Part shown: positions 1 through 64,000 of the stretch, piece by piece
How positions within the stretch are numbered: position 1 is the first letter of the stretch
Layout: each line of letters starts with the position of its first letter
Notes under the pieces: generated by a model
Told to the model about the DNA's origin: nothing
The model's input: the letters and a program-made list of their open reading frames with translations, nothing else
The model's database searches: none
NCBI GenBank assembly: GCA_964016885.1
Contig: OZ024741.1
Location: 391,034,001 to 391,098,000 of the forward strand
Length of the DNA stretch: 64,000 nt
Reading direction: 5' to 3'
From: Eledone cirrhosa
Lineage: Eukaryota
Made by a program: the position numbers and the translations under genes

Positions 1-254
1 CCCATGCTGTCAATAATGTTAGCAATAACATTGAACATTTAATTTTTGGAGTCCAGGATTGGTATGCCATGTTATATACCAAGATTACCGGAACAATGAC
101 ACAAACGGAAAAACTTGCATTTTCACAAATTAATGGTTTGCATAAGAGAAACCCTATAGTCTATGTTGGTTACCGACACATGGAAGCGATTAAAGATAAG
201 GATGATATTTTAGTAATTTGTTTCTAGGATATAATTACATAAATGTTCAAAATG

Positions 255-400
255 AGGACTACTAGGCAGTGGAGTAGAATTAAAGGGTGGTCAAAGGCAA
301 GATGGCGCGACGATTTGACCCGATACCTCGGCCCCACATAACCCAGTATGGCCAGAGATAGGAAGCATCAATTATGGAGGGTTCCTCCAACAGGAGTGAA
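255..400 (+). mobile_element. Decayed 3' end of an RTE-type LINE ORF
   Basis: Translates as ...KARWRDDLTRYLGPT*PSMARDR..., resembling RTE C-termini (RW.DD...A.DR). Confidence 0.5.
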
Positions 401-795
401 AAGTCCTTGGATTTGGATTTGGATTTGGCTTCAGTCATTGAACATTTGCTCTTTCATATTAGTGTGCGAGAGGAAGAAATACCCTTTCAGCGACTGAAAC
501 ACCATGTAGTCTCTAGATCTGCTAGAAATAGTAGATAAATCGTACACAATCAACACGTCTTACCACCTTTAATAAAAAAAAAATGGGATAAATTGGACAA
601 TGTGGTAGTTCTTTGGTATGGTCCCGTAACACCTGATGGAGTCGTAGGGGCGCCGTAGGGGAATACGGCATTTCTTGAGCATTTTAAGCCTGGCGAAGCC
701 CATACCTCTTCAGGTTTCAAGACAACAGATTTCTTCCATAGAAGGATAGAAAGTGAGAGAGAGAGGAAGCAAAAAAGAGATATAGAGGAAGAATC

Positions 796-928
796 TACCC
801 AGTACTTGACTGGTACTTATCAACCCAAAGTTGACCCCGACAGGATTTGAACTTAGGGAGCAGAGAGCCGGAACGATTACAACAAAGCACTCTATTCGAC
901 GTTCTAACGACTCTGCCAATTCGTCGCC
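796..928 (-). mobile_element. tRNA-derived SINE fragment (Octopus-type)
   Basis: Reverse strand GGCGACGAATTGGCAGAGTCGTTAG...AGTTCAAATCC...GTACCAGT; related copies at 1561, 19615, 40979, 44590. Confidence 0.65.
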
Positions 929-1135
929 TAGTAGTTCTATAAAAGAATTTTTAAAAAGCGTATTTCGTCATAAATTATCAGCAAATTCCTGGCGTTTCAT
1001 AGACATGTCCGAATTACGTTCGAATCTCGGTTGAAACAGCTTATGTTTTTTTGAGAAGGTACGATTGTATCAGCTTTCTATTTGTCTCTTCCCATCAAAC
1101 TCTTAAATTATAAGGGCTTTTGTGTTTAGTTGATA

Positions 1136-1280
1136 CTAGCAGAATGGCCCGGCGTTGTTCGGGATTTGCTCTAGGGTTCTTATATATTTGATGTTATTTA
1201 TCCTTATCGAGCCTCGTGAAATAAATACTTTTGTTTATATTTTGTTATTGTGCATGCAAAAATATCTGTACACGAATATA

Positions 1281-1352
<72 letters not shown>

Positions 1353-1925
1353 TAACAGATTAAAGTTTAAGCAAAGAATCGCTGCTTTCACCCTTAACGG
1401 GATCTTCTAAAACTAAAAAAAATCAATCTGTGAACGCAGAAGTAAATATTTCGAAAAACGTTACACACTATATAATATATATATATATACACACACTAAT
1501 ATATACATATATATACACACACACATATAGCGTTATAATGTCGTAATGCAGACAGCCAGACATTCTGAGTTCAAATCCCGCCGAGGTCAACTTTGCCTTT
1601 CATCCTTACGGGGTCGATAAAATAAAGTACCAGTAATGTACTGGGTAATTGCTGGCCTTGTGCCAAAAGTAGAAACAATTATAAGGGCGCAACGTTATAT
1701 CTATGTATCTATCTAAAAAGAAAGACTAAGAATTATAGAGAGAGATCGCTAAATCGCCTACTGCGGTCCCTAGGGCATTGAAAATTTGAAATTGTTTTTG
1801 CTCAAAACACTCACAGGACCATAGTATTATATGTATAAAGTTTAAAAACAATCGGTAGGGTGTTTCTCGAGTTTTAGTGATCTGACACACAGACAGACAG
1901 ACATTTTCTGTTTTAGATATATAGA
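1136..1925 (-). mobile_element. Non-autonomous Helitron
   Basis: Minus strand starts TCTATATATCTAAAACAGAAAATGTCTGTCTG and ends with hairpin CCCGAACAACGCCGGG + CTAG; ends and an internal segment match the element at 48792-50259. Confidence 0.7.
1561..1683 (+). mobile_element. SINE fragment nested in the Helitron
   Basis: GAGTTCAAATCC B-box then GGGGTCGATAAAATAAAGTACCAG body; near-identical to 41048-41140 and 19615-19703. Confidence 0.7.
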
Positions 1926-2964
1926 CAAGACGCTTCATGTAATACTGAGTTTGCAACACTGAGTTATTGCAATACATAGGTTGCACCTCACGGTACTTAT
2001 GTACCAGTGGCGAATTAATGTGTGGCGACTGGGCTGCAGCTAGAGAAGTCCAATGCTTAAAGAGCCTAAAATTAACGTTTTTGCCACCATAAATAATAGA
2101 CGGAAAAGCTCCCGATGAAATTTCCAGCCAGGGCTCCCATGCGAGCTTAATCAGTCCCTGCTACAAACAGCTAGGAAAATGGACAGTTGAGAGTATATTA
2201 CTTATATTTTACAGAAACAAAGCACATCACTTTCAATGAAATACCATCAAATCTTGTTGAATAAATAATAAAATTCAATAGTAAAATAAAATAAAATAAA
2301 AACAGAAGTGAAGCCAGTGCTAATATGCTTTATGTTTTTTTGTATGATCTGAAATGTGAATATTCAACGTTTCCTTTACTATATTGCAGCAAACAAAGGG
2401 AAGTCGCTGAAGCCACGGTAATATTCACTCAATATACATTCGTGACTGCTTAATTTATCATAATGCCTGTGGATATACTGTGAAATGCTTCCTTTCATTG
2501 GAAAAAACGATATGGTAAGAGGCCTTTTCTTCCATTATTAAACGAGAAAGAAAATAAGGAATGGAACAAGAAAACAATGCAATGAAACAAAAAAAAATAA
2601 AACAAAATGAAGCAAGAATGACTCTCTAAAACATTTATAGCCTCCATTACTTGCTGAATAAATAAAGGTTTCATGAAACTGTAAATCATAAAGTGAAAGA
2701 AATAGGCATCTTTGTTATGCTTAAAGCAATAAAGCTCGGAAATAATACGATATTTCCGACTGTAAAATGGATGAATTATAGGATAGTTTCAGCCACAGAT
2801 TCACTACTGAACTAATTGAAAACAAACAATAGACAACCTAATGCGCAACTGAATGTAATTCGCTTTTCAATTCAGTTGTTATTCTCGTTCAAGAAATTCA
2901 TTAACAAACTGAAGTCCAGTCAACGTATTGGTAATAAAATGTTCTATATAAAGGTTCAACTATA

Positions 2965-3135
2965 TCCAGCCATTACCACGTGGAATGGACCTCCATCGTT
3001 TTCGACGGTGAGTGTTCCTGTTTGGGATATTAACGTAGTTGATCACTCGACTGACACGTGTACCCTTAATTCTGAAGGATATTTAGCGCGACATAATATG
3101 TGATAAGGTTGGTAATTTGAATTACAAGTGCAGTA
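2965..3135 (+). mobile_element. Probable SINE body fragment (second family)
   Basis: GACACGTGTACCCTTAA...GTGATAAGGTTGG...TTTGAATTACAAGT resembles cephalopod SINE bodies from memory; not repeated in the window. Confidence 0.35.
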
Positions 3136-3540
3136 AAGTAAAGCAGAAATCTGCATTAAAATAACTTTAATGTTTAAAAACTTGATTTACTGACTGCTCT
3201 AATTCAATTTTTAACATGTCTTGGACTTTGATCATTTTGTTTTTCATTTGGGTTTCATTGCATATTGCCCACCTGCATTCCCAATGTACTCCTCCAACTG
3301 TTAATCAAAGTATAGCACCTCCCTCCACGAAGAGAAAGGTTTGAATGAAGTAAACTCAATCTGACTAATTTATTATTTGATATCGAAACAGATTAAGCTT
3401 AGCCACCGGGCAAAAAATATCTATGATATCTATTCTTCACTTTCCATATATATAGAGTATTACATTTATTAACGGCCTTACTCGTCTTAACTACTAACAC
3501 ACACACACGCACGCACGCACCCCCCCACACACATACACAT

Positions 3541-3571
<31 letters not shown>

Positions 3572-4124
3572 CTAGCTGACGTACCCAGCTTTGCCTGGGT
3601 AAACAGATGATAAGAGAAGACAGGTAGAAGAGAAAATGACTGTATTGGATGTTAGTCAGGTGTACAGTTTGACGCGAGACTGTGGTGTGTGAGTGTTACA
3701 GAAAAATAAACAGTAAAAAAAATCTTCCAGATACACCAGATTCTTTGTTTTACCGTTCATGCATAGTATATGAAGATTTATAGGTGTTTCCACTTGTGAA
3801 CAACCTACATATAACTGTCCATGGATAAAAAGCGATTTTCTTGTATTTAATTCTACAACTTTGAAACTCCGAGCCTGAGCGTTATTTATAGTCATAGCAA
3901 AACTGAAGTCTTGAAAACTTGAATGGCAGCTCAGTAGATGAAGGGATAAGAGGAATCTTGGGAATAAATGCATTTTCTCCTTGATGATTGCCTCCAAGAA
4001 TAGTGACTTCAGGAGATGATTCATCATCATCCTAGCTGTAAAGTGTGTGCTATTGCATAGAAGGAGCGAGTCCACGTTTCTCAAAAGGATGATGGAATTT
4101 CCAATATTTTTTATTATATGTAGA
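3572..4124 (-). mobile_element. Helitron remnant with a Pif1-like helicase C-terminal fragment
   Basis: FAMTINNAQARSFKVV...HGQLYVGCSQV...GKTKNLVY (helicase motifs V/VI); 3' hairpin ACCCAGGCAAAGCTGGGT + CTAG; 5' TC. Confidence 0.8.
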
Positions 4125-4157
4125 TATAAATATATATATATAGATAATTGTATATAA

Positions 4158-4235
<78 letters not shown>

Positions 4236-4268
4236 GCGTGCGCACGCATGTGTGTATGTGTGTGTCAA

Positions 4269-4336
4269 CATTTTTTTCAATATTTTTTCAATATTTTTTC
4301 AATATTTTTTCAATATTTTTTCAATATTTTTCAATA
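4269..4336. repeat. Short tandem repeat (TTTTTTCAATA)n, about 6 copies
   Basis: Directly visible. Confidence 0.9.
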
Positions 4337-4630
4337 GATTAATAACCACTAGCTGATTCTGGCTAAATGTATATTAAACATCCATACTTATTTTGACTAA
4401 ATAGTCTCACACTAACGAATAAATAAATAAAATCGGAGTTTTTTTCCTTATCTTCCCCTTTCAATCATATAAATATAAATATTATTACTTAACTCAGTTA
4501 ATTTAATTTAATTTAATTTAATTTAATTTTAAATCATTCTCAATTTTAAATACATATTTATTTATATAAAATACAAAACCAATATCCTCATAACTCATTA
4601 GAACAACTATCTATAACATGATATACCCAT

Positions 4631-4665
<35 letters not shown>

Positions 4666-5115
4666 TCTACTTAAAACAGAAGAAAAACATCCCTCGTAAC
4701 TCATTATATTATAAACAAATTTTAAACAACTAATAATCGTAAAATATCCTTTTAATATAAATACACATACTATTAAAATATATACTTACATATATACATA
4801 GATAATTGTTCGAATATATTTCCCTCAAATTAACGTTATATGAGCTTTTCATTCATCTTCACTTTTTTCCTTCTTCTCTCTCTCACTATTTTGTCCTTTT
4901 CCTCTTCTCTCTTCTCTCTCTCACTATTATATATTATATATATAAACTCTCCATAGTCGTTTAAATAAACGGTTGCTTTTCAATTATTTACATATTCATT
5001 TGCATATTCACCCATAAGTTTGAAAAATCCATAATACATTTCCACTATCCAGAGAATATCCAACTGATAAGGTATGTCTTTCCTGGGTATGACTCTATTT
5101 ATAAAACAAACTTTG

Positions 5116-5178
5116 TATTTTATCTGAAGAAAGCGTACCAAAGTGTTTTGGTACCCTTGAAATATATATAATAAAATA
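5116..5178 (+). ncRNA. Type I hammerhead ribozyme motif at the end of a PLE-like 3' region
   Basis: TATTTTAT-CTGAAGA-stem II (GTACCA/TGGTAC)-GAAA-TATATA-TA-ATAAAATA; stem I pairs perfectly; related motifs at 26312, 27633, 40260(-), 51724. Confidence 0.75.
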
Positions 5179-5217
5179 AATATGGTTTTATAAATATAGT
5201 TTCCATTTATTTAATAT

Positions 5218-5278
<61 letters not shown>

Positions 5279-5371
5279 AAGTAGAAGTTGACGTGATTAG
5301 CATGAGTTTCACTACTGGTAACAGTTGCATCTCAGCGTACTCAATTAGGTAATGAATGTATGTATAGTATA

Positions 5372-6045
5372 TTTGGCTGATGAACGCCAACCAGCGTGAA
5401 ACAGACTGTCAGCTTCTCTCCCTTCTTTCGCCCAAAAGAAGTAAGTGACACAGTCACTACTTTAAAACTGATAGCGTAAGGTCTTCTAAATGTTTTTAAT
5501 TAAATATATGGTATATTACCAAATATACTATATTCATGTATACTATATTCAAATATACTATATTCATGTATACATCGCTATTTCAGAGCACCAATCCTAA
5601 TACATAATTTTTGCTGGACCGGCAATCGCTCTGTATAATCAGTTCTTGATTATTACTGGAATTCTATAAGAATCCAGCTCCTATAACTTTCGACGGAAAC
5701 AGGGAAGTGCGTGGCTCTGATGAACGCCAACTAACGTGAAACAGACTGTGAGCTTCTCTCCCTTCTTTCGCCGAAAAGAAGTAATTGACATAGGCACTAC
5801 TTTAAAAATGAAATCATTTAGAAGACCTTGCGCTATCATTTTTAAAGTAGTGCCTATGTCAATTACTTCTTTTCGGCGAAAGAAGGGAGAGAAGCTCACA
5901 GTCTGTTTCATGTTAGTTGGCGTTCATCAGAGCCACGCACTTCCCTGCTTCCGTCGACAGTTATAGGAGATGGATTCTTATAGAATTCCAGTAATAATTA
6001 AGAACTGATTATACAGAGCGATTGCCGGTCCAGCAAAAATTATAT
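5372..6045. mobile_element. Retrozyme-like hammerhead repeat: tandem ~340-bp units plus an inverted arm
   Basis: CTGATGA at 5377 and 5717 (period 340), GAAACAGACTGTC; palindrome ~5606-6043; same family at 37451-37900 and 39745-40200. Confidence 0.7.
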
Positions 6046-6067
6046 ATATTTGGCTACATGTTACTAC

Positions 6068-6189
<122 letters not shown>

Positions 6190-6243
6190 AAAATGTGGAG
6201 AGGAAGCACACGAGTTAGGGTATATATATATATATATATATAT

Positions 6244-6810
6244 ATGAAAACAGGGAGAAAGAGACGATTATTAGGAAGAAAAATATATTTTTTTCCTTTT
6301 TATTTCTTTCTCTCCTTTTTTCTGGGTTAGAAAATGATTAAAACGAAATATTTTACTTTGTGTGAAGTGTTAAGGTATTAGTTGATTTATTTATTAATTA
6401 ACAATGGCGTTTATTTATCTATTTCTATATTTAATAATTGTCTATTACCCTTTTTTTCTTTTTTCTTTTTTCTTTTCACTTCATAAACCTTGTTTGTAAA
6501 TAACATTATTCTTTCTCCACCATTTCTTTAACATGTCCAACACCACCATTCTACACCAATACATATCACTATCATTTGATAATGCATAAAAATGCTGAAA
6601 CCGGTAATAGACAATTATTAAATATATAAATAAATAAATAAATGCCATTGTTAATTAATAAATAAATCAACAAATACCTTAACACTTCACACAAAGTAAA
6701 ATATTTCGTTTTAATCATTTTCTAACCCAGAAAAAAGAGAGAAATAAATAAAAAGGAAAAAAAAAAGATTTTCTTCCTAATAATTGTCTCTTTCTCCCTG
6801 TTTTCATATA
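6244..6810. mobile_element. PLE-type inverted terminal insertion in (TA)n with a hammerhead motif
   Basis: ~205-bp inverted arms 6244-6449 and 6603-6810; TTGATAA-stem-GAAA-CCGG-TA at 6576-6606. Confidence 0.7.
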
Positions 6811-6919
6811 TATATATTATATACATGTTACTACCCAATATATATATATATATAACAGTTTCTTAAAATTTTCTTAAAATCCCAACTAACAGACGCCTTA
6901 TTTGGCTACATGTTACTAC

Positions 6920-6987
<68 letters not shown>

Positions 6988-6992
<5 letters not shown>

Positions 6993-7870
6993 ATATTTGG
7001 GGAGGGTCATATTTGCGTAATATTGCCAGAATTAATAACAGAATACACTCACTGTTTGGTTGGTTTTCGCTTCTCGCTGTCTTTTATATATATATATCTG
7101 CGATCTAACTTACTCGGTCCTCAATGTTGCCATTGACTGACCGGCGGTCAAAAATAAAATAATACAGATACAATATAGACAAACACATATATATATAGTT
7201 TACATAAATCTTTCGTTGCACATCTGCTAAAGCTAAACAGAAAGAATGAGTGGAACAACAACAACAACAACACCCAAACAAACAACACTGACCTAAGAGA
7301 AGTATAAATAAATAAGTAAATTAAATTAAATAAAATAAGATAAATAAATACATACACAAGCACATAAACACACACTAGTCACCCAGCAGACACAACACTA
7401 TACACACTAGTCACACATCACACACGCAAACGCATGCGCAAAGAAGACAAAATAAAATAAGATAAACAAACAAGCAAACAAATAAATAAATATATAGACG
7501 GACTGAACAAAAAAAAAAAAAAAAAAAATGGCGTAGACATACAACACAACAGGAGGAACAATGAATATAACACCACTGACGATGTTGCAGATGTGCAACG
7601 AAAGATTTATGTAAACTATATATATATGTGTTTGTCTATATTGTATCTGTATTATTTTATTTTTGACCGCCGGTCAGTCAATGGCAACATTGAGGACCGA
7701 GTAAGTTAGATCGCAGATATATATATATAAAAGACAGCGAGAAGCGAAAACCAACCAAACAGTGAGTGTGTTCTGTTATTAATTCTGGCAATATTACGCA
7801 AATATGACCCTCCCCAAATATAACAATATCTGTTTCGACACACGATTTCATATAAAAAACCTCGCAAAAC
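6988..7870. mobile_element. PLE 3' fragment with an inverted pseudo-LTR (family of 23940-25145)
   Basis: Inverted arm 6988-7227; direct arm starts in the ORF end KLNRKNEWNN; hammerhead CTGACGA..GAAA at 7576. Confidence 0.8.
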
Positions 7871-8029
7871 TATATATATATATATATATATATATATTGG
7901 GTAGTATATATATATATATTGGGTAGTAACATGTAACCAAAATAAGGCATCTGTTATATTGGGTAGTATATATATATGGCAAGTAAGTATGTTTTGAAAC
8001 AGTGAGCAGGTTTGAAATTAGAAAATATA

Positions 8030-8198
8030 TAGCTTTCACCGTATTTTTGACTAAAGGAATTTTAGCCTGATAATGAGGTTTAGAACCCTCAGATAAATGG
8101 AAAAAGATGAGTATACTCATCTTTTTCCATTTATCTGAGGGTTCTAAACCCCATTATCAGGCTAAAATTCCTTTAGTCAAAATACGGTGAAAGCTATA
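8030..8198. repeat. Near-perfect palindrome of a (TA)n-associated repeat
   Basis: Centre GAGTATACTC at ~8110-8119; same sequence at 9960-10065. Confidence 0.85.
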
Positions 8199-8211
8199 TA
8201 TATAAATACTA

Positions 8212-8253
<42 letters not shown>

Positions 8254-8295
8254 TACCCAATATAACAAACGCCTTATTTGGCTACATGTTACTAC

Positions 8296-8332
<37 letters not shown>

Positions 8333-8379
8333 TACCCAATATATATATATATACAACCCAATATACATATATATACTAC

Positions 8380-8420
<41 letters not shown>

Positions 8421-8423
<3 letters not shown>

Positions 8424-8609
8424 AACGAGTAGGACCCCGACGTCTGAGCTCAAGCCGTTTCGACGGCTAATTCTGGACTAATTAGCCGTCGAAACGGCTT
8501 GAGCTCAGCCGTCGGGGTCCTACTCGTTCCTATTACCCACTCTACTACCCTAAGTATTGAGTACTTTGGTGCATTATGGTCCACCTGGTTCGTTACCACA
8601 TTTCCTTCG

Positions 8610-8612
<3 letters not shown>
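8421..8612 (+). mobile_element. Mini-insertion of the PLE terminal module (family of 28998-37430)
   Basis: Inverted arm 8421-8480 plus direct arm ending TTCCTTCGTTA-(TA)n. Confidence 0.9.
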
Positions 8613-8654
<42 letters not shown>

Positions 8655-8658
<4 letters not shown>

Positions 8659-8845
8659 GTAGTAACATGTAGCCAAATAAGGCGTCTGTTAGTTGGGATT
8701 TTAAGAAACCCTCTGAGTGGAAAAAGGATTACTATTGACGTACATGGGACCCGAATCCACATCCTTTGGTTTGCCGGTCCAATGTGTTACCATTACACCA
8801 ACATGCCACCCATGCTTCCTTCCATTCAATTAGAAGCTATATAAC
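8655..8845 (-). mobile_element. (TA)n-abutting repeat end containing a decayed tRNA-like module (8736-8807)
   Basis: A-box TGGTGTAATGG, B-box-like GGATTCGGGTCC and an imperfect cloverleaf; terminus TACATGTTACTACCCAA-(TA)n recurs at 6050, 6823, 6900, 7920, 8280. Confidence 0.6.
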
Positions 8846-8851
8846 CATAGC

Positions 8852-9220
<369 letters not shown>

Positions 9221-9265
9221 GTGTATGTGTTTGTATATATGTGTATATATATGTGTGTGTACGTG

Positions 9266-9312
<47 letters not shown>

Positions 9313-9469
9313 ATAGATGTACGTATGTATGTATATATATATATATATATATATATACATACGTATATATATGTGTGTGTGTGTATGCATGAGAGCGTGT
9401 GTGTGCGTGCGTGTATATGTATATATGTATGTGTGTATATATATATGTGTGTATATGTATCTTTATATG

Positions 9470-9525
<56 letters not shown>

Positions 9526-9528
<3 letters not shown>

Positions 9529-9704
9529 CGAAGGAAATGTGGTAAGGAACCAGGTGGACCATAACGCACCAAAGTACTCAATACTTAGGGTAGTAGAGTG
9601 GGTAATAGGAACGAGTAGGACCCCGACGGCTGAGCTCAAGCCGTTTCAAGTCCAGAATTAGCCGTCGAAACGGCTTGAGCTCAGCTGTCGGGGTCCTACT
9701 CGTT

Positions 9705-9708
<4 letters not shown>
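9526..9708 (-). mobile_element. Mini-insertion of the PLE terminal module, opposite orientation
   Basis: Long end on the left, short end (TTCCTAT) on the right; junction ~9648. Confidence 0.9.
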
Positions 9709-9757
<49 letters not shown>

Positions 9758-10074
9758 GTGTGTGTATGTGTGTATGTGTGTATCTGTATATGTATGTGTG
9801 TATATATATATAAACATATATATGGGCTACCATGACACCAATACACATCCCATCTCCTTCCATTCGAATTAGAAGCTATGAACTTAGCAAGTGAATGATA
9901 AACAAGCAAATTAATAACGTAAACATGTAAATATGTTTTTGAAACGGTGCGCGAGTTTGAAATTAGAAATTAGAAAATATAAGCTTTCACCGTATTTTAG
10001 ACTAACAAAATTTCTAGCCTGATAGTGGGGTTTATAACCCTCGGAGAAATGGAAAAAGATGAGTGTTGCCGTAC

Positions 10075-11272
10075 ATGGCTTTAAAAATGCCGCATTAGCT
10101 AATACAACGTCCTTGGCTGATACAATTAATAATTATAGAAAGAAGAACATCGATTACAACCTGACCTGGAGAGTGCTCAAAAGGGCCACCCCTTATCAAA
10201 ATAGCAGATACGAGTTTAGGTTATGCTCCCAGGAACTTTTTGAAATCATGAAATCTAAGGATATCCTATTAAATAAGCGGCAGGAATTAATTTTATCTTG
10301 CAATCATAGAATTAGAAGAACCTTCAAATATTATAAACCTGATTAATATACACCTTACTCTTATATTTTACATATTATTATAATTGTTTTTTTAAATTTA
10401 GTTAACCTATAATTATTATTTATTACAGAGAACTTCATATTTTTATTTCCCTCTTACAGCTCTCTTTTCCTAAAATTATTTTTAACCACACTACTTCATT
10501 TAATCGCATCCCCTATTTATCACATTTAATACCTATGATTATTAAATATAATTAATATCTTTAATATCTCAAATGTCCGTATAGATACAATACTCTTTAT
10601 AAACATTTTTATCTACTTCAGTTTTTCCATATATTTATCTTTTATTGTTTTAATTTCTTACTTCTTTATTTATCACATTCATATGAATTAATATAAATTT
10701 ATCCCTATAAGTATACCTATCAATTAATTTAATTTCTTGTTATATATCTAAATTCCTTGTGGTTTAAATATGATAGGTATTTCTCACTAATACCCTTACC
10801 CTAAAATTTTATTTTCCTTCGTTTTTAACAATATTCTTTAATAACATCAAATTTTCGTGTACCCTTCACTATCTTCTTGACTTGACCTCTTTTCAGCCCC
10901 AAAGTATTCTTTTCATTCAAAACATAAGTCTGCACTCCCCTACCCCTACCCCTAGATTTAATTTCTACTACTGTTATTCTATCAACTTGACCTCTAACTA
11001 CTTTTCTATTGGTCAATTCAAAACCTGTTCCCAAACAGACCCTTTATATTAATTCCTTGTTTTTTTCAATAAACACACCTCATCATTTCTGAGGACGGCA
11101 TGTATATGTGAAGGTATGTATATTTCCTCTGATAATTTGTAATATTTTTACATAGATCTATATAATATACATACCAACACACATATACATCCCAGAAACG
11201 ATCGTAAAATGATGATTTTTTTAATATAAGGAACTTGTTCTTTGTTTTTATTTCATTGTTTTTATTAATTTA
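10075..11272 (+). mobile_element. 5'-truncated PLE: GIY-YIG C-terminus, 3' UTR and hammerhead
   Basis: ...TWRVLKRA...LCSQE...LLNKRQELILSCNHRIRRTFKYYKPD*, homologous to 55187-55567; hammerhead 11081-11214 (CTGAGGA...GAAACGATCGTA, stem I CATCATTT/AAATGATG). Confidence 0.85.
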
Positions 11273-11655
11273 TATATATATATATACATATATATTTATC
11301 GAGACAAAAAGCAGGCTTTGTTTACAAACGGCTAGCGAATTTGAAAATTAGGTAGTAACATGTGCTTACGCCGTATTTGACCTAATATATATATATATAT
11401 ATACTTACATTTATGTAGTCTGCTAGGCTAGATCTTGAAATATAATTCTAACTTTGTTTTTAATTTTCGGCAAGGCCAGCCGTAAAGTCGCTCGGTATGC
11501 AAATGAGGCCAGTCATGTATACTTTAGAAAATACTATATATTTTCAACTGTTCAATCGAGTAGCATGATGAAGGGTAATGACCCAGAAACATGTTGATTG
11601 TTCTTCGATGCTACTGTTGAAAAAACGGATGGCGACAGCCATCAGGGCTCCCATT

Positions 11656-11695
11656 CTCTACTATCCTTTGAGCTTTGTATATTTAGTTTTACATT

Positions 11696-11743
<48 letters not shown>

Positions 11744-11879
11744 AAAAAAAGATGAAATCGAAAATGCAACTGGAGTCTTATTTAAAAAGAAATATATATA
11801 TTTATTTGGTTCCTTTCCCGGTTTCGCAGTTCTGCTTTTCAAAAGTAGAGTTGAGATGGAGGGTCTGTGGTTTTTCTCA

Positions 11880-11968
<89 letters not shown>

Positions 11969-12011
11969 CAAATGTAAAACTAAATATACAAAGCTGAAAG
12001 GAAAGTAGAGA
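11656..12011. repeat. Inverted arms (~45 bp) enclosing a nested PLE-end fragment (11740-11875)
   Basis: 11656-11698 is the reverse complement of 11968-12011; nested fragment matches 26437-26565. Confidence 0.7.
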
Positions 12012-12656
12012 ATTATATATGATAATATATAACTGCTACGTCTTTTCAGAATTACCTCAATATATTTATATATTTTATAGGTTTGAAGAGGAAGAAGCTT
12101 TTAGCTTTTTAGAAATAAAAGTTTTGGAAATGCAAACATAAACACGGAGCAAATATAATCAAGTATGTAGATGGAAGAAATAGCTTTTAAATCTTATTTA
12201 ATTCTTTAAACATGTTTCAAGAGATTTGTACATCCAATTATTCGAATAATGTTATGTGGCAATTCGTACAATGGATATCTATACATAAGCAATGCTATAT
12301 AGATATAGATGTACTTCCCACCCTCAGACGAATAAAAACAACAACAAAATATTACATAGAAGCAAAATGTCTCCGAAATACAATTTATACTTTAGGCAGG
12401 ATGGAGGATCTTAGAAAGCGAGCATAGCGTTCTACAATAAAGGTAAATATTAAACTTATGAATAGCGACATGCAGAAAAACAGTTAAAGCTATTACTGTT
12501 GATGATAAACGGTTATTAATGTTATCAATATTATGATATTACCATAAATTGTATTTAACTTTTAAATTTTAATATTGTTTATAAACAGCGGAACTTAGAA
12601 TATATTTGTTGTTTAATATTATTGTTAAAACTGTAGATTGTGGGCCTTTTTCTCTC

Positions 12657-12693
<37 letters not shown>

Positions 12694-12794
12694 TACGCAC
12701 GCGCTCACATATATTGTTTGGCTCACTTTTTAGTGTCGATTATATCAAATCCTATTCAGTTAAAGATAAAAATATCAAAGCATGTACTACTTAC

Positions 12795-13020
12795 ATCCAT
12801 GTAATCTATTTTAGTATTAAACATGACGTGTTTTTGTCCTAGTTCATACAACATAGCTTCAAGTTTTTCAGGTTCGTCCAGTCTAGCAATAACCTTCTCA
12901 ACTGTCCGCATTACTTGTAAACCGTGTTCCCGCAACCGGTCATTATTACGAAGATCCTCAAGACTTTGACCTTTGAATGGTATAAATATATCTTGGACAT
13001 CTGGGTATTTTTCGAATAAT
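12795..13020 (-). CDS. Globin coding exon 2 (helices B12-G6), globin X/neuroglobin-like
   Basis: ttcttacAG acceptor and GTAAGT donor; LFEKYPDVQDIFIPF (CD1 Phe), REHGLQVM (E7 His), LGQKHVMF (F8 His); 226 nt, phase 2 to phase 0. Confidence 0.93.
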
Positions 13021-13319
13021 CTGTAAGAAGGCGAAATCAAACAAATAAAGTATAAACAAACACACGAAGAGACAAATAAGAATAAGATACACCAATACAG
13101 CTACACATATGTGTAGTGGCATTTTATTTTGATTGTTGATCAAATGTGTGGTTGTATTGTTGATTAGATTGGTCTGTTGTTGTTTGAGAAATGTCAAGTA
13201 TTGGCTTCAATGCTCATTCCCATATAAAGCGTCGTGTGTGCTTCTCAGTAATTCGAGACGTATGGCTGCCATAGCCAGTAGTGAATGAACAATAAAAAAA
13301 GCCACTACTTAAATAATAT

Positions 13320-14810
13320 AATTTAGGAATAACTCGCTTCAAAGTTATTATGATAACAAAAAAAATCAACAAATAGTCAAAGAGGAATTGTATATTATGC
13401 TTGTGTGATTGGTTTGGCATGGATGTCTTAAAAGTTGCATGGAACGAATCTTTGATGGAAAGACCACACAAAAGACCACGGCCACCCTGACCACCAGGGA
13501 AAGCGCCCTCTCTCAATTCTCCCACTCCTCAGTCTACAGGCGCATACTCAGAGTGGGCTCGTTCCCTCAGACCAGATTTGCCACTTTCACCCACCGTTCA
13601 ACACACTTACTAGAAGACAGCACTTGCATCTCCACCCTGATTTTCCTCTTCAAAAGTGAAATTTGAAAAAGGTTAATCAGGGATTCGCCGAAGAGGAAAG
13701 TGTCCGTCTTCAATCCTTTCAACCTTGTCCACTATACAATCTCTTTCGCCATGGACACCAAGAAGGACGGCGGGGCTATCTGCCCAATGGACTCAGTCGA
13801 TAACCGGATCCGTCCTACATGTGACAGCAAATGTTCGACATAGCTCCATAAGTCAGCAATGCTCGGACACTGAGTGCGTGCACAACGATTTCGTCACTCT
13901 GCGCGCATCTCGGACAGGTTCAGCTGACGGTACTTCCGGGCCTGTAGAGCTTATTTCGAACCTGCAACGCTCCCCGACAGGGGACAGGGATTTCTGGAAG
14001 TTGTCCATAGGCTCAGGGCTGAAAGTTCTCTTGAAGAGAGCGAATAACTGATCGTCTTCGATGTCCAGGGTCTTATTGTTGTTATTGTTTTTTTGTTGCT
14101 GCTGTTGGGTATGTTTGTCTTGTGTTTGCGATGTTGGTGACTGTGGTGATGCTGGTTGTGGTGTGGTTGTTGTTGGTGGTGATGGTGGCGGTGTTGCTGC
14201 AAGTCCCCTTCCAGCCTTTACCCCTCTTTTTTTGCCCTCACTAATGAAGGGCGAAGATAATTGGTACTTTCTTTTCTTTTTGTGGCAGACCTTTTGCCAT
14301 TCCACTCCCGCCTCACACTCCATGTCGGATTCCGTGGCGTCTGGGAGGGGTAATGAGCTCCATAGCTGTTGGTGGTGGTAGTGGTGACTGTTCATCTTAC
14401 CGCCACTGCTGCCGCTGTTTTAGTTGTCTGTGGCCTTGTTATGGGTGCCACGGACGTTTCTCGCCGACTCACCGAGGAAGGGTCTGACGCCTCGGTTTCT
14501 TGCCCTGTTCCTGATAGCAGCGGACCAGGCGTCGGAAGGAGCGGGGCTTCTTTTTTGCTGTCTTTTGCGGGCAAAATGCCCTGAGGTGACCCTTCGACCC
14601 ACAGAGATAGCACTTTTGGCGCCTTCCTTCCACGACTATAGTCAGTTGGACTCCTTCTTCGAGATCTCTAATGTCCGGGGTAGCCTCGATACACTCCTGG
14701 TCAGTTTGGATTAGCATTTGCATTCCAATACCTGACCAGTTCTCCTTCCCTATCCTCTGTACTTGCAGCGTGGTCGTCCTGTCCAACCTACAAACTAGGC
14801 CCATAACATG
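13320..14810 (-). mobile_element. Internally deleted Tx1/L1-like LINE
   Basis: ORF1 zinc knuckle VEGRRQKCYLCGSKGHLRAFCP; then ORF2 C-terminal pieces MDNFQKSL and ERWVKVA, both also present at 41905-42472. Confidence 0.75.
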
Positions 14811-14814
14811 TCTC

Positions 14815-15440
14815 CCTAGAGCCTACAAGACCGACAAATCATTTGATAATTACAATCTATTTCTAGAAGAGCAGAAAGGATGCTGCAAAGATCAATTAAT
14901 CTGTAAAGAACAATTATTAATCAACACATGCTTTAAGAGAAAACTGTATACGAAGTAAAACAAAATTTAGTATGGCATAGATTATTAACAATGTTCTTTT
15001 GACAATGTTCCTCATACGTGGATACCGAACATACTAGCCTTGAGCAAAGTAGCGCTAGCAATAGAAAACATATATCAAACATGCTATGGGTAAATGGCAA
15101 ATTGTTCTGCAGATACAAACGAAAGATGAACACATAAAAATAGAGCCCATCCCAAATTACCAGATGAATATTTTAATGGGCTTCCATTTCACCTCTTTTG
15201 TCTAGCATTGACGCTATTACCTGAGATACTAAACATGACTGGACTTGGATATAAATGCATGGCAATAAAATTAACCATCTCTTGTATATGATGATCTAAT
15301 GCTGTACACTGCAGTTGAGAGACAACATGAAACACTGCTGCAGAAATAGACAATGAAATTTGAAATAGAAAAATGTGTCACGGCAACCCTGAAGAGAGGA
15401 AAACTAGTGAAAATCTCTAATATCATACTAGATAAAAGAA
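14815..15440 (+). mobile_element. Decayed RT fragment of an R4/Dong-like non-LTR element
   Basis: EEQKGCCKDQL..KEQLLIN; LFCLAL..L...LN.TGLGY; INHLLYM/DDL, with frameshifts. Confidence 0.55.
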
Positions 15441-16180
15441 ACTGTGATAAGAGAATTAGATCAAAGAAAATAGCTAATTCCATACACCAAAGTATCAAAG
15501 TAACTATATAGACTACCCTACCAAACACCCAAACAGTAGACTACCAATATTAGGCACTGAATTCTGAATACTATAAACGAGAAAGCGCAAATATTCCACT
15601 CATATTATGCTAAACCCATGACCTCCAAATACCTTATACACAAAAACTCAGCAATGTTCAATAATGTTAAGTTTAATATCCTGATCGCGGAGTTAGTAAG
15701 AGTGATGAAAAATGTGTCCCGCATGTGCGATCCAATTGAACTAGAAAGGCGCGTACAACACTCCATCTATCGCAAGCAGTTTTCTGGCTACAGCCAAAGA
15801 GACAGAACCAAGGGAACACAGCAAAATACAAGACCCTCATAGAGATGGACATGAAAGATTTTCCTGCTGTACAGGAACAAATCAGGGAATAGTATAGATA
15901 GGACTAGGAAAAATATAAGGAAAACCAACTCATGGTACAACAACCAGAGATACCAGAGTGTCATGCTCGTGAATGCAACCCCTGGAGGCGAACTAGTTAG
16001 TCGATTTAGAAAGGCTCTAAGAAAAACCTATTAAATATTAAAGTGGTAGAAAAGACAGGAACTACCATAAAATCCCTGATCAGTAAAACTTACCCCATTA
16101 AGAAAGCCGGCTCTACAAATAAGAAATGTGTAATATTTACAGTCCTCAAATAGATTGTAAAACTAAAAACGCTGTCTATC
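15440..16180 (+). mobile_element. Decayed PLE thumb/linker fragment (family of 23940-25145)
   Basis: KPMTSKYLIHKNSAM..; VMLVNATPGGEL; IKVVEKTGTTIKSLISKT matches the 24093 ORF. Confidence 0.7.
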
Positions 16181-16419
16181 AATCACCTCTACGTTTCATC
16201 TACCTTTTACTCACTGTTTCTGTTTCTTCTTATTCATTACTGGCCAATGATGTCTGTCCTTATGGGTATTTTTACCCGACTTACATGCTGTTGTCATTGA
16301 CGGCTCGTATATATATCGTTATTTTCTCAAAGAAACTGTAGTAAGGACATTAAAGTAAGTAGGTAAAGATTTTTCTCTTGTCCACAATTACTACCCTCAT
16401 GTTTGCTTTTCCCATATAT

Positions 16420-16547
16420 GATTTTATTAAGCCGAAACCGCTTGGCGCCACGGTCGGGATTTTATATGCCTCCATATCCACTCTGAATCTCCCCATGCAT
16501 TGAGTACTCCCATGATTAGTGGTCTCCCCAGTCTAGCGCCGCAGACT
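16420..16547 (+). mobile_element. PLE-like terminal fragment abutting (TA)n
   Basis: GCCGAAACCG...CGGTC hammerhead 3' half, then GCATTGAGTAC, then (TA)n. Confidence 0.5.
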
Positions 16548-16596
16548 ATATATATATATAACGTCCATATATATATATATATATTTATATAAAATG

Positions 16597-16675
<79 letters not shown>

Positions 16676-16679
<4 letters not shown>

Positions 16680-16743
16680 GTCCAAACCCATGCAAGCGTG
16701 GAAGATGGACGTTAAACGATGATGATGATGATGATGATGATGA

Positions 16744-16746
<3 letters not shown>
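16676..16746 (+). mobile_element. RTE 3' terminus with (GAT)n tail
   Basis: Reverse complement of 45509-45573, the end of the RTE element. Confidence 0.8.
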
Positions 16747-16806
<60 letters not shown>

Positions 16807-17254
16807 TATATACATATATGTATATAAATATGTATATATATATGTATATGTATATATATATGTATATATATATATATATATATAATGAAAAATGGAACGG
16901 GAACATATATATACACACACATACATACATACATATATATACATACATAATACATACATATATACATACACATATTAATAACAATAATAATAATAATAAT
17001 AACAATAATAATAACGACAACAACAACAATAATAATATACATATACATATATATATACACACACACGCACACACATAAACATATCTATACACACACACGA
17101 TAGCAACTAACAGCACTGCGATCGAATGTTGCTTTTTAGCCCAGCCAATGATCTAAAATGTCTTGCACAGAGTCGGCAACCAAAACATTCACTGGGAATA
17201 GCCGGCTGTGGTTGGAGTTCATGTACTTTTGCATGTCGCTTGAGCCCTCCCACC

Positions 17255-17409
17255 ACTGGGAATGAAGAACCCCTAGCCCTTGTCAGGGCATTCTTCTAGG
17301 AGAAGGCATCTCAGGAAACTGCGGCTCAGTAGTTACCGATGATGTTGATCTTTTCTTCTTTTCGGGTTATAGCTACTGTCGCTCAGAGAGTGGCATTGGC
17401 TCAGTGCAC
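17255..17409 (+). repeat. Dispersed repeat, possibly a LINE 5' region; second copy at ~18545-18722
   Basis: Near-identical CCCCTAGCC..TGTCAGGGCATTCTTCTAGGAGAAGGCA...GGCTCAGTGCAC on both sides of globin exon 1. Confidence 0.7.
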
Positions 17410-17413
17410 ATAC

Positions 17414-17478
<65 letters not shown>

Positions 17479-17479
<1 letters not shown>

Positions 17480-17700
17480 TAGGGCGGGTAAAATTCCCGA
17501 GATCCATGGACGAGTTCTCTCCAGCGGTCTCTGTCCCTCATTATCGCTGTCATGTCCTGCGTCTCCAACAGACCAGTGTCTGTCCTTAGGGCATCAACAT
17601 ACGTTAACCTTGGTCTTCCTCTTCCAGTGTGTCCATGTAGTGGTTCCCACAGGAGCACTGAGTGCAATGTCAACTCTGGATGTCGGTGAGCATGTCCATG
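17479..17700 (-). mobile_element. RTE-like LINE ORF 3' end
   Basis: HGHAHRHPE...VLLWEPLHGHTGRGRPRLTYVDAL...MRDRDRWR. Confidence 0.75.
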
Positions 17701-18013
17701 TATATATTCACGCATGTATATATATATATATAAATATATACATGCATGTATGTATGTATATGTGTGTGTATGTTTACGCTTGTATCTGTATGTCTTTATA
17801 TAATCCATAAGTTAGTTGTTCGACAATAAAGTACTGGAGCCGATATAATCGACAAAATCATGTCTTCACGACTGCAGCATTGAATATGGCCACAATCTTA
17901 TAAATAATAAATAAAAAATAAAAAGAATGAAAATGAATGAATTTAAAACAAAATGAATGACAAAAGAGTATAAACACGAAAGAAGAGAAATAAAGATTCA
18001 ATTCCATATTTAC

Positions 18014-18207
18014 CTGAGAAAAGTTATTACACCAACTTTGGCTATATCAGCTTGAACCATTTTCCACGAGTTTCGAATGAGTAGTTTTTGATTATCAGTA
18101 AAAGGAGGTCTCTCTTTTATTGGACGGCTATTTTTTCGTTCGGAACTTTTATTATTTTCACTCTCCAACGATAACTTCTTCTCAATTGATGAGTTCCTAC
18201 AACCCAT
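18014..18207 (-). CDS. Globin coding exon 1 (N-terminal extension plus helices A-B)
   Basis: MGCRNSS...FTDNQKLLIRNSWKMVQADIAKVGVITFL; AG/GTAAAT phase-2 donor joins in frame to 13020; an acceptor at 18241 implies a further upstream exon; in-frame ATG also at 18240. Confidence 0.9.
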
Positions 18208-18349
18208 TGCAGTGTGCCACCAAAGCACGTCTCCAATCATCTAGAGAAGAAAAAGATAAGAAAATGAAGTATAAATATTCATATAGATATACACACACAT
18301 ATGCACACACACATGTACACACAGGCACACACACGCACATATATATATA

Positions 18350-18406
<57 letters not shown>

Positions 18407-18912
18407 CACAAATAATAGATCACCAAGGTTTAAGAATCCATACATTATTCATTTGATTTACATATTTTTCCTTCTACTCTATTTTGTAGAGATATGAAGA
18501 GAACCAATAGTCCAGCTGGACGCCCGATCGCGTGGTTAAACCACTGGGTGTGAAGGACCCCTAGCCTTTGTCAGGGCATTCTTCTAGGAGAAGGCAACTC
18601 AGGAAACTGGGATAACTCCGATATAAAACCTGCGGCTCAGTAGTTACCAATTATGTTGATCTTTTCTTCTTTTCGGGTTATAGCTACTGTCGCTCAGAGA
18701 GTGGGATTGGCTCAGTGCACAGTCTTTCCTCACTTTAAAAAGAATCTTCACACACAGGCATTGCACGATAGAATTAATTAATAATTATTAATAATAATAT
18801 ATCGTGAAATGCCCATACTCGATAACGAGGGGGCAGCCATCATATATATATATATGTATGTATATGAGTTGGGATTTGGCCGGAGTATCGCTATTAGCTT
18901 TCTCCGATTATG

Positions 18913-18944
<32 letters not shown>

Positions 18945-18949
<5 letters not shown>

Positions 18950-20017
18950 TAATAAAATAATGAATAAACAAAGAAACAGTTCCTTATATTAAAAAATTCA
19001 TCATTTTACGATCGTTTCTAGGATATATATGTTAGTGTTGGTATGCATATCCTATAGATCTATGTAAAATTTTTACAAACTATCAGAGGGAATATACATA
19101 CCTACACATATATATGCTGTCTTCAGAAATAATTTTTTTTTTAACAACATTCTTCAATTACATCTAACTCTTATTTATCATATCTATATGAATTAATATA
19201 AATTTATCAATATAAATATACCTATCAATTAAATTAATTTATTTTCTTTTTATAGATGTAAATTCCTTATGTTTTAAATAAGATTGATATTTTTCACTAA
19301 CACATTTATCGTAAAATTTTATACTCCTTAGATTTTAACATTAGCATTATTGTTTTATAACATCAAATTTTCGTGTACCTTTCACCGGCTTGACCTATTT
19401 TCATCCCCAAAGTAATCTTTTCATTCAAAATACTCTTTCCATTCAAAACTGAAGTCTGCTTTCCTCTACCCCTAAATTAAATTTCTATTACTACTATTCT
19501 ACCATCTTGACCTCTTACTACTTTTCTATTGGTCAATTCAAAACCTGTTCCCAAACAGACCTATTATATTAAATCTTTGTTGGTTTTTTTCAATAAACAA
19601 ATATCATTATTTCTGTGCCTTTCATCCTTATGGGGTCGATAAAATAAAGTACCAGTAATGTACTGGATAATTGCTGGCCTTGTGCCAAAAGTAGAAACAA
19701 TTATTTCTGAAGACAGCATATATATGTGTAGGTATGTATATTCCCTCTGATAGTTTGTAAAAATTTTACATAGATCTATATGATATACATACCAACACAC
19801 ACATATATATCCTAGAAACGATCGTAAAATGATGAATTTTTTAATATAAGGAACTGTTTCTTTGTTTTTATTCATTATTTTTATTTATTTATCTTGATTC
19901 TGTTTTCCTGTGTTTTTCATCGAAAAAATTTTGAATACATCTTCTCTTTTCATGATATTTGGATTACATTGAGTTCTTCATACGGATTGGACACTACCGT
20001 ATATTTTGGTAGATTTA

Positions 20018-20020
<3 letters not shown>
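18945..20020. mobile_element. PLE inverted terminal insertion (ACGATCGT-hammerhead family) with a nested SINE piece at 19615-19703
   Basis: Inverted arm 18945-19115 (short end); direct arm to 20020 (long end); hammerheads on both strands. Confidence 0.8.
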
Positions 20021-20056
<36 letters not shown>

Positions 20057-20060
<4 letters not shown>

Positions 20061-20960
20061 TAATAAAATAATGAATAAACAAAGAAACAGTTCCTTATAT
20101 TAAAAAATTCATCATTTTACGATCGTTTCTAGGATATATATGTTAGTGTTAGTATGCATATCCTATAGATCTATGTAACATTTTTACAAACTATCAGAGG
20201 GAATATACATACCTACACATATATATGCTGTCTTCAGAAATAATGATATTTGTTTATTGAAAAAAACCAACAAAGATTTAATACAATAGGTCTGTTTGGG
20301 AACAGGTTTTGAATTGACCAATAGAAAGATAGTGAAGGTCAAGATAGTAATATAGTAGTAAAAGAACCTTAATTTATGGGTAGAGGAAGGTAGATTTCAG
20401 TTTTGGATGGAAAGAATATTATGAATGAAAGATTATTTTAGGGATGAGAATAGGTCATATGCTGACCTCAGAAATAATTATATTTGTTCATTGAATAAAA
20501 CCAACACATATTTAATATGGTAGGTTTGTTTGGGAACAGGTTTTGAATTAACCAATAGAAAGGTAATAATTGGCCAAATGGTAAAATAGTAGTAATTGAA
20601 ATTTATTTTGGGGTAGAAGAAGGCAGATTTCAGTTTTGAATGGAAGGAGTATGAAGAATGAAAAGTTTATTTTAGGGGTGAAAATAGGTCAGGTCAGTAA
20701 AAGGTAACACGAAAAGTTGCTGTTATAGAAGAATAATACCAATGTAAATATCTAAGGAGACTAAAATTTTACGATAAAAGTGTTAGTGAAAAAAATATAT
20801 ATGGAATTTACATCTATGAAAATAAAATAAATTAATTTAATTGATGGGTATATTTATATTGATAAAATTATATTAATGCTTATAGATATGATAAATAAGA
20901 GTTAGATGTAATTGAAGAGTGGTGTTAAAGACGAGGGGGAATTAAAAAAAAATATAAAAG

Positions 20961-21050
<90 letters not shown>

Positions 21051-21385
21051 TGGGGGGGAGGGAGTTAAATTTATTAGTGAGAAATAATAAATATATAGAG
21101 ATTTCAAGGAACATAGAATCATAACCTGAAATTAAAACATTATATATGTTTACTTAATGGTATCAATTTTAGGAAAAGATAGTTGTAAGAAGGAAAGTAA
21201 AATTATGAAGTTCATCAGTAGTAGAATATTAATTATTGGTTAACTAAATTAAAAATAGTTTTTATATTAATTTCTAAAATGTATATTAATTAGGTTTATA
21301 ATATTTAAAGGTTTTTCTCAGTTTATGATTACACGATATTATTAATTCCTGTCGCTTATTTAATAGGATATCCTTAGATTTATCT
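20057..21385 (-). mobile_element. 5'-truncated PLE of the same family
   Basis: Reverse complement of a 10250-11270-like sequence including KDILLNKRQEL..CNH; internal ~240-bp duplication. Confidence 0.75.
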
Positions 21386-21457
21386 ACATATATATATATA
21401 TATGTATATATGTATGTGTATATATATATATGTATGTTTATATATATATATATATAC

Positions 21458-23253
21458 TAACACCCCCACCCATCCCCCTATCACACGCGCACCCACACCC
21501 TCAACACGCACACACCCACCAGTACATATATACACTCACTCACGCTATTCACACACCCTACTACCATCACTAACTTCCACCCATACATCCACAGCTGACC
21601 ACCCCACCACTAATAATACTAAACAACCCCCTAACCCACCTTCCCCCTGACCACACACACGAACACATACCATCACACATACACTCACCCACACCAACGT
21701 ACACACCGATACACCACCCACTCTACACCCACACTACCACCACTAACCCCAACACACACACCTGCCTTCAACCCCTCCCCACACCACCAACCATACTAAC
21801 ACCCACTCTACCACACACACACTCATATCCAAACACGCACACACACGCCAGTACATTACACTTCCTCCGACTGTCCCCAGCACCTTCCCCCCACACTACG
21901 AACACCCCCCCCCCACATACATCCCACTAACACCTCCACTAATATACAACCCCACACACATCCTCTCCCTCAACCTTTCTCACATACTCATCCCCTCTCC
22001 TATCCACCGCACCTCCGCACACAGACACACACATTCCACACCACATACAGACCATCTTCATACCTGTCACTACCCTGCCTGCTGTCACCTTACTACTGCT
22101 ATCGTTGCGCGCGCACCCCACAACTCTCCACTTCCTCACTACCATACCAAGATTTTATACCACCGCTCTACCGCTCCAACCATCGACCCTGTCACGATCG
22201 GAATCTTCAACATTCGGTCATACAATCCTTGGTAAAACATCCACGAACACACACACAAACACTTACAGTATTTTCCAACCACGCCACCATACATCCACAC
22301 ACAAAAACACACACACACACACACGTGCGTTTCCTCACATGCACACACTCAGCCTCCGGACTCCACACGCCGCCTCTCCCCCACCCCCTCTGACCCCTCT
22401 CCATCCACATGCACACACACACACCGACTTTCACCCCACCCCATGTACGCACTGGAATATTGTCGACAGGGCTGCACCGTACAACTTCAAGAGGAAATGC
22501 GATCTTTGCCTCATGGAGCTCTACCACATCATAACTGCACCCCACGAGCTCATCAACAACAGAGCTGAAACAGCGATAAGTTGTACACATCGCTTAAAAA
22601 TATCCTTCTTCAGATGGGTTAAGGATGAGGAGTGAAACCGTGCACCGGATCTCCCTGCAACAAGTCTTAACACCCCGGCGGGCAGGCGCTGCAAAAGAAC
22701 ACCCAGGAAACTATCCTTACATACCAGACCCAGCCTCAAACGACTCAGACAAACAGATGCAGCAAAACAAACTCTCAAAATAAGCGTTGATTACATGCAT
22801 ATCCACAATGGTAAGGTTGTAACCTCATCTCGTAGCGGATAAAAAAAATTTGTCCGGGAAAGACTGCCCTAACACCGGCCAGAGTTACCTCCCTTGACCT
22901 GCTGCAAAATCAAAACAAGCTATTTTTGCGAGCAATGAACCTTGACGTGGATTTAACCCCCAAAACTCTTTCCGAGGAACACTTTTGATTATTTATGCCC
23001 TTCAGAAGCCCAACTGGGCGAAACGTACGTAGGTGCTGTTTTAAATAAACATGTTTTAACGGTCTATTCTCCGATTTCTTACTTTCCCACGTGCTTACGC
23101 TCTGCTAATTCTCTAGCCCATTAAATATTAACATTTCGAATATTTAATACTGCCGGCACTAGTATCGAGAACCTTTGGCATACGCTACTTGGCAAATAAC
23201 TATATGTATCACCTATCTTCCCCCTTTTGTTTCTCTCTCTCGATACGTAAATA

Positions 23254-23255
<2 letters not shown>
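21458..23255 (+). mobile_element. PLE 3' part with a CA-rich low-complexity region, endonuclease C-terminus and degenerate hammerhead
   Basis: HWNIVDRAAPY..KRKCDLCLMELYHI...INNRAE.AISCTHR (stop 22635); GCCCAACTGGGCGAAACGTACGTA at ~23008. Confidence 0.7.
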
Positions 23256-23326
<71 letters not shown>

Positions 23327-23480
23327 CTTTAGTAATCCAGTGAAACTACACACCGATTGGTCGAAATACAGTTTGCAAGATTTAGCATTCTGGAGCCACT
23401 TTTTCACTGTATATAAGGCACAAAATTTACCTATCTCATTACAGCTGAAAATTGCAAACTTGACTGTCACCACACATTAT

Positions 23481-23517
23481 GAACCTGATGATTGCGAAAG
23501 CATGAAAGTACTTGTTC
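23481..23517 (+). ncRNA. Minimal type I hammerhead ribozyme motif
   Basis: GAAC-CTGATGA-TTGC GAAA GCAT-GAAA-GTAC-TT-GTTC; palindromic stem III. Confidence 0.75.
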
Positions 23518-23630
23518 AATTAACACTTAACATTTAATATTCTACCATACTATTTCATTCTAATACCATTATACATTTTAAAGGATTGTAAATAAAACGA
23601 GTAAATCAGACAAAATTGGAATTCCTTTTA

Positions 23631-23669
<39 letters not shown>

Positions 23670-23672
<3 letters not shown>

Positions 23673-23910
23673 AAAAAGTATGACCCCGACGGCAGAGCTC
23701 AAGCCATTTCGACGGCTATTTCTGGACGTGTATATACATTTGTAGGTGCATATACACACATTTATACACAGTCCAGAAATAGCCGTCGAAACGGCTTGAG
23801 CTCTGCCGTCGGGGTCATACTTTTTCCTATTTACCACTCTACTATTCTAAGTATTGAGTACTCTGGTGCGTTATGGTCCATCTGGTTCCTTACCACATTT
23901 CCTTTGTTAA
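23670..23910 (+). mobile_element. Mini-insertion of the PLE terminal module (sister subfamily)
   Basis: Same two termini; both arms share private variants (GGTCATACTTTTTCC). Confidence 0.85.
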
Positions 23911-23939
23911 ATATATATATATATATATATATATACAAA

Positions 23940-25140
23940 TGAGCCACGGAGAGTATAAGACCCTCATAGAAATGGACACGAAAGGAAGTTTCACATTATA
24001 CAGGAGCAAATCATGGAATAGCTTAGCTAGTACTAAACAAAAGATAGGGAAAGCCACCCTCATGGTACGACAACCAGAGATACCCGAGTGTTATGTTCGT
24101 GGATGCTACCCCTGGGTCGTGGAGGGAGGGGGGAGGATTAGCTAACCAATGTAGAAAGGCCCTAAGAAAGACCCACTTAAAGATTAAAGTGGTAGAAAAA
24201 CCAGGAACTACCATAAAATCCCTGATCAGCAAAACATACCTCTTTAAGAAAACCCACTGTTCTAATAAGAAATGTGTTATATGTAAAGCGAACCTCCAGA
24301 AAAACAGTAAAACTAGAAATGTAGTCTATAGTATAAGATGTACAGAGGGTACTTGCAGAAACATGACAATGACATACATAGGCGAGACAGCTCGAAGTAT
24401 AGGAGAAAGAATAGACCAATACTGGGGGGAATTAAAAGGACAACAAAAAAAAAACGGTTCAGTACTATACGAACACACCAGACAAAGACATGACGGTAAT
24501 ATAGACAACATAGAAATTAATATATCTAAACATAGAAATGACTCAACAGGTAGACAAATCAGAGAAGCAACTGAGATAAAACTAAGAAAACCAAAGTTGA
24601 ACAGAAAGAACGAATGGAATAACAACAACCATACCCAAACAAACAATACTGGCTTAAGGGAAATATAAATAAATAAATAAACAAATATATACACAAGTAC
24701 AATAACAACAAACACATATAAACACACACTAGTGAACAAAGATAGAATACAAAAACAAAAACACATACACACAAACGCGAACACACACACCAAACATTAT
24801 ACACACACGCCTCCGCATGCGCAGAGACGGAGACAAAAATAAATGAATAAATAAATAAAATAATAATGGCGTGAACAATACAACACAAGAGAAGGGAACA
24901 TGAAAATAGTATCACTGATGATGTTGCAGATGTACAACGAAAGAATTTGTTAGACTATATATATATATTTATATCTGTATTTTTAACCGATGGTCAGTCA
25001 ATGATAAACATTGACTGCCAAATAAATTAACTATCGAGATATAAAAGATGCAGAAGCGAACACCAACCAAACAGTGAGTGTGTTCTGTTATAATTTCTGG
25101 CAATATTTTTACAAAAATATGACCCTCCCGTAGTATAACA

Positions 25141-25145
<5 letters not shown>
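23940..25145 (+). mobile_element. 5'-truncated PLE with a GIY-YIG endonuclease (CCHH type), 3' UTR and hammerhead
   Basis: ORF 24093-24668: CSNKKCVIC linker, VVYSIRC..C..YIGETARSIGER, H....H, RQIREA, LNRKNEW; CTGATGA..GAAA at 24915. Confidence 0.85.
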
Positions 25146-25182
<37 letters not shown>

Positions 25183-25185
<3 letters not shown>

Positions 25186-25314
25186 GACGGCAGAGCTCAA
25201 AGTTTGAGCTCTGCCGTCGGGGTCATACTTTTTCCTATTTCCCACTCTACTACCCTAAGTATTGAGTAATCTGGTGCGTTATGGTCCATCTGGTTCCTTA
25301 CCACAATTCCTTTG

Positions 25315-25318
<4 letters not shown>
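25183..25318 (+). mobile_element. Mini-insertion of the PLE terminal module
   Basis: Short inverted arm plus direct arm ending CCTTTGTTA-(TA)n. Confidence 0.85.
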
Positions 25319-25377
<59 letters not shown>

Positions 25378-25615
25378 TATATGTAAATATGCATATATAT
25401 ATATGTAAATATGTATATTTACATATATATATATATATATATATATGTAAATATGTATATATATATATGTGAATATGAATATATATATGTTAATAAATAT
25501 ATATATATATATATTTATATGTTAATATATATATATATATATATGTAAATATGTATATATATATATATAAATATGTATATATATATGTTAATAAATATAT
25601 ATATATATTTATATG

Positions 25616-25710
<95 letters not shown>

Positions 25711-25771
25711 TAATATATATATATGTTAACATATGTATATATGTATATATATGTTAATATGTATATATATA

Positions 25772-25820
<49 letters not shown>

Positions 25821-25823
<3 letters not shown>

Positions 25824-26001
25824 TAAGTTATTCCGGGTTGAATCGGAGGTAACCACAGTAAGTAAGGTACTCAATACATAGCAGACTATACAAGTTTTAA
25901 TAAAGAGATGAGATTCTACAGGACTAGAACTGTTTCATTCTTTAGAGATTCCTGATGATTTCTAAAGAATGAAACAGTTCTAGTCCTGTAGAATCTCATC
26001 T
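25821..26001. mobile_element. Inverted PLE-end mini-insertion with a hammerhead
   Basis: Palindrome 25907-26001 containing CTGATGA-TTTC..GAAT-GAAACAGTTCTAGTC; long tail with GTATTGAGTAC on the minus strand. Confidence 0.7.
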
Positions 26002-26002
26002 A

Positions 26003-26058
<56 letters not shown>

Positions 26059-26201
26059 TATAAATTATAAATTATGTCCATAGAATCATTTGATAAGATA
26101 TATACTCAATTTCCTCTCCCAATTAGCATAATCAACCGCACAAAAAAACCAATTAAACCAGGCTATAAGATTAAAAGGCACCTACGAAGAAATATGGAAG
26201 G

Positions 26202-26251
<50 letters not shown>

Positions 26252-26436
26252 CCGGCCAAGACTGGAATTGAACCATCAGCAGAGTTGAGGTAGGTCATAC
26301 ATCAATTTATATATTTTATCTGATGAGGACGTACTAAAAAAACAGTATCTCCGAAATATATATAATAAAATATATTTCGATTACGTGAATGTCTACATTT
26401 ATTAATATTTTGAATTAATATATATATATATATATA

Positions 26437-26674
26437 AAGTAAAAAAGATGAAATCGAAAATGCAACTGGAGTCTTATTTAAAAAAAAAATATATATTTAT
26501 TTGGTTCCTTTACGGGTTTCGCAGTTCTTCTGCTTTTCAAAAGTAGAGTTGAGATGGAGGGTCTGATTTTTTAAAATAAGACTCCAGTTGCATTTTCGAT
26601 TTCATCTTTTTTTCTTTATACTTTCACTCGTGTAGGACACCTCGGTTATTTTTCATTTTGTAAAAAAACCTCAC

Positions 26675-26681
<7 letters not shown>
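26437..26681. mobile_element. Inverted PLE-end mini-insertion with a U3-A8 hammerhead
   Basis: Arms 26440-26488 and 26567-26618; minus strand TTGAAAA-GCAG..CTGC-GAAA-CCCG-TA. Confidence 0.65.
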
Positions 26682-26732
<51 letters not shown>

Positions 26733-26780
26733 TAATATGTACACACACACACACATATTTATTAATAAAAAATGTAAATA

Positions 26781-27576
<796 letters not shown>

Positions 27577-27987
27577 CTCACAACATTAAGTTCTTTTCTG
27601 AATATGTCACTATCTGTAAACAAAATTTTGTATATTATCTGATGATTTTATTTGAAAATGTTGGTACCCTTGAAATATATATAATAAAATAAATTTGGTT
27701 TTATAAAGATAGCTTCCATTTATTAATATTATTGATATATATGTAAATACGTATATATATATATATATATAAAGATTTACATATACACAAACCAGACAAA
27801 GTCATAGATATGCTTTTGGCAACCATTCACGATGTGGCTCAATGAAGAATTAATAAATTAAATGATTGGTTGATTATGCTAATTGGGAGAGGAAATTGAG
27901 TATATATCTTATCAAATGATTCTGAGGACATAATTTATTATATATACACATATATACACACACACATATAAATATATAGTGAAATAT

Positions 27988-28235
27988 ATAGAATAACATG
28001 GTCGACTGTACAAAAAGGGTTTATTTACAGTATTAACAGTTGTTTCATTAATCAGGTGAGTCTAAAGGCCGCTGATCGCTAGAAATTACGTTACTCGACC
28101 CTAATTACAGTGTCTGTTTCTGATCAAATCGGCGTAATTTCTAGCGATTATACGGCCTTTAGACTCACCTGATTGATAAAACAATTGTTAATACTGTAAA
28201 TAAACCCTTTTTATATAGCCGACCATGTTATTCTC
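27988..28235. repeat. Inverted repeat with ~100-bp arms
   Basis: AGAATAACATGGTCG...GAAATTACG / CGTAATTTC...CGACCATGTTATTCT. Confidence 0.8.
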
Positions 28236-28379
28236 CACTCTTTCACTATTATTCCTCCAAGAACCACCTGCATGAGAATTCTCTTAAACTCACCACATAA
28301 CTAAGGAAACTTCTTGTTGAGTCAAACAACGCCGTAGGTTAAAATTATTCTCAACACAGAGTACTGACAACCTCTAACA

Positions 28380-28532
28380 TATCAGTTACCGAGGAGGTCA
28401 CAGAATGTGTGACGAAAGCTTTGACAACAGTCATCTGATTGTGAAACGAACCAAATGGAAGTTTATAATAAATTGAATTGAAAACCAACACGTGCTCGTG
28501 TTTATACTGGTAGCATGACCCTCCCAAAGTAT

Positions 28533-28606
<74 letters not shown>

Positions 28607-28960
28607 ATACTTTGGGAGGGTCATACTGCCAATAAAAACACACGCATCTGTTGTTTTCATTTCAATTTATTATAAAAAAAACAAGACGGTGTAGGACAGA
28701 ACAATGGAGAGACACAACATATAAACCCAGTCACTGAGGAGGTCACAGAATGTGTGACGAAAGACCGTTGACAATCTATAATCTATAAACAACCATCCGG
28801 TTATCGAATCAGCCAGTCAACCGGATATTTATAATAAATTGAAGTGAAAACTTGCAGGTGCGTGTGTTTTTATTGGCAGCCCCCCCTGTAACAATATCTG
28901 TTTCAACATACGTTTTCAGAAAATAAATCTTGCAAAACAAATTCAAAAACGAAGTATAGA
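28380..28960. mobile_element. Two PLE-end fragments with hammerheads (GTCACAGAATGTGTGAC stem II)
   Basis: Motifs at ~28388 and 28734; related copies at 47977 and 52690-52830. Confidence 0.7.
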
Positions 28961-28961
28961 T

Positions 28962-28998
<37 letters not shown>

Positions 28999-30212
28999 GG
29001 AACCAGTAAGACCCCGACAGCTGAGCTCAAGCCGTTTCGACGGCTAATTCTGGACTAAATGAAAATTTATCCTGGTATTTAAATAGCCGATCTTCTCAAG
29101 GGGTAATTCCATATATGGTCAAAGTGATTGTCAAAAATCAGTAGTAATTCTGTGGTTGCAAATTAGTAGGGGAGATGGTGGCTAAACCTGCCAGTAGGAG
29201 AAAGAGGGGAGGGGGTGGAGTAGACCCAATCAAGCGTTGGTAGTGCCAGCTACAGCTGGGCATGAGGTCAAAGAAGATACAGGGGAGGGGGAGGGGGAGG
29301 AAGTCGGAACGGTAGGTAGAACAATGGGGGGTAGAAATAGGAAAGAAAAAATACTGAGAGTGAAGAAAAGCAAATAAGTGTAAAGAAAAAAGTAAAGTAA
29401 ATTAAATTCTACGACCTAGGTGTCAGGCTATTGTTAGGCGAGAATAAAATAAAGAAAGAAAGAAAGAAGTAAATAAATAAATAAAGAAAGAAATAAAGAA
29501 ATAAGTAAGAGAACTAGGTGGGACGGATAAAGGCAAGGACCCTTTTAAGAGGTATAAGTACGTAAATGATACGGTGACGGGTCAACAAAAGGGGCCAAAA
29601 TACTAAAGAGACTACCACGAAATAGACAATAAAGGTTTCCATCCCGGGCCAGCAACGACCCAGTGCAGCAAAGTGAACTTGTACGAGATAATAATTCTGA
29701 GTCTCGAGAAAAATATATACTAATGCTAACTCTAAAAGATCTAAAACAAGCTACATGAAAGTTCGTACGAAATAAAGGTAGAATACGGAGAAATAAATTC
29801 AGAATCCACCCCGCCCAGAAGAAAAGCGAAGCAAGAAATACTGAAACGAAAAAATAAGGCATAAGTGCCACTAAGAAATATAGAGGGCACAGAGAATAGT
29901 GGGAGCGGTCGGAAAAAGGGGGTAAGTATCCGGGGTCTAAGCCAACTGCTATAAAGGGCGGAGTCCGCCAAATCTATCAAAGACTAGGGGAGGGGGGGGG
30001 GGGGTACTAAGGCTACATGGGGCCAAAGGGCAGCCTCGGGTGGGCGAGAAAAGACGCCGACAAAGGAGAAGAGCTGGGGTAGAAGGACAAAGGAGAGAGG
30101 GGGGAAGGAAATAAAGGAAGCGATAAAAGAATACAAAGAAGATCTTACGTCTTCCTTGGCAAGCAGGGGTTACCCATTGCAAAATCGGCAACTGGGGTGT
30201 TATAGCCCTAGT

Positions 30213-31782
30213 CTACCCCCCCGGGTCATTATGGGGTTTGAGGGCGAGGTAAGTCCTACGCAATCTATGTTTACATGCAGTAACCAGTTCATCTTTCTTG
30301 TTTAGGAGTTGGTCCGTCGAAAACAGCATTTGTAAAGTTTCCTCCGAGCATAAATTGCACGGACGGCGTCCTCCCGTGTAAGAATTGGCTCTGGACAGTA
30401 ATCTCCAAGTGAGATCATAGGTGATGTTGTTGTCCTTGAGGTCCCATATGTGGCCCGAAAGTGTAGTGGCGTGACGCCGGGCCGGGTTTTGGAGGGTATG
30501 TCTATGTTGGTATAGCCGGGTCTTGAAGTCACATGCGGTAAGTCCTATATAGGCTTTGTTGGAGGTATCCGTCCTCACGTTGCACTGGTAGATCACATTA
30601 CGGTCTCTGCATCTATTGTCGAGTGGGCAAATTGATCTATCCGGGCAGTTACACCTCCTGGTCGGTTCTCCACTGCTAATTAGGTTATTTCTGCCATCGG
30701 GGTTGAGTTTTTTGTTGTTAGAGGAGACGATGTTTTGTGCGAAGTTTGGTGTAGTGCTGTAAGAGAGTTTGATGGTATTTTTGTTAATTATGTTGTGGTA
30801 GCGGTGTTGTAATGGGAAGTGTTTTTCAATGAGCCTAAAGAATAGTTTCCCGATGGGAGTAGTCACCTCTGCGTTGTGGGGAGGATTGAACCATGTTACA
30901 TTGCGTGAGCGGCGGTGTCTCCTGCTGGTTCCGCTAATGGGAGCTGGACAGTAGGATATTTCCTCCCGGAAACCACTCCGCTTAAGGGCCTGGTTGTAAT
31001 AAGGCGCATGTTCATCGAATATCCGCTCATTAGCTGACAAACGGGATATGCGGAGGGAGATGTTTTTGACCAGGTTGTTTGTGATGTTCCTAGGATGGTT
31101 TGATCGGCGGTGGATGTAGTGCAGATTGTCATTAGGTTTCCTGTATGGATAGTACAGGTCGTTTTCGAGGTCGAGGGTTACGTCCAGGAAGTTTACTCGG
31201 GTCAGGGACGTTTCTAGGGTTATTTTAAATCCCCAGTCGCGGAAGAATCTGATTAATTGTTTCCGGACCCTATCTGTACTACTGGGGTTGTACCCTTTAA
31301 GGGTAAGGAGCCCATCATCACGGTACAATCCACCACCGAATGCAGGAAACATATCAGTGAGTTTGGCTATTAGGAATAATCCTATAAGATCAGTGACCTC
31401 CGCCGAATCCGTGGCGCCCATGCTGACGTCGAAGGGTGAGTCGGGAGCTCTTTTTATCCATTTAGAGTCGTCAAAGAGTAAGACTGTCTTCCTGGCGTGG
31501 AGGATGATTTTTCTTTCCTGGTCGGTGATGGGCACGAGTGTTTCGGCGAAGTCCAAGGCGGCAGTAAGTAGCGGTAAGGTGATTGAAGCATAGTAGCTCT
31601 CTATGTCGAACTGTATGAATTTAGTTTCTCGTTTATCCTCCATATTGCTGAACCAAGAGATTACTTCCTGGGTGTTGATCCATAGGCTAAGTCGGGTGTG
31701 TTGCTTGACTTTTGGTATCACGCGGTCTAGGATTTTTTTGCTGATTCTCCCTATGTCGGACTTCGTTGGGTTAATAAGCCTG
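30213..31782 (-). pseudogene. 5'-truncated PLE RT/GIY-YIG ORF (inverted arm)
   Basis: FDIESYY, SMGA, LYRDD, FLD and YIG motifs; lacks the N-terminus. Confidence 0.9.
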
Positions 31783-31783
31783 T

Positions 31784-32602
31784 TTGTCAGCTAATGAGCG
31801 GATATTCGATGAACATGCGCCTTATTACAACCAGGCCCTCAAGCGGAGTGGTTTCCGGGAGGAAATATCCTACTGTCCAGCTCCCATTAGCGGAACCAGC
31901 AGGAGACACCGCCGCTCACGCAATGTAACATGGTTCAATCCTCCCCACAACGCAGAGGTGACTACTCCTATCGGGAAACTATTCTTTAGGCTCATTGAAA
32001 AACACTTCCCATTACAACACCGCTACCACAACAAAAATACCATCAAACTCTCTTACAGCACTACACCAAACTTCGCACAAAACATCGTCTCCTCTAACAA
32101 CAAAAAACTCAACCCCGATGGCAGAAATAACCTAATTAGCAGTGGAGAACCGACCAGGAGGTGTAACTGCCCGGATAGATCAATTTGCCCACTCGACAAT
32201 AGATGCAGAGACCGTAATGTGATCTACCAGTGCAACGTGAGGACGGATACCTCCAACAAAGCCTATATAGGACTTACCGCATGTGACTTCAAGACCCGGC
32301 TATACCAACATAGACATACCCTCCAAAACCCGGCCCGGCGTCACGCCACTACACTTTCGGGCCACATATGGGACCTCAAGGACAACAACATCACCTATGA
32401 TCTCACTTGGAGATTACTGTCCAGAGCCAATTCTTACACGGGAGGACGCCGTCCGTGCAATTTATGCTCGGAGGAAACTTTACAAATGCTGTTTTCGACG
32501 GACCAACTCCTAAACAAGAAAGATGAACTGGTTACTGCATGTAAACATAGATTGCGTAGGACTTACCTCGCCCTCAAACCCCATAATGACCCGGCGGGGT
32601 AG
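31784..32602 (+). pseudogene. 5'-truncated PLE ORF (thumb, linker, endonuclease)
   Basis: Same protein as 35312-36139 except a 9-bp deletion (HNKN vs HNIINKN). Confidence 0.9.
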
Positions 32603-33706
32603 ACTAGGGCTATAACACCCCAGTTGCCGATTTTGCAATGGGTAACCCCTGCTTGCCAAGGAAGACGTAAGATCTTCTTTGTATTCTTTTATCGCTTCCT
32701 TTATTTCCTTCCCCCCTCTCTCCTTTGTCCTTCTACCCCAGCTCTTCTCCTTTGTCGGCGTCTTTTCTCGCCCACCCGAGGCTGCCCTTTGGCCCCATGT
32801 AGCCTTAGTACCCCCCCCCTCCCCTAGTCTTTGATAGATTTGGCGGACTCCGCCCTTTATAGCAGTTGGCTTAGACCCCGGATACTTACCCCCTTTTTCC
32901 GACCGCTCCCACTATTCTCTGTGCCCTCTATACTTCTTAGTGGCACTTATGCCTTATTTTTTCGTTTCAGTATTTCTTGCTTCGCTTTTCTTCAGGGCGG
33001 GGTGGATTCTGAATTTATTTCTCCGTATTCTACCTTTATTTCGTACGAACTTTCATGTAGCTTGTTTTAGATCTTTTAGAGTTAGCATTAGTATATATTT
33101 TTCTCGAGACTCAGAATTATTATCTCGTACAAGTTCACTTTGCTGCACTGGGTCGTTGCTGGCCCGGGATGGAAACCTTTATTGTCTATTTCGTGGTAGT
33201 CTCTTTAGTATTTTGGCCCCTTTTGTTGACCCGTCACCGTATCATTTACGTACTTATACCTCTTAAAAGGGTCCTTGCCTTTATCCGTCCCACCTAGTTC
33301 TCTTACTTATTTCTTTATTTCTTTATTTATTTATTTATTTACTTCTTTCTTTCTTTCTTTATTTTATTCTCGCCTAACAATAGCCTGACACCTAGGTCGT
33401 AGAATTTAATTTACTTTACTTTTTTCTTTACACTTATTTGCTTTTCTTCACTCTCAGTATTTTTTCTTTCCTATTTCTACCCCCCATTGTTCTACCTACC
33501 GTTCCGACTTCCTCCCCCTCCCCCTCCCCTGTATCTTCTTTGACCTCATGCCCAGCTGTAGCTGGCACTACCAACGCTTGATTGGGTCTACTCCACCCCC
33601 TCCCCTCTTTCTCCTACTGGCAGGTTTAGCCACCATCTCCCCTACTAATTTGCAACCACAGAATTACTACTGATTTTTGACAATCACTTTGACCATATAT
33701 GGAATT

Positions 33707-33800
33707 ACCCCTTGAGAAGATCGGCTATTTAAATACCAGGATAAATTTTCATTTAGTCCAGAATTAGCCGTCGAAACGGCTTGAGCTCAGCTGTCGGGGT
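33707..33800 (+). ncRNA. Type I hammerhead ribozyme with a U3-A8 core; copies at 37243-37336 and ~29011-29105(-)
   Basis: ACCCC-TTGAGAA-GATCGGCTA...TAGCCGTC-GAAA-CGGC..GCTG-TC^GGGGT; GUC cleavage triplet ends at 33795. Confidence 0.75.
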
Positions 33801-33985
33801 CTTACTGGTTCCTATTACCCACTCTACTACCTCAAGTATTGAGTACTTTGGTGCGTTATGGTCCACCTGGTTCCTTACCACATTTCCTTCGTTATCTAGC
33901 TCCTACTCCCGTAGTAGAGCACTTTCCGACCCTACCACGCCGTATCCAGACTTTTCCGCTAAGCTCAATTCATTTCACCCGCACC

Positions 33986-36139
33986 ATGCGAAAACACAAC
34001 ATTGACTTCTCTACCAAGAACATCCCAATCCCACCGAAAAAACTTTACCTTCGGATGCTCACGTAAAAAATTGATCTATTTGCGAAAAGACTTAGATGGA
34101 GAACTTTTTTCTATGACAGATGTTGCGACAACCAGGACTTCGGCGCCAAGGAGAGATTCGGATTTATTACCTACAAATCTCCGCCCCTGAACCCCTTGCT
34201 CGCACCCTTCGAGAATGACCTCTTCCAGCTGGTCAGGAACATTAAATTTAAACCCAGACACAACCGATTCCTACAAAAACTCCGTAGCAACTGAACAGAG
34301 TATGATAACACAAATGACATCATGGTGCATTCGGATAAAACTGGGAACCTATACTTTGTCAACCCTGACAGATACCACACACTGATCAGGAGCAGCCTAA
34401 ACTACACCTATAAAAAGGCCAACCACTCTTGTATCGAGGACATAAATCGAGATGGACAACAAATCACCTCCAGCCTCGGGGTCGCCGACCGCACGGAACC
34501 TCTAGACCCACGAACACCATACTTCACACTGAAGGACCATAAATCCGATTTTGACCGTAAACCCTCCATCAGGCTTATTAACCCAACGAAGTCCGACATA
34601 GGGAGAATCAGCAAAAAAATCCTAGACCGCGTGATACCAAAAGTCAAGCAACACACCCGACTTAGCCTATGGATCAACACCCAGGAAGTAATCTCCTGGT
34701 TCAGCAATATGGAGGATAAACGAGAAACTAAATTCATACAGTTCGACATAGAGAGCTACTATGCTCCAATCACCTTACCGCTACTTACTGCCGCCTTGGA
34801 CTTCGCCGAAACACTCGTGCCCATCACCGACCAGGAAAGAAAAATCATCCTCCACGCCAGGAAGACAGTCTTACTCTTTGACGACTCTAAATGGATAAAA
34901 AGAGCTCCCGACTCACCCTTCGACGTCAGCATGGGCGCCACGGATTCGGCGGAGGTCACTGATCTTATAGGATTATTCCTAATAGCCAAACTCACTGATA
35001 TGTTTCCTGCATTCGGTGGTGGATTGTACCGTGATGATGGGCTCCTTACCCTTAAAGGGTACAACCCCAGTAGTACAGATAGGGTCCGGAAACAATTAAT
35101 CAGATTCTTCCGCGACTGGGGATTTAAAATAACCCTACAAACGTCCCTGACCCGAGTAAACTTCCTGGACGTAACCCTCGACCTCGAAAACGACCTGTAC
35201 TATCCATACAGGAAACCTAATGACAATCTGCACTACATCCACCGCCGATCAAACCATCCTAGGAACATCACAAACAACCTGGTCAAAAACATCTCCCTCC
35301 GCATATCCCGTTTGTCAGCTAATGAGCGGATATTCGATGAACATGCGCCTTATTACAACCAGGCCCTCAAGCGGAGTGGTTTCCGGGAGGAAATATCCTA
35401 CTGTCCAGCTCCCATTAGCGGAACCAGCAGGAGACACCGCCGCTCACGCAATGTAACATGGTTCAATCCTCCCCACAACGCAGAGGTGACTACTCCCATC
35501 GGGAAACTATTCTTTAGGCTCATTGAAAAACACTTCCCATTACAACACCGCTACCACAACATAATTAACAAAAATACCATCAAACTCTCTTACAGCACTA
35601 CACCAAACTTCGCACAAAACATCGTCTCCTCTAACAACAAAAAACTCAACCCCGATGGCAGAAATAACCTAATTAGCAGTGGAGAACCGACCAGGAGGTG
35701 TAACTGCCCGGATAGATCAATTTGCCCACTCGACAATAGATGCAGAGACCGTAATGTGATCTACCAGTGCAACGTGAGGACGGATACCTCCAACAAAGCC
35801 TATATAGGACTTACCGCATGTGACTTCAAGACCCGGCTATACCAACATAGACATACCCTCCAAAACCCGGCCCGGCGTCACGCCACTACACTTTCGGGCC
35901 ACATATGGGACCTCAAGGACAACAACATCACCTATGATCTCACTTGGAGATTACTGTCCAGAGCCAATTCTTACACGGGAGGACGCCGTCCGTGCAATTT
36001 ATGCTCGGAGGAAACTTTACAAATGCTGTTTTCGACGGACCAACTCCTAAACAAGAAAGATGAACTGGTTACTGCATGTAAACATAGATTGCGTAGGACT
36101 TACCTCGCCCTCAAACCCCATAATGACCCGGCGGGGTAG
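33986..36139 (+). pseudogene. Full-length PLE ORF (RT + GIY-YIG) with two premature stops
   Basis: ATG 33986 MRKHNIDFSTKNIPIP...; in-frame TAA 34064 and TGA 34292; open 34322-36139 with SDKTGN, LYRDD and YIG. Confidence 0.9.
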
Positions 36140-37450
36140 ACTAGGGCTATAACACCCCAGTTGCCGATTTTGCAATGGGTAACCCCTGCTTGCCAAGGAA
36201 GACGTAAGATCTTCTTTGTATTCTTTTATCGCTTCCTTTATTTCCTTCCCCCCTCTCTCCTTTGTCCTTCTACCCCAGCTCTTCTCCTTTGTCGGCGTCT
36301 TTTCTCGCCCACCCGAGGCTGCCCTTTGGCCCCATGTAGCCTTAGTACCCCCCCCTCCCCTAGTCTTTGATAGATTTGGCGGACTCCGCCCTTTATAGCA
36401 GTTGGCTTAGACCCCGGATACTTACCCCCTTTTTCCGACCGCTCCCACTATTCTCTGTGCCCTCTATACTTCTTAGTGGCACTTATGCCTTATTTTTTCG
36501 TTTCAGTATTTCTTGCTTCGCTTTTCTTCAGGGCGGGGTGGATTCTGAATTTATTTCTCCGTATTCTACCTTTATTTCGTACGAACTTTCATGTAGCTTG
36601 TTTTAGATCTTTTAGAGTTAGCATTAGTATATATTTTTCTCGAGACTCAGAATTATTATCTCGTACAAGTTCACTTTGCTGCACTGGGTCGTTGCTGGCC
36701 CGGGATGGAAACCTTTATTGTCTATTTCGTGGTAGTCTCTTTAGTATTTTGGCCCCTTTTGTTGACCCGTCACCGTATCATTTACGTACTTATACCTCTT
36801 AAAAGGGTCCTTGCCTTTATCCGTCCCACCTAGTTCTCTTACTTATTTCTTTATTTCTTTATTTATTTATTTATTTACTTCTTTCTTTCTTTCTTTATTT
36901 TATTCTCGCCTAACAATAGCCTGACACCTAGGTCGTAGAATTTAATTTACTTTACTTTTTTCTTTACACTTATTTGCTTTTCTTCACTCTCAGTATTTTT
37001 TCTTTCCTATTTCTACCCCCCCATTGTTCTACCTACCGTTCCGACTTCCTCCCCCTCCCCCTCCCCTGTATCTTCTTTGACCTCATGCCCAGCTGTAGCT
37101 GGCACTACCAACGCTTGATTGGGTCTACTCCACCCCTCCCCTCTTTCTCCTACTGGCAGGTTTAGCCACCATCTCCCCTACTAATTTGCAACCACAGAAT
37201 TACTACTGATTTTTGACAATCACTTTGACCATATATGGAATTACCCCTTGAGAAGATCGGCTATTTAAATACCAGGATAAATTTTCATTTAGTCCAGAAT
37301 TAGCCGTCGAAACGGCTTGAGCTCAGCTGTCGGGGTCTTACTGGTTCCTATTACCCACTCTACTACCTCAAGTATTGAGTACTTTGGTGCGTTATGGTCC
37401 ACCTGGTTCCTTACCACATTTCCTTCGTTATATATATATATATATATATA

Positions 37451-37900
37451 AAATTAGAATTGGTGCTCTGAAATAGCGATATATATATGAATGTATATAT
37501 AGTGTACTTTGCAATACACTGTATTCTTAATTAAAAGCATTTTGAAGACCTTACGTTATTGTTTTAAAGTAGCGACAGTGTCACTTACTTCAATTTTCAG
37601 CCAACAGGGGAGATAAGCTGACAGAGCTCTGTTTTGTACTTGTTGGTACTTATCAAAGCTCACCACTCCTCCTGTTTGCTGAAAATTATGAATGTTGGAT
37701 TCTTATAGAATTCCAGTAATAATCAGGAACTGATTATACAGAGCGGTTGCCGGTCCAGCAAAAATTAAAAATTAGAATTGGTGCTCTGAAATAGCGATAT
37801 ATATATGAATGTATATATATAGTGTATTTTGTAATACACTGTATGCTTAATAAAAAGCATTTTGAAGACCTTACGCTATTATTTAAAAGTAGCGACAATG
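37451..37900 (-). mobile_element. Retrozyme-like tandem unit (period 318 bp)
   Basis: ATTAGAATTGGTGCTCTG at 37453 and 37771; minus-strand TTGATAA-GTAC..GTAC-AAAA-CAGAGCTCTG-TC. Confidence 0.7.
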
Positions 37901-38401
37901 TAGATTCAAATATTTTGTTCCAGCATTGAAAATATTTTCAGAATATTGTTAATTTAGCGAAGTTATATAGTTTATCATAGATATTATAATCTTTATGTTT
38001 GCTCGATTGAAAAGGAAAAGATAACTCCAATCTTGTTTGCTAACCGTTAAATTTGATGAATGATTTACTCAGAAAATATATAGAGAACATTATATATTAT
38101 TTTGTGTGAGATTAATTTTTCAATGATGAGAGTTTCAATTATATATTATTTTAGTCGAAAGATGTGTGAAAGTTTGAAGATCGAAGAAGAGGAAAAAAAA
38201 GAGGAAAAAGTATTGTGCATTTCGAAGAACTATCGTAAAGAGGATAACTTTCAGAATGTCAATTAAAGATTATCAATCTACACCCCAAAAAATAGATTTC
38301 GAGGAGTATCATTAAGAAAATAATGTCAAAATAGTAAAAATATTAAAATTAAGAATATTCTGAAAACATTTTCAATGTTGCAACAAAATATTTGAATCTA
38401 C
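37900..38401. repeat. Segment bounded by ~48-bp inverted repeats (MITE-like or PLE inversion)
   Basis: GTAGATTCAAATATTTTGTT...CAGAATATT / AATATTCTG...AACAAAATATTTGAATCTAC. Confidence 0.65.
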
Positions 38402-38433
38402 AAATTGTCCTCCTCTTACAACTTGAACTACGT

Positions 38434-38467
<34 letters not shown>

Positions 38468-38471
<4 letters not shown>

Positions 38472-38978
38472 CTTTGATAACTTTGATAGGTTTCGGCCAG
38501 TATTGGCCCAGGCAATGTCTAACTTAATAGCACCACCTGGCGAAAAGTCTTACAAATCAGTGTTTGGGCACCATGGTCCACTCGAGCAGAGAGTTATTGT
38601 TTACGGAAGCATATCCGGGTGTAGGAGGCTTATCCGGGATTTCTTGAAGGAATTTATCAAAATACTTCTTGAACTTGATGGGGTCTGTCTCTGCTTTGAT
38701 GTGTCTTGGTGTAATGTTAAAGAGTGCAGGGCCAATTGAGGTGAAATAGTTGTGCCGTAATGTTGTTATGTGATGCGAGTGGGATTTTTGTCGTGGGCGG
38801 ATAGCACGGGGCCCAAGCCTTGGGTGTACACTAAAGGTGATGCCAACATCATTTGGGCTAAGCTGATGGAATATTTTCCACATCATACAGATAATGTAGC
38901 GCTCACGGCGACGTTGACGAGAATAAAGTTTGAGCTTTTCTAATCGCCCCCAATAGTCAAGGCCTGTCATGCCAACTA
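38468..38978 (-). mobile_element. 3' end of a CR1/L2-group LINE
   Basis: LDYWGRLEKLKLYSRQRRRERY...FN..P..IK...FKKYFDKFL..IPD.P; tandem tail ATCAAAGTT. Confidence 0.8.
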
Positions 38979-38980
38979 TA

Positions 38981-39072
<92 letters not shown>

Positions 39073-39533
39073 AAATATATATGTATATGTATATAATATA
39101 TATGTATATAAAATTGTACTTACAACCATAATTCTTCATATAATCTAATTGATTATATATACAATAATACATAATATAGCTAAAAAAATTTTAAATTCTG
39201 GAATCATATTCCACCATTCCTACAAATTCTTTTTAAATTAACGTAAATAAAAGCAGCTCTTCTTTCTTTCTTTTTCTTCTTCCTACACATACATACATAT
39301 ATCCTAATTATTTAAATCAACATAGCGTCTAAAAATAACGTTTTTTTTTCAGCCCATTTGCATACCCATCTTAATAATTTGAAATATTTGACTTTTCTTC
39401 TCTTTCCCTTCTTCCCTTCACTATCCAGGAAAAAAACTTGAACCGTTAAGTTATTCTTCCCTGATTATGTCAATATGGTAAATATGGTTTTATAAATATA
39501 GTTTCCATTTATTTAATATCATTGTATATATAT

Positions 39534-39635
39534 AGGAACAAGTCTTACTTGTTCCTATTACCCACTCTACTACCCTAAGTATTGAGTACTTTGGTGCGTT
39601 ATGGTCCACCTGGTTCCTTACCACATTTCCTTCGT

Positions 39636-39637
<2 letters not shown>
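39534..39637 (+). mobile_element. Smallest mini-insertion of the PLE terminal module
   Basis: 10-bp inverted arm AGGAACAAGT plus direct arm to TTCGTTA-(TA)n. Confidence 0.85.
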
Positions 39638-39717
<80 letters not shown>

Positions 39718-39744
39718 TTATATATATATGTATGTATGTATGTA

Positions 39745-40200
39745 TATATAGTGTATTTTGCAATACACTGTATGCTTAATTAAAAGCATTTTGACTATTT
39801 CAGAGCACCAATTCTAATTTTCAATTTTTGCTGGACCGGCAACCGCTCTGTATAATCAGTTCCTGATTATTACTGGAATTCTATAAGAATCCAACATTCA
39901 TAATGTTCAGCAAACTGGAGGAGTGCTAGGCTTTGATATGTACCAACAGTACGAAACAGAGCCCTGTCAGCTTATCTCCCCTTGTTTGCTGAAAATAGAA
40001 GTAAGTGACATAGTCACTACTTTAAAACAATAGCGTATTGTCTTCAAAATGCTTTTAATTAAGCATACAGTGTATTGCAAAAAACACTATATGTATTGCA
40101 AAAAACACTATATATACATTCATATATATGAATGTATATATAGTGTTTTTTTGAATGTATATATATTGTGTTTTTTTGCAATACACTGTATGCTTAATTA
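39745..40200 (+). mobile_element. Retrozyme-like unit with short inverted flanks
   Basis: Homologous to 5580-5800 and 37451-37900; GTAC-GAAA-CAGAGCCCTG-TC at ~39950. Confidence 0.7.
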
Positions 40201-40224
40201 AATATATTATATATATTACTTCAA

Positions 40225-40920
40225 AATATTAATAAATATAGACATTCATGTGATCAAATATATTTTATTATACATATTTCAGATGTACTGAGGTATTTCA
40301 TCAGTATGTTCTCATCAGATAAAATAAATTGATGTCTGACATACCTCAACTGTGCTGATGGTTCAATTCCAGTCTTGGCAGTGATTAGTTATGACAAAAC
40401 TCAATATTTATATACCATAAATTGTAACATGACAAACTACATATAACTGAGAGGGTACGTATGAGAACGTGTATAAAAAATATAATAAGTATATATAAAG
40501 ACAAGTAAAACATATAATCATATAACTACATAACTGTTAAAAATTTAATTAAATATGTAAAAATTTAATTAAATATGTAAACTTCAGTATTAGAGAAGGA
40601 GCAAATGAGAGAAAGAAAGAGCTAAATGGAGGAGAGAAAGAAAAGATAGAGAGATGATACTAAAAACAAAGAGGGGAGATATGTATTGTATAATATAATT
40701 ACTTAAGGAAAAGAAGAATAAAGGTATGTGATGCGTGACCGTTTTTTTTCAAATATTAAGTTAGGTAGAAATAATCAATTAAATATCATGAAATTTTTAG
40801 TCTATAATATTTGAAAGAAGTTATAGCATTATATTATATCATAGTTAAAACAATATAAAGTGAAAAAGATAATTTGACATAATTTCAAGGGTAAACATGG
40901 GTATATTTAAATTAATAAAT
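40225..40920 (-). mobile_element. PLE-like 3' region with a hammerhead (40260-40326)
   Basis: Minus strand TATTTTAT-CTGATGA...GAAA-TATGTA-TA-ATAAAATA; shares sequence with 26250-26420. Confidence 0.65.
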
Positions 40921-40978
40921 ATACTCAATAATTTGGTTAAAAAAACAAAATTAAAAATATTATTAACTAACAATAGTG

Positions 40979-41140
40979 GATGGTGGTGGATTGGCGGTAG
41001 AGGGTCGGACGCCATGCTTTCCAGCATAGTTACGTCCCTTTACGATCTGAGTTCAAATCCCGCCGAGGTTGACTTTACCTTTCATCCTTACGGGGTCGAT
41101 AAAATAAAGTACCAGTAATGCACTGGGTAATTGCTGGCCT
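40979..41140 (+). mobile_element. tRNA-derived SINE
   Basis: TGGCGGTAGAGG A-box-like, GAGTTCAAATCC B-box, conserved body. Confidence 0.7.
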
Positions 41141-41179
41141 TAACTCTGAAGCCGAGAATCATTCGGTTTCCTTGTTAGA

Positions 41180-41660
41180 ATTTTAGTCTACGACTTCAGT
41201 TATACCATTTACGTGGTTTTGTCTTTGCGTGCAATTGTTCTCCCCGCTCCACATATGACGTATTATCTTAGTTTTTTCCGTTCATTGCCAGAGAACGTCT
41301 CTATGAACCACCTAATAGAACATTAGTCTACGACTTCTTTTATACCATAAACGTGGTTCTGTCTTTGCGTGTAATTGTTTTTCACCGCTCCTATTAATGA
41401 CGTATTATATTCGTTTTTTCCCCTTCTTTGCCAGGGAACGTCACCATGAACCAAAGTATCGTCTTCCTGTCTTCCTCCGGTTGCAACGTTTTAGGAAATA
41501 TCCACTTCTGCGTTTACAGATTGACTTTGTTAGTTTCAGAAGATCCCGTTAAGGGTGAAAGCAGCGATTCTTTGCTTAAACTTTAATCTGTTATTTTAAT
41601 AAATATTTGCTCTACGGTTCTTATGTATTTGATATATATTTTCCTTATCGAGCCCTCTTT
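41180..41660 (+). repeat. Repeat with a ~140-bp tandem duplication and a hammerhead-like motif also carried inside Helitrons
   Basis: TTAGTCTACGACTTC at ~41183 and ~41323; AGTTT-CAGAAGA-TCCC..GGGT-GAAA-GCA..TGC-TT-AAACT matches 49256 and 1362-1415(-). Confidence 0.6.
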
Positions 41661-41904
41661 GGATTTTAGTCTTCAAATTTATTATTATTACTATATATAT
41701 ATATATATATATATTAGTAAAAGGAAAAGAAAATGCTGACAAATTGTTCCAAGTGAAAAATAATTTAATTGGGAATAAGTAAAAATTAGTAATAAGTATT
41801 GGTTAGTATTCAGTTTTAGTTTTAAGTTTTTACCGGTTGCGCATTTCTAATGCTTTTCAAAAATAATTTTGAGATAGAGCACCCGTGATGTTTGCTCTAA
41901 TCTG

Positions 41905-42710
41905 CTCTACCAGTCTGTTCGGTAGGACCTTCCGCCCAGGACCGATGGACAACTTCCAAAAGTCCCTGGCCTAGCAGTGCTACCGAGGAGCTCTACCAGT
42001 TCGAGACAAGCTCTACAGACATGGGCGCCCGGGCAGGGACCCTGCAAAAAAGATCTGTCCGAGGTGCGTGCGAGACGAAGAAACCGTCGCGCACGCATTC
42101 ATACACTGCCCGGGCGTCACTGACCTGTGGGGCTATGTAGAACGATTATTGTCGCGGGTGGGACCAATCCAGTTGACCACCGAGTCCATTGTCATGATCA
42201 AACCGCCACCCTCCTTCAAAAACGAAGGAGAGGCGGTTTTCCTTTGTGTGATAGCTATGGCGAAAGAGGTTGTATGGTGGACAAGGTTGAAAGGGCTGAG
42301 GTCAGACACCTTTCTCTCCGGCCAACAACTGATTCTTTTTTTCAAATACCACTTTGGAAGAAGAATCAGGATGGAGAGAGAGGTGCTGTACCCCAGCAAG
42401 TTTTATGAAAGGTGGGTGAAAGTGGCGAGAATGGCCCGAGTGAATGGGCCTTCTCTCTATATCAGCCTGTAGGTTGAGGAAAAGGAGGAGGAGAGGAAAG
42501 GAGTACAAGCTCTTCGTACTCCTGGAGATGAGGGTTGCACATTTTTTTTCGGGGGTATGTGTTACCCATATAAACTGTCTCCCTCTATTGGGGAAAATCG
42601 ACTAACTTTTTAAATTCCATTTGTGATAACATTTTACACGTTTTTATTGTATGTAAACTTCCCCCTTTGTATTTGTCCCCTTCTTTTGTGCCCCTGTGGC
42701 TAATAAAGAA

Positions 42711-42712
<2 letters not shown>
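41905..42712 (+). mobile_element. Tx1/L1-like LINE 3' end
   Basis: GALPVRDKL..CPRC...EETVAHAFIHC zinc finger; AATAAA at ~42702 followed by (TCTA)n. Confidence 0.8.
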
Positions 42713-42770
<58 letters not shown>

Positions 42771-42781
42771 GTCTGTCTGTC

Positions 42782-42880
<99 letters not shown>

Positions 42881-42898
42881 GTACTTATACATATAGTG

Positions 42899-43006
42899 AA
42901 GGCGCGTGGCTGAGTGGTTAGAGAAGTGGATTCGCAATTGTGAGGTTGTGAGTTCGATTCACGGACCAGGCGATGTGTTATGTACTTGAGCAAGACACTT
43001 TATTTC
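42899..43006 (+). mobile_element. tRNA-derived SINE head
   Basis: TGGCTGAGTGG A-box, GAGTTCGATTC B-box, TTGAGCAAGACACTT core-like motif. Confidence 0.7.
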
Positions 43007-43075
43007 TATACATATATATCTATATATATACATATATATATATATGTACATATACATATATATACATATATGTAC

Positions 43076-43106
<31 letters not shown>

Positions 43107-43480
43107 TGTGCATGTACTTATATACATATATATATATATATGTACATATACACACACATATATATGTACATAAACATATATATATATGTACATATACATA
43201 TATACATATATATATGTGTATATATATATATGTACATATACTTATATACATATATATATATATGTACATATACTTATATACATATATATATGTACATATA
43301 CTTATATATTTATATATATATATATGTACATATACATACACATATATATATATACATATATATATACATATAATATATATATATACATATAATATATATA
43401 TTATAGTTATGATGCTTCCATAGGCGGTATGCCGGTTGAGAACTCTATATTCTTACAGAGCAGAGTATGATATAATATAA

Positions 43481-43623
43481 AACGAAAAATCACTGATGCA
43501 TCTGAACTCAATTTATTGTGTGTTACAAACCTGCAGACCGAATGATCGTGTCTCGAGCTGTCCGCCGGTGAAACAATTGTAACACACAATAAATTGAGTT
43601 CAGATGCATCACTGATTTTTCGT

Positions 43624-43624
<1 letters not shown>
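43481..43624. repeat. Inverted repeat with ~47-bp arms
   Basis: ACGAAAAATCA..GTGTGTTACAA / TTGTAACACAC..TGATTTTTCGT. Confidence 0.8.
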
Positions 43625-43665
<41 letters not shown>

Positions 43666-43869
43666 CGTTTAAATTTGGTGTTTAACCACTGGGTAGAATT
43701 GATCATTATACAATGTTAATCATGGAGCAATATGAGAAAAGAAAAGCACTCGACGTTATGCAATTCATGCATCTTCGATGTTGAATCATGTTGGTGGTGC
43801 GGAAACGGAGTAAATGTATTATAAAGTGAAATGACAGGAGGCCAAATATGTTGAATTTCTCTAATTATT

Positions 43870-44460
43870 TATTTTTGCAAATAGTATACACATTTCAGTG
43901 GCCAGGTTGCTTAAGTACCCGGTGACATCTTCAGGTGTAAACTGCGTAATAGATGTCTATTCATGCGTCTTGTCTCCCATCAAACATGACATTTATAACT
44001 TTGAATGCAATAAATAATATATCTGTGCTCTTACTTAGTTGAGCTGTTAATATGTTGAGAGGTTAGGCTGCTATTTAGTTGTGAAACCTTTTCACGTCAC
44101 TGCAGACGGCGACAGCGTGCGTTGGTTTTTTTATGATACCATGTGCTTCTCTCGTCGTCTTCAGTTCTGTATGTTAACATGTGTAAGTTTAGGTAGATCG
44201 ATACCCTCACTGAAGGTCCAGATCGATTGTCTAACTACACCGATATTTGGTGAAACGTATTCATGATTTGTGAAGGATACATATGAGGCAAATATATATG
44301 ATTTTTATCAGGTATCTATATTTTGAATTTTTGTTGAATTTTAATATGATACTGTAACGAACTATGAATTCTTACATTCTATACAGATTGTTTCTTGTTA
44401 AAGTTTGATATGTTCTTGTGTGTAAGTTTATATCACTAGGTGTTTATTTACGTATTTATG
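43870..44460 (-). mobile_element. Possible decayed PLE 3' fragment with a hammerhead-like motif (~43883-43940)
   Basis: Minus strand CTGAAGA-TGTCACCGGG..CCTGGCCACT-GAAA-TGTGTA-TA; upstream coding signal is weak. Confidence 0.35.
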
Positions 44461-44589
44461 CCATTCACATTTTTGTAATGATATATATAGGAATTGTAAC
44501 GTCCAGTTACTGTAGGTTCACCAGAGTGAGCACTCAATGCGTAGTTTCCAGTAAGTATAGAGGTGTAGTACTAAGCAGTGTGTAATAAT

Positions 44590-44760
44590 AATTGTTGCTT
44601 CTATTGGCACAAGGCCAGCAATTACTCAGTGCATTACTGGTGCTTTAGTTTATCGACCTTGGAAGGATGAAAGATAAAGTTAACCTCGGCGGGATTTGAA
44701 CTCAGAACGTAAAGGGCCATAAATCTACGCTGCAAAGCATATTGTCTGACGCCCTACCGA
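44590..44760 (-). mobile_element. tRNA-derived SINE
   Basis: Reverse complement of the 40979 family. Confidence 0.7.
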
Positions 44761-45004
44761 TAATAATAACAAAAAGACCCATTTGTTATGTCTTCATTGC
44801 ATTTATTGAGTAGTGACGCGCGTTTCGCCATTGATCAGCTCAAGGTTCGGTCTGCATCGATCTGGCCGAACTCTGGAATCAAAAGCTTGTCGGACTATAT
44901 ATATATATATATATATATAATGTAGGAGGTGAGTTATGTTGTAGAACAATAAAACTATGCATATATCAGATAAGTAGCACTCAACAGTTGGTAGAACTGG
45001 AGTA

Positions 45005-45178
45005 TATATAGAAGAAATTAAAAGATGGTTAAAAAAGTTCCTTATATTTTATTATGCGCATTTCAAAAACAAATATCATCCTGGGACGATAATTGCGTTC
45101 TCATCAGATATTTGTTTTTGAAATGCGCATAGTAAAATATATGGAACTTTTTTAACCATCTTTTAATTTCTTCTCTCT
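45005..45178. repeat. Inverted repeat with ~70-bp arms
   Basis: AGAAATTAAAAGATGGTT...AAACAAATATC / GATATTTGTTT...AACCATCTTTTAATTTCT. Confidence 0.8.
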
Positions 45179-45508
45179 ATATATATGTATAATGTTTAAT
45201 ATAGAAATGGCTTCCACAGGACTAGTACTGTTTCATTCGAAGGAAATCATAAGGAAAGCCAACTGTCATTGTGATCTGGTGGTATTTATACGTTTTCTGG
45301 TGGTAGGGGAAGGAGGTGATTGAGATGGGTGGATCATTGGCCAAGGGATTTTAAGAAGAGGGATTCTTTGAAAAAATTATTTTTAGAGAAATATACACAG
45401 TAATACAAAGGCAAATGTAAAAAAGCATTAACACTAAGTAACTATAGACAAACACATACTTACGGACACCCACACCTATTTTAAGGTTCAGGCGTATATA
45501 TATATATA

Positions 45509-48065
<2,557 letters not shown>

Positions 48066-48067
48066 AA

Positions 48068-48436
48068 TCTACTATATAAATGGCATGTTCTGACTGTGTA
48101 TCTGTATATATGTGTATAACCAGTTGGTGTCTACACCAGTGATCTGATCATGATGAAACTTTACACACATGTTAAGGTAATATTCAGAAACAGGACTGGC
48201 TTTTAATGAAAATCAATAATGGAACCCATGGGAACATCTTTACAATGGAGGAGAAAGAGAAGACGTTTCAGTGAGAGAGGGGGAAGAGAAGATACTACTA
48301 CTGTATGTTAAATCTCCCTCCCACTACTACCCTTCCTCCTCCCACAACCCAGTCCTCCAAAACGAGGCAACAACTTATTAGAAATAAAATGCGCGTTCTT
48401 GATTGTTCTGCATTCTGTAGAGAAAGAAAGAGAGGG

Positions 48437-48480
<44 letters not shown>

Positions 48481-48624
48481 TATGAGAAAAAAGAGAAAGG
48501 GGGATGAGAAAGAAAGAAAGAGAGTGAGGGTGATTGGAGAGGGAGAAAATAATAGCAGCGTTTGATAACTTTAACTTTTACTTATATGAGCAGAAAAACC
48601 ACCCACTGGGTGGTTTTCTGCTAG
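48068..48624 (+). mobile_element. Possible non-autonomous Helitron
   Basis: 5' TCTACTATATAAA; 3' hairpin CAGAAAAACCACCCAC/TGGGTGGTTTTCTG + CTAG. Confidence 0.45.
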
Positions 48625-48791
48625 CATGTGTAATGTGCATATTGATATTATACGCAAGTATATATGCATGTAGATATGACACATCAAACAAAATCGTAAT
48701 TGACAATATACACAGATATTGAACGAAGACTGCATTATACTGTCTTATGTAATCAGTAACGTAATCCATGATACATTAAAAAAAGACGATA

Positions 48792-50259
48792 TCTATACAT
48801 ATATATAAAACTGAAATTTTCTGTGTGTGTGTGTCCTAATTTTTGAAAAGTCTATACAAATCCACATTTCTACTCCGATTGACTTCAAACTTGCATTTAT
48901 ATATTCCTTGCGGTCTAAAGATATTAATTGCAGCTTTTATTTTTCAATTTTCTGTTGTTAAAGGGGTGTTAGGCGCCGGTTAGCGATCTCTCTCTCTCTC
49001 TCTCTCTCTTTCTTAGTCTGTATTTTTAGATAGATACATAGCTATAACGTCGCCCCCTTATAATATCTGTATGTATGTCGGCTGTCTACATTACAACATT
49101 ATGAAAACATTGTTCTCATTGCTGACGTAATATCTTCGCTATTTTCTGTTCATTGCCAGGGAACGCCTTCACCAACCAAAGTATCGTCTTCCTGTTTTCC
49201 TTCGGTTGAAACGTTTTTCGAAATATTTACTTCTGCGTTCACAGATTGATTTTTTTAGTTTCAGAAGATCCCGTTAAGGGTGAAAGCAGCGATTCTTTGC
49301 TTAAGCTTTAATCTGTTATTTCAATATATATATATAATTATATATTCGTGTACAGATATTTTTGCATACACAAAAACAAAATATAAACAAACGTATTTAT
49401 TTCACGAAAGCACAGACGGCTTATCGTCATTGTTACTGCCGATATGCCACCCAAAAAGTCCCACTACTTTTGGCACAAAGCCAGCAATTACATAGTCAAC
49501 GGTTCGGAAATCACATGCATCACTGACGAGTTTGCTCCTTACTCTAACAGTTAGTCTTAGTGTACTTCATCCTGCTTTTAGGTCATGCCTCGAAGGAAGA
49601 GATACTCCATTGGCCGAAATACTGCGAAAGCGGCAAGAAAAAGAACAAGGCGGGCAAACGAATCGTCAGTGGAATCTGCTATTCGACGGTCGTAAGATGC
49701 TGAACGTACTGCCACCAGAAGAGCACTTGAAACAGACAACCAACGAACCATTCGCCGAACCGTGTCAGCTTTGTATTGTCTATCAACAAATCCCAGGGTC
49801 AGACCCTAGCTGTTGCTGGTCTTCTTTTGGAAGAGTCAAGTTTTTTACACGGGCAACTATACGTTCGTTGGTTACTCAAGAGTGGGAAGCAAGACAAATC
49901 TCTTTGCCCGACACGGAAGAACAAGAAACATTGTGTACAAGGAGGTGCTACAATCATTGTTTAGGTAGACGAGACAGCAGGGGATATACATGATTGGCTG
50001 AAGAAGGACGAGACTATGTTAGTAGTACGACCAATGGCTGCTATCACACCAACAGCAGCAAAAACAACAACAAAAAAGAGAGGGAACGCAATTACATGCT
50101 TTTGAAAAATCTTAATGGAAAATTATTTGCCTAAGCACAAAATGTAGACACCATCCCCAGGCCGAGGTATTCCGTACTTCTCTGTACTGTTTCAGAAAGG
50201 AGGGATAAACATGCCAATCTATGTTTAGAAGCCCGAGTAACGCCGGGCCATTCTGCTAG
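48792..50259 (+). mobile_element. Helitron with a helicase remnant
   Basis: 5' TCTATACATATATATAAAACTG; SINKSQGQTLAVAGL..HGQLYV at 49776-49865; 3' hairpin CCCGAGTAACGCCGGG + CTAG. Confidence 0.85.
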
Positions 50260-50610
50260 TTATATATAAACTGCATTAGGAGAAAATTAGTGACGGAAAT
50301 ATATGAATGTTTATTTAAGCGATCGCTAACCGGAAGTGTTGACATTTGAACATTTTAAAGAAGTGAATCTTAAAATAACAACAATAGTATTTATATTTAA
50401 TCAAGAATAACGAAATTTAGTAGATAAATTATGTAATATTTATTCATTATCTATTCAAAGTAATCCAACTTATTTTACAAACGGAATAAAAAAATATATT
50501 CTGGACGCAGTCCCGCACTCCTTACTTTATTATAGTTTAGATATTCTTTACACACTGTTTCCTCAACCTTACGCCTCTTTCTCTCTCTCTTTCACACAAG
50601 ACGTACTGTG

Positions 50611-50702
<92 letters not shown>

Positions 50703-51723
50703 TGTGTGTGTCTGTGTGTGTCTGTGTGTGTAGTGTTTGTATCCGAGGAAGTTACAATATCCGCACGCACACACACACACACAAACACGCATCTCTCTCT
50801 CTCTATATATATAACCATATTTACATTATATATATTTACATATAACCACATTTACATTGTTCAAACATTTTTTTATTAGCTTGAAAAAAACATATATAAA
50901 TTATAAAATATGGATTAATAAATAATAATTAATAGTTTAATAATACATAGACTATCATTAAAAGTAAACTATATATATCAGAATAATTAAATATAGAAGT
51001 AAATATATTAAATGAAATAAAATCTATTAAATGAAATAAATTCATTAAATGAAATAAAATTTATGGAGAATAAATATAACCACATTTGGATTCTAAGAAA
51101 TAAATGAAAATTAAAAAAATAACGAAATTTCACATAAAATGAATTTTAGATTTTAAATTAATTTAGATAATAAATGAACAAAATATATTATATATATTGA
51201 TGGGGATATATGCATTTTAATATATTTTAATACATATTTAATAGTTATTTAATTAGGCATTAAAGATAAACTGTTTTAAAGTTGTAGAATATCTTACCTT
51301 ATAATAAAACATTGTCATAATCTACAATGAGCTAAATTAAATTAAATTAATTTAAGCATATTCTCCCTTCTATTTTATCCTTTCCTTTTCTCTTTTTCTT
51401 CGTTTTTCTTTATTTCCCTTCTTGTTTCTTTTTTCTCACCGCATCTCCCATTTTCTTCTGCTTTTTATTCCCCTTCTTCTCTCTCTGGATCTTCTCTTTT
51501 TTCTTTTTCTTTTATTTATTTATTTAATTATTTCCCTTCTTTTTCTTCGCATCTTCAATCCCCCCCCCCTTCTATATTTCTACCTTGCCCTACGTCCTCT
51601 TCTTCTATAAGTTTATCATATTATTTGTGTATAAAAACGTTGAGGGTTGGTGAAATAAATCACTACCACTACTGGAATTGAATAATCAAAACCGTAGCGG
51701 TATGTCGCATATCCAATCTCATA

Positions 51724-51788
51724 TATTTTATCTGATGAAAACCTATTTAAACACCATTGTACCTTTGAAATATGTATAATAAAATATA
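51724..51788 (+). ncRNA. Hammerhead motif at the end of an AT-rich PLE-like 3' region
   Basis: TATTTTAT-CTGATGA...GAAA-TATGTA-TA-ATAAAATA; stem II decayed. Confidence 0.6.
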
Positions 51789-51829
51789 TATTTTGGTTAT
51801 GAGAATATTTTTCATTTATTAATATTTTG

Positions 51830-52690
<861 letters not shown>

Positions 52691-52839
52691 TTTATAATAA
52701 ATTGATGTGAAAACCAACAGGTGCATGTGTTTTTATTGGCAACATGACCCTCCCAAAGTATAACAACATCTGTTTCAACACACATTTTCAGATAAGAAAT
52801 CTTGCAAAACAAATTCAAAAACGAATTATATATATATAT

Positions 52840-57303
<4,464 letters not shown>

Positions 57304-58213
57304 CCACCAATTAATGGTAGGGTCCAAACCGTATGAAGAACTCTATGTAATCTGTATGTAGAAGATGTCGTGAAGCAAAGTTTAAAATACAAAATTTCAA
57401 CGATATAATTCATTGGAAGCAGAGTCAAAATAATACAAATAATGAAAACAATGAAATTAAACAAAATACGGGTAATTCATAGTAAAAACTCATTATTTTA
57501 CGATCGTTTCTGGGGGATAGTTCTCCGTATGTTCATTCTATTAGAAAGGAGTGTGGACTATGTTCCCAAGAAATTTTTGAAATTACTAAATCGAAAGACA
57601 TTCTATTAAATAAAAGACAAGAGTTAATTATCGCATGTAACCATAGAATTAGAAAGACATTCAAGTATTATAAATACAACTAAACAAATAGAGAAAAAAA
57701 TATACAAGAATATATATATATATATATATATTAGGTATAGGATCATCCATGATGTAGTAATGGTTAATTACTACACTGGATATGGTTGACGTCCGGTGAG
57801 AGGTTACTCTACGAGTTATGGAAGAATTGTTGAAGAAACTTAGTTCCTGATCCTTCTGTATTCCGGAGTGTATATAAAGAATGTCCTCTCTCTACCTCTC
57901 TCTCTACATCCATTACACTCTCTCTCTCACGCCTTTGGCCTACCTCCCTCTCCATATCTATGAACCTGCCCTCTGGGGCAATAAATAATTCCGACCTTAA
58001 CTATCAACGCATCTCTCCAAAAGTAACCAGTATAATAAAACCCTACCATAACATTTTGATTAAGATATCTACAAACCACTCTCTCCTACTTCTCCAACCC
58101 CTGCATATCTTTCTCTCTCTCTCTCCCTCTCCCCTACTTTTCTCTCTTCCTCTTCTACTCTATCTTCTCCAACAACCCCACTTAAGGGTATTTACATTGT
58201 ACATTTTACCATT

Positions 58214-58326
58214 CTGCTCTGAGGATACAGTGGTCATAGCATTGGATATTTGAGTTCTGCAAATAGTTGTAAATTTGCACATAGCATAACTAGGCTGTAG
58301 TACCACCGTGGAAACATTTGTAAGCA
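58214..58326 (+). ncRNA. Hammerhead motif with an extended stem II
   Basis: TGCT-CTGAGGA-TACAGTGGT...ACCACCGTG-GAAA-CATTTG-TA-AGCA. Confidence 0.65.
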
Positions 58327-58373
58327 CACGGAATAAATTACCTTTTTATGATGTCTACCTGTTATTATTCATT

Positions 58374-58425
<52 letters not shown>

Positions 58426-58431
<6 letters not shown>

Positions 58432-59392
58432 ATTTACATATATATATATAAAGTCACAGATATATATGTGGCAACCGTTCACGATGTGGCTCAATGAAGA
58501 ATTAATAAATTAAACAATCAGAGCAATATATCATAAATTATGTCCCTAGAATTATTAGATAAAATATATACAATTTCCTCTCCCAATTAGCATAATTAAC
58601 CATACAAAAAATCAATTAGACCAGGCTATAAGAATAAAGGCTCCTATGAAGAAATATTAGATAAATAACCGAAAGCAGGCTCTTCGCGGTGACCACAATA
58701 GAGTATTTACCCAACATTTCAACAGCATGTAGAAACTGACTAAATATACCGTCAACCATACACAATTAGGTGTAAATTTAAAGTTAGAAGAAACGTGTAC
58801 ATACCGTAATTACATCTCTACCATGGTTTCGTTCGTATTTTGAGATATCCTATTAAGGATAAATCTCGAGTATCGAACTCATCAGGAGACAAACTCAATA
58901 GGACAGTTAATTTTCCAAAGCGATCACGCCAGAAATAGATTAAAAAAGGCTAAGAATCGTGATGTGGCAGTGGTCAAGTTAGAAAGAATGTGGTTAGTTG
59001 CTTACGGCGAGTAGGCTGGTTGCTAGAATGCGCAGCCCTATATGGCCCAAATTGCATCTCAACCCAACGGGAGATTATTAAATATAAAGATTTACATATA
59101 TATATATAAAGTCACAGATATATATGTGGCAACCGTTCACGATGTAGCTCAATGAAGAATTAATAAATTAAACAATCAGAGCAATATATCATAAATTATG
59201 TCCCTAGAATTATTAAATAAAATATATACAATTTCCTCTCCCAATTAGCATAATTAACCATACAAAAAACCAATTAGACCAGGCTATAAGAATAGCCTGG
59301 TCTAATTGATTTTTTTGTATGGTTAATTATGCTAATTGGGAGAGGAAATTGTATATATTTTATCCAATAATTCTAGGGACATAATTTATGAT
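58426..59392. repeat. Direct (~210 bp) and inverted duplications around a minus-strand hammerhead (58814-58889)
   Basis: 58426-58635 resembles 59085-59293; 59294-59392 inverted; minus CTGATGA-GTTCG..CGAAC-GAAA-CCATGG-TA; related to 26068-26200 and 27770-27940. Confidence 0.7.
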
Positions 59393-59398
59393 TTATGG

Positions 59399-59504
<106 letters not shown>

Positions 59505-60391
59505 TGTGTGTGTGTGTGTGCGTGTGTGTGTGTGTGTGTATTTTTCTTGCTATTAGAATTACTCCATAGATTCAATCCTATATCTCATCCCTATAACTGT
59601 TTTAAATAATTAACTATTAATGAGCACTATATATTACATTATACTTAACACTCTAACAAAACTTTAACAGACATACATTTAAACCTATTATGAAAACCAG
59701 ATTATTAATGAGATTTCTTATTCGAAAATAAAATTCCCTACAGGTAAAACTTCATTCTGACTACTCTAACACAATACAATACTTACACAAATTTTATTAT
59801 TTTCTTACCTATATATTTTTTTTATCTACTTTTTACTTTTCTTTTGTTCCATCTATATTCCTGTACTTGTTCTATTTTTAGAACAAAGAAATAACAAATA
59901 TTTAGGATTGTTCTATACTATTCGACTAGATATAACATACTGATATCTGCACCCCTTTTCTCCCAACTTTAATCTTCCTTGACCGTCCATACTTTTCTAT
60001 ACAATCTGTCTAAATTGTTTTACACTCGCAACTTTCTTTTCTTAAAGGACATTCGATACCTCATCGCCTGACTGCTAATTTATTCATCTACTACTACCAG
60101 CTTAATGATCTATATTGCCCTTTCCTATTTTTACTATTGGTCAATCTCAACGTTGTTCTTAAAAGGTTACTTATTCATACATGTTTTTATATTCTTCAAT
60201 AAACAAAACTCATTACTTCTGAAGACGGCGGGTAGGGAAGACATATGTATATTTTCTTACTTTGATAATTTGTAATTTTACATAGATCACTAATAGAATG
60301 AACATACGGAGAACTCCCCCTCCCCCAGAAACGATCGTAAAATAATGAGTTTTACTATGAATTACCCGTATTTTGTTTAATTTCATTGTTT

Positions 60392-60464
<73 letters not shown>

Positions 60465-60814
60465 AGTGTAATTTTCTACACAAAACGAAGGTTATAGAGA
60501 AAATTGAGGTTGGTAATGGCACATGGAATATATAAGAGACAGAATACTTTTTTGTGAAAAAACATATAATTTTATAAGGTAAGGAAATAATAAAGGGTAT
60601 AAAAAATGACCGGTTTCGATGGGTCTGCAAAAGCCATCTTTTCAAATGTTGATTAATATTAAGAAAAATTAATAATACGAAGAGTTAAAATTTGAGATTT
60701 GAAAATTCAAGTATAAAATTCATTGTGGGATTTCATATTAGTTTTCATCTAGGTAGCAACAACAGGTTGACTGCTGTGTCCCTTTCTGGTAGTGAATGAG
60801 AAGTTATTTGGGGT

Positions 60815-62032
60815 GTGGGTTATTTTATCCTAAAAGAGATAAATGGAAAACTCACCATTCTGACAAAAAAACAGGATATACCCCAAACCACCACACCGAC
60901 TGACAACCAAATTTATTTAAACGTTCAAAACGTATGCAACTCCATCGAAAAACTTATGAATACCAACACAGAACAAACGACATTGCTCCATATCAAAAAC
61001 CAAATGGGACACCTCTGGAAAAAACATCTAAAAACCAGAAAATTCACTTTCTGGGATATGATAAAAAACCTCAACAAAGCTGGAATTTACCAAAAATGGA
61101 TTAACTCAACACCGATAGTTTTACCACGTAAATTCCAAATAAAGCATATTACAAACGAACCTGAACCAGAAAGAAAACTCCGTGAACAAATGTCACTCAA
61201 CAGGATAAACATGGAAATAGAACTCCTAAAATTAAGGGCCAACTCAAACGAGCAAGAGTATAAGGATACTGATAAAAATATGGAGGAAGAATGCACTAAA
61301 AAGGCCGAGGGAACAACCCTACAAAATTTAATCAAATCGTGGAAATAGGACTGCGAGAATGCAGAAACTATTTCCCTTAAACGGTGGGAAAAATCCGAAA
61401 ACTGGTTCCTCAAATATGAAGAAGACTTTAAAAGGACGCACCAAACAGGTAACCCCTTTATAAAGCATTTGAACATAACAAGAACTACAACAGACACATT
61501 TACACCACCAAACCCAACACACACTAACCACAGGCACATCCCCCACCAACACAAACCAAATACGGCCAACTACACCAAAAGAAACACACCCAACCACCAC
61601 AACACAGGTTTCCGTAGAAATGCCCCCTACATAAACCAACGACGAAATAACATAGATCCAACTCACAACACACACACCACATTCCTCAGAAGAAATCCAC
61701 CCAGACCACTTGAAATCACAACAGAACTTACCCACAACCACACCAGACATCACCCTCAATCCAACAAAAGACAACCCCCCAACCTCAACACTCTGTACCA
61801 CAGAAATAACGCACCCAGACCACATGAACCAACAACAGAACCCTTGCTCATCAACAACCACAACACATACCACCCCCACCATCACATTCACCCTCATGAA
61901 ACAACAAGCTACAGACCCACACGCAACAGACCAACAAAATATAATCACACACAAAACTACATTCCTTTTTTAGGGAAAAGCCTGAAATACCAGGATACTC
62001 GATGGCCCCCCCTCAGGAGAAACCAAAAATAA
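60815..62032 (+). pseudogene. Upstream ORF of a Neptune-like PLE (helical/coiled-coil then N/H/T/P-rich), one internal TAG at 61346
   Basis: ORFs 60815-61348 and 61469-62032 share a frame and the intervening codons are open; true start uncertain. Confidence 0.6.
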
Positions 62033-64000
62033 TCAACCTCTCAAAGACACCTCTAACCAACACACAAATCAACATTTTAAGTAAGGGCCTGAAATTTACA
62101 CCTACACCACGTAAACCAAACTTCCCCGAAATGAAGGATGACATCATGGAATACTGCCGAAAGCTGCGACTAACGGAATTCTTCCACAACGACACCAACA
62201 CTGAAGACGAATCACTGGTTAGAAATAAAAGCAATTTCTGCCCACAAAAGGGAAGAAGTAAAGCACTGGACACGTACTGCGAACACATCACCAACTTTCC
62301 CTATGAAAAAATTACAAATAAACACACGAAATCAAACCTATCTACACACGAATGGGAAGAATTATTCACACTTAGAAACAACCCTGAGATAACTATCAAA
62401 GAAGCCGATAAAGGCAGTACTGTTGTCATTATGAATACGGACTACTATAGGACCCTCGCACTTAACATTTTAGAAAACAACACATACTATGAAAAAACAG
62501 AAAACTACAAACACACCAAAACAATGGGGAACCTTTTGACCTTACTGAATAAATACCGCAACAGCTTAACCACAAAAGAGTTTAACTATATAAGCCACTT
62601 CAAATGCAATACAAGCTCTTTTTACGGCTTACCGAAACTCCACAAATGTAAACCCATAAACGATGCATGTGACACCTCAACCAACAATTACATTGAACTA
62701 ACACCACCAGAAGACCTAAAACTCAGGCCAATTATAGCAGGCCCTACATGTGAAACCCACAGACTTAGCAACTTTCTGGACATCCTACTGAAACCCTTTC
62801 TACAACATATACAGAGCTACATACGAGATGACCTTGACATGCTGAAACACCTCCCTAAAACAGTAAGTGCAAATACAATTCTTGTCTCCTTTGACGTAAT
62901 AAACCTCTACACAAACATACCCCACAACTATGGAATAACAGCAGTCCAATACTGGCTTAACACACACCCATCAGAAATACCGACACGCATCAACACAGAT
63001 TTTATCACTGACGGACTCCGCTTTATCCTACAAAATAACTACTTCACATTCAATGGTTCAACATACAGACAAGTATCAGGTACGGCAATGGGCACGAAAG
63101 TAGCACCCACATATGCCAACCTAGTCATGGGATTCCATGAACAACAAATATACAGTCAGTCCCTTCTCTTATTTGGAGACTCTTTCCACACACACCTCAA
63201 AGCCAATTGGAAAAGATATCTAGACGACTGCTTTATCCTATGGCAAGAAGACATGAACTCACTTACTACGTTTAAAAACATGATAAACAACATAGATAAT
63301 AACATACAATTCACAATGGAATCCAATCCTAAGGAATTAGCCTTCTTGGATATTCTCATCTCTGTAATAGACGGGAAATTAGATACAGATATATTCTATA
63401 AACCCACAGATTCCAAGCAATACCTCTTTTTCACATCAAGTCACCCAAAACATACAAAACTTAACATTCCTTACAATTTGGCCAAACGTATATGTACCAT
63501 AGTATCAGATCCACCTAAACGGGAGCAAAGACTAAAGGAACTAAAAGACACCCTTATCTTAAGAGCCTTTCCACTTGAAATAATCAACAATGGAATAGAC
63601 AGGGCAAAACACCTAAATCCCCATCAACTTAACAATCCAAAACAGAAAACCACACTCAACACCCTGCCATATGTATCCACTTTCAACCCCAGAAATACCG
63701 AAATGTTTGATCACCTACACAAAAACCTCCCCATCCTACTTAAAGATGTAAAAATGAAGTCTATTCTTGAAACACACAAGATCCTTAAAAGTAAAAGACA
63801 ACCCAAATCACTTAAACGCATTCTCACTGGACCAAATATACCCAAACTAATCCTCAACCCTACAGTTACCAAATGTGGTAGAACAAACTGTGGAACGTGC
63901 CTCTACCTCACTGAAGGACAAACATTTACATTCAAAGATGGCCAAACATTTACAGTAAAAAACAATTTCACCTGCAACTCGGAGCACTTGATTTACGCAA
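62002..64000 (+). CDS. Neptune-like PLE reverse transcriptase ORF, apparently intact, runs off the window before the GIY-YIG domain
   Basis: INLS..LSKGLKFTPTP, ADKG, FYGLPKLHK, LRPIIAG, FDVINLYTNIP, GTAMG, RYLDD, FLD, KPTD, SSHP, linker CGRTNCGTC, FTCNSEHLIY, all in one frame. Confidence 0.92.
   Translation, partial: MAPPQEKPKIINLSKTPLTNTQINILSKGLKFTPTPRKPNFPEMKDDIMEYCRKLRLTEFFHNDTNTEDESLVRNKSNFCPQKGRSKALDTYCEHITNFPYEKITNKHTKSNLSTHEWEELFTLRNNPEITIKEADKGSTVVIMNTDYYRTLALNILENNTYYEKTENYKHTKTMGNLLTLLNKYRNSLTTKEFNYISHFKCNTSSFYGLPKLHKCKPINDACDTSTNNYIELTPPEDLKLRPIIAGPTCETHRLSNFLDILLKPFLQHIQSYIRDDLDMLKHLPKTVSANTILVSFDVINLYTNIPHNYGITAVQYWLNTHPSEIPTRINTDFITDGLRFILQNNYFTFNGSTYRQVSGTAMGTKVAPTYANLVMGFHEQQIYSQSLLLFGDSFHTHLKANWKRYLDDCFILWQEDMNSLTTFKNMINNIDNNIQFTMESNPKELAFLDILISVIDGKLDTDIFYKPTDSKQYLFFTSSHPKHTKLNIPYNLAKRICTIVSDPPKREQRLKELKDTLILRAFPLEIINNGIDRAKHLNPHQLNNPKQKTTLNTLPYVSTFNPRNTEMFDHLHKNLPILLKDVKMKSILETHKILKSKRQPKSLKRILTGPNIPKLILNPTVTKCGRTNCGTCLYLTEGQTFTFKDGQTFTVKNNFTCNSEHLIYA

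Follow-up and report, generated by a model that had tools for sequence, protein, structure and literature searches.

A young, two-armed Penelope-like element (PLE) occupies positions 28996-37431 of the 64,000-nt stretch of Eledone cirrhosa DNA analysed here (the window). Its arms carry one source haplotype, and a single continuous RNA was likely the template for both. The best candidate would be a 3,536-nt monomer released by a predicted ribozyme and closed as a circle, a reading to which we give about an even chance. Taken by itself the locus is unremarkable, a broken member of a familiar kind of element, and the tandem, the inverted arm, the tail and the idea of a circle are already published. 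What the sequences show directly is the layout, a pair of fixed ends that each occur once in an insertion, and a haplotype shared between arms. Genomic counts of these features in the Eledone family bear on the circle model of Cervera and de la Pena (2014; PMC4209133).

The insertion sits within a (TA)n tract, whose sequence is readable on the left (28976..28995) and on the right (37432..37449). It begins with an inverted, 5'-truncated arm on the minus strand (28996..31782), which carries the short end and comprises unit positions 775-3536, followed by 20 nt that extend beyond the cut. A head-to-head junction with a short, imperfect overlap (31779..31782) joins this arm to the direct arm on the plus strand. 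The direct arm consists of a partial upstream copy (31783..33795; unit 1512-3536), which is the pseudo-LTR or second pass and has a private 9-nt deletion, a full 3,536-nt unit between two predicted cut sites (33796..37331), and a 100-nt tail beyond the cut site at the long end (37332..37431). As the first-pass annotation had proposed, the direct arm is about 1.6 units long (unit 1512-3536, then 1-3536, then 1-100) and both termini lie downstream of the cut site. They were measured at +20 on the left and +100 on the right, each continuing into (TA)n. The same annotation had claimed that predicted cut sites at 33795 and 37331 bracket one unit holding the whole ORF, and this is borne out. The cut-site GTC lies at 33793-33795 and 37329-37331, with exactly 3,536 nt between, and the ORF (33986-36139) lies inside.

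Three further features of the full unit, all on the plus strand, recur in the argument. An internal cassette (33796..33919) holds both inferred reverse transcriptase (RT) start sites, +20 and +100, as placed from the family ends. A helix predicted by folding (33823-33831 paired with 33911-33919) spans the +100 site; it is conserved and almost invariant, with no covariation seen in an alignment of which one row had wrong coordinates. The zone from +269 to +327 (34064..34122) is where family arms frequently stop and filler segments restart. Contigs from four runs of unknown kind leave the element at +100 and at +20 and go on into (TA)n, which matches both termini; no piece covers the whole locus and their depth does not equal copy number. 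An assembly artefact was ruled out because the layout recurs in dozens of loci with different flanks and different junctions, and because the three copies here differ.

The single ORF (33986..36139, plus strand; 717 codons) encodes an RT with a C-terminal GIY-YIG endonuclease, as indicated by the translation motifs YRDD and VIYQC...AYIG. In the full unit it is interrupted by premature stops at 34064-34066 and 34292-34294, which are absent from the first-pass annotation; it is open in 38 of the 79 family copies counted. Atlas look-alikes at 0.95-0.99 carry HTH_animal, with RVT_1 in 40-78% of members and GIY-YIG in 26-31%, and Pfam and PDB sequence searches gave no relevant match. Read by eye, the protein has HSDKTG (DKT for DKG), CNCPDRSIC (CxCX5C), CNLCSEE (CxxC) and CKH (CxH), no CCHH in the endonuclease (EN), and one Cys within the GIY-YIG core. 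A single RT/GIY-YIG ORF, a partial tandem with an adjacent inverted 5'-truncated copy, and a type I hammerhead motif in the pseudo-LTRs are features of EN+ PLEs, all present here. Insertion into (TA)n, a Hydra-clade trait, is found across the family. The Hydra-clade description (Craig et al. 2021; PMC8557442) gives the same ORF organisation, the motifs DKT, CxCX5C, CxxC and CxH, the missing CCHH, the (TA)n target, the hammerhead, the partial tandem, the inverted truncated copy and the tail at one end. It gives an N-terminal RWK where the Eledone element reads RWR, and it differs in a length of 'generally <3 kb' against a 3.5-kb unit and in a tail of 30-40 nt against about 80 nt. By motifs and layout, the element is classed as a Hydra-type EN+ PLE. 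A metagenome scan found eight loci, three of them 37% identical, and these relatives were too distant to be used for comparison of the RNA cassette.

A type I hammerhead with a U3-A8 core variant and a palindromic loop III is predicted on the plus strand at 33707..33800 (cut after 33795), and a second at 37243..37336 (cut after 37331). The inverted arm has one on the minus strand at 29011..29104 (core 29093-29099, predicted cut after 29016), identical in sequence to the folded copy. Hammerheads in both pLTRs, the U3-A8 variant and the palindromic loop III also appear in the PLE circular-RNA model (PMC4209133). Unconstrained folding of 33700-33805 gave the type I three-way junction, whose core is made up of UUGAGAA (33712-33718) and GAAA (33773-33776). 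The stability of the fold does not exceed that of shuffles (z -0.16), and an Rfam search returned 21 matches, no hammerhead among them. Core position 7 varies most (27 of 311 copies, against at most 6 at every other core position). Arms stopping at -5 to +9 around the cut site made up 7 of 57 in one sample, a younger sample had no arm stop within 19 nt of it, and the pile-up weakened when samples were pooled (P=0.02 to 0.12). Some cDNAs seem to stop at the predicted cut site, consistent with a possible cutting of the template.

The family was sampled as 108 loci, which are search matches rather than a random sample. In 84 of the 85 two-armed insertions a short end (+16 to +22) is paired with a long end (+88 to +100), about 80 nt apart; the remaining insertion is a tiny, rearranged 36/20 pair. 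Either end type may be carried by the longer arm (40 vs 37). A candidate short/short pair, L288, was rejected as two adjacent events. In the Anolis Poseidon element PAc (Frangieh et al. 2024; PMC11167929), two RT starts downstream of the ribozyme cut likewise define the tail; the strict pairing of short and long ends, 80 nt apart, distinguishes the Eledone family. A literature search of openly accessible main texts listed no paper with a full-length PLE circle or a count of end pairing. The layout alone is no evidence for a circle: termini downstream of the cut correspond to the PLE tail already described (PMC11167929, PMC8557442), and they occur also where both arms are shorter than one unit. 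The family data do favour the continuous template, circular or uncut and multimeric, that the first-pass annotation had inferred.

These data concern where copying stops and how it crosses the unit boundary. First-pass stops (n=69, median 2470) and second-pass stops (n=48, median 2482) are distributed alike (KS p=0.98), and the hazard ratio of second to first pass is 1.14 (interval 0.79-1.67); the stop test excluded 12 loci that were rearranged or cut off. A source-limited linear RNA would be expected to give a ratio of about 2. The crossing of the cut site is exact in 338 of 373 copies, and four differ in G-run length, which does not exceed the variation of control runs. An accumulation of stops at unit 2552 was considered as a transcription start and rejected, because it is present in both passes and lies at a C-run. 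Arm stops are frequent at +260 to +345 (16 of 62, by hand count; P<=3e-5), and 72 segments that read through +255 to +340 have no indels. Nine of 80 loci, together with two found earlier, hold segments whose 3' edge falls between +284 and +327; normal genomic 3' ends lack this stretch, a sign that the template extends beyond the genomic 3' end. Together the family data favour a template lacking a 5' limit, either a circle or an uncut multimer, with the circle appearing somewhat ahead. The earlier claim that a fully cut linear monomer cannot template the long arms is supported.

The arms of this insertion are not identical, and their differences bear on how many templates were used. Against the full unit, the inverted arm has eight substitutions and three homopolymer indels, including PGG/PAG and CTT/CTC. 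The first-pass annotation had described an inverted arm that departs from both direct copies. The differences are real, but at PGG and two further sites the inverted arm holds the family allele and it is both direct copies that carry a private change. When the arm-specific substitutions were compared with other genomic copies, as had been suggested, four of the eight were single-copy changes, three were common to the two direct copies and found nowhere else, and one fell in a microsatellite; none of the first seven occurs in the 107 other loci. The alleles that the direct copies share and the inverted arm lacks lie in a tract at 36132..36861 (plus strand), which was likely homogenised with its partner tract at 32595-33325 after insertion. 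Post-insertion homogenisation of tandem copies is also seen at other loci. Point mutation and homogenisation of the two direct copies, both acting once the insertion was in place, most likely account for the inter-arm differences here.

The possible second RNA that had been put forward for the inverted arm, taken as coming from another source locus, is the least probable of the alternatives and is contradicted by the family. It could draw on the three private alleles of the direct copies, on a modest excess of single changes in opposite arms (29 vs 19 and 18), and on L038, L043, L055 and L141, whose arms differ at one shared polymorphism. Yet across 78 loci the two arms match in 1,660 of the 1,668 comparisons made at polymorphic sites, against a disagreement of 33% between loci, and no locus of the 78 has arms differing at more than one common site. 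Tandem passes agree at 1,222 of 1,227 comparisons. All arms in the window share rare lineage alleles as well as alleles that no other locus has (sites 1286 and 2848), and searches targeting its alleles found no other copy among 40 scored matches each. In three-way comparisons this window is an outlier, contributing three of the five direct-copy-only variants. Two RNAs of one source cannot be told from one RNA. RNA editing was considered as a marker of a single molecule, but variants common to both arms had no A>G excess (2 of 47). It is very improbable that the partial upstream copy arose purely at the DNA level, by an adjacent second insertion or unequal exchange, with no reverse transcription beyond one unit. 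Duplication is seen in arrays, the direct copies here share their private alleles, and older papers call pseudo-LTRs tandem insertions (PMC2377424). Against this, the unit junction has neither (TA)n nor a scar, the passes share a haplotype, and unequal exchange needs a pre-existing tandem.

The strongest competitor, which we hold to be somewhat unlikely, takes as template a linear RNA that is transcribed from at least two full units of an array and stays uncut. RT would start at its internal cassette, and unequal exchange between DNA copies would renew the arrays. This route would account just as well for the seamless crossing, for both kinds of end and for the restarts at +284 to +327. It also has the model and in vitro data of the PAc study behind it (PMC11167929), in which the Poseidon PLE used uncut RNA, ribozyme mutants inserted, no reads began at the cut site and an uncut multimer was favoured; cDNAs that appear to stop at the cut site set the Eledone family apart. 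The route keeps some probability, as 6 of the 108 loci hold arrays of two to four full units and DNA-level events can generate them. Five of the six show duplication after insertion, by ABAB patterns (L064, L133) or identical units (L043, L046, L063). Five of the six have array-wide variants found in none of the other 107 loci. On both counts the arrays look like products. Only L064 lacks such a private variant and could be a master array. Against this route, rare sub-lineage variants were in all covering passes or arms in 60 cases and in only some of them in one (70 loci), and no long-arm junction recurs by inheritance among 90. There were 46 single-copy matches to other loci, mostly C>T. A parent-daughter search among the 108 loci yielded no multi-site pair, and the sole candidate 1.x-unit parent, L038, is linked by a single site (445). 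A linear template that mimics a circle is unlikely; on it, RT would reach a 5' end at the cut site, close to -40 or close to +300, and jump from there to a 3' copy, either through homology or from one end to the other. Real jumps do occur: in L317, L347, L348, L355 and L378, arms stopping at +1 or near -40 resume at +284 to +327 or +545. Scars are not in excess at the cut site or at +255 to +340, and tiny partners of long arms are rare (5 of 77, plus three very short) although tiny-tiny insertions are common (six in the window). This pattern of partner sizes suggests that the template is chosen before copying and that each arm does not jump separately.

On the preferred reading of a closed circle, the enzyme, probably a dimer, would open the (TA)n target on both strands, with one RT beginning at +100 and another at +20. 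Each RT would copy across the closed cut site until it drops off, at a rate near 0.9 stops per kb that is equal in the first and second pass, and the two cDNA ends would then be joined in head-to-head orientation. The pseudo-LTR would be rebuilt whenever an arm runs twice through the +270 to +327 zone and the cut site. We infer the dimer, the start sites, the crossing, the fall-off and the end joining. The PAc study (PMC11167929) likewise describes extension of both DNA strands, a predicted dimer and a need for RNA beyond the start site.

Ligated circles as templates of PLE copies longer than one unit were proposed in 2014 without in vivo evidence (PMC4209133), and uncut multimers in 2024 (PMC11167929); in 2008 pseudo-LTR rebuilding had 'no obvious mechanism' (PMC2377424). 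Metazoan non-LTR retrozymes also have a type I hammerhead per unit and tandem copies. According to PMC7229834 and bioRxiv 10.64898/2026.07.22.740005, their circles have been shown, RtcB ligates them in vitro and PLEs are the suspected mobiliser. Those elements are non-coding and 170-400 nt long, and the Eledone unit, at 3,536 nt and encoding an enzyme, falls outside the class of non-coding elements of a few hundred nt.

The counts from this young Eledone family narrow the choice between circle and multimer, with +1, +20, +100 and +270 to +327 as the key positions. Tentatively, a protein-coding, autonomous PLE may move via a 3.5-kb ribozyme-made RNA circle, with the two RTs of one dimer copying simultaneously from +20 and +100, one per DNA end, and with the enzyme's own grip on the RNA near +300 limiting the laps; this would be the long-sought rebuilding of the pseudo-LTR. 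If the circle is true, PLEs, retrozymes and viroid-like copying would be joined in one cycle, and a two-ended RNA-templated insertion system would be on offer.

The Penelope-like element (PLE) is bordered on both sides by (TA)n. Unit positions are counted from the first base 3' of the predicted hammerhead cut (+1, window 33796), so that in the full copy the window position equals the unit position plus 33795; an arm is a single orientation of an insertion and a pass is one traverse of the unit. The layout described in the first-pass annotation was recovered: an inverted arm (28996-31782, minus strand; unit 775-3536 plus 20 nt), a partial direct copy (31783-33795, plus strand; unit 1512-3536), a full unit between predicted cut sites (33796-37331, plus strand) and, after 37331 on the plus strand, a 100-nt tail past the predicted cut. 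Three papers already describe the tail as the mark of two internal reverse transcriptase (RT) start sites that lie 3' of the ribozyme cut (PMC11167929), the circle model with a U3-A8 core (PMC4209133) and, restated, the tandem arrangement (PMC6765202), and therefore neither the layout nor the circle idea is new.

The ORF (33986-36139, plus strand) carries two premature stops, both absent from every other locus covering them (68 and 79 loci), and is open in 38 of the 79 full-ORF segments of the sample. RT and GIY-YIG motifs are present in the protein, and its Atlas look-alikes carry both families. It has the marks of the Hydra clade given in PMC8557442, namely DKT, CxCX5C, CxxC, CxH and the absence of CCHH. 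A broken, older PLE from a different family (protein about 45-60% identical) lies at 52958-55561, with further fragments near 10074-10340 and 57543-57662. Long perfect hairpins at 27170-27282 and 28507-28632, which score below thresholds against miRNA models, are probably small inverted-repeat elements.

Near-identical copies are numerous in the 3.0-Gb genome: each DNA search gave 808 to 1,486 initial candidates, 40 of which were scored. We analysed 108 loci with long flanks, the window included, and a further 80 picked via an N-terminal peptide; every sampled locus is a search match and the sample is not random. Across the 108 loci, 95 arm ends fall at +20 and 93 at +100, with few elsewhere. 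A short and a long end are paired in 84 of 85 two-armed insertions and two of a kind in none, the remaining one being a tiny 36/20 pair; the longer arm bears the long end in 40 of 77. Ends past the cut do not by themselves require a template of more than one unit, because both arms are shorter than one unit in many insertions. Overlaps of at least 3 nt occur at 29 of 90 arm junctions versus 4.9% by chance, a count possibly inflated by BLAST end extension. We infer two priming events, one for each target strand, followed by joining of the cDNA ends. The window also holds six tiny insertions with two arms each, from this family or sister families (8420-8616, 9004-9147, 9522-9712, 23670-23909, 25180-25321 and 39530-39641). 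Most of them end no more than about 45 nt upstream of the cut site, and the 5' half of the ribozyme core is missing from all six.

A second RNA had been suggested as possible for the inverted arm. A different source for it is contradicted by 45 common polymorphisms, at which both arms carry the same allele in 1,660 of 1,668 comparisons across 78 loci, with at most one conflict in any locus. Tandem passes agree in 1,222 of 1,227; separate loci are discordant in 33%. Among the window's variant sites, three occur only in the inverted arm (901, 1343 and 1573), one only in the full unit (971) and one only in the partial copy (1702); 3066 falls inside a microsatellite, and 1286 and 2848 are common to both arms and found in no other locus. 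Sites 2337, 2674 and 2735 are common to the two direct copies and occur in none of 107 other loci. Allele-targeted searches for the window variants gave no further carrier among 40 scored matches each. The common direct-copy alleles fall in one tract, on either side of which, and at one C-run within, the direct copies differ. Homogenisation after insertion is their simplest cause, since it is plain at other loci: inner units are identical in L043 and L046, L064 and L133 have ABAB unit patterns, and both full units of L063 share 13 variants. Less in keeping with this, the window contributes three of the five variants common only to direct copies in three-way comparisons, and single changes are slightly more frequent in opposite arms (29 versus 19 and 18). 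Five A>G changes within 115 nt of this element (34122-34236), which no loci other than L031 and L032 share, are likely an RNA-editing scar fixed in an ancestor.

Folded unaided, the predicted ribozyme gives a type I junction; its core reads UUGAGAA and its cut triplet is GUC. Its stability is no better than that of shuffled sequences (z -0.16), and an Rfam search gave no match for the predicted hammerhead of the window element. Core position 7 varies in 27 of 311 copies and each other core position in at most 6, modest support as the copies are related. In an older subfamily (L407, L409, L411, L412, L415), core position 3 is C and core position 8 is A, two bases that do not pair. In metagenome relatives (L308-L310, 37% identity) the ORF is directly followed by a canonical CUGAGGA hammerhead-like motif, and the 3' region is short.

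Of 373 copies, 338 read across the predicted cut site exactly, and four show G-run length changes, as do control runs. Arm stops at -5 to +9 make up 7 of 57 in the peptide-chosen set (P=0.0014 and 0.012 for assumed rates of 2 and 3 stops per kb), whereas no arm of the younger sample stops within 19 nt of the site; pooled over samples, P is 0.02 to 0.12. These are hints that the predicted ribozyme cuts at the expected place and that, at this point, the majority of long templates are either closed or uncut. Stops also cluster at +260 to +345 (16 of 62 arms by hand count, P<=3e-5; 13 of 59 without the three query arms, P<=9e-4). From +255 to +340, indels are absent from 72 read-through segments; 68 mostly older loci hold eight, largely homopolymer slips. 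Segments with a 3' edge at +284 to +327 were found in 9 of the 80 peptide-chosen loci and in L317 and L334, two of them directly abutting (TA)n; the primed RNA therefore carries sequence far past +100 that is missing from normal genomic 3' ends. Filler segments between arms (3' edge +289 to +327; L347, L355, L378, L395, L398, L404, L317, L334) originate at the ORF start; they resemble mini-units, a few hundred nt long, that have lost internal sequence, and retrozyme-like elements could arise by this route. Between the arms of L135 (joined locus L133, 19171-22474) a 55-nt ORF piece (unit 1714-1771) occurs in dozens of repeats, possibly through RT stutter or later expansion.

The stop test excludes 12 rearranged or cut-off loci and counts only arms reaching unit 3381. 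Second-pass stops (48) and first-pass partner stops (69) follow the same distribution (medians 2482 and 2470, KS p=0.98), with a second- versus first-pass hazard ratio of 1.14 (0.79-1.67), and no recurrent long-arm junction was found among 90. Linear RNA of a typical 1.x-unit locus would limit the second pass at the source edge or promoter and would pass on shared junctions. From the uncapped second pass and the lack of recurring junctions we infer that RT primed at the 3' tail of this kind of transcript is not the main route.

For a complete start cassette to be preceded by a full unit, the template must be a circle or an array of two or more full units. A ligated circle, in line with the rolling-circle idea of the first-pass annotation, is the favoured template on sequence grounds, although we give it only about an even chance. 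Weighing against it, identifiable 1.x-unit parents are nearly absent, and in PMC11167929 the Poseidon element PAc of Anolis used uncut RNA in vitro, with the ribozyme dispensable and no reads at the cut. An uncut linear multimer, the template favoured in that paper, is in our view rather unlikely. Arrays of at least two full units make up 6 of 108 loci. In five of them expansion seems to have followed insertion, and five hold array-wide variants absent from all other loci and so have no sampled daughters. L064 could be a master array. More doubtful still is linear RNA with homology-guided RT jumps. One candidate for a 1.x-unit parent is L038. Both arms of L038 and of L300 exceed one unit, and those of L038 differ at site 445, where one arm has the allele that defines L055, L060, L064 and L318. 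In three of these four the second pass exceeds the partial copy of that arm. Were L038 their founder, copying would have needed a circle or a jump; the link is a single site, and ectopic conversion or two templates would fit too.

A literature search over main texts found no count of strict end pairing, pass-independent stop rate or +300 zone for an autonomous PLE. The single locus is ordinary; it is the family that makes the PLE template question testable.
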